DNA of 64,000 nucleotides from Psilocybe cubensis (GCA_017499595.2 CM039004.1:2356001-2420000), one strand, 5' to 3'; counted from the first letter of the stretch, positions 1 through 64,000 are shown. Numbers and translations are program-made. Notes: generated by a model not told the origin, from the letters alone.

Positions 1-3000
1 CCAGTTGCGAAGTCAAAAAGTTCTTCAGCGAATTTTGGAAGTATCGAGCAAAGTTCATTAACCCCCATCGTGATATCAAAGTGGAAATCAAGGATATTCG
101 TGTCCACGATCATTGGTGCGGTTTGCATACTTTGATTGACGTTCATCAGTTCGTATAGCCAACCGTTCTTGATATATGTTGAAGGAGCGAAACTTTTTCC
201 AGGATGGAAGACAGGTATTCCCAAATCGCTAGCATTTTCGGCCTTTGGTGTTTTCTGCGATGACGATGCTTCAGGAAACGCCCCATTTGCGAGAAGCTTT
301 GGTTTCTTTATAACGAGAGGAGGTTGATAGTGTCTTGACCAATCTATCGTTGGGGCTGGACCAAAAACCTTCGGTTGGAGAGTACGATGAAATCCGACGT
401 CTTCCAAATCAACGGTGATATACACTGGTCCAGGTCGCCTTCCCGAGGTAATACCTTGCACGTCAGAGCGGAATGTATAGACTCCTAGTTCTTTAACCCT
501 TTTTTCCTTCATCTTTTTCCTTTGTCTACGAGTCATTTTCTCTACGGGAATGACACGGTTTTCTTGATCAGACTGGTTTTCAAATTCGCCGGACGGACCT
601 TCATCCAGAGGGCTATGTCTTGAAACGTTTGCCTTGGTCTGTTGGTTTGACGATGATTTTGCAGTTTTGAGATGTTTTTTATTATCGACAGGAAAGGATA
701 AGAGCGTCTGTCTCTCGCGACCATATTTGCGAGCGCCTGCAGTGATGATGTCGTGTTTGAACTTTGACGGTTTGCGATGTGACTTGCTCGTCAAACCCCG
801 AGAATTACTCCCTTGACGCACTGAATTGCCAGACCTAGCGAGCATATAATCGATTGCACTTGGATCCCGCAAGCGTTCTGCACCCCCGTGCCTCCGAGGT
901 TTATATCGGCGGCCATTCCCTCCCACTGGTCGAGCTCCATCATCATCAGAGAGGTTGCCATGTGTGAGATCTATGACCGGTGGTGTTTTAGGCCGTTGGT
1001 ATACGAACAAGATGTCGTTGGCGTCAGAGTCTGGCCCTTCCTCAACCTCCGTATCTTTAGTGTCGACGGGAGATTCAGATGAACTGTCAGAATCACTGCT
1101 GATATCGACCTCAACCTCGCTCTCAGAGTCCCCTTTAATTTCACGAATTGGTTTAGGGTTGCTTGTTATCTGCACTCGGGTTTGACCAGGAAGAAGGCTA
1201 TCGGGGTCCACACTACTCCGTCTGTTTTCCTGCTGCCGATTTGCCCGCTTTTGTTTTTGAGGTGCAGTACTTTCTTGGGCCAATTTGTTGATCATAAAAG
1301 CTGGCATCATCTTATGCAGTATGTTTTTCTTCTTCGGCTCAAGATCCAATACGATGTCTGAGCCAGGTAAAGCAGAACGAGATCGCGACCTTGCGTGGCC
1401 TAGCTCAGCAGTAGGGAGCATTGACATGTCTTCTTCCGCGCCAGAGTCGACTGGAGTAACATCTCCGTACGAGTTTCTGCGAATGCTAGCTGGTGGGGGT
1501 GAAGAGAAATGCTGGGGCTCGTGGAAAGCATTGTTATCATCACCTTCAGGCTCTAGATCTGACATATCATAATCGTCTTGAAAGTAGTCATGCAAGGCAG
1601 CTGCATGATGCGGAACAGCAGAACTCTGGCGGTTAGTCGGAAGATTCTATAGGGAATGAACATAAAAAATGCAATGTATATAAGTTATAACCTACCTCCT
1701 TCTCACTTTGTGAGATCGAAGAAGATTTCTTATGCTTGTGTACAAAATTGGTCTTGTTAAGAGGGAATGGTTTGGCCTTTTTTGATTCTTCCAGACGTTT
1801 CCTTTCGCGTTCCTCTCGTTCCCGAGCTTTTTGTTCCTTCTCCATACGTTTCTTATGTCTTCGAGCTTCTCGAGCGGTCTCCAGTATCCCTTCATCTTCC
1901 TCTTCGTCAGAAAGGCCTTGCAGAATCGGTGGATAATGTTTTTGTTGTTCGCTTGTAGATGCTTCTTGGGAGAGTCCCCTCCGGCGTTTGCGTCTATGCA
2001 CCATTTCCTCCCAAAGGTCATCGTCAGCCTGGGTTCCATCGTCAACATACCCGTCTTGCTGTGTCCCCTCATCTTCGTAGCGATTGCTAGGGTCACGATG
2101 AACATGATCCAGAGCTTTGATTTTGACGATAGCTTCCGGAACAGACCGAAGCTGGTGCTTATACATTATGCTTTCAGAAGTGTACGGTTTCAATTGGGCG
2201 GGTTTGCGTTGGCGCAGCGAATACCGAGATTGTTCGGCCAGCGATTGGGCCAATGCAGCAGATTCGGCATCCTGTAGCAGAGGTTTCTCCCTGGGTATCA
2301 TCTGCACAGGTGAGGATGGTGTAGGGCTTGCAGAAATTCTTTGTGCAGGAGAACGAGACAAACTCCTTTCTCGTGCATCACCGATGGGTGATAATGGGTC
2401 TGAAAAATTGAGGTTTGTACGCCGCAGAGGAGAAGAATCATGAGATTTTGTGGAAGACTTGATTGGCGAAAATGATAAATAATCGTCATCTTTATCGTCA
2501 ACTTTCTGAGAATATGACACCAAAACATTGTCTCTAGCGGCCAGCGGGCTACGAGAGGAAAAATCACTGTCCAAAGTACGCTGAGAAGGAGAGATAGGGG
2601 AAGCTCGTAGACGAGGACCTGGAGGGGAATCCACTGGGGTATATGAATTTGTTGCTGTCCCGGGAGAAAGGACACGAGGGCTACCAACAGGTGATACCCG
2701 TTGACGAATTGGTGTGGATACAGTAAGTGGGGTAGGAGAAGCCAAAAGTAAAGGATCTTGTGAGCCTTCAGGAGGCGGTGTAAAGAGATCAAGAAAAGAG
2801 TTATCTTCTTCACTTTTGGTGACATGTAGTACACGACTGTGTCCAGGAGTTCGCGTAGGCGACCGTGACATGAATAATGATCCAGGAGATGTAGGAACAA
2901 ATGTGGTAGTCGAGAACGATGGGGACCTTCTTGGACTAGTGTCCCCAGTCGGCTCTGACTTTGAAGGGGATTTCATCTCGTCGCTGTGGTCATGATGATA

Positions 3001-3213
3001 CTAGAACAAGGGTTAATGACACAATCCCCTCGATAGCAAGTTTAAGCCAACCTTTGGCTTCTTCCTCGGAGGCGGTCCATGATCAGAGTAGTTAGAATAC
3101 GACTCATATCTAATACGCTGTTTAAGATTTAACAGTTCCTTCTTTTTCCTTTCTTCCAGCTCCTGAGCGTATTCTTCGGGGTCAGAGGTTTCGATTACCT
3201 CGTCTATGTCCAT
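1..3213 (-). CDS. Mms22/Mus7-family DNA-repair protein, N-terminal part (runs off the window start)
   Basis: Spliced MDIDEVIETSDPEE... joined to the S/P-rich 447-aa ORF and a further open exon toward position 1. Motifs RYSLRQRKPAQLKPY, HKMMPAFMI and IDYML resemble fungal Mms22 N-termini. GT-AG introns near 3050-3001 and 1695-1649. Confidence 0.7.
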
Positions 3214-3359
3214 CAGTATAGTCAGAACTTCATATGGTGAGACTAGATGGACTGATTCAAAAATACAAAGTCGACGTTGAAAAAAGCAAGATGAAGTCTT
3301 TCTGAACTGCAGAACAAGAGACGGTAATGACTAGCAAAAGTCGAGTCGAGACCAAAAGT

Positions 3360-3495
3360 AAACGACGCGACTTGTCACAAGCGACGTGAATCACGTGAAG
3401 TGTGTTACATGAGTTGTAACACGCGACGCCAATATTGCGACGCTGGATTATGATCAATGCTTTTCCCTGTTTACCCCCCGAAAGTCGCGTGAAAT
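3360..3495. promoter_or_regulatory. Mms22 upstream region with ACGCG (MCB-like) cores and an ATCACGTG E-box
   Basis: ACGCGAC at ~3365 and ~3421, TCGCGT at ~3485, CACGTG at 3392-3397. Confidence 0.4.
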
Positions 3496-3749
3496 TAATA
3501 AGCCTTATGCTGAGATCCTATAAAAAATCTAGATTATGCGTTTTTATCGAATTTCACAGTTTGTGAGAAACTGTTTCACGTTTTAGCATTCAATGTTGAA
3601 TATTCAAGTCTGTCGCGTTGAGTGATATTTATTTCACCACTAGACTGTGGTTCGTCAGTTCAGGTATACTGATATTATATGCACATAACAGAGGTGTCAA
3701 GAATGGTAGATAACAATAAAAATAGGCCATCCTCCCAATAATGGCCTCT

Positions 3750-4549
3750 TCATGCTGTAGTTGGATCAGGTCCGACCAACATGAAAGTTCCTCCAAGGGG
3801 TTGACCAAGTCCGACTGCAGCTGCGAAGGTGCTTATGTTAAAGTTCGCAATGGAGGTTGCTGGTGTGACAAGGGTTTGAGTGTTGAAGGCTTTCGACTGT
3901 TTGAACAGCAAGAAAACATATCTGATTGGAAGGTATGACAAATTGAACCCATCAGTGCTGATCTACAAATAAGAGTTTGCAAGCTCACCGGTGAGGATCC
4001 GAGCCAGCAGGAGGCGTGGGTTGTCGGAATTCGCTAAGAGCTGCAGTAGTGTTGGTTAACAGAAAATGGTCCCTTGGGGTCTCGAAGACAAAGTTTCCTC
4101 CTAAAAAGTGGCGTATTTGTGCAGAAGTGCGTGTTTGAGGGGTGGGAGCGTCGAGGTCCACCGTAGCTACAACAAAAGGGCCTCTCCCAGCGGGCCCGAC
4201 GACACGGAAGACGGGAGGACCAGCAGTTGCTAAGTAAAATATTATAAGCAATATAGGAAGGGAAACTTCATAATCTTCCTCACCGTTCCTCGGAAGTTGA
4301 ATACCAGCATGGAGAGTAATAGGCCGACCAGTCGTCTGAGGGAAGGTAACTTCAAGTAGTACCGTTGGGTCAAACGGCAGGCTCAAGTTGCCAGGAACCT
4401 TTGGACCAATTAAATACGCCCACTATTTCTGGAGATATCAGGCGTACCAGAGCTTCGTCAAACGTCCTTTTGACAACGGCTAAGCTAGTATCCTGAGCAA
4501 AGGCAGATCCTAAGAGTGCAAACGCAAGAAAAGCGGACTGGAGCAACAT
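3750..4549 (-). CDS. Secreted PEBP (phosphatidylethanolamine-binding protein) family protein, copy 1
   Basis: 4 exons splice in frame. Signal peptide MLLQSAFLAFALLGSAFA, motifs VDLDAPTP, QIRHFLGGN, PTPPAGSDPHRYVFLLF. Confidence 0.88.
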
Positions 4550-5881
4550 TGTAAAGCGGTTCTGAAAGTGATCTGTATGTATGAGTAAGCGTCTTTTATA
4601 GCAGTGAATGAGATGATTTACCTCCGAAGAATACTTTATCATACATCATGGCAAAGAAGAAACCTAGACTGTTTTTAGATTTAGTAGTACCATAGACCCC
4701 GCGATTGTACCATATATGTATCAAGAAGATCCCGCCCTTGAGAAAATTGGCAATTTTTATGAAAACAGAGCACATTGCAACAGGATCCGTGAGTGAACCG
4801 GTTTGCTTTATAGAAAAGCCGCACTGCGCTTTGTGTGAAAAGTGGCGCCTCTGACTAGTTCCAAGTGGGCACCAAAAGACCTAATCAGTGACGAAAGAAG
4901 AAAAGGCGTCGTGAATTCGCAAGAAGCATCGCGTATAATGCGACCTAAGTTATCCTTCTTCATGGCGTATTATAGCAAGTTGACGTTGGACTTTCTGGCT
5001 TCGCTCTAATCTGGCCGTAGAGTCCGTTGGTCTACCGTTTTTCACGATATTAGTATTGTTTGGATTCCGATATTCTGTAAGACTGGATATACTTAGGATG
5101 GGTGTAAGCAGTAAGACTGCGAAAGAAGGCAGAGAATGCACGAACGTCATGGTGGTAGTTATGCAGATAGCGCATCAGGCGCGTCATATGCCGTCCCTTT
5201 GCCGTCCGTGGCGGACCGACCCCTTTCTGACGATCCCATCCCGGAAACAAGTTCACAGCTGTCAGCTGTTCTCTAGACTGGCTACCCATGTACTTTCGAT
5301 GTGATCTCAAGAAATTTTCAAGAGATTGTCGGCGTGTGCTATCATTGCGGGGGTGCTGAAAAGTGTTGTTGCAGTGATGCATCATCTGGAACGCGACAGA
5401 TTATTTTATTTCAAAAATGCGGTTTTCTGAACTGCAGAACGAGAGTTGACGATTCGGACTAGCACAGTAATCCATTCTATCACGCAAAGGTCCAGGTTTG
5501 GGCTGGAGAAAAGACGCGACTTGTCACAAACGATTAATACCACGTGTGTCATGTTATGTTGTAACACCGCGACGGTCATTTGTACTTGGTCAATCAGTGC
5601 TCGCCCTCCTTGCCTCGGAAAGTCGTTGAGGCATCAAGCTAGTGTAAAATTCCATGCTACGCATTTGAACCTAATTTCACGGGTCTTTAAACTTGAAAGA
5701 TTCTTTACGTTTTTAGCATTCACATTCGAGTAGCATTTAGTGTACAATGACTATTCCTACAATTCAGTTCAGCACGCTATCATTTATCAATAACTTTATG
5801 CACATCATCATAGCGGAATCAAGAAAAAAAGGTGGAAGTAAAAAATAATAATTATGTTACGTAGTCCCAGCGATGGCCTCT

Positions 5882-6698
5882 TCACTCTATTATGGGATCA
5901 GTGGGATCAGGTGCGACGAACATGAAAGTTCCTCCAAGGGGTCGACCAAGTCCGACCGCATCTGCGAAGGTGCTTATATTAAAACTGATGATAGAGGTTT
6001 CTGGCGTGACAAGGGTTTGAGTTTTGAACGCCTTTGACTGTTTGAATAACAAGAAAACATATCTGAAATGAAAGGAATATTAATAAACCCATCTCCAATG
6101 ATTTTCAGATAAGAACTTGCAAACGCACCGATGTGGATCTGAGTTGGCGGGAGGCGTAGGTCGTTGGAATTCGCTGAGAGCTGGAGTAGTGTTGGTCAAT
6201 AGCAAATGGTCCTTCTGAAAGTGGTCCCTTGAATGCTTGATGAAAAAGTTTCCTCCTAGGAAGTGACGTATTTGTGACAAATTGCGTGTCTGAGGGGTGG
6301 GTGCGTCGAGGTCAACCGTGGCTACAACAAAAGGACCTCTTCCAGCCGGCCCAATGACACGGAAGACGGGAGGGCCAGCAGTTTCTAAACAAAGACATAA
6401 GCTTGATATAAAGAAAATGTATAATTTTCCTCACCATTCCTTGAAAGATGAATTCCGGCTTGAACAGTAACAGACCAGCCAGTCGTTTGAGGAAAGGTAA
6501 CTTCTAGTAGGACTCTGGGGTGGAATGGCATGCTCAAGTTTCCGGTGACCTTCAGTCCACTTAGACATGTCAGAATGTAGGGAAGTAAAATCATACCAGA
6601 TCTTTCTCGAACGCCTTTTTAACGGTGGCCAAGCTGAAATCCTGGGCGAAGACAGAGCTTGCGAGTGTGAAAGCAAAAAAAGCGGACTGGAGCAACAT
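5882..6698 (-). CDS. Secreted PEBP family protein, copy 2
   Basis: Same 4-exon structure and intact frame: MLLQSAFFAFTLASSVFAQD...VDLDAPTPQ...SDPHRYVFLLF...PDPTDPIIE*. Confidence 0.85.
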
Positions 6699-7727
6699 CG
6701 TGAGGCGAGTTCTGAAAGTGCTCTGTATGCATCGGTGAGCGTCTTGCGTCTTTTATAACAGGGGGATTGATCTCACCTTGAAAATTCCTTTGGTTTCCTA
6801 CTATCGACATCATGAAAAAGAAGACGCCTTCAACTGTTTTTGGAATTTGGGGTACCATAGACCCGCAATTGCCCCATGCAAGCATCAAGAAGACTCCGCT
6901 CTTGAGAATATTGGCAATTTATATGAGGCCAAAGCACATTGTACCAGGTTTCGTGAGTGAGTCTGTTTGCTTTATGGAAAAGATGTACTGTGTTCTGTGT
7001 GAAATTTGGCTCCTCTCGCTAGCGTTCCAAGTGGTCACCAAAAACTTGATCAATGATGAAAGAAGAGGTGTATCATGGGTTCACTAAATGCATCGCATAT
7101 AATTCAACCTACATTATTTTCTTCAAGGTGCTTCACAAGTGCGGATAGAAAGTCGGGGGTTGAATTGAAATTGTCGACAGCATTGACATTGCCGCCTTTT
7201 GGCTTTAGCTTTGTTTCTACAATCCGTTGGCCTATCAGTTAATTGTATTGGCATAATCGTTTCGGCTGCTTCTGTAAAATCGGATATTTTGGGGTGAAGA
7301 TCAATATAAGGATGAGAAAGAGAAAAATGCACGAACGTCATGGTATTAGCAATGAAAAATGGATTGGCCATCACGTATCATCTCCCCTCCTTCATTGGTC
7401 CGTCATATCAGAGAATAGTTGTCTATTTTCAATTTGATCAAGGTGCTCTCAATAGGATTTGCATCAATTTTGCGTGCCGTATCGTCAATAGATTGATGAA
7501 AAGTGCTGAAATGCATTGCACGAACACCTATGGCTGAGACACGAAAGATAAGTATGTGCTAAAAATTACGTACTAATAGTGTTAGCAATCTCATGCAGCA
7601 TTTCACAGCGCAGTGAGGACTTTTGATATAGGAAGTTACATATCATGATTATCATGATTTTTATGAAACCATTCAGAGGAGTTGCATTGATGTACAGTTT
7701 GGGTGTCCACGGTTTATCATGTGGATT

Positions 7728-8507
7728 TTATGCTGTCGTAGGATCGGGTCCAACCAACATAAATGTTCCCCCAATAGGTTGGCCAAGTCCAACAGCAGCA
7801 GCAAAAGAACTGATATTAAAGTTGAAGATAGGACTTGTGGGAGTGATGAGGGTCTGATCGTTAAAAGTTTTCGATTGTTCAAAGAGCAAGAAAACATATC
7901 TACAGAAAATTTAGATGCTTGATCATGTGCAGTGGTAAAACATACCGATGAGGATCCGATCCCGCAGGAGGAGTAGGCTGCCTGAATTCGGAGACGGCGG
8001 GTGTCCGGTTTGTCAACAAGACAGATTCCTTGGGCGCCTTGTATACGAAGTTTCCACCCAAGAAGTGACGTATCTGAGCTAAGGTTGGTGCTTGTGGTGT
8101 AGGAGGATCTAGATCAACTGTGGCTATAACAAAAGGCCCCTTGCCTGCGGGTCCAACGACACTGAAGAACGGAGGGCCGGCAGTGGCTGATGGACATATG
8201 TAAGACAGTATATGCATGGAGAGTAGAGGCATAGCAACCATTTCTAGGAAGCTGAATCCCGGCATGGAGAGTAATAGGCCGACCGATGTTTTGTGGGAAG
8301 GAGACTTCTAGTAAGACTTTTGGGTGGAATGGAAGGCTTAAGTTTCCAGGAATCTAGTTTCAAGATAAGAGTAATGTCAGCAGAAAATTGGGGAGAAGCA
8401 CGTACATGAGCTTCATCGAAGGCCTTCTTCACAGTGGCCAGGTTTGTGTCTTGAGCGAATATGGATCCAACCAGTGACAAGAGAACGAAAGCTGACTGGT
8501 GCAACAT
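7728..8507 (-). CDS. Secreted PEBP family protein, copy 3
   Basis: MLHQSAFVLLSLVGSIFAQD...VDLDPPTPQ...QIRHFLGGN...SDPHRY...GPDPTTA*, with the same intron positions. Confidence 0.88.
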
Positions 8508-9305
8508 AGTCAAGTCAATGATAGTGGCGCACACCGGACAACGTAGCAATGCTTCTTTATAACGAATAGGCTGATGATATGTTTAGTCCGATAATACCAG
8601 CATTAATTAGCCAGCGGATACGATTTCTGAAAACGGGGTCGTTTTAGAAGTCCGGAAAAAATACTGCTGCAAGTATAATATACCTACACCAAGGAGATAC
8701 CACTCCTGGGGGCGCAATAATTTGCATCGGGTAGAAACAATTTGCACCAGAAGTGTGTGAGTGAATTTGCATAGTTTATAGATAAACCATACTGGTGTTT
8801 GCATGAAACGTGGCACCCTTTGCAGAAGTCCAAGTCATCCATTGAAAAGTCTGATGTCACGAGAACAAGTTTTGGGCCAAAATATCGCATGTACGGCGAC
8901 TTGAGTTAGCGGGATTTGACTCGAAGTTCTACCGAATACAAGTCGGTGAGGCTTGGTTGGTGCCTAGCAATTCGGTGTGACCTCTTAAACTGCGACTTGT
9001 CCATTGAGAAAAGTAGTGCGGGAGTAAGTAATTGTTTGCCAAGTTCTGGAAGCACATAAAACGTTAGATAATGCGAGAACGCAACGACATAAATCACGGT
9101 TACAGTGGGAAACAGAAAGGAGCGCTCTCCGCGTTCTATTGGGTCAACGTGAGAAAAAAAACACGTTGAGATTAGATGACATCAATCCATCCTTACGTAA
9201 TACACATGTAGCCGCATACGCGGGGACGGCGCGGCAGGATGACAACTAACTTTAAGGGCTGCTCACTACTCTAGACTGTGACGAGCACAGGGCTCTCCAC
9301 CATCG

Positions 9306-11046
9306 ATGCTACTGACAATACTGCGATGTCGGTCGCGGCTTGCGCCTCCGTCATGGTGCAGATCGTCTATACACCCGCTGGGGGTGACGAGAACATGTCC
9401 GTTCTCGCAGTTTACTCCGCGTTCTTTTCCTAGAACGAGTTCTCTGCGCCAGGAGCTTGACGTGCAGTCCGCGAAATCTTCTTCAAATACAGCGGAAGGT
9501 GCTTCAGCGCAGGCTGAACCAGGTTTTGGAGCCTCTTTCTACGAGAAAGTGGGCAAGCCGGGCATTGCGAAACAAGTCTTCGTGAGTTGGTCGACCATTT
9601 CTCCGCTTTGTGTTTGGAAACTTATTGGTCCCTTTGATTTTGGTCTAGTTTGCGACTGTAGCATCAACCTTTGCATTAGTTTTTGCGTCTGTTCAAACCA
9701 GTATCGAAACGGACGAATGGATAGAGAGAATGGTAGCCGTGGCTCCCATATGGTCTGTCAAAGCCATCTCCAATACGGACTTGAAGCGGGCACAAAATGC
9801 TGAATTGATTCAAGTATGTCCGGCCTTAATGTTCACATTATGCTCTATACTCACACACAATTATCAGAGACTACGGGAGAAACTAGCAAACATCCAAACC
9901 ACCGTGCAACAACTGCCTGTTCTCATTCGACCGTGGATAAATCTGATTGTCGTTGGAGTCATGCAACCCTACGCAGATGCGTCAGAGGGCAAACGACTAT
10001 GCTGGAAAATCTGTTTGCTAAACGTTGGTGTCTGGGCCCTTTGGAAAGTGCGGAGCTTGAGAGGGTTCATGACCGTGCGCTTCATGCACAACCCACTATC
10101 TGGACTGTCGTACACACTTTTGACGAGTGCTTTCAGGTGCGGGCATCTTCTGTTTGTCCGCGTGCAATGTACACGGTGCTAATATATCTCGTTTTACAGT
10201 CATAGAACGGCTATCCATCTTCTCTGCAATTGTCTGGCCCTCGAAAGCTTTGGTAGATAATTCCTATTTGTAACCTGTATTCAAGGGAACACTCACCAAA
10301 TAACTCCAGGATCGGCTGCTTACTACTACTTGCTGCGTGAGCAGAATAAAGCAGAGCCAGAATTGCTCGAATCCACAGCTTCATACCACTTCCTTGCATT
10401 CTTCACCTCAGGCAAGTTCTTTTCCCCACCCAGCACCTAAACAGCCTTCTCTAAATCACACCACGCAAACAGCCGCCGTATTCTCCGGCCTCGTCTCTCA
10501 CATCGTCAGCGCCAAATTCCGGTACCCACGCCTCGTCGCCGAGCTCTCCTCAACCGCATCCGCCACGCGCAAGACCGAGACCTGGGCCAGCGCCGTCGCC
10601 GCAACGAACGCCGCCGCCGCCTCAGCAGCCAAGAGCACCGCGGCGCGCAAAACCCTCGACATCCTGCCTTCTCTCGGCGCATCTGGCGCGGTCTACGCCG
10701 CTGTAACGATGACCGCGCTCGCGTTCCCCGACTCGCAGATCGCGCTGTTCATCCCGCCCTCGTATCCGATCAACATTCAGTATGGCGTTGGAGGCTTGAT
10801 GCTGTTGGACGTTATTGGCATTGCGCGAGGGTGGAGGTTCGTCCTTTTTCTTACTCGCCAATTTTCTTTTACAATATTAACAAATTTATCTCTCATCTCT
10901 ATAGGCTCTTCGACCACTGGGCACATCTGGGTGGAGCAGCCTTTGGTGTAATATATTACAACTACGGGCCCACAGTTTGGCGATACCTACGACAAATGAA
11001 CCTAGAGGCCAAAATCGAAGAGCAGAACGCTCGGAAACAGAGTTGA
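9306..11046 (+). CDS. Mitochondrial rhomboid serine protease (PARL/Pcp1-like)
   Basis: Arg/Ser-rich presequence, catalytic SLGASGAVY and DHWAHLGGAAFG motifs, multi-exon structure including one GC-AG intron. Confidence 0.88.
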
Positions 11047-11709
11047 TTTCAACAAATGCGAAGCAAAAAAGCAAACGAAACTGATTGGAATCGTGAAATA
11101 TGAATCTAGAGTTTAGACTACACCTTACAACACACGGTTCCGTCACCATCACCATTCCCACCCTCCTCTCCTCCTCCTCCTTGTCTGAGCCGCATTGATC
11201 CTCGAGCCCTTCATAAAGATGCGGCTTTCACTCGCAGTGCACCAACACACACCACACACTTCTCAACCCCAAAACATTATCATCTATCCGTTTTCGTTAT
11301 CAGTACAGGACCACTTTTTCCTTTACACCCCCAGGGACCAACGGTTTTCTTCGTATCACCTTCAAAGTTGGATCTACTCACTCTGTCATGTCATTGGGCT
11401 CTTTTCGCGATCCATAATTTTTACATTGCTTAGTTACATATTAACACCGCTTTTTTTCGCCCCCCATGTACAGATACACATTTACATGATGATGATGATA
11501 CAAATACAATAACAACAACAACGGCCAAAAGGTCCATAGTCCAAAAACTCTGTCTACACGTATACAACCCAAAGAAGAAAACGGTTAGCAAACGTACAAA
11601 TACACTACACTACACAAACAATTATCGATACATTCAAATTAATCAGATCAGTTCGAAACAAAACAACGCCGACACATTACAACAAAGTCCCATCCCATCC
11701 CGTCCCATA

Positions 11710-14004
11710 TTACAACGGCACCAGGCCATACCCACGCACCAGCGCCAAAAGCAGCGTCGTCCCACCAACAACAACCAACACCCCCCTCCCACCACCTCCA
11801 ACTTTCACCCCGGGCCCACCGCGCGACGCACTCCTGCCCCCAGGCCTCGCACCACTCGCACTCTGCTGCGGTCCACCCGACGCAGTCACCGTCGTCGCAG
11901 CCGCCGACGACCCCACAGTAAAACTCGGCACTGTGTCGTTGCTAGCGCCGTTCTCCGCAACAGACGTCGCGGAGAGTTCAGCGAAGCCGATGGACAGCGG
12001 TGTGTAGCGGAAGACGGAGTAGACGTTTTTCTAAATTTTATTTTTTGTGAGCAAGCTGGACTGTGGAAGGAAAAGAGGAAGAGACGGAAAACTTACAAGG
12101 AATGTATCGCCTACAATCCACCGCGGCGCCGAACTTCCCGTCGAAAGCACAAAGAACGCACCAAGACACGTCGTCCTCGTCAAACGCGACAGCTGAAAGT
12201 CGGCCGGGGAAATACTCCAACTCCGCGAGCCGCCAAAGTTGAGGCTCACATTGACACTCGTATCACAGGCTATACAAACGAAACGAACAGGCAAAAAAGG
12301 TAAATCAACCATGTCTTCAAGTTCAAACCAAAAAAAAAAATAGCGAAACCAAGAGAGATGGGCTCGGAGAAGGAAGAGAAAGAAAGAAAGAAAGAGAGAA
12401 AGGAATGAACACGCACGATAAGTATAATAATTCTCAAAATTGCCCGTCCCAGGCTGAGACCCAGGAATCTGCTCAAAAATCTGCGCAATATACTCCGCCG
12501 GCCCACCGACGAGCGTCGTGCCCGTATCGATCGCGGCGTACGATTGCTGCCCCGACGGTAAGCTGATCGCCGTGTTCTGTACCGTCAGCTCTGTTAACGA
12601 GAAATGGAAATGAGATGATAAGTATGTGAGAGAGCGAACGATGGCGTACGGGTTAGAGGGAGGATCCAGTATGAGCCTTGTACAGGCATATCGACATAGT
12701 CAATGTCGCCTGTGTACAGACTGCTATTCGTAAAACCTTGACCGCAAAAAAGCCAGAAATCAGCGTTGCGAACAACGTAACTTTCAACCGCCAATATTAA
12801 CATACCCATCTGAAACGATCCTCCAGGTTCCTCCGTCTGCGTCGAACTATCATTCAAATACCTATCCCAAAAAAAAAAAAAAATTCAACACAAATCCTCC
12901 AAAACCCACGGAACAATTCTACACACCTCGTAAGCTGAAACGCCATAACCGGCTCATCCCACGCACCCGCACTAACAAGCGTCTCCCACAAAGGCTCCGC
13001 CTTACTACTCGCAATACTCTGAAACGCAAGCCCCAACAACCCCGACACCGGACTCGAAAGCAACCCCGCCGACACCTGATTACACACCGCAAACACCTGC
13101 CGCGCCACCGCAAACCCAGCCATCTGCACCGTGTCCGTGCCGAGCGATCCAGCTGCCTGTCCGGAGCCGTATGTGATGGCGAAGGGCGTTGAGGTGTTTT
13201 GGAATGTTGAGGAGGAGGAGGGGGAGAAGGTGGGTACGTTCGTGCAGCCTGTTATGCAGTCTGAGTCGGCGACCCAGAGGTCTCTGTGTGTATGGGTGTG
13301 GGGTTAGTTTGGTTTGGGAATGGGGTGTATGGGAATGGGAATGGGACGAACGCTGAGCCGGTGTCGAGGATAACATTGAATGGAGTCGGAGGAGTGCCAA
13401 TAGCCAACGAACCAAAATAGCTGCACAAAAAAAAAAGTTCGACCCAAAGTCAGACATCCAAAAAAAAAACACCCACCTCGAATCTCCATTCTGGTTCGTA
13501 ATCCTACCCAAAAACAAAACAAAAAAAAACACACACACAAGCAATCAATAACCCATAAACTAAACCAAAAGCACACAAAAAAACTCACAAATTCGTCCCC
13601 GCCGCGCGCACCTCAACCCGCCCACTCACATCACGGCTCTGACTCTGACGATGCTTCCCATACTTAGCCTCCAACCCCTCCCGATGGTTCTTCGCCCACA
13701 CACCCCACTCCTCCGGCGTACGCACAGGCTGCCCGCGCCTCGTCAGCGGGAGCGAGAGCGTCATGCCCTGCGTCTGACGCTGCGACAACCCGCCATCCGC
13801 GTTTTTATTTGTATTGCTCGAGCCCGAACTCGAACTCGTGCCAGAGCTGGAACTGGGGTTGGAAATGGGATTCGGAGACACGGTATTCGACCCTGGCCCT
13901 GGCCCTGATCCTGCAGCTGCACCCCCGCACAACGACGACAACGAAAGTATAAGCGCGCTAGCTGCTAAAAGCGAAGCGGGCGTCGGCGGCGATGGAGGGA
14001 GCAT
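11710..14004 (-). CDS. Pepsin-like (A1) aspartic protease, secreted, with a hydrophobic (GPI-like) C-terminal tail
   Basis: Signal peptide, ILDTGSADLWV and AAIDTGTTLVGGP catalytic motifs, SGLLGLAF, WIVGDTFLKNVYSVF. Includes a 27-nt exon at 13477-13503. Confidence 0.92.
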
Positions 14005-15997
14005 CGTTGATTTCGTAGGTAGGTTATTAGATTGTAGATTGATAGATATTAGGGTAGTAGGATTGATAGAGGATGAGTAGAGTAAATGCGCGATTTAATG
14101 GTTTAGACGAGCGATAGTCTCGCTTTGAGTATCCCGAGGCGAATTAGTGAGTAGACGAAGCGATATGCGATATGCGACGCGATGCGATGCGGTTAGAAAA
14201 TGTGGACCCTTGGGCCTGAGCGATTAGATTATATGGGGTGTTGAGTAATGTAGCAATTAACGGTGAAGGGTGAATGGCGGTGGTAGCAGTCGCGGTGGTA
14301 GGAGTCGCAGTGGTGGTGGTAGTAGCACTCGCAGTACAGGCGGTGGTGGGTGGTGGTGGCGGAAAGGAGAACCACGAAATACGAATCCAAGTGCGATGTT
14401 TCGGGTGATCAGAATCCGAGTCCGAGTCCGAGTCGATTAGTTATGTCTTTCAGTAGCAGCAGTCGCAGTCGCAATCGCAGTCGCAGGCGCAGGCGTACAA
14501 AGTCCCAGACAAACCGAAACCCAAACGGAAAGGGGCAAGCCAAAAGAAAAAAGAAAAAACCGGGAAACGGAAAGGGAAAGGGAAAGGGAAAGGGAAAGGC
14601 TCGTCCAGCGAGTAGTAGTTGGCTCCTTATATATGCGCCTATACACTTATATGCGCCTATACGCGTATAAGAGTGCGAGTGGAGTTGGAGGGAGTTGGAG
14701 TTGGAGAGAGTTGGATGTCCTGCTTTAACCCGGCGCGGCGTGCTGCGATGACGACGACGAGTGCGATAGGTAAGCTAATCCTAAGCCCAAGCCAAGGAGA
14801 AAGAATCATTAAATCAAGCTCCGTATAGAGAATACGCGCTTACAAGCTTAAGTCAGGAAAGTCAGGAAGATAAAACCGCAACCGCAAGTAGAAGCAAAAG
14901 CAAAAGTACAGACACAGGAAAAAAACAAAAGATATGAACAAAAACCTCTCTCCGCGTAACGATCGTCTGGTTCATATACGTATACGCATGTCCGAGTCGC
15001 ACTGTATTTCCCCAGGCCAGGCTGGCTAGGCCGAGCGTTGAGATGATATGATATGATATGATATGATATGCCATGACGCAAGGGTACGAAATGTCTGAGG
15101 CTGATCATTTTGCTGTTCACGTTCGTGCATTCGAGTCCGTTTTCGTGTTCGTGTTTGTGTTCGTGTTGGTGTTCACGTATACACCCCGGATGGATCTCCA
15201 ACTCCAACTCCATCTTCCACCCAGCTAGCCACCTAGACAGCAGCAGATACTAGATAGTACCCAGTATATCCTTTCAGCCCAAGTCAACAAACTCGACAAC
15301 TTGCCCGAAAAAGAAAAGAAAAGAAAAAACTCACCGACCAGTCCTACCGCATGGGTACATAATCACTGCTAACGCTAAGCCAACAACGTCAACGCCAACG
15401 TCAACACCGACTGCGCAGCCAGCAACCGGTAGATGCATATGCTGGATGACGATGACGACGACGACGGACGATACAGGAACACTCGACTCGATACTCGACA
15501 CAAGCGGCGCGTGATCGAGAGAGCCGAGGTCAACGATGACGTATACAACCACGACCTGCCTTATTTGGGTACCCCTTCGCCTAATCCGTCACGTACAGGC
15601 CCAGGCCACGGACAAGTCCTTTTTCTTCGTGTTTGCTTTGTGGCCTTTGTGGCGTTTGCGTTTGCGTTTGTGGCCTCTCACGGCCAAGGCCAAGGATTAC
15701 AATCATCGCGATTGGGGGTGTAGATCGTGGTTGGAGAAGGTTGAGCGGGTCTGAGTGGTATACCTCGTTAATGAACATGCTCAGATAGAGTGGAACCTAC
15801 CTTCAATGGGCATTGGGGCCATTAGCCTCAACCAAACCTCAAATGTCTCACTTGAAGTTATAATCACATATCACACCATAAAGAGAGTTTAAAAAGAAAT
15901 ATAATAAATAGACCAAATACACTAACAATACACTAACAAAGAAAGAAAGAGAAAAAAAGAAACCCGATAGCAACAAAACAATCCCATAGACCTAGAT

Positions 15998-16525
<528 letters not shown>

Positions 16526-16833
16526 TGTTGTTGTTGTTGTTAAGTGGTGGTGGGTGGTGGTGGTAAAAGGCCGGAAGTGAGTGGGGGATGGCAGCTTCAG
16601 AGGCGGGCAGGTTATATACAAACGCGAGCGCGTAGCGCACGTGACGCAGCGCGCCTCTGTCGGCCCAAGGATCAACAAACGAGTAAATGCAGCACAGCCA
16701 CATGTCCCGGTTGTTATATATACAAGAGCGGAGGCGGCGTGACTTGCCATCTCATCACCACCCACCACACCACCACCACCACCACCACACCACTCACCAA
16801 AACCCCCCCCCTCACCAACCTACTTTTATCAAC
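16526..16833. promoter_or_regulatory. Bidirectional H3/H4 promoter
   Basis: 308-bp gap between divergent ATGs. TATATAA on the minus strand at ~16612-16618, TATATATA at ~16715-16722, CACGTGAC at 16638. Confidence 0.75.
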
Positions 16834-17306
<473 letters not shown>

Positions 17307-17631
17307 ATATTGTGGATTTAGTTTGCCTCGCTTTCCTTCTGTAACTATATTGTACTTTTATTTATTTATTCTTTTTTTTTTGCGCAACGAAACTCCTTGG
17401 GGAGTGAGTGAGTGAGTTTGTTCCCATATGCATGTGAATTGTGCGCGCTTTGTGTTTGTGTTAGTAGGCGGCCGTAAATCCGTTGGGTTCCTCCGCGCCA
17501 GACGCCGACATATTACCTTGCAAGTTTGTCCGGCTATTCTCCGCTGGTATAGGCGAGTGTCCCAGGGGAGAGCATCCTCCCACTGCCTTTATCAGCCCAG
17601 CAGCAGCAGCTCCCTCCATCAGATAACAGCC

Positions 17632-19557
17632 ATGCTTCCCAACGAGACCCTCTCCGCCATCTTCCACGAGCTCCCGCCCTCGTCCCTCGCTGCCGCTGCC
17701 CGCGCCTCTGTCCGCTTCAACGCAGTCGCAGAGCGCATCCTCTACTCGTCAATATACATCCACGACCTCCTCCTCCCTCTCCGCACGCTCAAATGGTGCG
17801 CTGCAATGCGCACGCGCCCCCATCTCTTCGAGTCCGTCAAGCGCCTCCATATCCGATGGCAGCACGCGCCGCCCGATCCCGCCTCCTCCTCGTCCTCCGT
17901 CGCGCCTCCCGGCCCATCCACCGCCGCCATCGGCCCTGAGCACAGCCGCTACTGGATCCACGCGTGCGAGCAGCTCGCCCTCGTCCTGCCCCTCCTCACC
18001 GAGCTCGAGTCCCTCGACCTCTTCCTCGGCCCAGCCAATCTCGCACCATACCCCGCCTATGACGACATCGACCCCGACGCGGACACGGAGAAAATCCACG
18101 CGATCGAGCGCGTCGTGCGCGGATGCTCCTTCCCCCATCTGCGCGCGTGCACATTAGGCGCGGACAGCGCCAAGGGCGCCCAGCCGTACACCCGCGTCCT
18201 CGTCGACTTCCTCGGCGCCCTCCCCGCGCTGCGCCACCTCCGCCTCTCCGATCTCGCGTCCCACCACCATCAATACGAGTACGACTACGCGCCGCCCCAT
18301 CTCCAGTTCGCACACACAACCCTAGGCGCCGGCGGCGGGGGCGGTCCGCCGAACTACTACGCCGCGCGCACGGCACGGCTCGACAGTCTCCCTTCCACCG
18401 CGCTACCTCTTCTCACATCGTTCCGCGGCTCCGCCGACGCAGCCGCTGCGCTCCTCCCCGGGCGGCCAGTCCAGTTCCTCGCGCTCGTAGGGCAAGATTC
18501 AGACGTGACGCGCGAGAACCTGCCGCGGCTCACGCAGACGTCGCTGCCGCTCAGGTACCTCGATCTCTCGGCGATGAGCGTGCGCCCGGTGCTGCTGAGG
18601 AACGTGTCGGCGTGGCTGCCCACCGTCGAGACGCTCCGTGTGAAGCTTGCGTTGCGCCATACGCTGCATTATTCGTTCTCTGGGATCGTGAGTTTTTTTT
18701 CTCTCTTTTTTTCCTTTTCCTTTTGCTTTATTTCCATTTTGCGCTTTCTTCCCTTCACTTGCTTTCCTTCTTCCTGGCTCTTTGCGAGTTTGATTCCTCG
18801 GAGTTGAGCCTATTCCCCGCTTCCTTCCCTTCCCTCCCATTCATTCATTCATTCATTCACGCATTCTTTCCATTCATGTACACCTATCTTTATACCATTT
18901 TCTCCGAATGCTTAATCCATTCTAATCCAAAACCCTCTTTTTCTTTTTCTCCCACATCTCACATCCGCGTTCCGGACTCGCTTCGCATTCGCATTCGCAC
19001 CATCCAACGTCTACGCTCATCCTCCTCAACCGCTCATCTAACCTCTCCTTGGCCACTCTACACACGCACACCAAAACACTCAACACCCAACCACCAACCA
19101 CCAACATAACACCACTCAAACCCGACGCACCACAAACCCACAAACCCAACCACACACACGCTCAACCCAACAGCGCATCCTCGCCGGCCTCTCCGCCGTC
19201 CTCGCCGCCTTCCCGCACCTCACCCACCTCGACCTCTCGCCGACCGGCATCGACGGCGTAGGCCGCGCCGACGCGCGCGAGGAGCACGCGGTGTGCACGG
19301 AGTGGGCGCGCGCGTGTCCGACGCTGCGCCGGGTCGTGTTTCCGTCGGGGACGGAGTGGGTGTGGGTGGGTGCGGGTGGGGGGGTTGGTGCGGGTGCGGG
19401 TGGGGCAGGCGGGGCGGGTGGGGGGGTTGGTGTGGGTGAAGGTGGGGTGGAAGGAGGAGGAGGAGGAGAGGGTGGAGGAGAGGGTGATGGCGATGGCGAT
19501 GCTCTAGCGACAACGATGGCGATGGGCGGGTGGATGCAGGTCGGCGCGGGGCAGTGA
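17632..19557 (+). CDS. F-box-like protein with LRR-like repeats and a Gly-rich tail
   Basis: N-terminal LPNETLSAIFHELPPSSLAAAARASVRFNAVAERILY fits the F-box pattern, LxxLxL repeats follow. Intron 18688-19173 joins in frame to RILAGLS...CPTLRRVVFPSG. Confidence 0.75.
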
Positions 19558-19905
19558 CAGTGGCAATGACGCGTTGCGGGCCCGGTTTTCGGTGTCGTGC
19601 TCGCTGTGCGGTGTGGGTTGTATGTTGTGCGCTGGTTCTTGCATATGCACTTACACGCTTATGCACATGCACATAAGCATAAGCGCGAACGCGAACGCGA
19701 CGCGACGCGAGCATGTGTAAGTTCCCGGCTTCCGTTATTTATCGTCGACACTTTCGAGCGACGCGCGCATAGCAACACCAACACCGACTTCGACTTCGAC
19801 TTCGACTTCGACTTCGGCATCGACTTCGACTTTGACATCGACATTGACATCGACATTGAGCATCACATCGACATCGACCATGCCAACAACAACCACGACC
19901 ATGTC

Positions 19906-19937
<32 letters not shown>

Positions 19938-21297
19938 ACCGGGCTCAAGAAGATACCCTATCACAGGGCAGTCTACTTATGCTAGTCACACAGCGATATG
20001 GCCAGGCCAGGCTAGGGATAGGGATAGGCATGGTGATATGGCTAGCGAATCGGACGGTGTTATGCACACTGGCAGCGATATGATATCATGATATCATGAT
20101 GGATGTGGATGTGGCCAGTGATAAAGTGACAAGCAGCAGGAGAAGACCAGGAGCAGGAGCAGGAGAAGAGCATAAGAAGGAGCAGGGGACGAAAAGGCAC
20201 AAGGATAAGGATAAGGATAAGGATACGGACGGAACACGATGGATGATTGCATGATCACCCGAGAAGTTATCACGGTACGAACGACGAGCACGGAGGGATG
20301 TTGGGCTTTAGTGCTGTGGGGCTGCAGGGCTGCAGGGCCTCTAGGGATGTATAGGGTTTCCGATATTTCCATCTCAAATCACCCAACCCACGACACGAAC
20401 GCCACAATGTACAAACGCACAAAATCCATTCACAAAATCCATTCACAAAACCTCAGGCTATTCACACTTCACAAAACTTCCACTCCACATCACATCACAT
20501 CACAGTCCATGCACATACACATGCCTAGCGATTAGTGATTAGTGAATAGTGATTTATCCAAATCAACATTCACATTTATAACTTTTGGAAATTCACCGTC
20601 ACCGTCACACGATTCACATATGCACCGTTTTTCGCAGGTTGCAGGTCGCAGATTGCAGGTCGCAGTTTTACCGTCAGTTATTCGCCACTGCATTCCATTG
20701 CATTCACAGTCACAATCGCCCGCAGTTGCAAGTTCAACGTTCACAGTGCGCAATGCGCAGGTCAAGTCACTGTACTAGGACCAGGTCGAATGTCCATTCC
20801 AATTCCAATTTCATGTCCAATTCCAATTCCACCTCACGTTCCATCTTCATTCGCAGTCGCAGTCGCAGTCGCAGTCGCAGTCGCAGTCGCAGGTGCAGTT
20901 GCCCCACCCCCAATTTTCGATCCTCAACGTTCAACCTTTCCTCAATCCATCGCCTCCGCCTGTGCCAACGTCAACTTACCACCACCACCAATACCACCAC
21001 CACCACCAACGGCACAGCACAAATTTATACAGATACACACACTCATACCCATACCCTACCCCACTTCATACCCACATATCACCACATACCACCTACATAC
21101 ATATATACATACGTATGTATACGTACAAACTCAAAATATAAGTATAATAACACACACACACACATACACACATCTATACCTTTTGCTTTTGCTTTTGCCC
21201 TCTGAGCCACGTCGCATCGCGTCATTCTCGCCTTGCGCATGTCACATCGCGTTGGCCCCAAACCCAAACCCAAACCCGCTCAATTTCGACAAAGCTC

Positions 21298-21371
21298 TCA
21301 CCCATAACCTTGAATCTGAAAATCTGATCACCCATAACCTTGATTCTGATCACCCGTAACCTTGAATCCGA
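21298..21371. repeat. Short minisatellite, three copies of TCACCC(A/G)TAACCTTGA
   Basis: Direct repeats visible at ~21298, ~21328 and ~21350. Confidence 0.8.
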
Positions 21372-22353
21372 ATTAAACCTTCAACCCTCAAACTCTCACA
21401 GGAGGATGAGGAGGAGAAGAGGAGGAACGAAAAACCACCAATTAATCATTTAAGTACCTAATGTACGGAAAGTTCATTTCATGTTACGGTCAATGAGAAC
21501 GAGGAGATGGGCGGGATAGCAAGAGAGGTGAGAGAGAGGTGAGAGAGAGAGTAAAGAGAGAGAGAGAGAAGAAAGGAAAAAGAAAAAAAGTAATAAATAA
21601 TTTAATTCTACGCTAGTAGGATGAGAATGGACCGAGCTCCAAAAAAGAAAAAAATGATTCACCTGAAAAAAAAAGTGAATGAAAAGGCCGAAAAGAAGAG
21701 AGAAGAACCATAAACATAAACGGCGCCCAAAACATATCCTAATAATCAGGCAAAAAAAAGAAAAAGAAAAAGAAAAAGAAAAAAAAGAGTCCTTGAAACT
21801 AAAGAAAAGGGGAGAAGGAACGTTAATCTTATACAGTGAGATAATGATTACATGGCATTGGAATTGATCGATCAATGGGAAGAGGATGAGGTTGAGGTTG
21901 AGAGGGGAAAGGGGAGGAGAGGAGGGAAGGGTTGTCATGTTGTCGTGGTACCGGTTCATTTTCGAAAACGTAGAAATATGGACACAATGAAGATATGAAA
22001 GGCGGCGGGGCATACGAGGATTTTCTTTTGCCGTGGGACTGGGTCTGGGACTTGGGTGGGGGCGTCAAGCGTGAATGTTATATAAAATAAAAGGTAAGCG
22101 TCCTTGGCCAAAGCATGCGCATGAGATTTACAGTGCGAAATGGGAGAAAAAATAAAAAAGAGGATGTATGGTGTGTGGGTATACATTGAAAAAAAGAAAG
22201 GATTGCCGTGAAAAGAACAAGACAAAGAAGCACCTCGAAAGAAAAAAAATGGGATGCTGCACACGTCCAGTGTGGAAAAAAAAAAGGCAAAAGAAGAGCA
22301 AAGTTTTCCAAACAGTCCCATTATCATTGTCAGCCTTGATCTCAATAGTGCAT

Positions 22354-25141
22354 TCACTCTGATTCGTCGATAAAGATATCCGTGTAGTGATTAAGGATCG
22401 TTTCAATTGCCTGTGAGGGTGTATTGCAATCATGTCAGATTTTTTCTCTTTCAATTGGTTCAATTATGGAGAAAACTCGGGCATGTACCATATTCTGGAA
22501 CGTCTGGTCGGCCATAACGCCTCCTTGGCCGTTAATTGACGCATGCTGACCAAACAGAGTTGGCCCGAAAACAATCGCGAGATTTTGCATTGACATCGAG
22601 TTATCTGCCGCGTGCTGATTCACCCTGCATACCAAGCACACCGAAGAAAAAAGAAAAAAAAGGACGTCAGTATGTGTTCATTCCCGCGGGGACGACGGGA
22701 ACAGCGTGTTACCGATGCAGGTGACCCAGGAAATACTTGAGAGTGGCATAATTGGGATCAGGAAGCTCGTTAACGCGTTCATGTAGCCGGATGTGCCGTA
22801 GTCTATCATTTTCAATTTCTGTCAAACAGAAGCATAAGGTCAATGATCTGTTTCTCCGAGATGTTCTCAACCCATTCAGTTGGGAATACGCACTGGCAGC
22901 TTCAATGAACCCTTGATGTAGACTGTTTGTAAGCAGAGGATCAGGTAGCTCGCGCAACCACATCTTCAGCACACTAGCCACGTTATTTATATCGCCCGAC
23001 CATTCTGGCGCATCTAAATCAACCGCCTCTAAATCTATATTTGAAAGAGACCATTAATATTAGAGCCAAAATGTCGGCGGCGGGGGCGGTCGGATAACGC
23101 ACCCTTTTCCAGTTTCTGCCTGAGATTTGCCACCTTGCTCGTCATCCCACTCACCCGATAGATACCTTGCGACTTAATGCCGTGTTTCTCAATAGCCTCG
23201 CAGCATTTCACCATTATAGGCGGAACCTCCACATTGTCGCGCAACATTTGTTCGCCTAGATCAACACCAAACGTCGGTCGTCCTTTGTCTTGTGTACCAT
23301 TTGATCCATTCGTTGCGGGGGTCACAGGACGAGCCTGTGTTTTCTCATTGAATGCGGGTAGCGGAGGTAACTATTAGCGTACATGATTTAGCCGCGCGGT
23401 AAAATTCTGGCACAAATGCAAAGACTTACGAAACCCTCATCCGATGGTCCTTCTCGTCGAGGACCTCGCGGAGGCGCACTGCCTCTGGCAAATGCATAGT
23501 TCTGCATATAATTCTTGAAATCACCACGGTTATCAATCGTTTCTATGGTAGATTTCAAGCCGAGGCCTAAATTAAAGTTGTCAGCTGAGCATAACTTGCA
23601 AAATTGATTGGAGACAGATGTCAAGTCAAAACATACCTTCTTCTGAAGGTGGCACAAGAGTCGAACCATCGCTCAGGACAATGCTTTCGAACAAAAAGGC
23701 GTATCTTGTCAAGTGATATTGCGTGCCGAGATCAATTTCATCTGCACACTCCTTTAAAGCCTAAGAATGAAATATCGAGAAATAAGCGCGGGCTCGGCAG
23801 AATATGACGTGCACATACTCGTAGGATCCGGGGCAATTGAAAATTGAAATACTCCTGTCTCATGGCCTGCGTCTCTGTAACAGCCTTCCGATATTGGTCT
23901 GACGCAGTGGACAGTCTGGCGCGGATATCATCTTCCTGTCGCTGAATCTAGAGGAGGAGTTGGTTTTGGTTTAGTTCCCTTGTAATCACGAGGTGGGCGA
24001 TGTGACTGACATTTCCGGGGTTTTTGCCTTTCAAAAGCAGTCCTCCTTTAGCAACAGCCTTGCCAATAGCACGCTTTCCACCTGCCCCAGCTCCTCCTGG
24101 ACGATTCTGCATTCCGGTATCTTTGATCGACTCGCCCTCTTTTTGAAGGAGCACCCGTTCTAACTCTTCTGAGGTAAAATCCAAGCGATTCTTGCATTTC
24201 TCGGTGATCCCTTCTGATTCTTGCAGAGCACGTTCGTACCGTGTTGCAAGATCTTTAGTCTAGGCAACAATCGTCAGTAGCTAATTTTGAAAATGAAAAC
24301 AAGGATTTGGTCGCGGACCTGTTTTCTATTCTTATCCACCTCCTTAACCAGAGTTCCCAACTCTTCGCTCATCTCGTTCAGACGTTGGGCGAACCGTATC
24401 CTATTCTCTGCCATCGCTTCATGGATACGCATTGAAGACTGCCATGCCGACACGAAAGATCTACACGAAAGGTAAGACAACACATCGTAGTGAGTAGAGC
24501 ACTTTCATACCCAGCCTTTCCGTCGTTCAGCGCGTACATCTCTGACGTTGACCGTGAAAGCTTCTGTAGAGTCTTCCCATACTCGTCTTCCACCATAGCC
24601 CGTTTCTTGAAGAACACGGCCGCTTCCTGAAAGATCAGTCATTAGGCGACTGATCCAAACAAAAGATCTGAGATAGTGCTCACTCGACATGACACAATAC
24701 CCTGTTTTATTCGATCTAAAAGGAGAGGCACACCGCACTGCAACGAGGTGGATGAGAATGCGAAACTTTGCAATAAATACATGGAAGAGATAAATTATGC
24801 AGGCTTACGTCTAGCTCGCAGAGGGCACGTAGCACGTTCTCGTCAAAACTCGGCTCAACCAAGCTTGGCGTGCCAGTATGTATGGTAGACAACGTGTCGC
24901 GGCGGTCGATGAAGGCTGCGGAGGTGCTATCCCGCCAGGGCTGTGAAGAGGAGGACTTTGGTGCAGAGTCTGAGCTCGAGCGGGTTTTCGGGGATGTGGA
25001 CAACTCATGAGCCGAGGATGAGTTCTCGTCTACTGAATCAAGAGATTGGAAAGAGGGGCGTCCATATGCATTGGTATGAAGGTCAGTAGAATGATCCTCC
25101 CAAGCGGTCGTTGCTGAAGAGGTATAACCGTCCTCCGCCAT
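22354..25141 (-). CDS. F-BAR (FCH) plus RhoGAP domain protein (Rgd1-like)
   Basis: FFKKRAMVEDEYGKTL (FCH). TFGVDL, QGIYRVSG (arginine finger), ASVLKMWLRELPDPL and NLAIVFGPTL (RhoGAP). Ends YTDIFIDESE*. Confidence 0.92.
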
Positions 25142-25351
25142 CGCCAGACTTGCTGAAAAGGCGATCTAGTGTGCCAGCGTTATAAGAAGAGCTCCGTGAG
25201 AAGAAGAAAGGTGGAGAGAGATAATGAGGGCCGGTAATGGTAATGAGAGCAGAGTAGTCCTCAATATGTTTTTCGGCCACTCAATCCTTCACGTGCGCCC
25301 CCCGACCTCTTATGGGAACCTGTGTAGTTACGCTTTTCAAAGCACTCATGT

Positions 25352-26466
25352 ATGGATCATAAACATACCGACTATGATCTGACTCTCAAGGGTCCCATTC
25401 GACTCACCAGCGATTCAGTACAAGTTACAGATGCAGACGAGGAGGTATAAATGGGTTGCTAATCTGCTATCACTTCACCTGATGCTACCTTCTCCTAGAT
25501 CTTCATCTTGTATTCTGAGCTCCAAATTGGAGGTGCTGCCTCAACTGACTTCCGTGGCCTTGGTTACTTGGATTCCCGTAAAGACATCCTCGAAATCAAG
25601 TTTGAATTGAAGGGCGTGTCAGAGGCTCCATCTACTACACCCACCAAGAAATCGAAATTGCGGAAGGCACCAAAGGAGGCCAAAACAACAGTGGAAATTG
25701 AATTGATGCAGGACAAGACTGCGTTGCGAAGCCGCAAGGGCGATACTGGGAGTGTCCTATGGAAAGCTAGGTCTGCAAATCCGCGGCATTTTCTCTGTGA
25801 TCGCGCTCAAACGCAGCCATATAGTATCGACTTTGCACAACTTATCCTTGAACAGTACCATTCATGTGCCAGCAACAGTTTATTCAATCGCGACGTTCTC
25901 GGCTCGCAGAACGTCTTGGAACTCGGGTTTGCGGTGTTCTTTCTGGCTATACGTGCCCTGACTTGATATGATGTGTACACAGAGCTGGCACCGGCCTACT
26001 CAGCATTGCACTGTCGCCTCTTGTCAAGAGGTATACGGCCACTGATATCGGGCCATTGATCCATCTGATCGAGAAGAACGTTTCCCTCAATTTCTCTGGC
26101 TGGCCTAACATTCCTGCTGGTTCTGGGTCTAACGTGTCGGTCGAAGAACTGGACTGGATTGCCGTGGAATCTTCTTCACCAACGCAGAGAAGAAAGATCT
26201 ACAACACAGTAAATAATCCTGTTGATCTTCTGCTCGTTGTGGATTGTATATATCATCCGTCATTGATCCCACCTTTCTTGGCTACTGTCGATTACCTCAG
26301 TACTCCTGGACGGACAGCTGTTCTAATTGTATCTGAACTGCGTGCGGAGGACGTGATGAGAGAATTTCTGGATAAATGGTTGTGTATGCCTGGTTGGGAG
26401 ATCTGGCGTATTCCGAATGAAGAAATCGGGAAACATTATGCAATATTTTTGGGATGGAAGAATTAA
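25352..26466 (+). CDS. METTL21/family-16 lysine methyltransferase (Rkm5-like)
   Basis: Spliced protein contains DTGSVLWKAS, VLELGAGTG, ATD, ELDW and VDCIYH (DxxY) motifs. Confidence 0.85.
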
Positions 26467-26647
26467 CTATATAGAAACGAGTACTCAGCACAAGCAATGA
26501 AAACTATTTCAATAAAAGGTACAACATCACAAAATTGCGAACAGTTTAATGAAGAAGCCCACGTTAACATATTACAGGGGCGCGTAACGCTGATCTAATC
26601 AGATCACAAACTCAAGGGTCGATCATCTCAAAATAAACTTCCTCATC

Positions 26648-28081
26648 ATGTTCTACTACATCTCTTTCCTCCGTCCTCCTCCCGTGCAAGCAGCACCTTA
26701 CGGAACCATCTCAATCAAACCACAAATATCTAACGACTTGCGCACTGAGCCTTTCGATGGAGAACAAGAACTCTTCTACTCATGGACCCAAGAGGGCACC
26801 CGTCAGCCTCGAACTACCAAACCCATAAAACTCACGACATGGCGCCTCTCATCCGCGTACAAGGATATCCCTCTGCCCGTTCCAGCAGGCGTGCGCGAGG
26901 GAGACCGGTGGCGATTGACACTGACCGGCCAGCCGCAGGCACATGGACACTTGACTCCGGAGTGCATCGACCTCAGCTCGTCCCAGGTCGGCAGGGTGCC
27001 GTTCCCTGTGATGTCCATGCCCGTTATTTTCCACGGACGCGGGCACAAGGGATCGCCAAAACAGGAGATGGTGGAGAGGACGTATCTCGTCCCGTATGTC
27101 TACCGCGACCTTTCTTCGGTGACCGAAGACGACCCAATCCCTGCAGGCGAGAAGCAGATGGCCGCTTTGCATATAAGAGAAAACACCTCGTTTGATCTCG
27201 ACAAGGTGAGATCAGCGACGTCAATTTGCGCATTTTCTCATCGCATTCGACAACGCTAACGCGGTTTAGACCTTTTCAGAAAATTTGGGATAGTGGATTA
27301 GGGCTCTGCTCATGGTTAATCGAATTGAAAGAAAATCCTGCTCTCCGAGCAGATAACGTGGAGCTGCAACGCCTTCGCGATTCTTTATTTTCCGATGAAC
27401 CTCGCAAAATATTGGAACTGGGTGTGTTTTGATTTTCGATGTTTTTTATACGGATGTTAATATTGATGATAGGTGCCGGTGTTGGAATTCTTCTCGCTGT
27501 AATTGCAACTTTGAGGTCGGATCTGACCAATGTCAAGACAGGAACTGACAACCTTTTCGCAACTGATGTTGGTCAGTGTCTTTTTTCTGCCTTTCCCTTT
27601 TCGGCTTCTGATAATGTTCATCTCAAAAAAGAAAGCGCCATGCCCCTTCTAGAAGAAAACATCTCCATCAATGATATTTATTACAAATCTAACCCTCCAA
27701 AAGCACTGGTCCTTGATTGGGACGACGAAGAACTCCCAGAAGCAGTCAAGACACTTCAAAATCTCGATGCCATCGTGTAAATCATGCCTTTCAACTCGTT
27801 CTCCCAAGATTAGCTAAATGCGCATTTACCTTTTCAGAATGGCAGACGTAACCTACAACACCGCTTCGTTCCCTTCACTCTGCCGTACACTGTCCACTCT
27901 CGTCCGCATGGGCCCCAAAGCGCCCACTGTAATTCTGAGCTACAAGGTCAGAGACGACGCGGAACGCGATTTCTGGAAAATGGCGGTGGACGTAGGGATT
28001 GATTTCGTCAAAATCGGTCAGCGCGTGGGTGCTGGTGGTGCGCCAATAGAAATTTGGTCGGGGCATGTACGGCAAGTGTAG
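26648..28081 (+). CDS. METTL21/family-16 lysine methyltransferase
   Basis: MFYYISFLRPP start, ENTSFDLDKKIWDSG, ILELGAGVG, LDWD and ADVTYN motifs across 5 exons. Confidence 0.87.
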
Positions 28082-28256
28082 AGGATTGTTTGGTTTGATG
28101 TTTTGAAGTACAACGTTGACCTGTTCAATTTTTTTTTTGGACGGGGCATTGCGAACGATTCAAAAATAGGTACAAAATGACGGATATAAACTGCACACCA
28201 GAACAAAATATAACATTGTATTATGTCAAAACATCCATCATACCCGCGAAGTTAAT

Positions 28257-30079
28257 CTACTTGACACCGTCGTCCTCGGATTCGTCAGAGTCTACCAAGG
28301 GAATGAATCGCCTGCCTTCTCTCTATAGATTATTTAAAATCAGCATTCCAAATGTCATGGGACCAAAAAATGTGTACCGTTGGCGAGCGTCGTGCCTTGT
28401 TAAACATCCCTTTAGGTTTACCAGCTAAAATTTCCAGACCAGCAGAAGCAAGCGTAGGAGGCTCCATGTGGCCTGTACCAAGCGTATGGACGTCCTCGAC
28501 ACTCTCCTTTTTTACATTGAAGCTCTGTCGCTGTAGAGTAGGTGTGTTCACAGGAATCCGCGGGTCTCGCAAAGATCTTTCGTCTCGAGAAGCAGAAACA
28601 ATATCGGCATCACCAGAAGCAGCCATCATGCCACCAGCACTCGAAAAGGATGTTTGGGCGTGTAGAATCCTTGGCGGCCGAGCCTCTGTTGAAGTGAGCC
28701 CCGTCAAATTCACCATAGAAAACACAGGAGGCAGCATGTCGCTCGAGCTTTCCGACGCCAAATCATGAGTGCCAGTCAGTCTGAAAACACTTGACCTTCG
28801 ATGGAGATTTTTGGAAGTAACTCGGGGTGAAGATACCGGCAAATCGCCTAGCGGTCGACGAGGAGTTGTGAAGGCAGGGACCGCGAATGTTCCACGGCGG
28901 CGCCCGGAAGATAAGGGCGTAGTTCTATCAGCAAGATTCGTAGGAGATAAGCCATTTGAGGGGCCAACCTTTTGGTCATTTCCCCGAGAAGAGGTATGAG
29001 ATCTGGTGGAAATACGACGTATAGAGGCCAAGGGCGCTCTTTGAATAGGAGAAGAGCTTGGATTCGCAATCTCAGAAACCGAGGCATGCTTTGACGGGGA
29101 TTTGCTGGGCAACTTATCAATCCGAGCCTTCTTGTGAACTGGTGTTGACATGGAAGGTGTAGTTGACACAGACTGAGGAGGTTTGTCGGATTCTACTCGT
29201 ATCCGTTTTCCTAGATTATTCAACGCAGGTTCCTGAATGGTTGCCGGAAATTTATAGGATGTCACGAAATTTGATAAAGTCTCTGTCAAGTTCGTTTTTA
29301 AAGCGTCTATATGCAGCGGTATGGCTTGAAGCAAAGGCAGCAAAGGCAGTACAGCAGCCATTATAGTAGCTTGTTTATCGAGCAGAATTTGCACAGCCTG
29401 GATTTGAGTTTGCAGAGCCTGAGTATGCGCCTGATTAAACTGTTATACATAATTTTATCAAAGTCAAGCAATCGAATTGAACGGAGGGTTATTATCATTG
29501 CACGATACCGATTGGATGGCATCCAGTCGTTGGTCAAGGCCACTCAAGCGATAGTTGACATCTTTAAACAGTTGCTCAACCATTGTGTCTTGTGCCGGGA
29601 CTCCAACAGACTTTTGAATTTCCTTTTGGCTTCTATTGACTGTAGCAAAGGTGAACCCCGATATCAAACAGTGTCATAAAGCATTGCGGTATGTATAAAG
29701 AAGTCTCCCGAAACATACCGAGATCAACTATGTCTCCCATGAGGCTTTCACGGTCTTTGTCAAACAGAGAATGAATCGACTTGATTTCGGCCTTGGATTC
29801 TTTGATCTCTTCGAACAATTGGCCAACGTGTTTTCCAAACTTTTCAAAGTTAGCCTGTGTGTCATGCAGTAATACGCGCATCGAGGTCGCGTTTTTGTCC
29901 ATAGGAGCAGAAGGAGGTGCCATGTACGCTATATCAGAAACAGATGTAGGTGCCCGTCTACTTGAGTGTAGCAAGTTTTCCCAGAGAGGCGTAGAGGCCA
30001 TTGATGGTCGAGCTACTCCATAATTGATTGGGTTCACGTTTCCCGTCGTCGTAGCACTGGCACTAGTAGTGGCCGACAT
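28257..30079 (-). CDS. Coiled-coil plus disordered protein, candidate Mer2/Rec15/IHO1-like meiotic factor
   Basis: 4 exons splice in frame. Helical N-terminal region (SMRVLLHDTQANFEKF...LDQRLDAIQS), S/P/R-rich middle, terminal exon REGRRFIPLVDSDESEDDGVK*. The gene model is solid but the family call is inference. Confidence 0.55.
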
Positions 30080-30768
30080 AAGGTCCTTCAGAATGAAAAT
30101 TACGCAAGAACTTCTCGTTTTCAGAACGATGACCCGACAAAGGAATAAAGGTCTTGCGAGTCGTGAGGCGGTTTGGGAGACTTCAGAGATGCTATATGAG
30201 GGATGTTGAAATCAATATGGGGTTGGCTAATGCTGATATCTGGTGATAGTAAATTAATTAATAAAACTTCCCAAAAAAAAAAGACGAGTGTTAACAATTG
30301 GTAGTGAACGATCGAAATTTAGTAAATAAAATAAAAGAGTCAAACTGGAACTCATCTAATAATTCAGACAGTTTTCGGCAGACCAAGCATGCTAATTTAC
30401 CTTCCATAACTTCACCAGTGGCTGCCCATCGCATGCCAATCTCGACACACACGCTGGGCATATTTACGGACTACGCCAGCCCAAAAGCCAGTCTTACATA
30501 CATAGGAAAACAAGACTGTAAACGCATCGTATGATCCTCAATTTACTTCCCGCATACACGCCTAAACTTAGTATCGCGATTAAGACCCATCAAAATGAGA
30601 AGCACTGAGAGAAAGAACAGAAGACAAGTTGTTCTAGGTTATGTGGAGCTAAGTTGTTTATTTGACCTAGTGCGCAGACATTATCAATGCGCCAAGTTCA
30701 TGGCTCTGGCAAAAAAGAAGGGTTTGTCAGGGACATGTGTCTGCTATTCCTGGCAGCAAAAGCACACC

Positions 30769-31126
30769 TCAGAATCCAGCCAAATGGCAGGCATTACAGG
30801 AGAAGTTTGGATTGGGTCTAATAAGGTCTTGAGTGTTTCCCATCCTAGCACAATAGTGCGAGATTTCAGCAAATAATTGGGCAATAGGAATTGATGAAAA
30901 ACCATACCGTTGGGTGCACTCGGTCAAGCAGGAGTGCTCTCGGGGGACGTGCGATGCGCTCTTCGAACAAGTATTGCTATTACAGTCAACCTGAGATGCA
31001 ATAACATATACGTCAGAGACAACCTCACGCGACACGGCGACGATCCACTGTACGTACCTTCTGGCGATGATCCAGGATGATATGTTGGCATCTATATTGG
31101 CTTAAAACACGCAATACGTAACACAT
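30769..31126 (-). CDS. Small Cys/His-rich putative zinc-binding protein (75 aa, 3 coding exons)
   Basis: Exons 31126-31058, 30990-30908 and 30844-30769 with GT-AG introns give MCYVLRVLSQYRCQHIILDHRQKVDCNSNTCSKSASHVPREHSCLTECTQRMGNTQDLIRPNPNFSCNACHLAGF*. Alternative in-frame ATG at 31162. Confidence 0.72.
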
Positions 31127-31438
31127 GTTGTTGAAGGGATTCTTGATTTGCGCTTTTGACATTTTTACCGTCGTAGAGTTGGATTAAGTATGAAATTGAG
31201 GAGTAGTAAGTTTCCTGAAAAAGTTGTGGGCTCCTTCAACCAAAATAAAATGGGGTATGATCGTTTTCTTAATGTGAATGCTAGAGATTTCGCCGGGGAT
31301 TCCGCAATTTTGAGTGCGTAAAATTAAACAATTATAACGATTCGATCTGCATCCGTCGGTCGATTGGGGAAGCAAAGGTGAATTATTGATACACATCCTA
31401 AAAAAACAACCGGCAAATAAGTGTGTCTAAATAAGGAC

Positions 31439-34147
31439 TCAACCTCTTCCCAAACCTGACACCAAAGATCTCGAGAAATATTGAGCCAGCGCAAGCCGTA
31501 CGGTCTTGAGTCGCTCTAACGCTTCCTTTTCACCCCGGCATCCCAGTACCCGTATCAAGACAGCTAAATAATCATCACTGGCTCCTTGAGAAGTGCGGAC
31601 AAATATTTCCTCAAGTTTTTGAAGTAAAAGGGAGGCACCAGATGACGGGAATAATGCTACGGGCGCTAAAGTGAAAACGACGATTATCAGGATGATTGCC
31701 ACGAAATGTTCAAACACTGTTACTTACTATACCTCAGGAGTTTTGTTGCATCGCAAAGAACAACTGCCCACCACGACGTGGGGGCCACATCTTCGATAAA
31801 GATGGCGAGCAAATCCGCAGCTGCATCTTCATATTCTTGTTTATCCACTAATTCATGGAATCGAGCGTATCTGACAGCAAATATGAGTCTATGCACAAAT
31901 ACACCCTGAATCGCTGATTGCAATCTCAGCTCCTGGACTGAAGGTGCAATAGCAAGAGCGTATTGTGTAAACTTTCGAGGACCTAGGGATGGCGTCGATT
32001 AAATCCCAAAAATGTAAAACGGCGAGAGATCTCATACCGCTTGTGATATATTCGTCTAAGACGCGGTCTACGATCCGTGCAAGTCCCCGCCAATCTTCGG
32101 CCGATGTACAGTAGGACACTGCAAGACCGTAATCTTTTTCTGAAACCAAAGTTTGAGCAGCAATCTGATCATTTGGTGAGTATTGATAATATCTTCTAAG
32201 GTCAATGAAGATGATCACAAACCCGGCAGACGGTCCTTCTGACATGTTCACGTTTGTATTCGAAGCAGGTTTTATTGACATCTTTCAAAACGCCCACAAT
32301 GTCGCCTGCTCGAATACGGCTGTCGACCATGAGGTTAGAGTTCTGTTGGTGCAACTTTAAGGGGACACGTAGTAAAACTTCATCGGCTCGTTTCTGCCCT
32401 ATTTCGCCGCATGAATACATATAGTCCACGGTAACCCTCCAAAGTGCCGGGTCTGAATGTAAATGATCAGCATAAGATAGCACATAATGATCGCGAATCG
32501 ATATTTCGGACCTATGAAGTGGTGAAACCTTGTTAGTATTAATGTGCAACACGTGATAAAACCTTACTCTTCGTCGACCGTAGAGTCAATGAGGTCAATG
32601 AACTCCATAATGTCCGCTAGGTGAGCAGATAGCCAACTGTCCAATTGATGGGCATGATGGAGGGTTTCAGTATGATTAGCCGTAAATAGCGAGGCATGCA
32701 GCATGTCCTCTGGGTCCGTGGGGTCTGGGGGCATGTCGGCAATTACTGAGGCTGCAACTTCACTGGATAAATGCTTTAATGACATATGTCGTTATAATAT
32801 ACAACTTACTTACAATAATTCATCTCTCCTCATTCGAGGATCCACAAAGGTGCACCAAGCAACGCAGACCTCTTTCCAGTCGGCGCCCATGTCTTCGCAA
32901 ATACGTTGAATGACATCGTGCCGGCCTTCGAGAATTCCAACTATATCACTTAGTTTGTCCCACCAATTATCGAAGCCGTCGGATCGGTCTACTTCAGGAA
33001 CACGGTCCATGTCAATACGCAGTGCTTTCACCTTCTCTCGCCATCGACGAAACGCAAAAGCAAAGTCGCTTTCAGCTTTGAAATCGACTAAACTGGGTTG
33101 CGATTCTACAAGCGGAATGAGAGTGCTAGTAATTGTCTGAAGTTTTTCCGATGGGTGCTTTTCCAGAACGCCTAAGAAAAATACAGAAGCCTTGGAAAGG
33201 CCACGTAGAATAGCTCTAAGGTTGGTGAGTGCCACATGATATTATCAGGCATCCAATCAACGGACTTACCGAGTCAAGTATGGCCAAAACAATTCGTCCT
33301 CCCAGGGTCTATCCAACGCACTCAATTGGACTCCTTCTTCGGTTGATGGCTCTATAAAATGTGTGTTGAGCCATACCATGAGGGTCTCTCCCACAGGTGC
33401 TCGTTCATCTCCAGGTTCTGGGAGAAACAAGCACACGAACAGTGAGAAACATGTGTACAATTTACGAAAGTGCTCGCTACTGGACTGGGACGAGCTGGTT
33501 TCAGGTGGAAGTGCTGGCGTCTGTGTGAAGAGCTCAAATTTATTTTGAGAGTGACGAGAAAAAGAAAGGAAGTGAGCGAACCGATGCATCGACCCAATGA
33601 GACTCGATAAAATTAGAATAATCGATGGAAAGTTTTCGGATATGTATCAAGATTTCTGAGTCGCTGGTCCTTTGGATATGATATCAGAAAAATTAGCCAA
33701 TGAGAGCTGGATTGTGTTAAATATCCACCAATGAATAACCTTTGAGGTCGCGTCTTGTTTAAGTTGTCTCATAGTAGTGAATATCTGCAAGGTGTCTGTG
33801 AGAAACTAGAACGAGATTAATCTCATGCAGCAGTAGTTAGAAGATGGAGACAGCCTCACAAGACGCCTTCCGGAAGAAGGAGCGTTATCCAAACTGGCAA
33901 TGTATAGAGATTGCTCATCCTCCAGTGTGTGACCGTCGTCTGCAGTTGGTGGGTTCTACGACCATGCATTAATGGAAGCCCAGAGAATTGAGTTTGAAGG
34001 GCCAATCACCAGGTTCGTGGCATAAATGGCCAAGGAGTTGTCCAACGGAGACAGCACAGAAGATAGAGTTTGACCAGCATTGACAAAGTCCTGGAACTTG
34101 CCTGCCTCCACCAAATGTGGAACGAGATTGAGGTAATCAGTCCCCAT
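31439..34147 (-). CDS. NUP85: Nucleoporin Nup85
   Basis: Multi-exon helical protein with WLNTHFIEPSTEEG, PWEDELFWPYLTR, DSWLSAHLADIM and LWRVTVDYM segments typical of fungal Nup85. Confidence 0.8.
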
Positions 34148-35308
34148 TTTACATGTATCGATGGGTTAAAACACGCTTCAAGGCAATTGGTGGCCTTTAA
34201 GGAAATAGTGATAGAGTTTTCGTGAACAACGGTACGCGCATATGAAGAGGCGCGTCAACAACCGCGAACAAGGGTCAAACTTTACCACAGTCACACGTGA
34301 TCCATACTGTGCCGTTTAGTCAAATAACCTCAAAACATCCGAATCTGCTTGTAACTTAACAAGTTACTACACTGCTCCTCTACTTCTACGCCGTTTGTTT
34401 ACTCTTCTGATTGCTGATAATTAATCTTTTAAAACTTTCCGATTTCGAGGTACCAACCAGGGACATATGACTCGTCTGAGCAGAAACTTTTGCAGTGGGG
34501 AGCCGTTATATCACACTCTAATAATAAAAGACTTCCTTTAGCCAATAACACTGTGAGTAACACTACTAAATACGTTGCGCGTTTCTGGTATCTGTGTGCT
34601 ATGTCAAGGTTCTTTGTGCTCCGCTAGATCTATTTCACCAATACAGCTTCCTCTAGTCCTTTGGCCACACTTTGCTTGGATTCTGTATCTGCTTAGATGC
34701 GTGGTCGTGCTATTTGTTTCTGAAGTTCACAATTCACAATTTCCCTCTTTTTGGGACAATCATCACCATAGGACAAGGCGGCCTTGCAACCCTTTTCAGC
34801 GGCTGTAATTGACCAAGAATCCGCTAGCCACATAGAGAACGTAGCATCAATATATCTTTACAGTCTGAACAATAACAATGTGGGTGCTGAGGTATCGACA
34901 ACTTGAATGTGCAGGTCATATACTGAAAACTGTTTCCTGTATTATTTGGCCCAATCGTGTACGTATGCATTCTTCACCGCGTTACATGACCTGCCTTCCG
35001 TTCCATTGACCAACTTGACTTATTCAGACCTTGTGCAACCGTCAAAGGCAGATCGGGAACCTCCAGAAATTATCAGCAATTTTACATGCTTAGCTCGTGT
35101 CTGCCAGAATTGCCTCTCAGTGAACTCTTCTTGATATTTTCAGCTTTGATGTCCTATTGACAGCGGCTCCACTGTGAACTGCGGAATCATTCTTCGGTGA
35201 GGAATTGCTATTGTGCAAACCCTTTTTGACAAGTTTTAGGGTTTCTGAATCGACAGGACTTCTAACAAATACAAATTACACCCATAGAAAATATCAATGT
35301 GCAATAGA

Positions 35309-37441
35309 TCAGAAGTCTTCGGCATCAACCCAGACTTCCGAATCTGTAGTATCAACTGCCTCTAAGTCGTCTAAACGAACAAGCCTCCTGGCATCCTTCG
35401 CACCCGGCACACCAGGTCTGGCAGTGACGTCCCAACGCGCTGGCCTATTCTCAATGTCCTGCAGCATTTCTGCAAGGAAGGTCTCGCCATCAATGTCATA
35501 CCTGGATAAGAAGATGTTCCAGCCAAGGAAAAGTCGGCTTCTCGCATCTCTGTGCGTATCGTGTGCGTCATTGTCATCGTCGGAATTGGATGAGAAGGCA
35601 TATAGTTGGCTGAGCGATGGTAGAGTCACCACGATCCCTTCTTCATGAGAATACGACACATCAAAGTTTTGTATCATCCCAATATTACAACCTCGTTGAA
35701 GCAGCTTAAACGCATTTGGGCCGCCTTCACGTAGACGTCGGTCATTTGGGTGTACGTCGACAACAGGAGGAGACCAACGCGGGAATACATAAACGCACTC
35801 GTTCTCATGATCATCTTCGTCATCGTCGTCAGTTTCTTCTTCGCTATCACTGCTGTCTCTGTGGGCAAAAATAGAACCCATGACGCGGTGCTGCCGCAAT
35901 TCGTGAAGCGAGATAGCATGGTCCTCGAATTCATCTGAATCGAATGCCACATAATCGTCTGCGGAATCATCTCCTTGCGAGTCTGATTCTTCGCTAAGGG
36001 GAAAGATTCCTTTCCAGGGATCCACACTATCTGTCTGGTATCTTTGGGACGTTTCACCCGAGTCCACAAATCCTGTGTCAAGAGGTGAATGTCCTTTGAA
36101 TTTCTTCAAAGTGGATGAAATAGCCTTGACCATAAAAACCGGTACTGGTCGGCGCTTAACAGGAGCTCTACAGGTGGGACAAGATTTTGAACGCATGAGG
36201 ATATAATGTGGATCCGTTAATTCGTCAGGGTCTATGTCCATGTCGTCCGTTGTTGGGGGAGCCTTTTTAAACCATTCTGTAAGACACAGCAGGCATAGAA
36301 CATGTCCACATGGCGAGATTCTAGGAGAAAAATTGTGATGTATATTACAGAGTAGATTCAGGCTTTACTTACGCAAATGGTTGGTCTGGAAGATCCATAC
36401 ATATTTGGCATAACACTGATGATTCAATAGTAGAAAGTATCTGTCAGAAGCAGGAGCAATTAATTGTTGGCGATTTGGTCACTCAAAAGATGTACCTCTT
36501 CATTTTTCTTTTGTTTTTCTTTCACCTTTACGAGTTCCGTTTCTTTCTCTTTGATAGTCTATGATACTTCGTTATACCCCAATTGAACGTATGACTTGAA
36601 GAACATACCGAATTAGCGGCAACCAGCTCTGATTTAACTTCGTCAAGTTGCTGAATACACAAAACCGTTAACAAACATGTAAGCAAAAAACATACAAGAA
36701 TGGTCAGGTTACCTTTTGATCTCGTTTAGATTTCTTTCTAGAATCTTGTAGGGCCTCCTTCAAACTTTCAATCTCTTTCCTCATTCGGTCGAATTCTGCA
36801 GCAGCCAGAGATCCTCTGAAGCCGTCATGCCGAAGTCTATCCTGTCTATCGTCGCTCCCAGAGCGCTGTGGGGGGTCCCTTTGATGTTGGCGACTCTGAA
36901 GAAATGACGTAGACAGATCATGGTCCAAATCTGGTGGATGGGCAAGTGCATCAAATACACGCGCGGATGCCTGCTTGGATGTAGCTTTCGAAATATATGG
37001 TCCAGATGCATCATGGGTACTTGGTACTCTGTTTTCAGGTCTGTCTGATGACCCTAGTATAAGGCCGGAATTCGACTTCTTTCTCTTTAATGCCCTGGGT
37101 TGACTGGGAGTGATTGGCAATGGTTTATCCTTTCCAGAGGTCTTATGACGATCATCACGAGAACGATTTCGGTGAGGAGAGGAAGAATATCGAGAATGGT
37201 TCCATTCTCTGTCGGACACAGTGGGGCGGTCGGCAGAGGTCGTAGTTTGCACTAGGTGTGCTACACGCATCCTGATAGCTTCACTTCCGGATCTAGGTCT
37301 TGTGCTTGATGAGCCTCTGATAGCATGCTGCGTCGTAGAGCCGTCAGACATAGTCGCACAGAGAAACGTTGTATTGGTTTGTGATAGGGTATGCAGCGGC
37401 TCCAGAAGCTTCGAACTTGAATCCACTTGAGACTGAAACAC
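35309..37441 (-). CDS. RING-HC (C3HC4) finger E3 ligase-like protein
   Basis: Spliced CQICMD...PCGHVLCLLC...KSCPTCR after a coiled coil, with an acidic C-terminal region. Start codon uncertain (37441 or 37351). Confidence 0.82.
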
Positions 37442-37855
37442 TCAGGAAACTTCACTCTCAAACCAGCGTCTTCGGAATATTAAGAGGAACTGCGAAATTA
37501 AATATGCATTCCCAGATAGATAGGGTATCTCACCTGTCTACACAATGCTGGATAATTAGACGCCTTTTGGAAAGTAAGTAAGTACTAGCTGCTGGGGCAA
37601 GTGTGCCAGGGGTTGGCTAGGGGAAAGGGGACAATGATACAATGAGCAATTGTTCCCGTGATCAAGACGTAATCACAGGTACCGATGGCCCAGATTAGAT
37701 TAGCGCGTCGTAAAAATCCGAATCAAATACGGCCGAAAAGTTTATACGATTACTTTTAGACACAATCCAGTTCGTATCTCGAAATTTTATATTCAACCCG
37801 AACTTGACCTCTTACTACAACAATCTCAGGGGACTCTGCCTTTAACTTGACTGAA

Positions 37856-39608
37856 ATGCCCGCAAACTCTGGCCGCGTTCTTCTCGCTTACTCTGGAGGT
37901 TTGGGTCAGTCTCCATGTGCATTCTCTTTCGCCGCGTCGTCTCATTTCAAATCAAGATACCTCCTGTATCCTCGCCTGGCTGATCGAGCAGGGATACGAG
38001 GTCTATGCTTTCATGGCCGACGTTGGTCAGGAAGAGGTAAATGGGCTCGTTTTGACGATTCCACATCCATAACTTGATCTCTTTCACAGGACTTTGCTGC
38101 GGCTGAGGCAAAGGCTCTCAAAGTCGGTGCCAAGAAATTCTTCCTGGAGGTGACTCGACAATAAATATAAACTAAGGGAACGATTTCTTACTCTTCTTTA
38201 TCTCAGGACTTGAAGCGCGAGTTCGTGACTGAGCTCATCTACCCTGCCGTCCAGGCCAACTGCATTTACGAGGTATCTATTTAATTTTTGCGTCAATCTC
38301 CAACGATAATTTATCGGTTTTCAGAATGTCTACCTTCTTGGTACTTCACTTGCCCGGCCAGTTATTGCGCGTGGCATGATTGCTGTCGCCGAACGCGAAG
38401 GCTGCGAGTAAGTTTAAATGCTGAATAGAGGCATTCCTTTATGATTTTTCTAAAACTTTGTCTCAACTAACTTGACCTTCCCAGCTACGTCTCTCACGGA
38501 TGCACCGGCAAAGGAAACGATCAAGTTCGATTTGAACTTGCTTTCTACGGATTGAAGCCAGACATCAAGGTTATTGCTCCTTGGCGTCTCCCTGGTGCGT
38601 TCTACGCAATATTATACTCGTATGCTCGTGATCCCTAATTTTTGCATTAGACTTCTACAATCGATTCCCTGGTCGTCAATCTTTGCTTGCCTATGCCGAA
38701 AAATCTGGCATTCCCGTTGTCCAAACCGCGGCTAAGCCATGGTCGACGGATGAGAACTTGTTCCACATCTCGTACGAGGCCGGAATTCTGGAGGACCCCA
38801 ACGTCACTCCCCCTGCTGATATGTGGAAGCTGACCACTGCTCCCGAAGATGCACCCACTCAACCGGAGCGCATTGCCATCGAATTCAAGGCTGGTCTCCC
38901 CACTCGCGTTGTTGTCCCTGAGCAAGCCAAAGAATACACCGACGCTGTTGAAATCTTCCTCGCCCTCAATGCTCTCGGAAGGAAACATGGTATTGGTAGA
39001 ATCGACATCGTTGAGAACCGATTCATCGGCGTGAAGTCCCGTGGTTGCTACGAATCTCCTGGAGCTACTATTCTCCGTGCCGCACACGTCGATCTCGAAG
39101 GTCTTACTCTCGACAGGAACGTCCGCGCACTCCGCGATCAGTTCACCACCATTGAATTTAGCCGAATCCTCTATAACGGCCATTTCTTCACCCCCGAGCG
39201 CGAGTTCATCACCAGCTCCATCCCTGCCAGCCAAAGGACCGTCAACGGTCTCGTCAAATTGAAGCTCTACAAGGGCAACGTCGTCATTGAGGGACGTGAG
39301 AGCTCTGAGGTTTGTTTCTATTTAGCACATTGAAAATACGAGCGACTCATGACCGGATTTTCATTTTCAGGGTCTTTACGATGAACAGCAATCCTCCATG
39401 GACGAGCTGGGCGGATTTGAGCCAACTGACACAACTGGCTTTATTGCCATCGAGTCAATTCGCATCAAAAAGTATGTGACGCGTTCCGTGCAACTATTAA
39501 TCAGTTTCCTGATCATCATTGTTACTTTCGTCAAGGTGGGCGCAAGCCAACATTCGCAAGGGTCAAGCCGGTGTTGCTCCCAAGGATGTTTATGGTAGCC
39601 GAGTTTAA
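37856..39608 (+). CDS. ARG1: Argininosuccinate synthase
   Basis: [44 protein letters not shown] and [11 protein letters not shown] motifs. Confidence 0.97.
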
Positions 39609-40067
39609 AAGAGGAACATATGTCTCCCTCCTTTAATGTATTTGTTGGTTGCCATTAAAATATACAAATGTAAGTAATAAATAGTGTGTAGTAGACATTC
39701 CTATAGAGCAGGGTGTCGAGTGAAAAATGTAAGATGTCAATTCAAGTATACATGATCAATGCAAGCTTGGTACGCCTGAAAACACCCAGGGAGGTAATGA
39801 ACCAGCTTCTACCTTCGTAGGTGATACTGGAAAAGATGTGCGATAACCAATGATAGGATAAAATGCACGTCTATCTTGCTGCGGAGATGATCGATAGGCG
39901 CCCTTTTGAATGTGCCAATTGTCATAGTTAGTCGGATTGCCGGGTGACACCCTAAAATTCGCGTTGTGCAGCGCAAATGCAAACAGGGTAAAACCCGCAG
40001 GAGGCGATCGCAAGTCAATTGCAAGTGGAAGAGAACGAAGAAACAGGTAGGTTGTCATGCGCTTGGG

Positions 40068-41301
40068 CTATCGGAGGCGGTGCAGCAAGTTCGAGCATTT
40101 GATTTCAAGCAATGTAGCACCTAACAGGGATTCGGGCGGTATAATATTATCCGCGTTGCCGACAGCAAACGTTTTCCGCTCCTGAGTCATAAAAAACTTG
40201 ACGCCTTTTCTGGCTGCTAGTTCGGAGTCAACAGAGACACATAGGCGCTCTTTTCGTGAAGGGAAGTGCATGGCTGAGAAACATATAAGCGAGTGCCAAG
40301 TTGAAACATTGTTTTATAAGCTCACTTTCGAACAGAACATTTTCTAGTGTGCGATACAGCCGTATGCGATCTAATTCGGTCTCAGATAATAATATTCCCT
40401 GTTTCCCTGCAAATGAACAATAAGTAAAATGGAAGAAAAGGGGCCAAAGGGTACTGACGAATCAATTCAGAGTCGTTGGGGTCGCAGATGCAATATACTG
40501 TTTTCAATTTTACCATATTCAGAATCCGATGGTGGGAGCTGTCTACACCCTTCAATTATGAAGACCTATGAGTATCATGCAGGGCCAAGAAGTCTTCGAT
40601 AACTTACAGGGATCGTATGTGCCCGCTTTGCCCTTACCCACCATACATCCTGAAGTTTTCCATCAATCAATTCAGGCAAATGTGCCAAATCGAACTCTTT
40701 CGCTGGATCTTTCAAGACATGATCTGCAAACAGTTCAAAGGTGTAATCTTTGAAGAACTCGTGGCGCATCTGATATTATAAATAGGTTAATTGGCTGTCG
40801 AAAATGAGAGATTCAAAGAACACTGACAATATCGGAAACGCGAACAAAACCGTCCGGAAGGATTTTAAGGCCTTTCTTTTTGGCAGTATGGCGTAATATT
40901 TCTCTGCAAACTGTGACAAACGCATTGACTCCTTTGGCCTCCTCTTTGTCTTTAAGCTTTTGTGGGTTGTATATGAGCGGAGTGTTGGATCTGAACTTTC
41001 TGGGTTTATCGGTGACAAATTGCTCCTGAAGCAGTGTCTCCTCTGCCTCCTTCAGAGACTTGTTGACATTGACTGACGATGCCAAGATGTGTTCGTTAGG
41101 CGGTAGAAGGATAATTGGTTTGTTGACCCTCTCAGATGAGTTTGGGTCGAACTTGAGTAAAGAGTTTGATTGGCTTTTTGTTTTGGTCCAAGTTTTTGGT
41201 TTGCTGCCAACCTTCCGAACGCCAATACACGCGAGAAGAACCTTCGGGACTGTACGTCGTGTATGTGCATGTTGTCCGCCTCTGAGCAGTCCTGTCAGCA
41301 T
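40068..41301 (-). CDS. Divergent Tpt1/KptA (tRNA 2'-phosphotransferase)-like protein with a basic N-terminal extension
   Basis: EILRHTAKKKGLKILPDGFVRVSDI, WVRAKRAHTIPG and VSVDSELAARKGVKFF...GNADNIIPP follow the Tpt1 motif order across 5 exons. Confidence 0.72.
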
Positions 41302-41624
41302 TGTCCCAGAAATATTAGTGATTACAAAAAGCGGGAGGCGGAAATTATGATATCGGAATAGAATCGAGAGTTTGGGGAACCGACATACGGACAACGTCAA
41401 CTAGTGGAGGGAAGAGTGAAGGCAGAGTAAAGGTACCGCAAAATTTGGCCCCAAATGTCATCACGTGAGTCGCCGTGAACGGTGAATACAGCGATTAGCT
41501 CAACATTAACTACGTTGTTCTACTATGGCTGGTGTTTGAGAATATAAATTACTTAAGGCAGTAAATGCGTATAAGAAGTGTTATATATTACTTTAATCGA
41601 ATCACTGGGAAATATTTTCAAATT

Positions 41625-44397
41625 TCAACCAGCGCGCGCTTTCTTGGTTCTTCGCCCACCGTCACTTTCAACTTTTTGAGGACTTACGCCTGGAGTTGAC
41701 TGTCGCGTGTTATAACCGGAGTTTGTCGCGCTTGTGGGAACAGATTTTGGAATCCCCAACTTTTTCTGCAATTGCTGAAGCCATTTACCACCATCTGCTC
41801 CCTCAAAAAGCCATACGTGACTAGCGGAAAAGAAAGTCAACAAAGATCAGGTGCAGGAATAAGTGACCAACCTCTCGCCAACCCTTTCTGGATCTCTTGA
41901 AGAAGAGAAGTCACTATCGTCAGCCGATGCCCTTTTCTTCAAGTTTCCTCGCGGTGGTTGCAACCTGGTGGTAGGAGCATTGAGGTTCGACGTCGGTATA
42001 ATCTCAGGTGGAGGTGGTAGCTCCCATCCAAGTTCCTTCGCAAGGTGTAAAACGATACTATCCGCATTCCCGAGAAGGACTATCTGAGCTATAAATCAGT
42101 ACCGAATTATCCCTACACTTTCTCAGAAGGCCTCCGAGAAGATACGAGATCCGACGTACATCTGGGTTTATGTGCCGTATAGGAGTTTTATTGATAAGGA
42201 TCTGCATTGGGTATTAGTGTGGACGATTTGAACCAAAGCGATTAATGTCCATACCTGAGGTATGGAATGAGGGAGGTGGGCTGCACTACATTAATCTTGG
42301 ATCATAGCGGAGCGGGCGCAGAATACATACAAAGTATTTCTGCCACAGGTGACACCTTCAAGGAAGTACCGATTACAAGGAGTAAATCGACTCTAAAACG
42401 ATCTTCCGCCAACGAATGGTCGAAATCATCGGTTAATTTTTCGCCGAAAAATGTAATGTCTGGCTGAGCGTATCAATGCAAGGTCAGTTCCTTCAAAAAT
42501 AGTGGGGATAAGGTAGATAGCGAATCACTTTCATAATACCAGGAGGATATTCGGGCGCGTCGCTTTCGTCTTCAACATCACTATCCCACTGGCCTTTGGC
42601 TTTCTTCTTGCTTGTTTTGCCCTTCTTTTTTATCGGAACTGACGGCACAGTATTGCATAATTTACAAAGTGGCACCTTGTGACTGAGGATTTCGGCTTCT
42701 ATTTCTACACCTGGGACTCGTTGGCGGCATTGAAGACAACTGGCAGTTGCAAACGATCCATGGCACTGTAGTACTTTCTTGACGCCCGCTAAAGTCTCTA
42801 AAGTGTCTATGTTTTGAGTATAATTCTGTAGCATAAAATGAGTGGAAAAAGGATAATAGCAAAATGAATTCTAATAAGCACCCTGAGTAGCTTTGAAAGA
42901 GTCCATTTAGAAAATTTCTCAGCATGAAGGCTAAACCAGATACCTTTCCTCGGTCTTCCACCGCTTTGATAAAACGATGGCAGGGAGAAGGGACAAAGTT
43001 TGAAGGATAGATCTGGCTGTTGTTGAAGATCGATTACCACAATTCATCGCCAATGCGTAGGTTTTACCTTGCAAAAGAGCTGGAAATAGTTAGATAGTAA
43101 TATGCATCGAATAAGATTTCACTACTTACTAGAAGACTGCGGATGTCAGAGTTAGTGATTGTTGAGCGCCCTTTCCTACTGATATACACCATTACAAAGA
43201 TACATACCAGATGGATTTTCTTTAAAGTAATGTATATCAAACCTGAGCCAGATCAGCTACTCCACAACCGATTCAACATTTAACACGTACATTTGCTGTG
43301 GGTCATCTAATTCGTACTCTCCTTTACCCTTTAATGACGCGTAGAGCCCGTCCCGAGAGCGGAAGTCAGGTATGCCGCATGATACACCTGAAGGATCGTC
43401 TGGAAAATGGATATGGAACACTTCAAAATGACACGCACTAATACCGGCACCTGTGAGAATGAGGATACGTTGTGATTTGCGGATGAGATCAACAGTATCG
43501 GCAATGGTATTATACTGAGGTAATTTGTCCCGATTCCGGAGTCTGTCAAAGTGTTATGGAGGTGCAACCATATTTTATTTAAGAAGGTGGCACACTGATG
43601 GGATAAGGCGACCCGTAGAAAGTATAGCATTGTTTTTGGTCGCCTGTCTTGTAATTCTGGACACTGCAAAGTGAGAACGCTTCAGGAGGTTCAAAACATC
43701 AGTAAGATATTTGTATCGTACCAATTCGATATTAAATGCCTCCAGAAGTTTGATTATTGGAATGTTACGCTGATTAACATATTCTTCGATAAAGGCTGAA
43801 GAGCCTGATGTATATCTTGGTAAATGCCTAAGAATAGACACATCGTAGACACCTACCGCTTTCTTTAAGGAGGTGCATCATCTGTTTTATTTCTTCTTTA
43901 CTCCATGTATTCTGTTCTGCGAGACGAGGTGTGCAGCTCAGTGGCTTTAGATATATAATCGTGAAGACAGATTATAATAACCTGCATTTTGTGCGCCCTC
44001 TGACTTGGGAGGAAAGAGTGTAGATATTTCTTGACCGTCCTCGTCATGCGAGTCGACATCCTCTTCAATGTGTAGGTCTGATGGAGGATCAGCTTCTTCT
44101 TCTTCATGTTCTTCGATGCTGATTAAGACAGAAAGTATATCCTCGATGGTTTCTGCGTCGACATCAACATCTTCCGAAGCTTCTAAAAAGGCCTGAACTT
44201 GTTGAGTCAAAATTTCATTTTGGAAGGAGGAAGTAGATTGCGCAGAAGCAGCAAGGGGGTCTCGGTGATCAGATTGATGGACGACACTTTCCGAGTCCAG
44301 AGTAACTGACACATGGCCAGCATCTACAAGCCGGGGGAGGGTGAGGCGAGTGAGCGATGAGGTTTGCCGCAAATAATAGTAGATAGCACAAACTCAT
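41625..44397 (-). CDS. SIR2: NAD+-dependent deacetylase, Sir2/Hst1-class sirtuin
   Basis: [33 protein letters not shown], CxxC...Cxx[19 protein letters not shown] and LLGNAD motifs, over many exons. Confidence 0.95.
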
Positions 44398-45069
44398 GTC
44401 GATTGGAATAAGTGCGCCAATGAGACTATAGCGTTTTCCTGTGAGATATATACACGGTGAAATTGACCTGCGATAATCAGAAAAGATTGACTAGTAAGGA
44501 TCTAAGGACAGCGGAATTGAGTAGTGTATGAAATGATATCCGTAAAGGGGTAAAATCAAACACCGACAACCTTTCCACTCTTTCTCACGCCCCGGGCCGT
44601 TACTCAAAACGTTGTGGTCTTTTTTTGGACGTTGTTGGCCTTAACCGTAGTTTTACAAGTTGAATGCTTTGAATTGTCTCCTGATCAAAGCCTCTCTGCG
44701 TGGTAAGTAAGCGTAACTGCATCGTCTACAACATAGACCTTGATGCTGCAAGCTCAGTTCCTGGTTTCCGTTCAATGGATATAAATCAGTACCTATCCAG
44801 ATTCCTTCCGCCCAGTCCGTCTTCGTCTCTGCGCCCATATCAGTTGCCGTGTCCTCTTTTCGCAGTAGCCCAGATAGACCATAGGTCCGTCCGCTCTTCC
44901 TATTCGTGAGGCATCTAAAATGAGGCTAACAATCGCCGATCTTCAGGCCACCAAGTGCGGGATACAAGGGGCTGGAAGGACTTTCTATAATAACAACCGC
45001 TTCATAAGGACCTTAATGGATTCCTTTACACCCATATCCCACACCTGTACAGGTCTTCCGAAGCATAAA

Positions 45070-45976
45070 ATGTCTTCTTTCGATTCTTATAACGCGAAGA
45101 CCACTAGCATCAGCGTAGGCTCATTTTTCTCAAATTTATTTTGTGAACCCCTACTGACCATCCGCGTCCAACTCTGTAGTATCCATGGCCAGCAGAGGTC
45201 AATGGCATCGAGCGAATCGCTCTTTCCGCACAGGGCGACCTACAACGTGTCTTGAGGTAAAGGGCGCCTGCGCATACGTCTCTGCTGTTACGTATTGATG
45301 GTCTGTTGATGACAGTGCATTTTTTGCTCGACCCATCGTGATAGCTCTTGTGTACTCGGAAACCACTCGTCAGAAGAGTTTGCAGTCGCCTATGGAGCCA
45401 GTACAAACACCTACTGAGGCTATCATCCAGTCTGCTTCTCCAGAGTCGCCTATCACGCAGACCCGACAAGTTCACCTTCAGTGCGCAGGGAAGATCGTTT
45501 GCACTGCGACATCGACTGTCCGGATCACATCTCCCGACTGTGCCCGGCTTTTCCTCCAGGAGAAGTATGCCATTGGCCAAATGTTCAGGCGCCTCGAGAA
45601 GGTCCCAGCATTTGAGCTGCTCTCTGTCGCACTAGGGCCTGTCAAAGGCGAAAGGCAACCTTCCTCAAGCTTCACTGTCAGCAAAGATGACTCTAAACAG
45701 CTCTGGAGAAAGTATACACTCGTGATCCCTAATTTCGAGTGCGAGATCTTGGAAGTTTTCCCCTCTCGCGAAATGTTTTTGAGAGGCGAAAATTGGCTTA
45801 CAGGCACCCGAGCTGATTCTATTCCTGAACTCGGAGGCATCGTTGCTACCAAGGTGGATGGAAATAGTCCTATGGTGTTCAAACAGAGCCTTAGCTTGGT
45901 TCTTGCTGCCGGGTTTCTTATTATGCTTATCTTCGAAGTCTCTATCTATGCTGGTGGCCGATCTAGGTTTTGCTAG
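45070..45976 (+). CDS. Chorismate-lyase-like (UbiC/DUF98 fold) protein with a C-terminal transmembrane helix
   Basis: Spliced ERIALSAQGDLQRVLSAFF...RQVHLQC...ATSTV...AIGQMF...WRKYTL...EILEVFP, then hydrophobic LSLVLAAGFLIMLIF. Start may be 45017. Confidence 0.6.
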
Positions 45977-47325
45977 ATATTGCCGATGCCCCACCATTCC
46001 TTAAACTATACCACTCTTTATTCGGTTATTTTCTTGGACAATCACACTCTTTACCTATTTTTAGTAGCTATTATCTTTCCACTGTCATTTCTGTATATTT
46101 TGCGTTGTCGCTATTCACTTGCTTTCTTGTAGACATCAATGCATATCATAGAGCTCCCACTCCCACTATAACATATTCATCCTCTTCCCACCCCCTCAGT
46201 ACTGCAGAATGTATTTATATAAATACGTTTTGTTTACATCCTCTCTATGGATACCACTGTCCAGCAATACGTAATTTGCTTGTACTACCGGAACTTTGAT
46301 TCTTATGCGAGGCCATCCACAATGTGCGATGGCAAAACTTCCATCAATAAATGTTAACTCTGTGACCATCTGATTTCTAGAAGACTAATAGCAGGCCGAG
46401 ATAGCTAACGCGGCCTGACCAGACTCGTCGAAGTTATCACGACACCCCACCAACTTGAGCATCAATCATCTCTGCGAACCCTATCCCTAGTGCAAGAAAA
46501 ATATTGGATTGTAACTGTAAGTATAGAATTGACGAGTCAGATCCTTGGGGCACAGTGTAAACTTCCTGTCCAATGAAAGACGAGGAACGGCGTGCCTTGG
46601 ATGGCGTTTCAACAGGCTATCCGAATCTGCCAGTGTGTCATACATATATTATGCGGGGCAGTCGTACACTGACGGGGGTCGAAACATCCAGATATCAACG
46701 GTAATTTTTTACGGCAGTATTACAACGAGCGCTTACAACCCTTATAGACGGGATCGTATTCTTGGCGCCCAAAACATCGGTGGTCCATATGTTTCTTTCC
46801 CACGATATGTATACCTAATTTGGTTTATGTGTTTAACATACTCATTTCTTGGTTATTTGATTTTTTCAAGAGAAAAAATATATCTAATATGCGCAAGTAC
46901 TATTTACAGGGTGGATACGAATCGTAATCGCTAATCGCTACATGACGAGAGTAAGGAATACATGCTGTAACGGGAGATACAAATCGAATACCTAGATACG
47001 TACATACAAATCTAATGTCAAGGATAGATAAAAAAAATAGAGAAGAAAAAACATTAATGAACCGGAACAGAATTTAGTCCAATTTGAACTGCAGACTGTG
47101 TCCATGATGATGGATATTAAGAAACATGGCCCAGTATTGCTAGGCATAGTGATAAAATGTAGTGTATATGATAGATGTCGACAGGTGAGGGGAAGTGAAG
47201 AAAAATAGAAAAAAAGCATTGACAGACAGAAATCAGCTGGACGATGTATTGGAAATCCAGAAGAGAAAAGGCTGTAGATCGTTGGTAACGAAAAAGAGGC
47301 AATATGGAGATCAAGCTGGGAAGGC

Positions 47326-49471
47326 TCAGACTCGTCTTTGACGAACTATCAGACCACCGTCCCACGAGCCTACAGTCCAACCGTCTTCGACTAGAGCTTT
47401 GCGTACAGCAGGCTTTAAAACACTGATTTGATTGTGAGAATGAGATCCACGGCCAGTAATAATCTTCAACGGTTTTGCTTTCAAACAGACGATATAGGCA
47501 GGCAACAGCATCCAGAAGAAAATGACATTGATAAAGTAGAAAATGTTAAGTGCCCGAATATCATACGAAAGGGAAAGGCACTACCTTGGGAGATGGTAGA
47601 ACCTTCATTCTTAAGTATCTCCTTAACAATGGCAATCGCCTCAGCAACGGTTGTTCCGTGCAAATCGACTGTGTCTTTGTTTTGGGAATTGTTCCTGACA
47701 GAAGCTGGTCAGAATCAAATCAAGACGACACAGTATTGCGGACCTTTTTTCTGAAACCATCTCTCGAGCAGCATTCAAAGCTTCAGTTTTAGCAAGCTCC
47801 TGGAACTCTCTCGCCTACAATTATGAGATAAGAAACGAGGCATAAGAAATAGATTGGATGAAGAGTACCCTTTCAGCGAAGTAAAACGCAATTTCTCCTC
47901 CTCGAGATTTCGAATTCCCTCTTTGCCACATTCTTGCGGCTTCTCGTAAAGCATCATTCCTCTTTCGCATTGCTTCGTTCATCCTGAGTCTAAAATCGGG
48001 GTTGCTCGAGGCGGCTATACTGTTTGACCGTGAAGTTCGAGTTGTCTTTTTGCCATTAACATCGCGAGCATATGCCGGGATATGATGTGCCAGAGAATGC
48101 GGAGCACGATCAACAGTTTTACGTTTAGGAACAGCCTGCCACTGGAAAGGACTGGGTTTACTAAGCGAAGTAGATGGAGGTGCTGCTTTTTGTTTGACTC
48201 TTGATACAGGAGGAGGTTCGACCGGCGGAGGTCCAGACGGAAGTTGCACAGTCCTAGCGGGAAGCTTGCGGTTGGATTTGTCGTCAGTCCAAGTCTCCGC
48301 TGGTTGAAGATGATACAATCCCATATCACAATCGGAGTCTAAATCGCGCAGAAGGTTGACCAGATCCAGGGATTCGTCGCCTTTTCCCCGAGTAACTGCA
48401 ACAGCTAATTCAACGTCTGATATCAGTCGCGTGCGCTGTGCAACATCGCAGTCTTCGTATTCTGGCAAAATAATGTCAAGAAGATTATACAAAACTGTTG
48501 TGTGATGGTCCAGGCCTGCTGGAAAGTCTTTGCACAAGGAAGTCAGAGCTGCTCTTAATGCTTCATATGACGTGCCGTAATTCGGAGAGTGAAAGAAGGA
48601 TAAAAAGAAAGATGGAGGATGTGGGGGTAATAATGTAGCGATATGATCTGAGAAAGAAGACATCTGGGTCCAGATATCAGCAGCAGGACCAACTGGGGGG
48701 TGTTTTCTGGGCAGCTTATTATTTGTTACAAGCAACTGGGTGTTGATATGGTGCTGCTGACGAATGTCGGCCAATGCAATTTTCTTCGAACGAGTTTGTG
48801 CTTTCTTTCGCTCTGACTTTGGTAGTGGTTTCTTCACCTCGACCACTTCCCAGTTTGTATCATCAATGGCGTCGCATGACCCGTCTTCAGACCCGTCCCA
48901 GCCCCTTTCTTCCATTTCTCGGATAGATTCCTCGGTAAGAATGGCGGCGACGATGTCCCACATATCCACCTCCATCTTTTCAGCATCTTCTAAAGCTCTA
49001 GTCAATCTCGCCGTCGGCACATCCGGTAGTGCAGCCTGCAAGAATCTTAAGGGTGACCCGAAGGATTGTGTAGATGATATCGAAGTCCCAGAACTCCCTG
49101 TTGACTGAGATCCAGCGGTTTCAGGACTATTGTCGGGGGTGGTCCAACTTGATATTGTCTCCTCAAATTGCGAGACGAGTTGTACGTCGGAAAATTCTGA
49201 CTCTTGAGCTTCCTCTGCATGTAAAGAGAGTTCGCTGAGAGTGGTACGCAAGAAATCAATTTGATCCTGCGTCGGATCGACCGCATTCCCATCGCTGTCA
49301 AATTCAATTTCAGCGAGTAGTGCCGCTATTAAAGAGGAATCAAGGGTAGGACAGAATTCTGTCTAGTAGGTAGTCTGTCAGAGCAATTAGTGCATTGATA
49401 TTGATCAGACGTACCTGCAGAGACTCGAACAAGGATTTTGTTGATGAATAAGTGGTCATCGGCATGGCCAT
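47326..49471 (-). CDS. Smr-domain protein (DUF1771+Smr, Cue2/N4BP2-like)
   Basis: GGEIAFYFAERA, TVDLHGTTVAEA and LKIITGRGSHS...VLKPAV motifs, CUE-like N-terminus (FCPTLDSSLIAALLAE). Confidence 0.87.
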
Positions 49472-49756
49472 ATCCTGATTAAAGATTTAGTTCGTGAGAT
49501 AAAACAACCTTTCGTTGAAGATATCTATGAGATGAAGTGGTAGAGAAACATATAAGATGCCGATGATGACTCTGAATGAGTTTGGTATGCTTCAAAATAA
49601 TAATCGCCCTGATATGACCTATGGGCCATTGTGCCAAGCCCACGTTTACAGAGAATCACGTGCCCGTTTAACGGCTGATGCAGTGGAACCTTCCATTGTG
49701 TCCAAGGTAACTTTGCTTTGTATTTCTTACTATAAGACCCACCCACAAACGATAAC

Positions 49757-50318
49757 ATGTTGTTCTACATCTCCCTGGTGGCCTTTCTGTCCTTGCTGGT
49801 CATGCGTAAGTCCATATGCCCATCCTCAAACGCCTGCAAGGCTAATTACGCATGATAGTGACATATCGTTACCGCACTTACTTAACCCCATATCTTCCTG
49901 ACCGTGTCAGGTCCATGTTCCCCAAACTCAGCAATTATACACCTCTGTCAACCTTCTCTGAACAGGTTGGACTAGGAATGACGTCTTCCGACTTCGATAT
50001 TGAGGCCAATATTCGAGATGGCGATAGTCGCATGGGTTTGGATGAGCGGGGTACACAGGAAGTGCTGGAAATCATGAGGCGGGAGCGTGTTAAGTAAATG
50101 CATAATGGCCAAAGTCTACACTCATCCCACAACTCACTCCAACTTCTATTAACAGCTTCGACCAAGCTAGACTTATTCGACATAATCGTATATTGGCGAG
50201 TAATGGCATCGACCCTTCAGGTTGGTAGTTCTATTGCATTGCCCAGAACTGTCCTGATCTCATAATCACAATTATAATAGGAATGCCAATGGACTCTAAA
50301 GCTATTACCCGGCTTTAG
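49757..50318 (+). CDS. DUF2015/UPF0357 (YCL012C-like) small membrane protein
   Basis: N-terminal TM, then GMTSSDFDIEANIRDGDSRMGLD...FDQARL...NGIDPSGMPMDSKA over 4 exons. Confidence 0.85.
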
Positions 50319-53300
50319 ATTCACACTTTACGGCAGGCCTATCGCGTATTTGCCGTTTGTTCTTTTGCTTTCCGGTCCAAGCAGCCAATGCATGACCCTC
50401 CGAGTCCTGGACAATCGTCGATATACCTTGAAGTGCTCCTTTTGATATGCCCTCTCACCACAGTCTACAACTTACTTGATTGCACTTTCATTTACCCGTG
50501 TATTTCTGATTCTATCTCGAAAGCTGCATTCCAGGATGCTGTTTTTGTTGTAATTTTATCTTGTCTTTTACTGGAAATACTAATGTCATCTCTGTTTCCC
50601 GTCCAGTTGCATAGAACGGTAAGTATAACCCAATGTTTAATTTCCTATTCCTAGCAAATTTCATCTAGGTTTAAATATCGGTTGTATAATCTGCATTGCA
50701 TACCGATTGATTTCCCGACGCTCACATATGCATTGGTGTTGTTGAAACAAATTCTCAGATAACGTCTATCCATCGTTTTTTACTCCATCATGCGACGAAC
50801 ACTGCACAGGATATTGTGGCAAGCTGTGGCTTTGATGACTCTGAGCGCTGGTATATAAGCGCTGCACTTGGCTTCACGGAAATCTCGAACGCGGAATGTA
50901 AAGATGCCCCAAGCAACATTCTGTTCTAGTTACTCTTTGGCAAAGAGAAAAGCAACACGTCTACTCATTGGAATACAACTACTGATTCGTAGTGATTGTA
51001 AGTAATACTGTTGGAAAATCAGCATGGTGTGCTTGTTACAGCTTTCTCACATTTCTAAAGTCAGTCACCCGTCTTGCCCGTTCATGTGAAATATGTTTTT
51101 TACTTAGCCTTGCCTTATCAACACACCGATAGGCTCGTGAGTACTACTTGCATCTTTGGGCTTTGTGGGTTCCTGATGCTGTCCTCGGATTTTATCGGTC
51201 ACACCTTTGATACCTGTCTATTGTGTGAGTCATTGGCTACTCTGATACTTCTCGATTCGCTACGCTGAGATGGATGGTCACCCCTTTCTTCAGTAACTGC
51301 ATACTTTAATGCTTGTGCATCTATCTGAATGAATATTGTGAGTGCCCTTGTAATACGCATAATGCGACGCAGACTGTTTCTATTAAATTATCCTGAACAT
51401 GAGCAGTAATCGACCCCCCAAGATTAACAACAGCAAGAGAAAATATCCTACTTGAAACAATTATTGGCTCCTTTCAGTTGCTTGAGGCATCCTATGCATT
51501 TTACAAATCTTATTGGCTCCAGATATTTATGTTTTGGATCCGCACCCCCCTGCAGAGATCAGAAAATAGGCAAGCAATATGTGAGAATTATTCCTTTTAT
51601 TTTTCACTTTACAATATTTCGCAGCGATTCTGACTGATCTCAAATAATAATAAAATCTTTCTCTCTCAGACCTCTCACGTCACTCTCGGGCGTATGAACC
51701 GATAGTCTTAAAGCACTTTGGGTGCCTAATCATGCCTATTTGCATCATCACAATGGCGTTTGTTGGCCCAACAAGCGCGGCGCCGTGATGACATATCAAT
51801 TCGGCGACTTTCCGTGCTGTAATTATCTATTAGTATCAATGATGAAGGCGCCTAGCCATCTCCCTTGAATCATACGTCCCAGGGGTCTAATAGGTGACTT
51901 CCCAACTTTATTATCCATTTGCGGCTATTTTTCCCCCCGAGTTCCCTGATTTGCTTATAACGTTTTATAACGTTAAAATCTCAATAGATCGATCCACAAG
52001 CTGCGACACCGTTGCGTATGGTCCATATGATCACCGACAAGCGAGGACATCATCCAAACGCCCATGACCACCTTAACCTGAATCGCACGTTTTCTGAGCA
52101 ATGTGGGTCATTGCTGTTGCTATCCACCGGATGTGACTCTGTTTTTGCTTGATTGTTTCAGCCTTTCGCTTCCTCGCCAACCCCCCGACGGTAGGTTGGC
52201 ACGGCTAGACACGATCACCGCAATTCATTGCGAGTTCTGGTCGCAATTATCTGTCTGTTAGTTCACCTTTCGATGGCAGAGCTATTCTTAATCTTTTATC
52301 GTCGCAAATCACACGCCGTCGTGCAGGATAGTGGAATACTCCATCATCTCAATTTATCGTTTTCCCTTGTGTTGGGGGCTGGGCAGTGGCCACTTCCAGG
52401 TGCGTTTACAAGGATGACTTACTCGAGTCCGGCCGTCGTGATACGAAATGATGATCTCATGGCCGTTTTTTGGTATTGATAAGACTAGACGACCAATAAT
52501 GGCAAAATCCTTGCGACGTTCCAATTAAATTGTGAGTCACCTTGCCTTGTTATTTTCATGGGTTGACTTTCTTTCACAGTCAGTTTTTTCTTTTCGTTGA
52601 ACAACTCACTTTGTAGCTCGCTCTGTCGCTGCACCGCTTCCCCATTGGCTAAGGTTCAATTTTACTGGCAAGTGGAAAACAATTGTACCATCGGGACTGC
52701 GGACCGTGTCAAAAATGTCTAGGAAGACACATGTATCTGATGGTGTTTTCCGCTTGAACGATCATTGCGTTCGACGGCCGAAATGACATGGGCACTCCGG
52801 TATGGCGTAGTTCCAACTTGATCAAAAATATTCTGTGCAGTCCAAAAATAACCCTTTGCAGCACAGTGATATCTGGGTCCCAGTCAATTTGCATACACAA
52901 CTCGATATGACCAGTTACCAGGAGGCAGTTCCTGTGAAAGCAGGTCGGCGGAGAGCATTAGTCTACAAATCCGGCAGTGCGCCATTTGTCTTACCACGAA
53001 ATCGGCGCTAACGAACTATGGTTGTAGATGGCAAATTCCTGGAATGAACCCGACGTGATGTCTATCTCGAGGCGATTGTATTCATTTTCCCAACATTTAC
53101 CTACGTACAAGTCGTTGAAACGACTGACACATCCGGAGTTCTTACCCAACAAGTTCGCAACAACTATATGTGTCACATTGCTCACGAATTCGCCCTACAA
53201 TGCCCGAAGCCTTAGACCTCTGCTAATAAGGTAGTTTACTAGTTATACTCTTGATCCAACTTGTGGAAACCGGTGTAATCTCAAGAACACTGTTATCGGA

Positions 53301-56077
53301 AATTGAATTTCGGTACTTGGATTAATACTTTAACCATCACTGACAACATACTACATATCCCCAGTTATCACCAGTTTCCCGACGTATCTGCAGAACAACA
53401 TTGAGCATGAAATCTTCGGAGGAAATCGATACCACTCCAAGTTGTCGTGGCACGGACGGGCTCAAGGGGGCTTTGGCTAACAAGGAATAATCAAAAGTTA
53501 TTGAACCCCATTTTTGACAACCCCTCACATTTTCCGTCCCTCTTAACAGCTGAACCAATCAACTCATTGCTTGTCAAGTCATCATTTTGCCTCAAGACTC
53601 AGCCATACCCCATTGTTGGCACCCGAAATTTCGGCGCTATGATTATGTTTCCACTTTGGGAGTCCTTTTATCCTTGTTGCCGACATTTAGCAAACTGATA
53701 CATTGTTTTACTGTCGTATATTGATCTCAGCGGCGCCTGAGCGTGTCGACTCCGATGATTTAAAAATCCATTGACAGCTAAACAGCGCCCTCAGTAGCAG
53801 TGTATACATATATAAAAAATAGATAGAGTAGGTCGAGTTTATTCTTGATTCTAGTCAGATGGATTCAATGAAATGATTGGATTCGGAGATGTAAAATCAC
53901 AACTGTTTTCGGCTGACATATGATATCACAACAACACTTCGTCAATGAGACGTTTCATTTGGGTAGTTCGTCTTGCCATAAGGTGTGTTAAGAGTGTTTA
54001 TTAGAATCATTGTATAGTGACAACATTAAATTGTATGCGATTTAACTGATACAGAAACGCCCTAGGCGTGAAATGCGGGGATGGCTCCTACGAAATACCG
54101 AGCCTCAGGCTCTTGTTTATCAACCTTTTGTACTTTGGGTTGGGCCGAGGCCCACAAGCCTGCCAAATTGAGGCCAATAGATATAGAATATCACGATGCG
54201 CGATCAGGTCTCCTCGAAACAAGGCTTTCTGATATACATGGTATCTCTGACCCAAGCCAGATCCAAGGATTACCCTGACAAACTCGAAGTGACAGTCTCT
54301 CCCAACTTATTTCCATTAGAGTCATTCATGACGTTAGTTCACCCCATATCGTCTAAATACCACCTTCTATAAATTAGTTTTCGATGCATAATTTAATTCT
54401 GGGAATACTGATGGGTGGTCAACATGGTTATTTTGATTCTTGATGACAATTTCTCCACCGGTTTCCTTGGATTAATAAAACCTCCTGGTTAAGGGGGTAC
54501 CAAAATATTTCAGTAAACGGTGTGACTGTTCTTTTGTCCGGAATTCCCGAAACATTCGGGAGGGAATTACTCGATGGCCGAAATATCCAACAGGAAATTC
54601 AAGATGTGACACTGCAAACAATATCAATTCAGGGGGATACCATTTGCACACAGGTATCATTGGCCATGGTCAAATATATTAATCATTGGCGTATAAGACT
54701 GTGTCCCTATCTAGAGACTGCCGCTAAGTCGAGGTATATGTAGTGACTTCTGGAGTTCCATTAACACTCTTCGTCAGTCATTTATTGTCGAAGTAGTCAG
54801 TTCTTTTTAAGGTTCCAGTTTGCATGGCGCCCTCAGAGCGGTTGTTAGAATGATTTTTGCACGTCATGAAACTAAAGTCGTGTGATCTACGGCTCCCATA
54901 GCTTTCAACCCACGTCAATTCACCCGCTGTTGATTTAGATGGTGATACATGGTGAAGTCTGCAGTTGCTAAGATTGATGAATGTAGTTTGTAGCATGTAT
55001 TGCTAACGCCGCCGCCGATCCATCAACTAACGTACACCACCTTGGACCACATGCACCCACACATTGCAAGACAAAACCCTGTCTATTTCCAGGTTCAAGC
55101 CCTTTCCAGCTTTGGGTGATCGGTTTCGCAACGGAAACGTTGTCGTATCAACCGAAACCCAATCCAGTATACTTCCCTAACTAGTCCGAAAAGAATGACG
55201 CAAATGATACCTGGGAATCTATACAAACCAAGGACGACGGTCTATGTCGTTTGCATGGTAATAGTATCGAATCCACCTGATGGTCAATTCTAGTTGCCAT
55301 TAAACGGCATGTTAATTTCAGTTATTCCTGAACCATACATTTTGTATGACATGACGCACCTAAGGTTTATCGGCAAAATTGAGGCAGTAAAAAGGTTTGA
55401 CGAGTTGATCCTTGTTTGGACATGTGGGCACGATAGTGGAGGGAGCAAAGATTGCCGAAGCCAAGGGAAAAGTATTCGTTATAATCAGGGTCAACATAGT
55501 ATTAAGCGGCAATCATCATTAAGAACCAATCTAGCCAGAAAGCGTAAAAGGCGGGTAATTTCGAATTTCAAATACACCTGAGAGGTAGCAGAGCAGTACG
55601 GACAAACGAGAATCAAAGCGATAAGAAGCGGCGCAAACAGGCTGAGTAAAAGAGCAAGCAATGTCATGCAGAACCGACATCCAGAGAGCTTCCAAGTGTA
55701 AAAATAATTTCCCAGCGCAAGACACAGAATTTCATGTTCATCAAAACAGAGCAATCCGAGAAGAGTAAGAATCGCGAGCCCAAGAAGCATAAACGTATAC
55801 AGAGAGAAGTAGTAGCCACGTGCACAAGCCAGATAACAGATACAACAAAAACCATCGAGAGCCAAGCAGAATAACTGAGTCACTTGTAGGTCCAGTACCA
55901 GAAATGGAGGCTAGATCCATGTCATCGATGAACACGATCTGCCAAATGTCTCCGTAAAGGTTCCTAGTAAGATGAAAGAAGGGCAGGTGAGCGGTACCGA
56001 GAGCGCGAGTAAAAATAATGAAATCACCATGAAGAAACCTTATATGAGAAGGAAAACAAACCCTGCAGATGTAGACG

Positions 56078-59000
56078 TCATCTCAGCTGGCCCAACTCTC
56101 CCATGGCCCCAGGCAAAAGCAGTAGTTCATCGTCGCTCATTTCTGTATCTCCATTTCGATTGATCTCTTCATCTGCTTCCTCTCCATCTGCGATATCATC
56201 CGTAAATTTAGCCTTTTTGTGCTGGGCCTTTTGTTTCCTTCCGCCGGACCTCCTTGTCAACGACCAGCCTTTCCCTCCGCCAAAGCCCATACCCCTGAAA
56301 ATCTTATTACCCCGCTTTTTGACGACCTCTGGAGAAGGTGGGTCCTCGGCAACACGCCATGCTATCTCTTTGGTACCGATGGTGCCAAGAGCCGACCCAA
56401 ACTCCGTAAAATTATCTTCATCCTCTTCCACGATACTGGCGAACCTGAGGAAATCGATCGGGTCGGGAGACGATGTCAAGGGGGGAAGATACATGGAGTC
56501 GACATAGCACTCAATGTCAGTCTCGTACTCCTCGACCATCTGGGCTTGATATTCATTGGCGGATGCCTCGATCCCGGGTACATCCTGCTCCGTATCATTG
56601 TGGCGATCATGAACTGCATCGCCAAACCGCTGTTGTTGGTTCGAAATAATATGATCACCATCTAAAAAAGATGCTGTCGCCTTCCCATTCAAGCGTTGAA
56701 CTGAACCGCCCCTCGTTCGTTCATCAACTATACCAACCGAACCGGCAGCGGTGATAGTCCCACTTCTCGACCTCCGAGTCGCGGCGGCTCCGACGTCAGG
56801 GATAACCCCAGAGTCCTGCCCGATTTTTGATTTACCGATAGGGACTGAAGGAAGAGGACTCGTCGGCGCAGCAACCGGCAAGGGACCTACGATCGTCCCA
56901 CCGCGAGTTCTTCGGGTTCCTGGAGGTATAGGCGCATTAATAGGTACAATTGTCCCAGACCGAGTTCTCTTCGTGTTGGCGGAGTTGTGAACATGCTCTT
57001 GAGCAGCTGACGTTGCTGTGTTCTCTGAAGACTCGTTGGAGAGCCTCAGCTCACACTGAACTTGTTGTGCCGTCGTTTCGCCTCGGGTTTCCAAGGTTTG
57101 CCCTCCACAAGTAGTTTCATCTACCACATCTTCGCCTTTCTTTCCACTGTCCAAATTCATATGTAGTTGCCCGAGAATTTGGCCGCTACGATGTTGATTC
57201 ATTCCTTCAGATCCCTGAATACTTCTTGCATCTGTATCCCCGTCTGAGTTTGTAACACTTTCTCGGTCACCGCCCTTTTTGATCGCCCATTGCATGTAAC
57301 CCGTCGGTGGAGAGATGATGCTATCAGTAATCCAGGATGTCATATCTTGTCTTCTTTTTGGTTTGCTGGCTAGCGTCGCTTCCACGGTCAAGACCATCGC
57401 TGCAGAATCGTTGCCAGTCAGGTCCATATCTTTCTCACCATTCTCGTCTTCATCCCTCTCTTCTGCTACTTCGCCTTTCGCTTCGCCAGCCTGTAAGGCA
57501 ATCCACCTTTTAAATCCAATATGAGCAGAGGACCCAAGTCCTAGCGACGACGACACTGTCGTACTGTCGGGTGGACTGGACTTGAGGTTCGGCAGGGATG
57601 ACGTCCGAAATATAGGTGTGCTTCCATGCTCATATGATTTCTGCTTCCCTTGCTCCAGCCTCCGCTTCTTGACACTGGCCACCACGTTGAGATCAGTCTC
57701 ATACCCGTTATCCGCCAAATCCAGCCGAGCCCGAGGCTTGCCGTTGGCCTTCAATTTCATATCAACAAGAGCATCTTTAAAGGGTGTTGACATTGCCAGC
57801 ACATCATCTCCAAATTTTGAAAGCGCAGACGCCATGTCCATGCTAAAAGGAACACCAAGACGGTGAGTATCCCTCCCTGTTGCGATAGGCGCCCTACCCC
57901 GGGTAACAGTTCGCCCATGTTTTCCGCCCTCCTCCTCCCGTCCCAACCTGTCGTCTTCATCCATGTCTTCCTCAGATGAAGTGAAGCCGTCGATAGCCTC
58001 CACATCAGGGTATTCAAACCTATAACCGCTGTCGAATGACATTTGAGAAGGCGGTCTATTGAAGTCGATGCTCCCACGTGTTTGCATCCACTCCAAAGGA
58101 CTATGACTCCTTTGAGAAAAATGTCCTTGTTCCTCACCCTCGCCAGACGATAATTTACCATGGGCATGATATGATCTAGAGTCCACAACAATGTCTAGTC
58201 CTGTTCCCAGCCAAATTTTTCGAGGCATGGCGAGTCCTTCGTCGTGGGACGATGCTCCGCCTATTGGCCGAGAAGCGGCGGTGCCAACGACAGACTTTTG
58301 CTGCGGGCGAGGCAACTGTACTGTACTCGGAGCAGATGTACGACGTTCTCGTCCTGATGAAGCTCTGTGCTTCTCCTCGGCTTTTCTGCGCTTCTGAACA
58401 TTGCGAACCTGTTCCAAAGCAGGAACCAGAGCATCAATCTCAATGCCCAACTGTGATTTTGGCTTAAATTTTGATACTATATTTTCGCGCTGGAGACGAG
58501 ACACCGATTTGGCCATCTTATATGGAGATGTATTCCGTGCACCCTGCGTTGGACGGCCAGATGTATTACGGTGCTGGCGAACCGGTATATTTTGATCCAA
58601 AAAGGCGTTCGAGAATCCAGTGCGCATATCTGATTCTGAATCCATTGGACCAACACCAATTTCGCTATGCAGAGGAGGAGGCCCCATCGCACTGTAATCA
58701 GAAGCTGGAATGGAGAAACTTTCTTCAGATATATGCGCGTTGTCGAATGCCTTTGCGGGGGACGATGAACGGGACACAAATGGACTGGCCAAAGGCAAAA
58801 TTGAGCGCTTGGTTTTGCTGAATTTGTGCTTTCGATTCTGTCTTCTTTTCGATCTACCGTCGAGTTTAAGCGAAGTCAAGGATTGAGAGTATTTTAAAGT
58901 TGAGTAAAATTTCTGGGAATCTTTCAGAGTTGTACTGATTGTTGAAGAATTGGAAGAGGAACGAGAAGTTGATCTGGACCTATCATGTGTATATGGATGG

Positions 59001-59648
59001 TTATGTAGGGCAGGCCCGGAAGCATCATCAGGACAAAAGGATCCAGACGGGAGCGTCACAGAGGACCTGAGGGTTTTGGAGCTTTGAAGGAATGTCATTG
59101 ATTATCAGGGAGAGACTGAGAAATAACGCACGAATCTCCGTGCTTTGAGGTCCGCCATGTTTTGTTCCCTTTTGCAGACCTTCGGGGTTGGTTTTCCTTC
59201 AACTTTTTGGAACTAGTGAGGGTGGCTTGAGAGACAACAGGAACAGGTGACAAAAGCCCAGGTGTATCTTTCGGGCTCGATGACGGCAGCTTGTAAACCT
59301 GACTCAGGGTATGGAAAGTAGGCAGGGGTGTCTGGAACGAGTGAACAGACATCAAAGGAGATGCTAGCTTCTGCGGACATATATTAGTGTCAATATAGCC
59401 TACGAAAATGCGCATATATGCACCGTCTGTGACGATTTCGATTTTTTTCGAGGTTTGCCGTTTATTTTTGTGTCCTCTGGGAGGGACCGACGGCGCTTTT
59501 TGGGTGGAGATGATGAGATGGAATGGTGCTTGCCGTTGGGTTCAGGTACATCAATATCTGTTATGCCTATACCGATATTGTTCTTGTTTCTCTGCCTGTG
59601 TCGCCTGGCGTAGGTGGTGGTGGAAAACATCCTGAGGGCAACCACCAT
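56078..59648 (-). CDS. Large, mostly disordered protein of unknown function with RxRSGTI repeats
   Basis: 1006-aa ORF joined in frame by two GT-AG introns (near 59423-59371 and 59131-59081) to upstream exons starting M(VVALRM)FSTTTYARR. Confidence 0.75.
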
Positions 59649-60038
59649 GAGGCCATATAGTACAGTTTCGCCACCGGAGTATACCTTCCGGTCCGCGGAG
59701 AAAGTCTCGTGACCGCTTCGGTCTCTGACACCATGCTCAGCGGCCACAAGCGCCCGACAGCTTGCTTCAAGGCACCAGCCTGAGCAGCACTTGGATATTA
59801 TAAGGCTTTGCTTCCATTCATCCGCCTTCGTATCTTATCTGTTCGAATGTTATACCAGTGTCTCGAAATTTGGTAAGGGTGAACTTTGAGTGAACTGTGA
59901 AAGAAGGATCACGTTGCATGGTGACACGGATCCAATTGCAAGCATCAACAAACAGAAAGCGAGTGATGTTTCCACGTCGGTGTCGTCAAATGTTGGAGTC
60001 CAGAGTAACCTTTGCTGCCACACTACTACTTCACCACC

Positions 60039-62958
60039 ATGGTGGTCAACCGCAAGCAGCCTTCTGTTCCTGTTCTTCCAGCGATATCTCGTTCGTCTTC
60101 GACACAGCCTGTGCCTACAAAGAAAGCAACCAAGAACGCGACCAAGCAAACCACGACGCAGAATGGACACACTGGGATTGATGTTCGTGTTCATATCCGT
60201 GACGTAGAATTTAAACCTAACACGTATCATTTGACCCTAGTCTCAGAAAAACTCTTCTAAAGCCAAAGCTGAAAAACCAAAAGCAAAGGTGCAATCTCAC
60301 GTTGTAATGAATGTTACATGTTTTTATCTGATATCACTTGGCATTGTAGAAACGAAAATCAAAGTCTCTTCTAGATCGACTTTTCGCCCTTTCTCTGTCT
60401 ATATTCGTCATCTACGCATTCTACGCGTGTAGGCCAAACCCTCTTTTACCATATTCACCCTCCGATACGCTTTCGCATGATCCAAATCGTCTGTGTCGAT
60501 CATTGGCCACATACCGAACCCATGTTCTCGACCCTTATGTACTTCCACCACTCAAGAGCGGCTTATCCTTTGCACACTCTGTTGCAGAGCCCTACGTTGC
60601 ACAGGTTCAGCCACATATCCAGCCCTACATTACCCCTGTTTCTCGCTCAATCACAACCGTCAAACCCTACATTGTACGCACGGTCTCCGTGGCAAGAAGT
60701 GTCTGGGTTGACACGTTAGTGCCACTGTACACCGAAACGCTGAAGCCATACTGGGTCAAGGCCGTTATCCCCCGATACAACAAATATGTTCATCCACGGT
60801 TACTACCTGTGATTGAACAGACCAAATTGTATTACAGATTTTACGTTGCAAATCCTTTGCATATCCAGTCTGTAAAGGTTCAACGATATATTCACACTAT
60901 CTACGCGGCCAATGTCAAACCATATGTGATCAAGGTTCAACCCTACGTCAAACACGCCACTAGGACCGCCTATGTCACCTCTGTGAAAACTTTCGAGGCC
61001 TACAAGACACACGCACACCCTCGTATTGTTACTGGATGGGCCATAGCGCGTCCAGTGATTATTCAATATCTCAAACAGCTTAGGAAGCTTACATGCAAAT
61101 TCCTTGAGGTCGGAGGGAATCAACTCAAAAAAGCAACTAAGGAGGTCGGCGGTTTACGACGCACTTATGTTGACCCTCATGTCCGGAAGATTTGGGACAA
61201 AGTCGCCGAAGGGACAGATCTTGCTACGCCAGCTACACCGACAATCACAAATCTCAGTGAGCCTACAGAGCCCAAAATTTCATCTACTCAAGAAACCGCC
61301 GAATCTATTGAAGAGCCTACGTCAGCTACCCCTGCCACTTCCAGTACTGTTATGCCCACACCTTCTGCTACCATAAACTCTGGTACTGATAACGTGCCTG
61401 CAGCTGAGCCACCGACCCCAACTCCTCAGGAAGCCGCTGAAGATGAAGCCAGTGCTCCTGCCCATGCTGGCACGGTCACTGCTGCAACCGAGGCTGGAAA
61501 TATTCCAAAAGAAGTGAAGGAATCAGTTGTATCCGATGCACCGGCACCCATACCTGAGGAAGAATCTGTCGATCCTATCACAATTTCGGAACCAATCACA
61601 TCAGCGCCAACGCCTTCAGATGTTGATGCTGAAGAAGAAATTGATCTGGACGCGTTTTTGAATGACTTGGGAGTAGAATCGGATAGCGTCCCCGAAGATC
61701 AGGTCGAAACCACTATTTCCCTTCAAGAGGATGTCACACCCAAGCAACGTTCCGAAGATGTCCTAGCGGCAATTGCTGCTAAACGTTCTGAAATTGTTGA
61801 TCGACATAACGAATGGTTTGCCCGTTTGGACGAGGCCATTGCCAACGAGACTGTGGCCCTTGGTAAAACTCTGGAAGAATGGAGAGACCTTAAGGCCGCT
61901 GAATTTCAAACCATGAAGGGGCAAGGCGCACTTGATAATCTTCAAAAGGACGGCGAGAAGTTTTTGAAAGGGCTTGAAAGTTATCTTAAAAAAGCTGAAG
62001 CACGGAGTGGAGCGTGGAAGATATCTAAAGAACAACAAAAGGTTGAAGATATCACCATTGAGGACAAAATTGCGGCGTACCAGGACGAATTTTCTGCAAA
62101 GAAGACCATAGCGAAGGCAGAAAAAGAAAAGTGGGAGATTGTCCTATCCAAAGTTGAAGAGAAGTTTTCCGAACGAACGCGTCAGTTCCAAGCCGAGATC
62201 CATCAATGGTATATGGGTATGCGCGAAAAAGAGGGAGAGGAGGTCCGTTTTTTGACTTGTTTTTCAACTAAAGTGTTACTCGCCTTACTAAACGCGCTTA
62301 ATTTTTCCAGGTCCGCAGTGCTGCTCATCGTATCAAAAACCTCGCAGAGACTGCACAAGCTGACCTTGGTCTAGATTATGCTTGGCTCGAGGATGTAACT
62401 TACGACGACTGGCAACAGTACCACAATATCGCGCGTATGTCTGAAGCCTTCGAACAAACGGCATATGGCATGCAGAACAACACCCTCGAGAACGCGCCAC
62501 GTGATCCCATTATGCCCCTGTTGGACAGCCTTGATCTTGACATGCAGGACGTTGTCGCCGGCTTCCAAGTAGCTCTAGGAAGCATTCGCGGCGATGCAAT
62601 GAAGGTGTATAGCGTTGGTCTTGGGCAGGCGGAAGAAGATGATAGTGGATTCTTTGTTGTTAACGACGGCCAGGTTAGGAGAGATGATCTGCGAGGGGTC
62701 GACTTCGGTGATTTAGGATTGAAGAAGAAAACCGAAGGTGCCGGAGTCGTCAAGATTCGCTCTGATGCTGTTGGCGGAGATTCTGAAAATCAAGGCAAGG
62801 ACGACGAAGTGCATATCTTACCTATCGATCCGAGCGTGCCGACAAAGGAAGACTCAACTACGTTTGACGCTAGTAAAGTGGTTATTGGGAAAGATAAGGT
62901 GCAGATCGAGCAGGCGCTCAAGGACGTCCCCGTGGAACACGTTCATGAGGAACTTTAG
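60039..62958 (+). CDS. She10/Osw7-like membrane/ER protein with C-terminal HEEL
   Basis: N-terminal TM, helical repeats, S/T/P/E-rich linker, coiled coil, the motif LGLDYAWLEDVTYDDWQQYH resembling She10, and an ending of HVHEEL*. Confidence 0.62.
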
Positions 62959-64000
62959 ATCGGGCTGTTGACGCCTCTATATGGCATAGAGGGCTTATTT
63001 TTATTGACGTGACCAAAGTACTGTATCTCAGATAATTTTTGCTGCCACTAGTGTGTGTAGTATAATTGGTATTCCTTAACGCCTATTTATTCATGCAGCG
63101 CCTGATTGATGTTTGGTACGCAGCGCATTCCCCTGTGAGATGTACGCCACCATTAATACTAGGTTGTGCGTTAAACACGAACTTAGCGCAGAACACGGTC
63201 AGTTAGTGGGTTACAATTTTAACCTCTCAAGTGAGCGCAAAGGCATAGCCACGATGGCGCCCAGTCGAAATTTTTACCGCAGCTAATGCCGCCCCATGTT
63301 GGCGAAACAGCAAGCAGATGTCTATGATCTCCTTGATGAATACTGCGATCGACTGATTTTCTATAGCCCGATAAGTAACACATTCATTCGTCATGTAACA
63401 TTCCTTCAAGTCTGACAATCTGATCCTGCAAAATTTACTCTGGTAGGGAACCGGGAAGAACTGAATAAGCCACTAACAACTAGTATTATGTGCTCTCCGT
63501 GTCTTACACGATTCGCATTCGGTCTGGAACAGAATGTGGATGAGTTTTAAGCTCTAGAGGTACCGTATAGCCCCAAAAGGACTCTTGCCTGGGACCTTTG
63601 TCAACTTTTTGAGATAACCAAAAAACTGTGCCCCGTTATCACTACGCACTATCCTATGGACCATGGGTTTCCGGATGTTACTTGAAAATTGTACGTTTAT
63701 ATAAGCATTGCGAGATCGCTCAACTTCAGCCAGCGAGACTGAGCATGCCCATGTCCTGATGACGGTTTCTTCGTTTTTGTGTCCCTCGCCAAGAATGGCA
63801 AAAGCGGAACACACCACACACTTCTTAAAAAGGGCATTATACATCTTTCAATTCGTGACTTGTTCAAAGCATTGGTACGCGTCGAATTATGACACTTTCG
63901 TTGTGTTACAGCCGTTTTATTGTTGCATCTCTGTTTTATGACTTCATCTATTTTCAAGAGTACTGATGAAACCATTTTTGCTCGGGTTAACTTAATTTGT

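What the first reader, a model, noticed from the sequence alone, without database searches (positions are those of the whole stretch)
40068..41301. Tpt1/KptA-fold probable pseudoenzyme with a possible mitochondrial presequence
Seen: Tpt1 motif order is kept and LRH is intact. However, KxRF reads PAKEF, RAxQGHS reads RAKRAHT, HGT is replaced by VYCIC, and GLxxMxRxHIHL reads GILLSETELDRIRLY. Known: Tpt1 catalysis needs an Arg-His-Arg-Arg tetrad and the HGT NAD+-binding motif. The N-terminus MLTGLLRGGQHAHTRR... is basic with no acidic residues. Inference: not the essential tRNA-splicing enzyme, but a repurposed RNA- or phosphate-binding paralog, perhaps mitochondrial. The frame is intact across 5 exons, suggesting it is under selection.
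Basis: partly seen in the sequence, partly recalled or inferred. Interest (0 to 1): 0.7.

Follow-up and report, generated by a model that had tools for sequence, protein, structure and literature searches.

The report
Expressed dead Tpt1 paralog in Psilocybe
This mushroom gene is a transcribed, intact copy of the tRNA-splicing enzyme Tpt1 that has lost the residues needed for catalysis and NAD+ binding, and it belongs to a previously undescribed group of such "dead" copies found across gilled mushrooms.

Summary
Window 40068-41301 (minus strand) is a five-exon, 337-codon gene. All four GT..AG introns are removed exactly in spliced contigs of two runs, and the joined frame is open. The database names the locus Psilocybe cubensis "tRNA 2'-phosphotransferase 1", but that public model has a wrong exon 3 and a wrong N-terminus.

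The transcript-derived protein matches a canonical Agaricomycete Tpt1 profile over both lobes (70.7 bits, E 6e-24). It keeps only Arg137-His138 of the Arg-His-Arg-Arg tetrad. The third Arg is Glu183, the fourth is Leu254, and HGT is Cys-Ile-Cys.

It belongs to a divergent clade whose named members are all Agaricales. Sixteen of 59 fully covered hits lack both the fourth Arg and the HGT His. Six species carry a divergent and a canonical copy. Ortholog models fold as Tpt1 (Z 14.9).

Most likely it is a non-catalytic paralog, perhaps mitochondrial; composition is the only support for that. The canonical TPT1 of P. cubensis could not be located, and no dN/dS or targeting predictor could be run. 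I rate it a new variant of a known kind, of moderate interest.

The parts
41302..41425 (-). 5' UTR as far as the spliced contigs reach; holds a 13-codon out-of-frame uORF starting at 41386
   Evidence: Contig pieces 40828-41425 (X1) and 40828-41415 (X2) are unbroken. uATG list.
40828..41301 (-). Exon 1 (codons 1-158): N-terminal extension plus the start of the RNA lobe, including ILRH (40888-40899)
   Evidence: Pfam PF01885 hit on this piece, E 1.4e-4.
41149..41301 (-). Codons 1-51: basic, acid-free, presequence-like N-terminus
   Evidence: First acidic residue at 52. The same start pattern is present in orthologs P0205, P0002, P0003 and P0004.
40770..40827 (-). Intron 1 (58 nt, GTCAGT..CAG)
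   Evidence: Joint 40769/40828 in X1 and X2. Splice sites.
40608..40769 (-). Exon 2 (codons 159-212): rest of the RNA lobe. AKEF at 40692-40703 (third tetrad Arg replaced by Glu183); RAKRAHT at 40614-40634
40550..40607 (-). Intron 2 (58 nt, GTAAGT..AAG); the public gene model uses another acceptor here
   Evidence: Joint 40548/40607 with cut +1. P0001 sequence.
40459..40549 (-). Exon 3: first strands of the degenerate NAD+ lobe. YCIC at 40484-40495 replaces vHGT
   Evidence: The same exon content is present in P0205 and P0003.
40407..40458 (-). Intron 3 (52 nt, GTCAGT..CAG)
40326..40406 (-). Exon 4: LDRIRL at 40357-40374 replaces RxHIHL (fourth tetrad Arg replaced by Leu254)
40274..40325 (-). 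Intron 4 (52 nt, GTGAGC..CAG)
40068..40273 (-). Exon 5 with the stop codon: C-terminal part of the NAD+-like lobe (NGV motif reads ERK)
39536..40067 (-). 3' UTR region covered by the same contig, which then runs on into a convergent neighbour's transcript
   Evidence: Contig piece 39536-40273 and the loose end before 39536.

Best explanation
Shown: the locus is an expressed nuclear gene of Psilocybe cubensis for a 337-residue paralog of the RNA 2'-phosphotransferase Tpt1/KptA. The protein has an N-terminal extension of about 130 residues, followed by the two Tpt1 lobes: a winged-helix RNA lobe and an ADP-ribosyltransferase-like lobe. The active site is dismantled. Only the Arg-His pair of LRH is left. 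The Arg that clamps the transferred 2'-phosphate is Glu. The fourth tetrad Arg is Leu. The His-Gly-Thr that holds the NAD+ ribose is Cys-Ile-Cys, and the Arg arch over ADP-ribose is gone.

Inferred: it cannot perform NAD+-dependent 2'-phosphate removal and is not the tRNA-splicing enzyme. It arose by duplication of the canonical Tpt1 within or near the base of Agaricales. It has been kept as a non-catalytic protein that most likely still binds RNA through the better-conserved winged-helix lobe, with the dead NAD+ lobe serving as a scaffold.

Inferred more weakly (about 45%): the basic, acid-free N-terminus, which is shared in pattern with orthologs, directs it into mitochondria.
For: - Spliced, open frame.
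- Family match over both lobes: 70.7 bits, E 6e-24. P0001 scores 47.3 bits in Pfam against a cut-off of 26.
- Residue states at the tetrad, HGT, SGMR and NGV columns. The roles of these residues come from passages of PMC6333775. PMC8051265 states that the tetrad is conserved in all Tpt1 homologs.
- Clade: of 80 hits at E <= 1e-3, 59 cover all key columns. Of these, 39 have RHRR+HGT intact and 16 lack both the fourth Arg and the HGT His. All 18 divergent proteins with a name come from Agaricales.
- Tree: 17 of 18 divergent rows form one group (SH-aLRT 94). One clade for all 18 is not rejected (p-AU 0.449).
- Canonical and divergent copies occur in the same species in Mycena epipterygia, M. latifolia, M. 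crocata, M. galericulata, Crucibulum laeve and Coprinopsis marcescibilis.
- Constraint: within the close group, the RNA lobe is 49.0% identical against 53.9% among canonical enzymes. The NAD+ lobe is 38.7% identical against 64.2%.
- The P. cyanescens ortholog is collinear from Met1 to the C-terminus at 58% identity.
- Ortholog models: the domain has pLDDT mostly above 90. The best solved matches are all Tpt1/KptA/TRPT1: Z 14.9 to 7yw2 (191 aligned, rmsd 12.1) and Z 14.3 to 9ld4_A (173 aligned, rmsd 6.1).
- N-terminus: the first acidic residue is at position 52. In divergent proteins the first acidic residue lies later: median 26.5 in 18 divergent proteins against 5 in 110 canonical ones, and 10 of 18 against 21 of 110 at position 25 or later.
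Against: - The canonical TPT1 of P. cubensis was not located, so 'paralog beside a working enzyme' is inferred from other species. None of those species is from the window's own subgroup.
- The window's own spliced protein could not be folded. The fold evidence comes from orthologs, modelled with alignments that include canonical Tpt1, which pulls the models towards that fold.
- Residue assignments depend on the alignment. Arg256 and Arg258 lie two and four residues after the lost fourth Arg, are kept in P. cyanescens, and might reach the site.
- Glu183 reverses the charge in the phosphate pocket, which argues against phosphate recognition of the Tpt1 kind.
- The protein evolves fast: end branch 1.07 against a median of 0.48, and only 58% identity between two Psilocybe species. 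This could reflect weak constraint.
- For mitochondrial import: no predictor was run. The maximal hydrophobic moment of the N-terminus (0.97) is among the lower values. Also, 21 of 110 canonical proteins have long acid-free starts. The Mann-Whitney comparison ignores relatedness.
Confidence: 0.6

Rival explanations
1. It is the same dead paralog, but it is not mitochondrial. On this reading the long N-terminal extension is a disordered interaction or regulatory region of a cytosolic or nuclear RNA-binding protein.
For: - The N-terminal 110-135 residues are low-confidence or disordered in both ortholog models.
- Short motifs inside the extension are conserved among the Psilocybe sequences, which is unusual for a cleaved presequence plus linker.
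- The hydrophobic moment is not distinctive.
- Acid-free starts also occur in 21 of 110 canonical Tpt1 proteins.
Against: - The first 51 residues have no acidic residue and are rich in Arg/Lys/Ser/Thr.
- Presequence-like starts recur in both divergent subgroups.
- The first acidic residue is significantly later than in canonical proteins.
Confidence: 0.2
2. It is still an enzyme. On this reading it is a Tpt1-derived transferase or phosphoesterase with a rebuilt active site (for example using Arg256/Arg258 and the retained Arg137-His138) and another substrate or cofactor.
For: - Arg-His of LRH and the R-A-x-x-x-H-[ST] motif are retained.
- Two arginines replace the two histidines of HIHL in both Psilocybe species.
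- The close group has its own conserved motifs.
Against: - All residues shown to contact NAD+/ADP-ribose or the transferred phosphate are changed, apart from Arg137 and His138.
- The replacements are not conserved across the clade. The fourth-Arg column reads L, Q, E, D, G, Y, T and N.
- The NAD+ lobe is far less conserved than in canonical enzymes: 38.7% against 64.2%.
Confidence: 0.1
3. It is a transcribed relic on its way to loss. On this reading the frame is still open only by chance and the protein has no function.
For: - Long terminal branch.
- Only 58% identity to the P. cyanescens ortholog.
- In Psilocybe and Agrocybe pediades the third tetrad Arg is lost as well, whereas most clade members keep it.
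Against: - The frame is open over 337 codons and four correctly spliced introns.
- Intact collinear orthologs exist in more than ten genera.
- RNA-lobe identity inside the group (49.0%) is close to that of the essential enzyme (53.9%).
- No difference from the window lies in the CDS in the two DNA runs. This is weak: only 4 differences in 2501 bases.
Confidence: 0.08
4. It is the organism's only Tpt1 and does the tRNA-splicing job with an unorthodox active site.
For: - The public record names it tRNA 2'-phosphotransferase 1.
- No other Tpt1 of P. cubensis was seen.
Against: - Only 120 of 835 hits were listed, and no genome could be searched, so the absence is untested.
- The tetrad is essential in every Tpt1 tested (passages).
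- Six Agaricales species with a divergent copy also have a canonical one.
Confidence: 0.02

Closest known systems
Canonical fungal Tpt1 (RNA 2'-phosphotransferase, Pfam PF01885), e.g. Amanita phalloides P0070, yeast Tpt1 (7yw4), Clostridium thermocellum Tpt1 (6e3a)
   Same: Homologous over both lobes. Same motif order. Arg-His of LRH is kept. Ortholog models show the same two-lobe fold.
   Different: The third and fourth tetrad Arg, HGT, SGMR and NGV are all replaced. Pfam scores are 46.6-95.9 bits in clade members against 223.2 bits for the canonical protein. There is an N-terminal extension of about 130 residues. The enzyme function is therefore very unlikely to be retained.
Mammalian TRPT1 (7yw2, 7yw3)
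   Same: Best structural matches of both ortholog models: Z 14.5-14.9 with 190-191 residues aligned. TRPT1 is a non-essential Tpt1 homolog in an organism that does not need it for tRNA splicing (passage).
   Different: TRPT1 is an active NAD+-dependent enzyme (abstracts listed, PMC10415124 and PMC12678800). This protein lacks the residues for that activity.
Catalytically inactive ADP-ribosyltransferase-fold proteins such as PARP13/ZAP (recalled, not tested here)
   Same: An ART-fold lobe whose NAD+-binding His is replaced (Tyr in most clade members, Cys here), joined to an RNA-binding module.
   Different: Different ART subfamily, different RNA-binding domain and no shared ancestry beyond the fold. 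This is only an analogy for how a dead ART lobe can persist.
Bacterial 'dead' Tpt1 homolog noted earlier in this scan (e1-1391226)
   Same: A Tpt1/KptA homolog with a substituted catalytic tetrad that appears to be kept by selection (note, unchecked).
   Different: It is prokaryotic, sits in an operon and has an independent origin. It says nothing about the fungal clade.
La-motif winged-helix RNA-binding domains (La, LARP1)
   Same: The RNA lobe of the ortholog models aligns to La motifs at Z 7.2-8.9 over 77-89 residues. PMC6333775 reports the same likeness for Tpt1.
   Different: This is fold-level likeness only, in a Z range that the tool warns is common. No La-specific residues were checked.

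Membership tests
Tpt1/KptA family (PF01885), as a homology family | Sequence match to the family profile above the curated cut-off, covering both lobes | tested here: met
   - P0001 (NCBI model): 47.3 bits against a cut-off of 26, but profile positions 13-86 of 177 only.
- Transcript-derived protein: 70.7 bits, E 6e-24, positions 43-221 of a 298-state canonical Agaricomycete HMM.
- Orthologs P0003 and P0004 cover Pfam profile positions 3-169 and 3-174 of 177.
Tpt1/KptA family, fold | Winged-helix RNA lobe plus ADP-ribosyltransferase-like NAD+ lobe | tested here: met
   Tested on ortholog models only (P0003 and P0205), not on the window's own protein.
- The 21 Foldseek hits at E <= 1e-3 are all Tpt1/KptA/TRPT1 (18 of them shown).
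- VIA Z 14.5 and Z 14.9.
- The alignments used for modelling included canonical Tpt1.
Tpt1 RNA 2'-phosphotransferase, as an enzyme | [quoted passage not shown] | tested here: not met
   Arg137 and His138 are kept. The third Arg is Glu183 and the fourth Arg is Leu254. The tetrad is defined in passages of PMC6333775 and PMC8051265.
Tpt1 RNA 2'-phosphotransferase, as an enzyme | His-Gly-Thr contacts to the ADP-ribose 2'-OH of NAD+ | tested here: not met
   Cys232-Ile233-Cys234 lie at the HGT columns. The role of His/Thr comes from PMC6333775.
Tpt1 RNA 2'-phosphotransferase, as an enzyme | NAD+-dependent removal of an internal RNA 2'-PO4; complementation of yeast tpt1-delta | not testable with these tools
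   Needs a bench assay.
Mitochondrial matrix-targeted proteins | N-terminal basic, acid-free, amphipathic presequence with a processing site | tested here: inconclusive
   - Composition fits: no D/E in residues 1-51, and 9 K/R in residues 1-40.
- The maximal hydrophobic moment of 0.97 is not distinctive.
- No TargetP or MitoFates was available and no cleavage site was called.
Pseudogene (non-functional relic) | Disrupted frame, loss of splicing or expression, absence of conserved orthologs | tested here: not met
   Open frame and four exact splices in RNA-derived contigs. Collinear orthologs exist.

The most novel reading that the evidence does not exclude
Gilled mushrooms carry an order-wide family of mitochondrion-targeted, catalytically dead Tpt1 proteins. 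These proteins would have been recruited as RNA-binding factors, for example for mitochondrial RNA ends or tRNA-like structures. That would make them the first Tpt1-derived pseudoenzymes with a cellular role of their own.
Probability: 0.25. Interest if true: 0.7.

Novelty: new variant of a known kind. Interest (0 to 1): 0.5.

Why it matters
Tpt1 is treated in the literature as an enzyme whose Arg-His-Arg-Arg tetrad is conserved in all homologs (PMC8051265, passage read), and it is discussed there as an antifungal target. This locus shows that a whole order of fungi keeps, transcribes and conserves a second Tpt1-derived gene in which that site is gone.

There are two consequences:
- Practical: public records name this gene "tRNA 2'-phosphotransferase 1", and the P. 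cubensis model has a wrong exon and a wrong start. Automatic annotation and ortholog calls for TPT1 in Agaricales are therefore unreliable.
- Biological: it offers a natural case of what the Tpt1 scaffold can do without NAD+ chemistry. If import is confirmed, it would also be a lead to an unknown RNA-binding function in fungal mitochondria.

Two full-text searches found no paper that links Tpt1/KptA with a pseudoenzyme or with Agaricales.

Tried and rejected
- Whole-genome search for PF01885: no genome is held for this window.
- Pfam on single exon pieces: only exon 1 gave a weak hit (E 1.4e-4, below the cut-off). Exons 2-5 gave no PF01885 hit.
- Sequence search of solved structures with P0001: only TRPT1, at E 0.48.
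- Sequencing-run search: no RNA holder is listed by record. X1 and X2 are labelled 'RNA? (a guess)'. I treat them as RNA-derived only because their contigs lack five GT..AG introns that the DNA runs X3 and X4 keep. Depth was not used to rank expression.
- Alternative exon 3 as in the public model (frame reading VFIIEG...): rejected. The contigs join 40608 to 40549, and P0205, P0003 and P0004 have the other exon content. With the public exon the HMM match breaks into two pieces.
- Public N-terminus (start at about 41461 with an extra intron): not supported. The contigs are unspliced from 40828 to 41415/41425, and orthologs start at the position of the 41301 ATG. The contigs do not reach 41461, so an upstream start is not excluded.
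- Canonical Tpt1 inside the window: tblastn with P0070, P0035 and P0202 found only this locus at E <= 0.055; other matches had E >= 0.88.
- Canonical Tpt1 of P. cubensis in the protein collection: not among the 120 listed of 835 hits.
- Folding the window's own spliced protein: not possible, because the tools take only unspliced window translations or database proteins. Orthologs were folded instead.
- Earlier notes of the scan on this genome: none.
- Supplementary files of papers were not opened. They are not needed for any claim here.

Full report
**What is at the coordinates**

The region reads as a minus-strand eukaryotic gene with short introns. No whole genome is held for the window.

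Two public runs, X1 and X2, from one study hold contigs that cover the locus but skip four stretches: 40770-40827, 40550-40607, 40407-40458 and 40274-40325. All four are GT..AG on the minus strand. Two DNA runs from a second study, X3 and X4, carry the locus unspliced in one piece. The X1/X2 contigs also skip a fifth intron, 41821-41871, in the next gene upstream. Their records do not say RNA, but exact removal of five introns is what cDNA gives.

Joining the exons by coordinates gives 1014 nt, that is 337 codons and a single terminal stop.

**Identity and the public gene model**

Exon 1 is 100% identical to a 345-residue database protein, P0001, named tRNA 2'-phosphotransferase 1 of Psilocybe cubensis. 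That model differs from the transcript in two places:
- It uses another acceptor and donor for exon 3, giving 18 unrelated residues instead of the 30 whole codons that hold the HGT-equivalent.
- It starts at an upstream ATG with an extra 5' intron.

The contigs are unspliced from 40828 to 41415/41425. The orthologs P0205 (Psilocybe cyanescens), P0002, P0003 and P0004 all start at the position of the 41301 ATG and have the transcript's exon 3. The contigs do not reach the upstream ATG, so that start is not strictly excluded.

**Family membership**

Single exon pieces barely register in Pfam. P0001 passes PF01885 at 47.3 bits against a cut-off of 26, but only over profile positions 13-86.

I built an HMM from 116 canonical Agaricomycete Tpt1 proteins returned. 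Against it, the transcript-derived protein gives one domain of 70.7 bits, E 6e-24 (Z=1). The domain spans residues 135-317 and both lobes. P0001 breaks into two pieces.

Clade members score 46.6-95.9 bits in Pfam over nearly the whole profile. A canonical Amanita protein scores 223.2 bits.

**The active site**

Passages of PMC6333775 define the tetrad in the Clostridium enzyme as Arg18, His19, Arg68 and Arg121:
- Arg18 and Arg68 clamp the transferred phosphate.
- His19, Arg18 and Arg121 hold the 3'-phosphate.
- His101 and Thr103 bond to the ADP-ribose 2'-OH.
- Arg139 and Arg140 arch over ADP-ribose.

PMC8051265 states that the tetrad is conserved in all Tpt1 homologs.

In the HMM alignment and column table the window's protein reads as follows:

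| Canonical motif | Window protein | Residues | Consequence |
|---|---|---|---|
| LLRH | ILRH | 135-138 | Arg and His kept |
| KxRF | AKEF | 181-184 | Lys to Ala, Arg to Glu |
| RAxQGHS | RAKRAHT | 204-210 | changed at four positions; the His is kept |
| vHGT | YCIC | 231-234 | His-Gly-Thr to Cys-Ile-Cys |
| RxHIHL | LDRIRL | 254-259 | Arg to Leu, both His to Arg |
| SGMR | ETMH | 269-272 | motif lost |
| NGV | ERK | within 300-304 | motif lost |

Its tetrad bookkeeping needs one correction: the tetrad His is the one in LRH, so two of four tetrad residues survive.

**A clade, not a one-off**

An exhaustive profile-free search with P0001 found 80 proteins at E <= 1e-3. Of the 59 that cover all key columns:
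- 39 have RHRR+HGT intact.
- 16 lack both the fourth Arg and the HGT His.
- The remaining 4 are mixed or alignment-ambiguous.

Every divergent protein that carries a name comes from Agaricales. The genera are Galerina, Agrocybe (two species), Flammula, Phlegmacium, Panaeolus, Crassisporium, Crepidotus, Pholiota, Psilocybe (three species counting the window), Crucibulum (two copies), Dendrothele, Mycena (several), Favolaschia and Coprinopsis.

In a 47-row tree, 17 of 18 divergent rows form one group (SH-aLRT 94, not starred). That group sits among Agaricales canonical proteins, with support of only 80. The window's protein groups with Agrocybe pediades and Galerina (99) and has a long end branch, 1.07 against a median of 0.48. 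Holding all 18 together costs 1.0 log-likelihood unit (p-AU 0.449), so a single origin is not excluded. Long branches make the placement uncertain.

Most members keep the third Arg and have Tyr for the HGT His. Psilocybe and Agrocybe pediades have lost the third Arg too.

**Is there a working Tpt1 beside it?**

A search with the canonical Amanita protein gave 835 hits, of which the best 120 are listed. Six species with a divergent copy also have a canonical one:
- Mycena epipterygia
- M. latifolia
- M. crocata
- M. galericulata
- Crucibulum laeve
- Coprinopsis marcescibilis

No P. cubensis canonical protein is in the listed 120, nor any from the window's own subgroup of genera. The window holds none either. 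This key refuter therefore stays untested. The inference rests on the essential role of the tetrad and on the other species.

**Constraint**

Within the close group, RNA-lobe identity is 49.0% (45 pairs) against 53.9% among 30 sampled canonical proteins. NAD+-lobe identity is 38.7% against 64.2%. The RNA lobe is thus kept about as well as in the essential enzyme, while the catalytic lobe has drifted but still aligns.

The P. cyanescens ortholog is collinear over 333 columns at 58% identity and shows the same losses. The DNA runs differ from the window at four places in 2501 bases: two in intron 2, two downstream of the CDS and none in the CDS. That is too few to test anything. No dN/dS could be computed.

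**Fold**

The window's own spliced product could not be handed to the structure tool, so two orthologs were modelled with family alignments. In both, the domain has pLDDT mostly above 90 and the N-terminal 110-135 residues fall below about 50.

All 21 Foldseek matches at E <= 1e-3 are Tpt1/KptA/TRPT1 (18 of them are shown). The VIA scores are:

| Model | Solved chain | Z | Residues aligned | rmsd (Å) |
|---|---|---|---|---|
| P0003 | 7yw2 | 14.5 | 190 | 11.8 |
| P0003 | 9ld4_A | 14.3 | 170 | 5.7 |
| P0205 | 7yw2 | 14.9 | 191 | 12.1 |
| P0205 | 9ld4_A | 14.3 | 173 | 6.1 |

The large rmsd values fit a different hinge angle between the two lobes. The yeast NAD+ lobe alone (7yw4) aligns at Z 9.6-10.2 with rmsd 3.0-3.3. 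The alignments used for modelling contained canonical Tpt1, so the fold result is not fully independent. No residue-level superposition is returned, so the tetrad assignment rests on the sequence alignment.

**The N-terminus**

Residues 1-51 hold no Asp or Glu, and there are 11 Lys/Arg in the first 55 residues. Orthologs share the start pattern, and both divergent subgroups often begin with presequence-like strings.

The first acidic residue lies later in divergent than in canonical proteins: median 26.5 in 18 proteins against 5 in 110, Mann-Whitney p 1.4e-5. At position 25 or later the counts are 10 of 18 against 21 of 110. That test ignores relatedness.

Three points count against import:
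- The hydrophobic moment is unremarkable.
- Some canonical proteins also have such starts.
- No targeting predictor was available.

A review passage records that plant tRNA-splicing enzymes are sent to organelles that have no such introns (PMC4090602). That is a precedent, not evidence.

**Reading**

The best-supported account is a non-catalytic Tpt1 paralog. It was born by duplication in or near the Agaricales and retained for something its winged-helix lobe does, probably RNA binding. It may act in mitochondria.

Rebuilt catalysis, decay and 'only Tpt1' are less likely, for the reasons given under the rivals.

Two full-text searches found no paper on a Tpt1 pseudoenzyme or on Tpt1 in Agaricales.

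Noticed in passing
window 40459-40565 and 41290-41461 (minus strand): The public protein model for this locus (P0001, 345 aa) uses a different exon 3 and an upstream start with an extra intron. The spliced contigs and four orthologs support neither. Its name, tRNA 2'-phosphotransferase 1, also overstates what the sequence supports.
   Followed up: yes
window about 39430-39600: The X1/X2 contig that carries this gene runs on past 39536 into sequence that matches the window near 39437-39466. This implies a + strand GT..AG intron of about 69 nt, and a convergent neighbour whose transcript end overlaps this gene's 3' UTR (loose end, read).
   Followed up: partly
window 41404-42000: The upstream minus-strand neighbour is also transcribed. 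It has a 51-nt intron at 41821-41871, and its contig overlaps the 5' end of this gene's contig by about 22 bases.
   Followed up: no
window 41386 (minus strand): The 5' UTR holds an out-of-frame upstream ATG that opens a 13-codon uORF.
   Followed up: no
proteins P0012, P0019, P0034, P0072 (one search hits): Some hits are long proteins with several tandem copies of the Tpt1 RNA lobe alone. P0012 (847 aa, metagenome) has 6 matched stretches, and P0019 (820 aa) comes from the chiton Liolophura sinensis. RNA-lobe-only arrays may be another non-enzymatic use of this domain.
   Followed up: no
canonical Agaricomycete Tpt1 proteins: 21 of 110 canonical proteins that start with Met have no acidic residue before position 25. 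Some, such as Lyophyllum atratum P0035 and Mycena epipterygia P0112, begin with presequence-like strings. This hints at dual targeting of the working enzyme, or at mis-called starts.
   Followed up: no
Crucibulum laeve P0020, P0044, P0202; Mycena epipterygia P0040, P0112; M. latifolia P0038, P0122: In each of these three species, the canonical and divergent copies are listed with the same longest-contig length. They may therefore lie on one contig. Linkage was not examined.
   Followed up: no
window 39548, 39631, 40572, 40590: The public runs differ from the window at four single bases. At 39548 and 39631 all four runs differ; at 40572 and 40590 (intron 2) the DNA runs X3/X4 differ. None lies in the coding sequence.
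   Followed up: no
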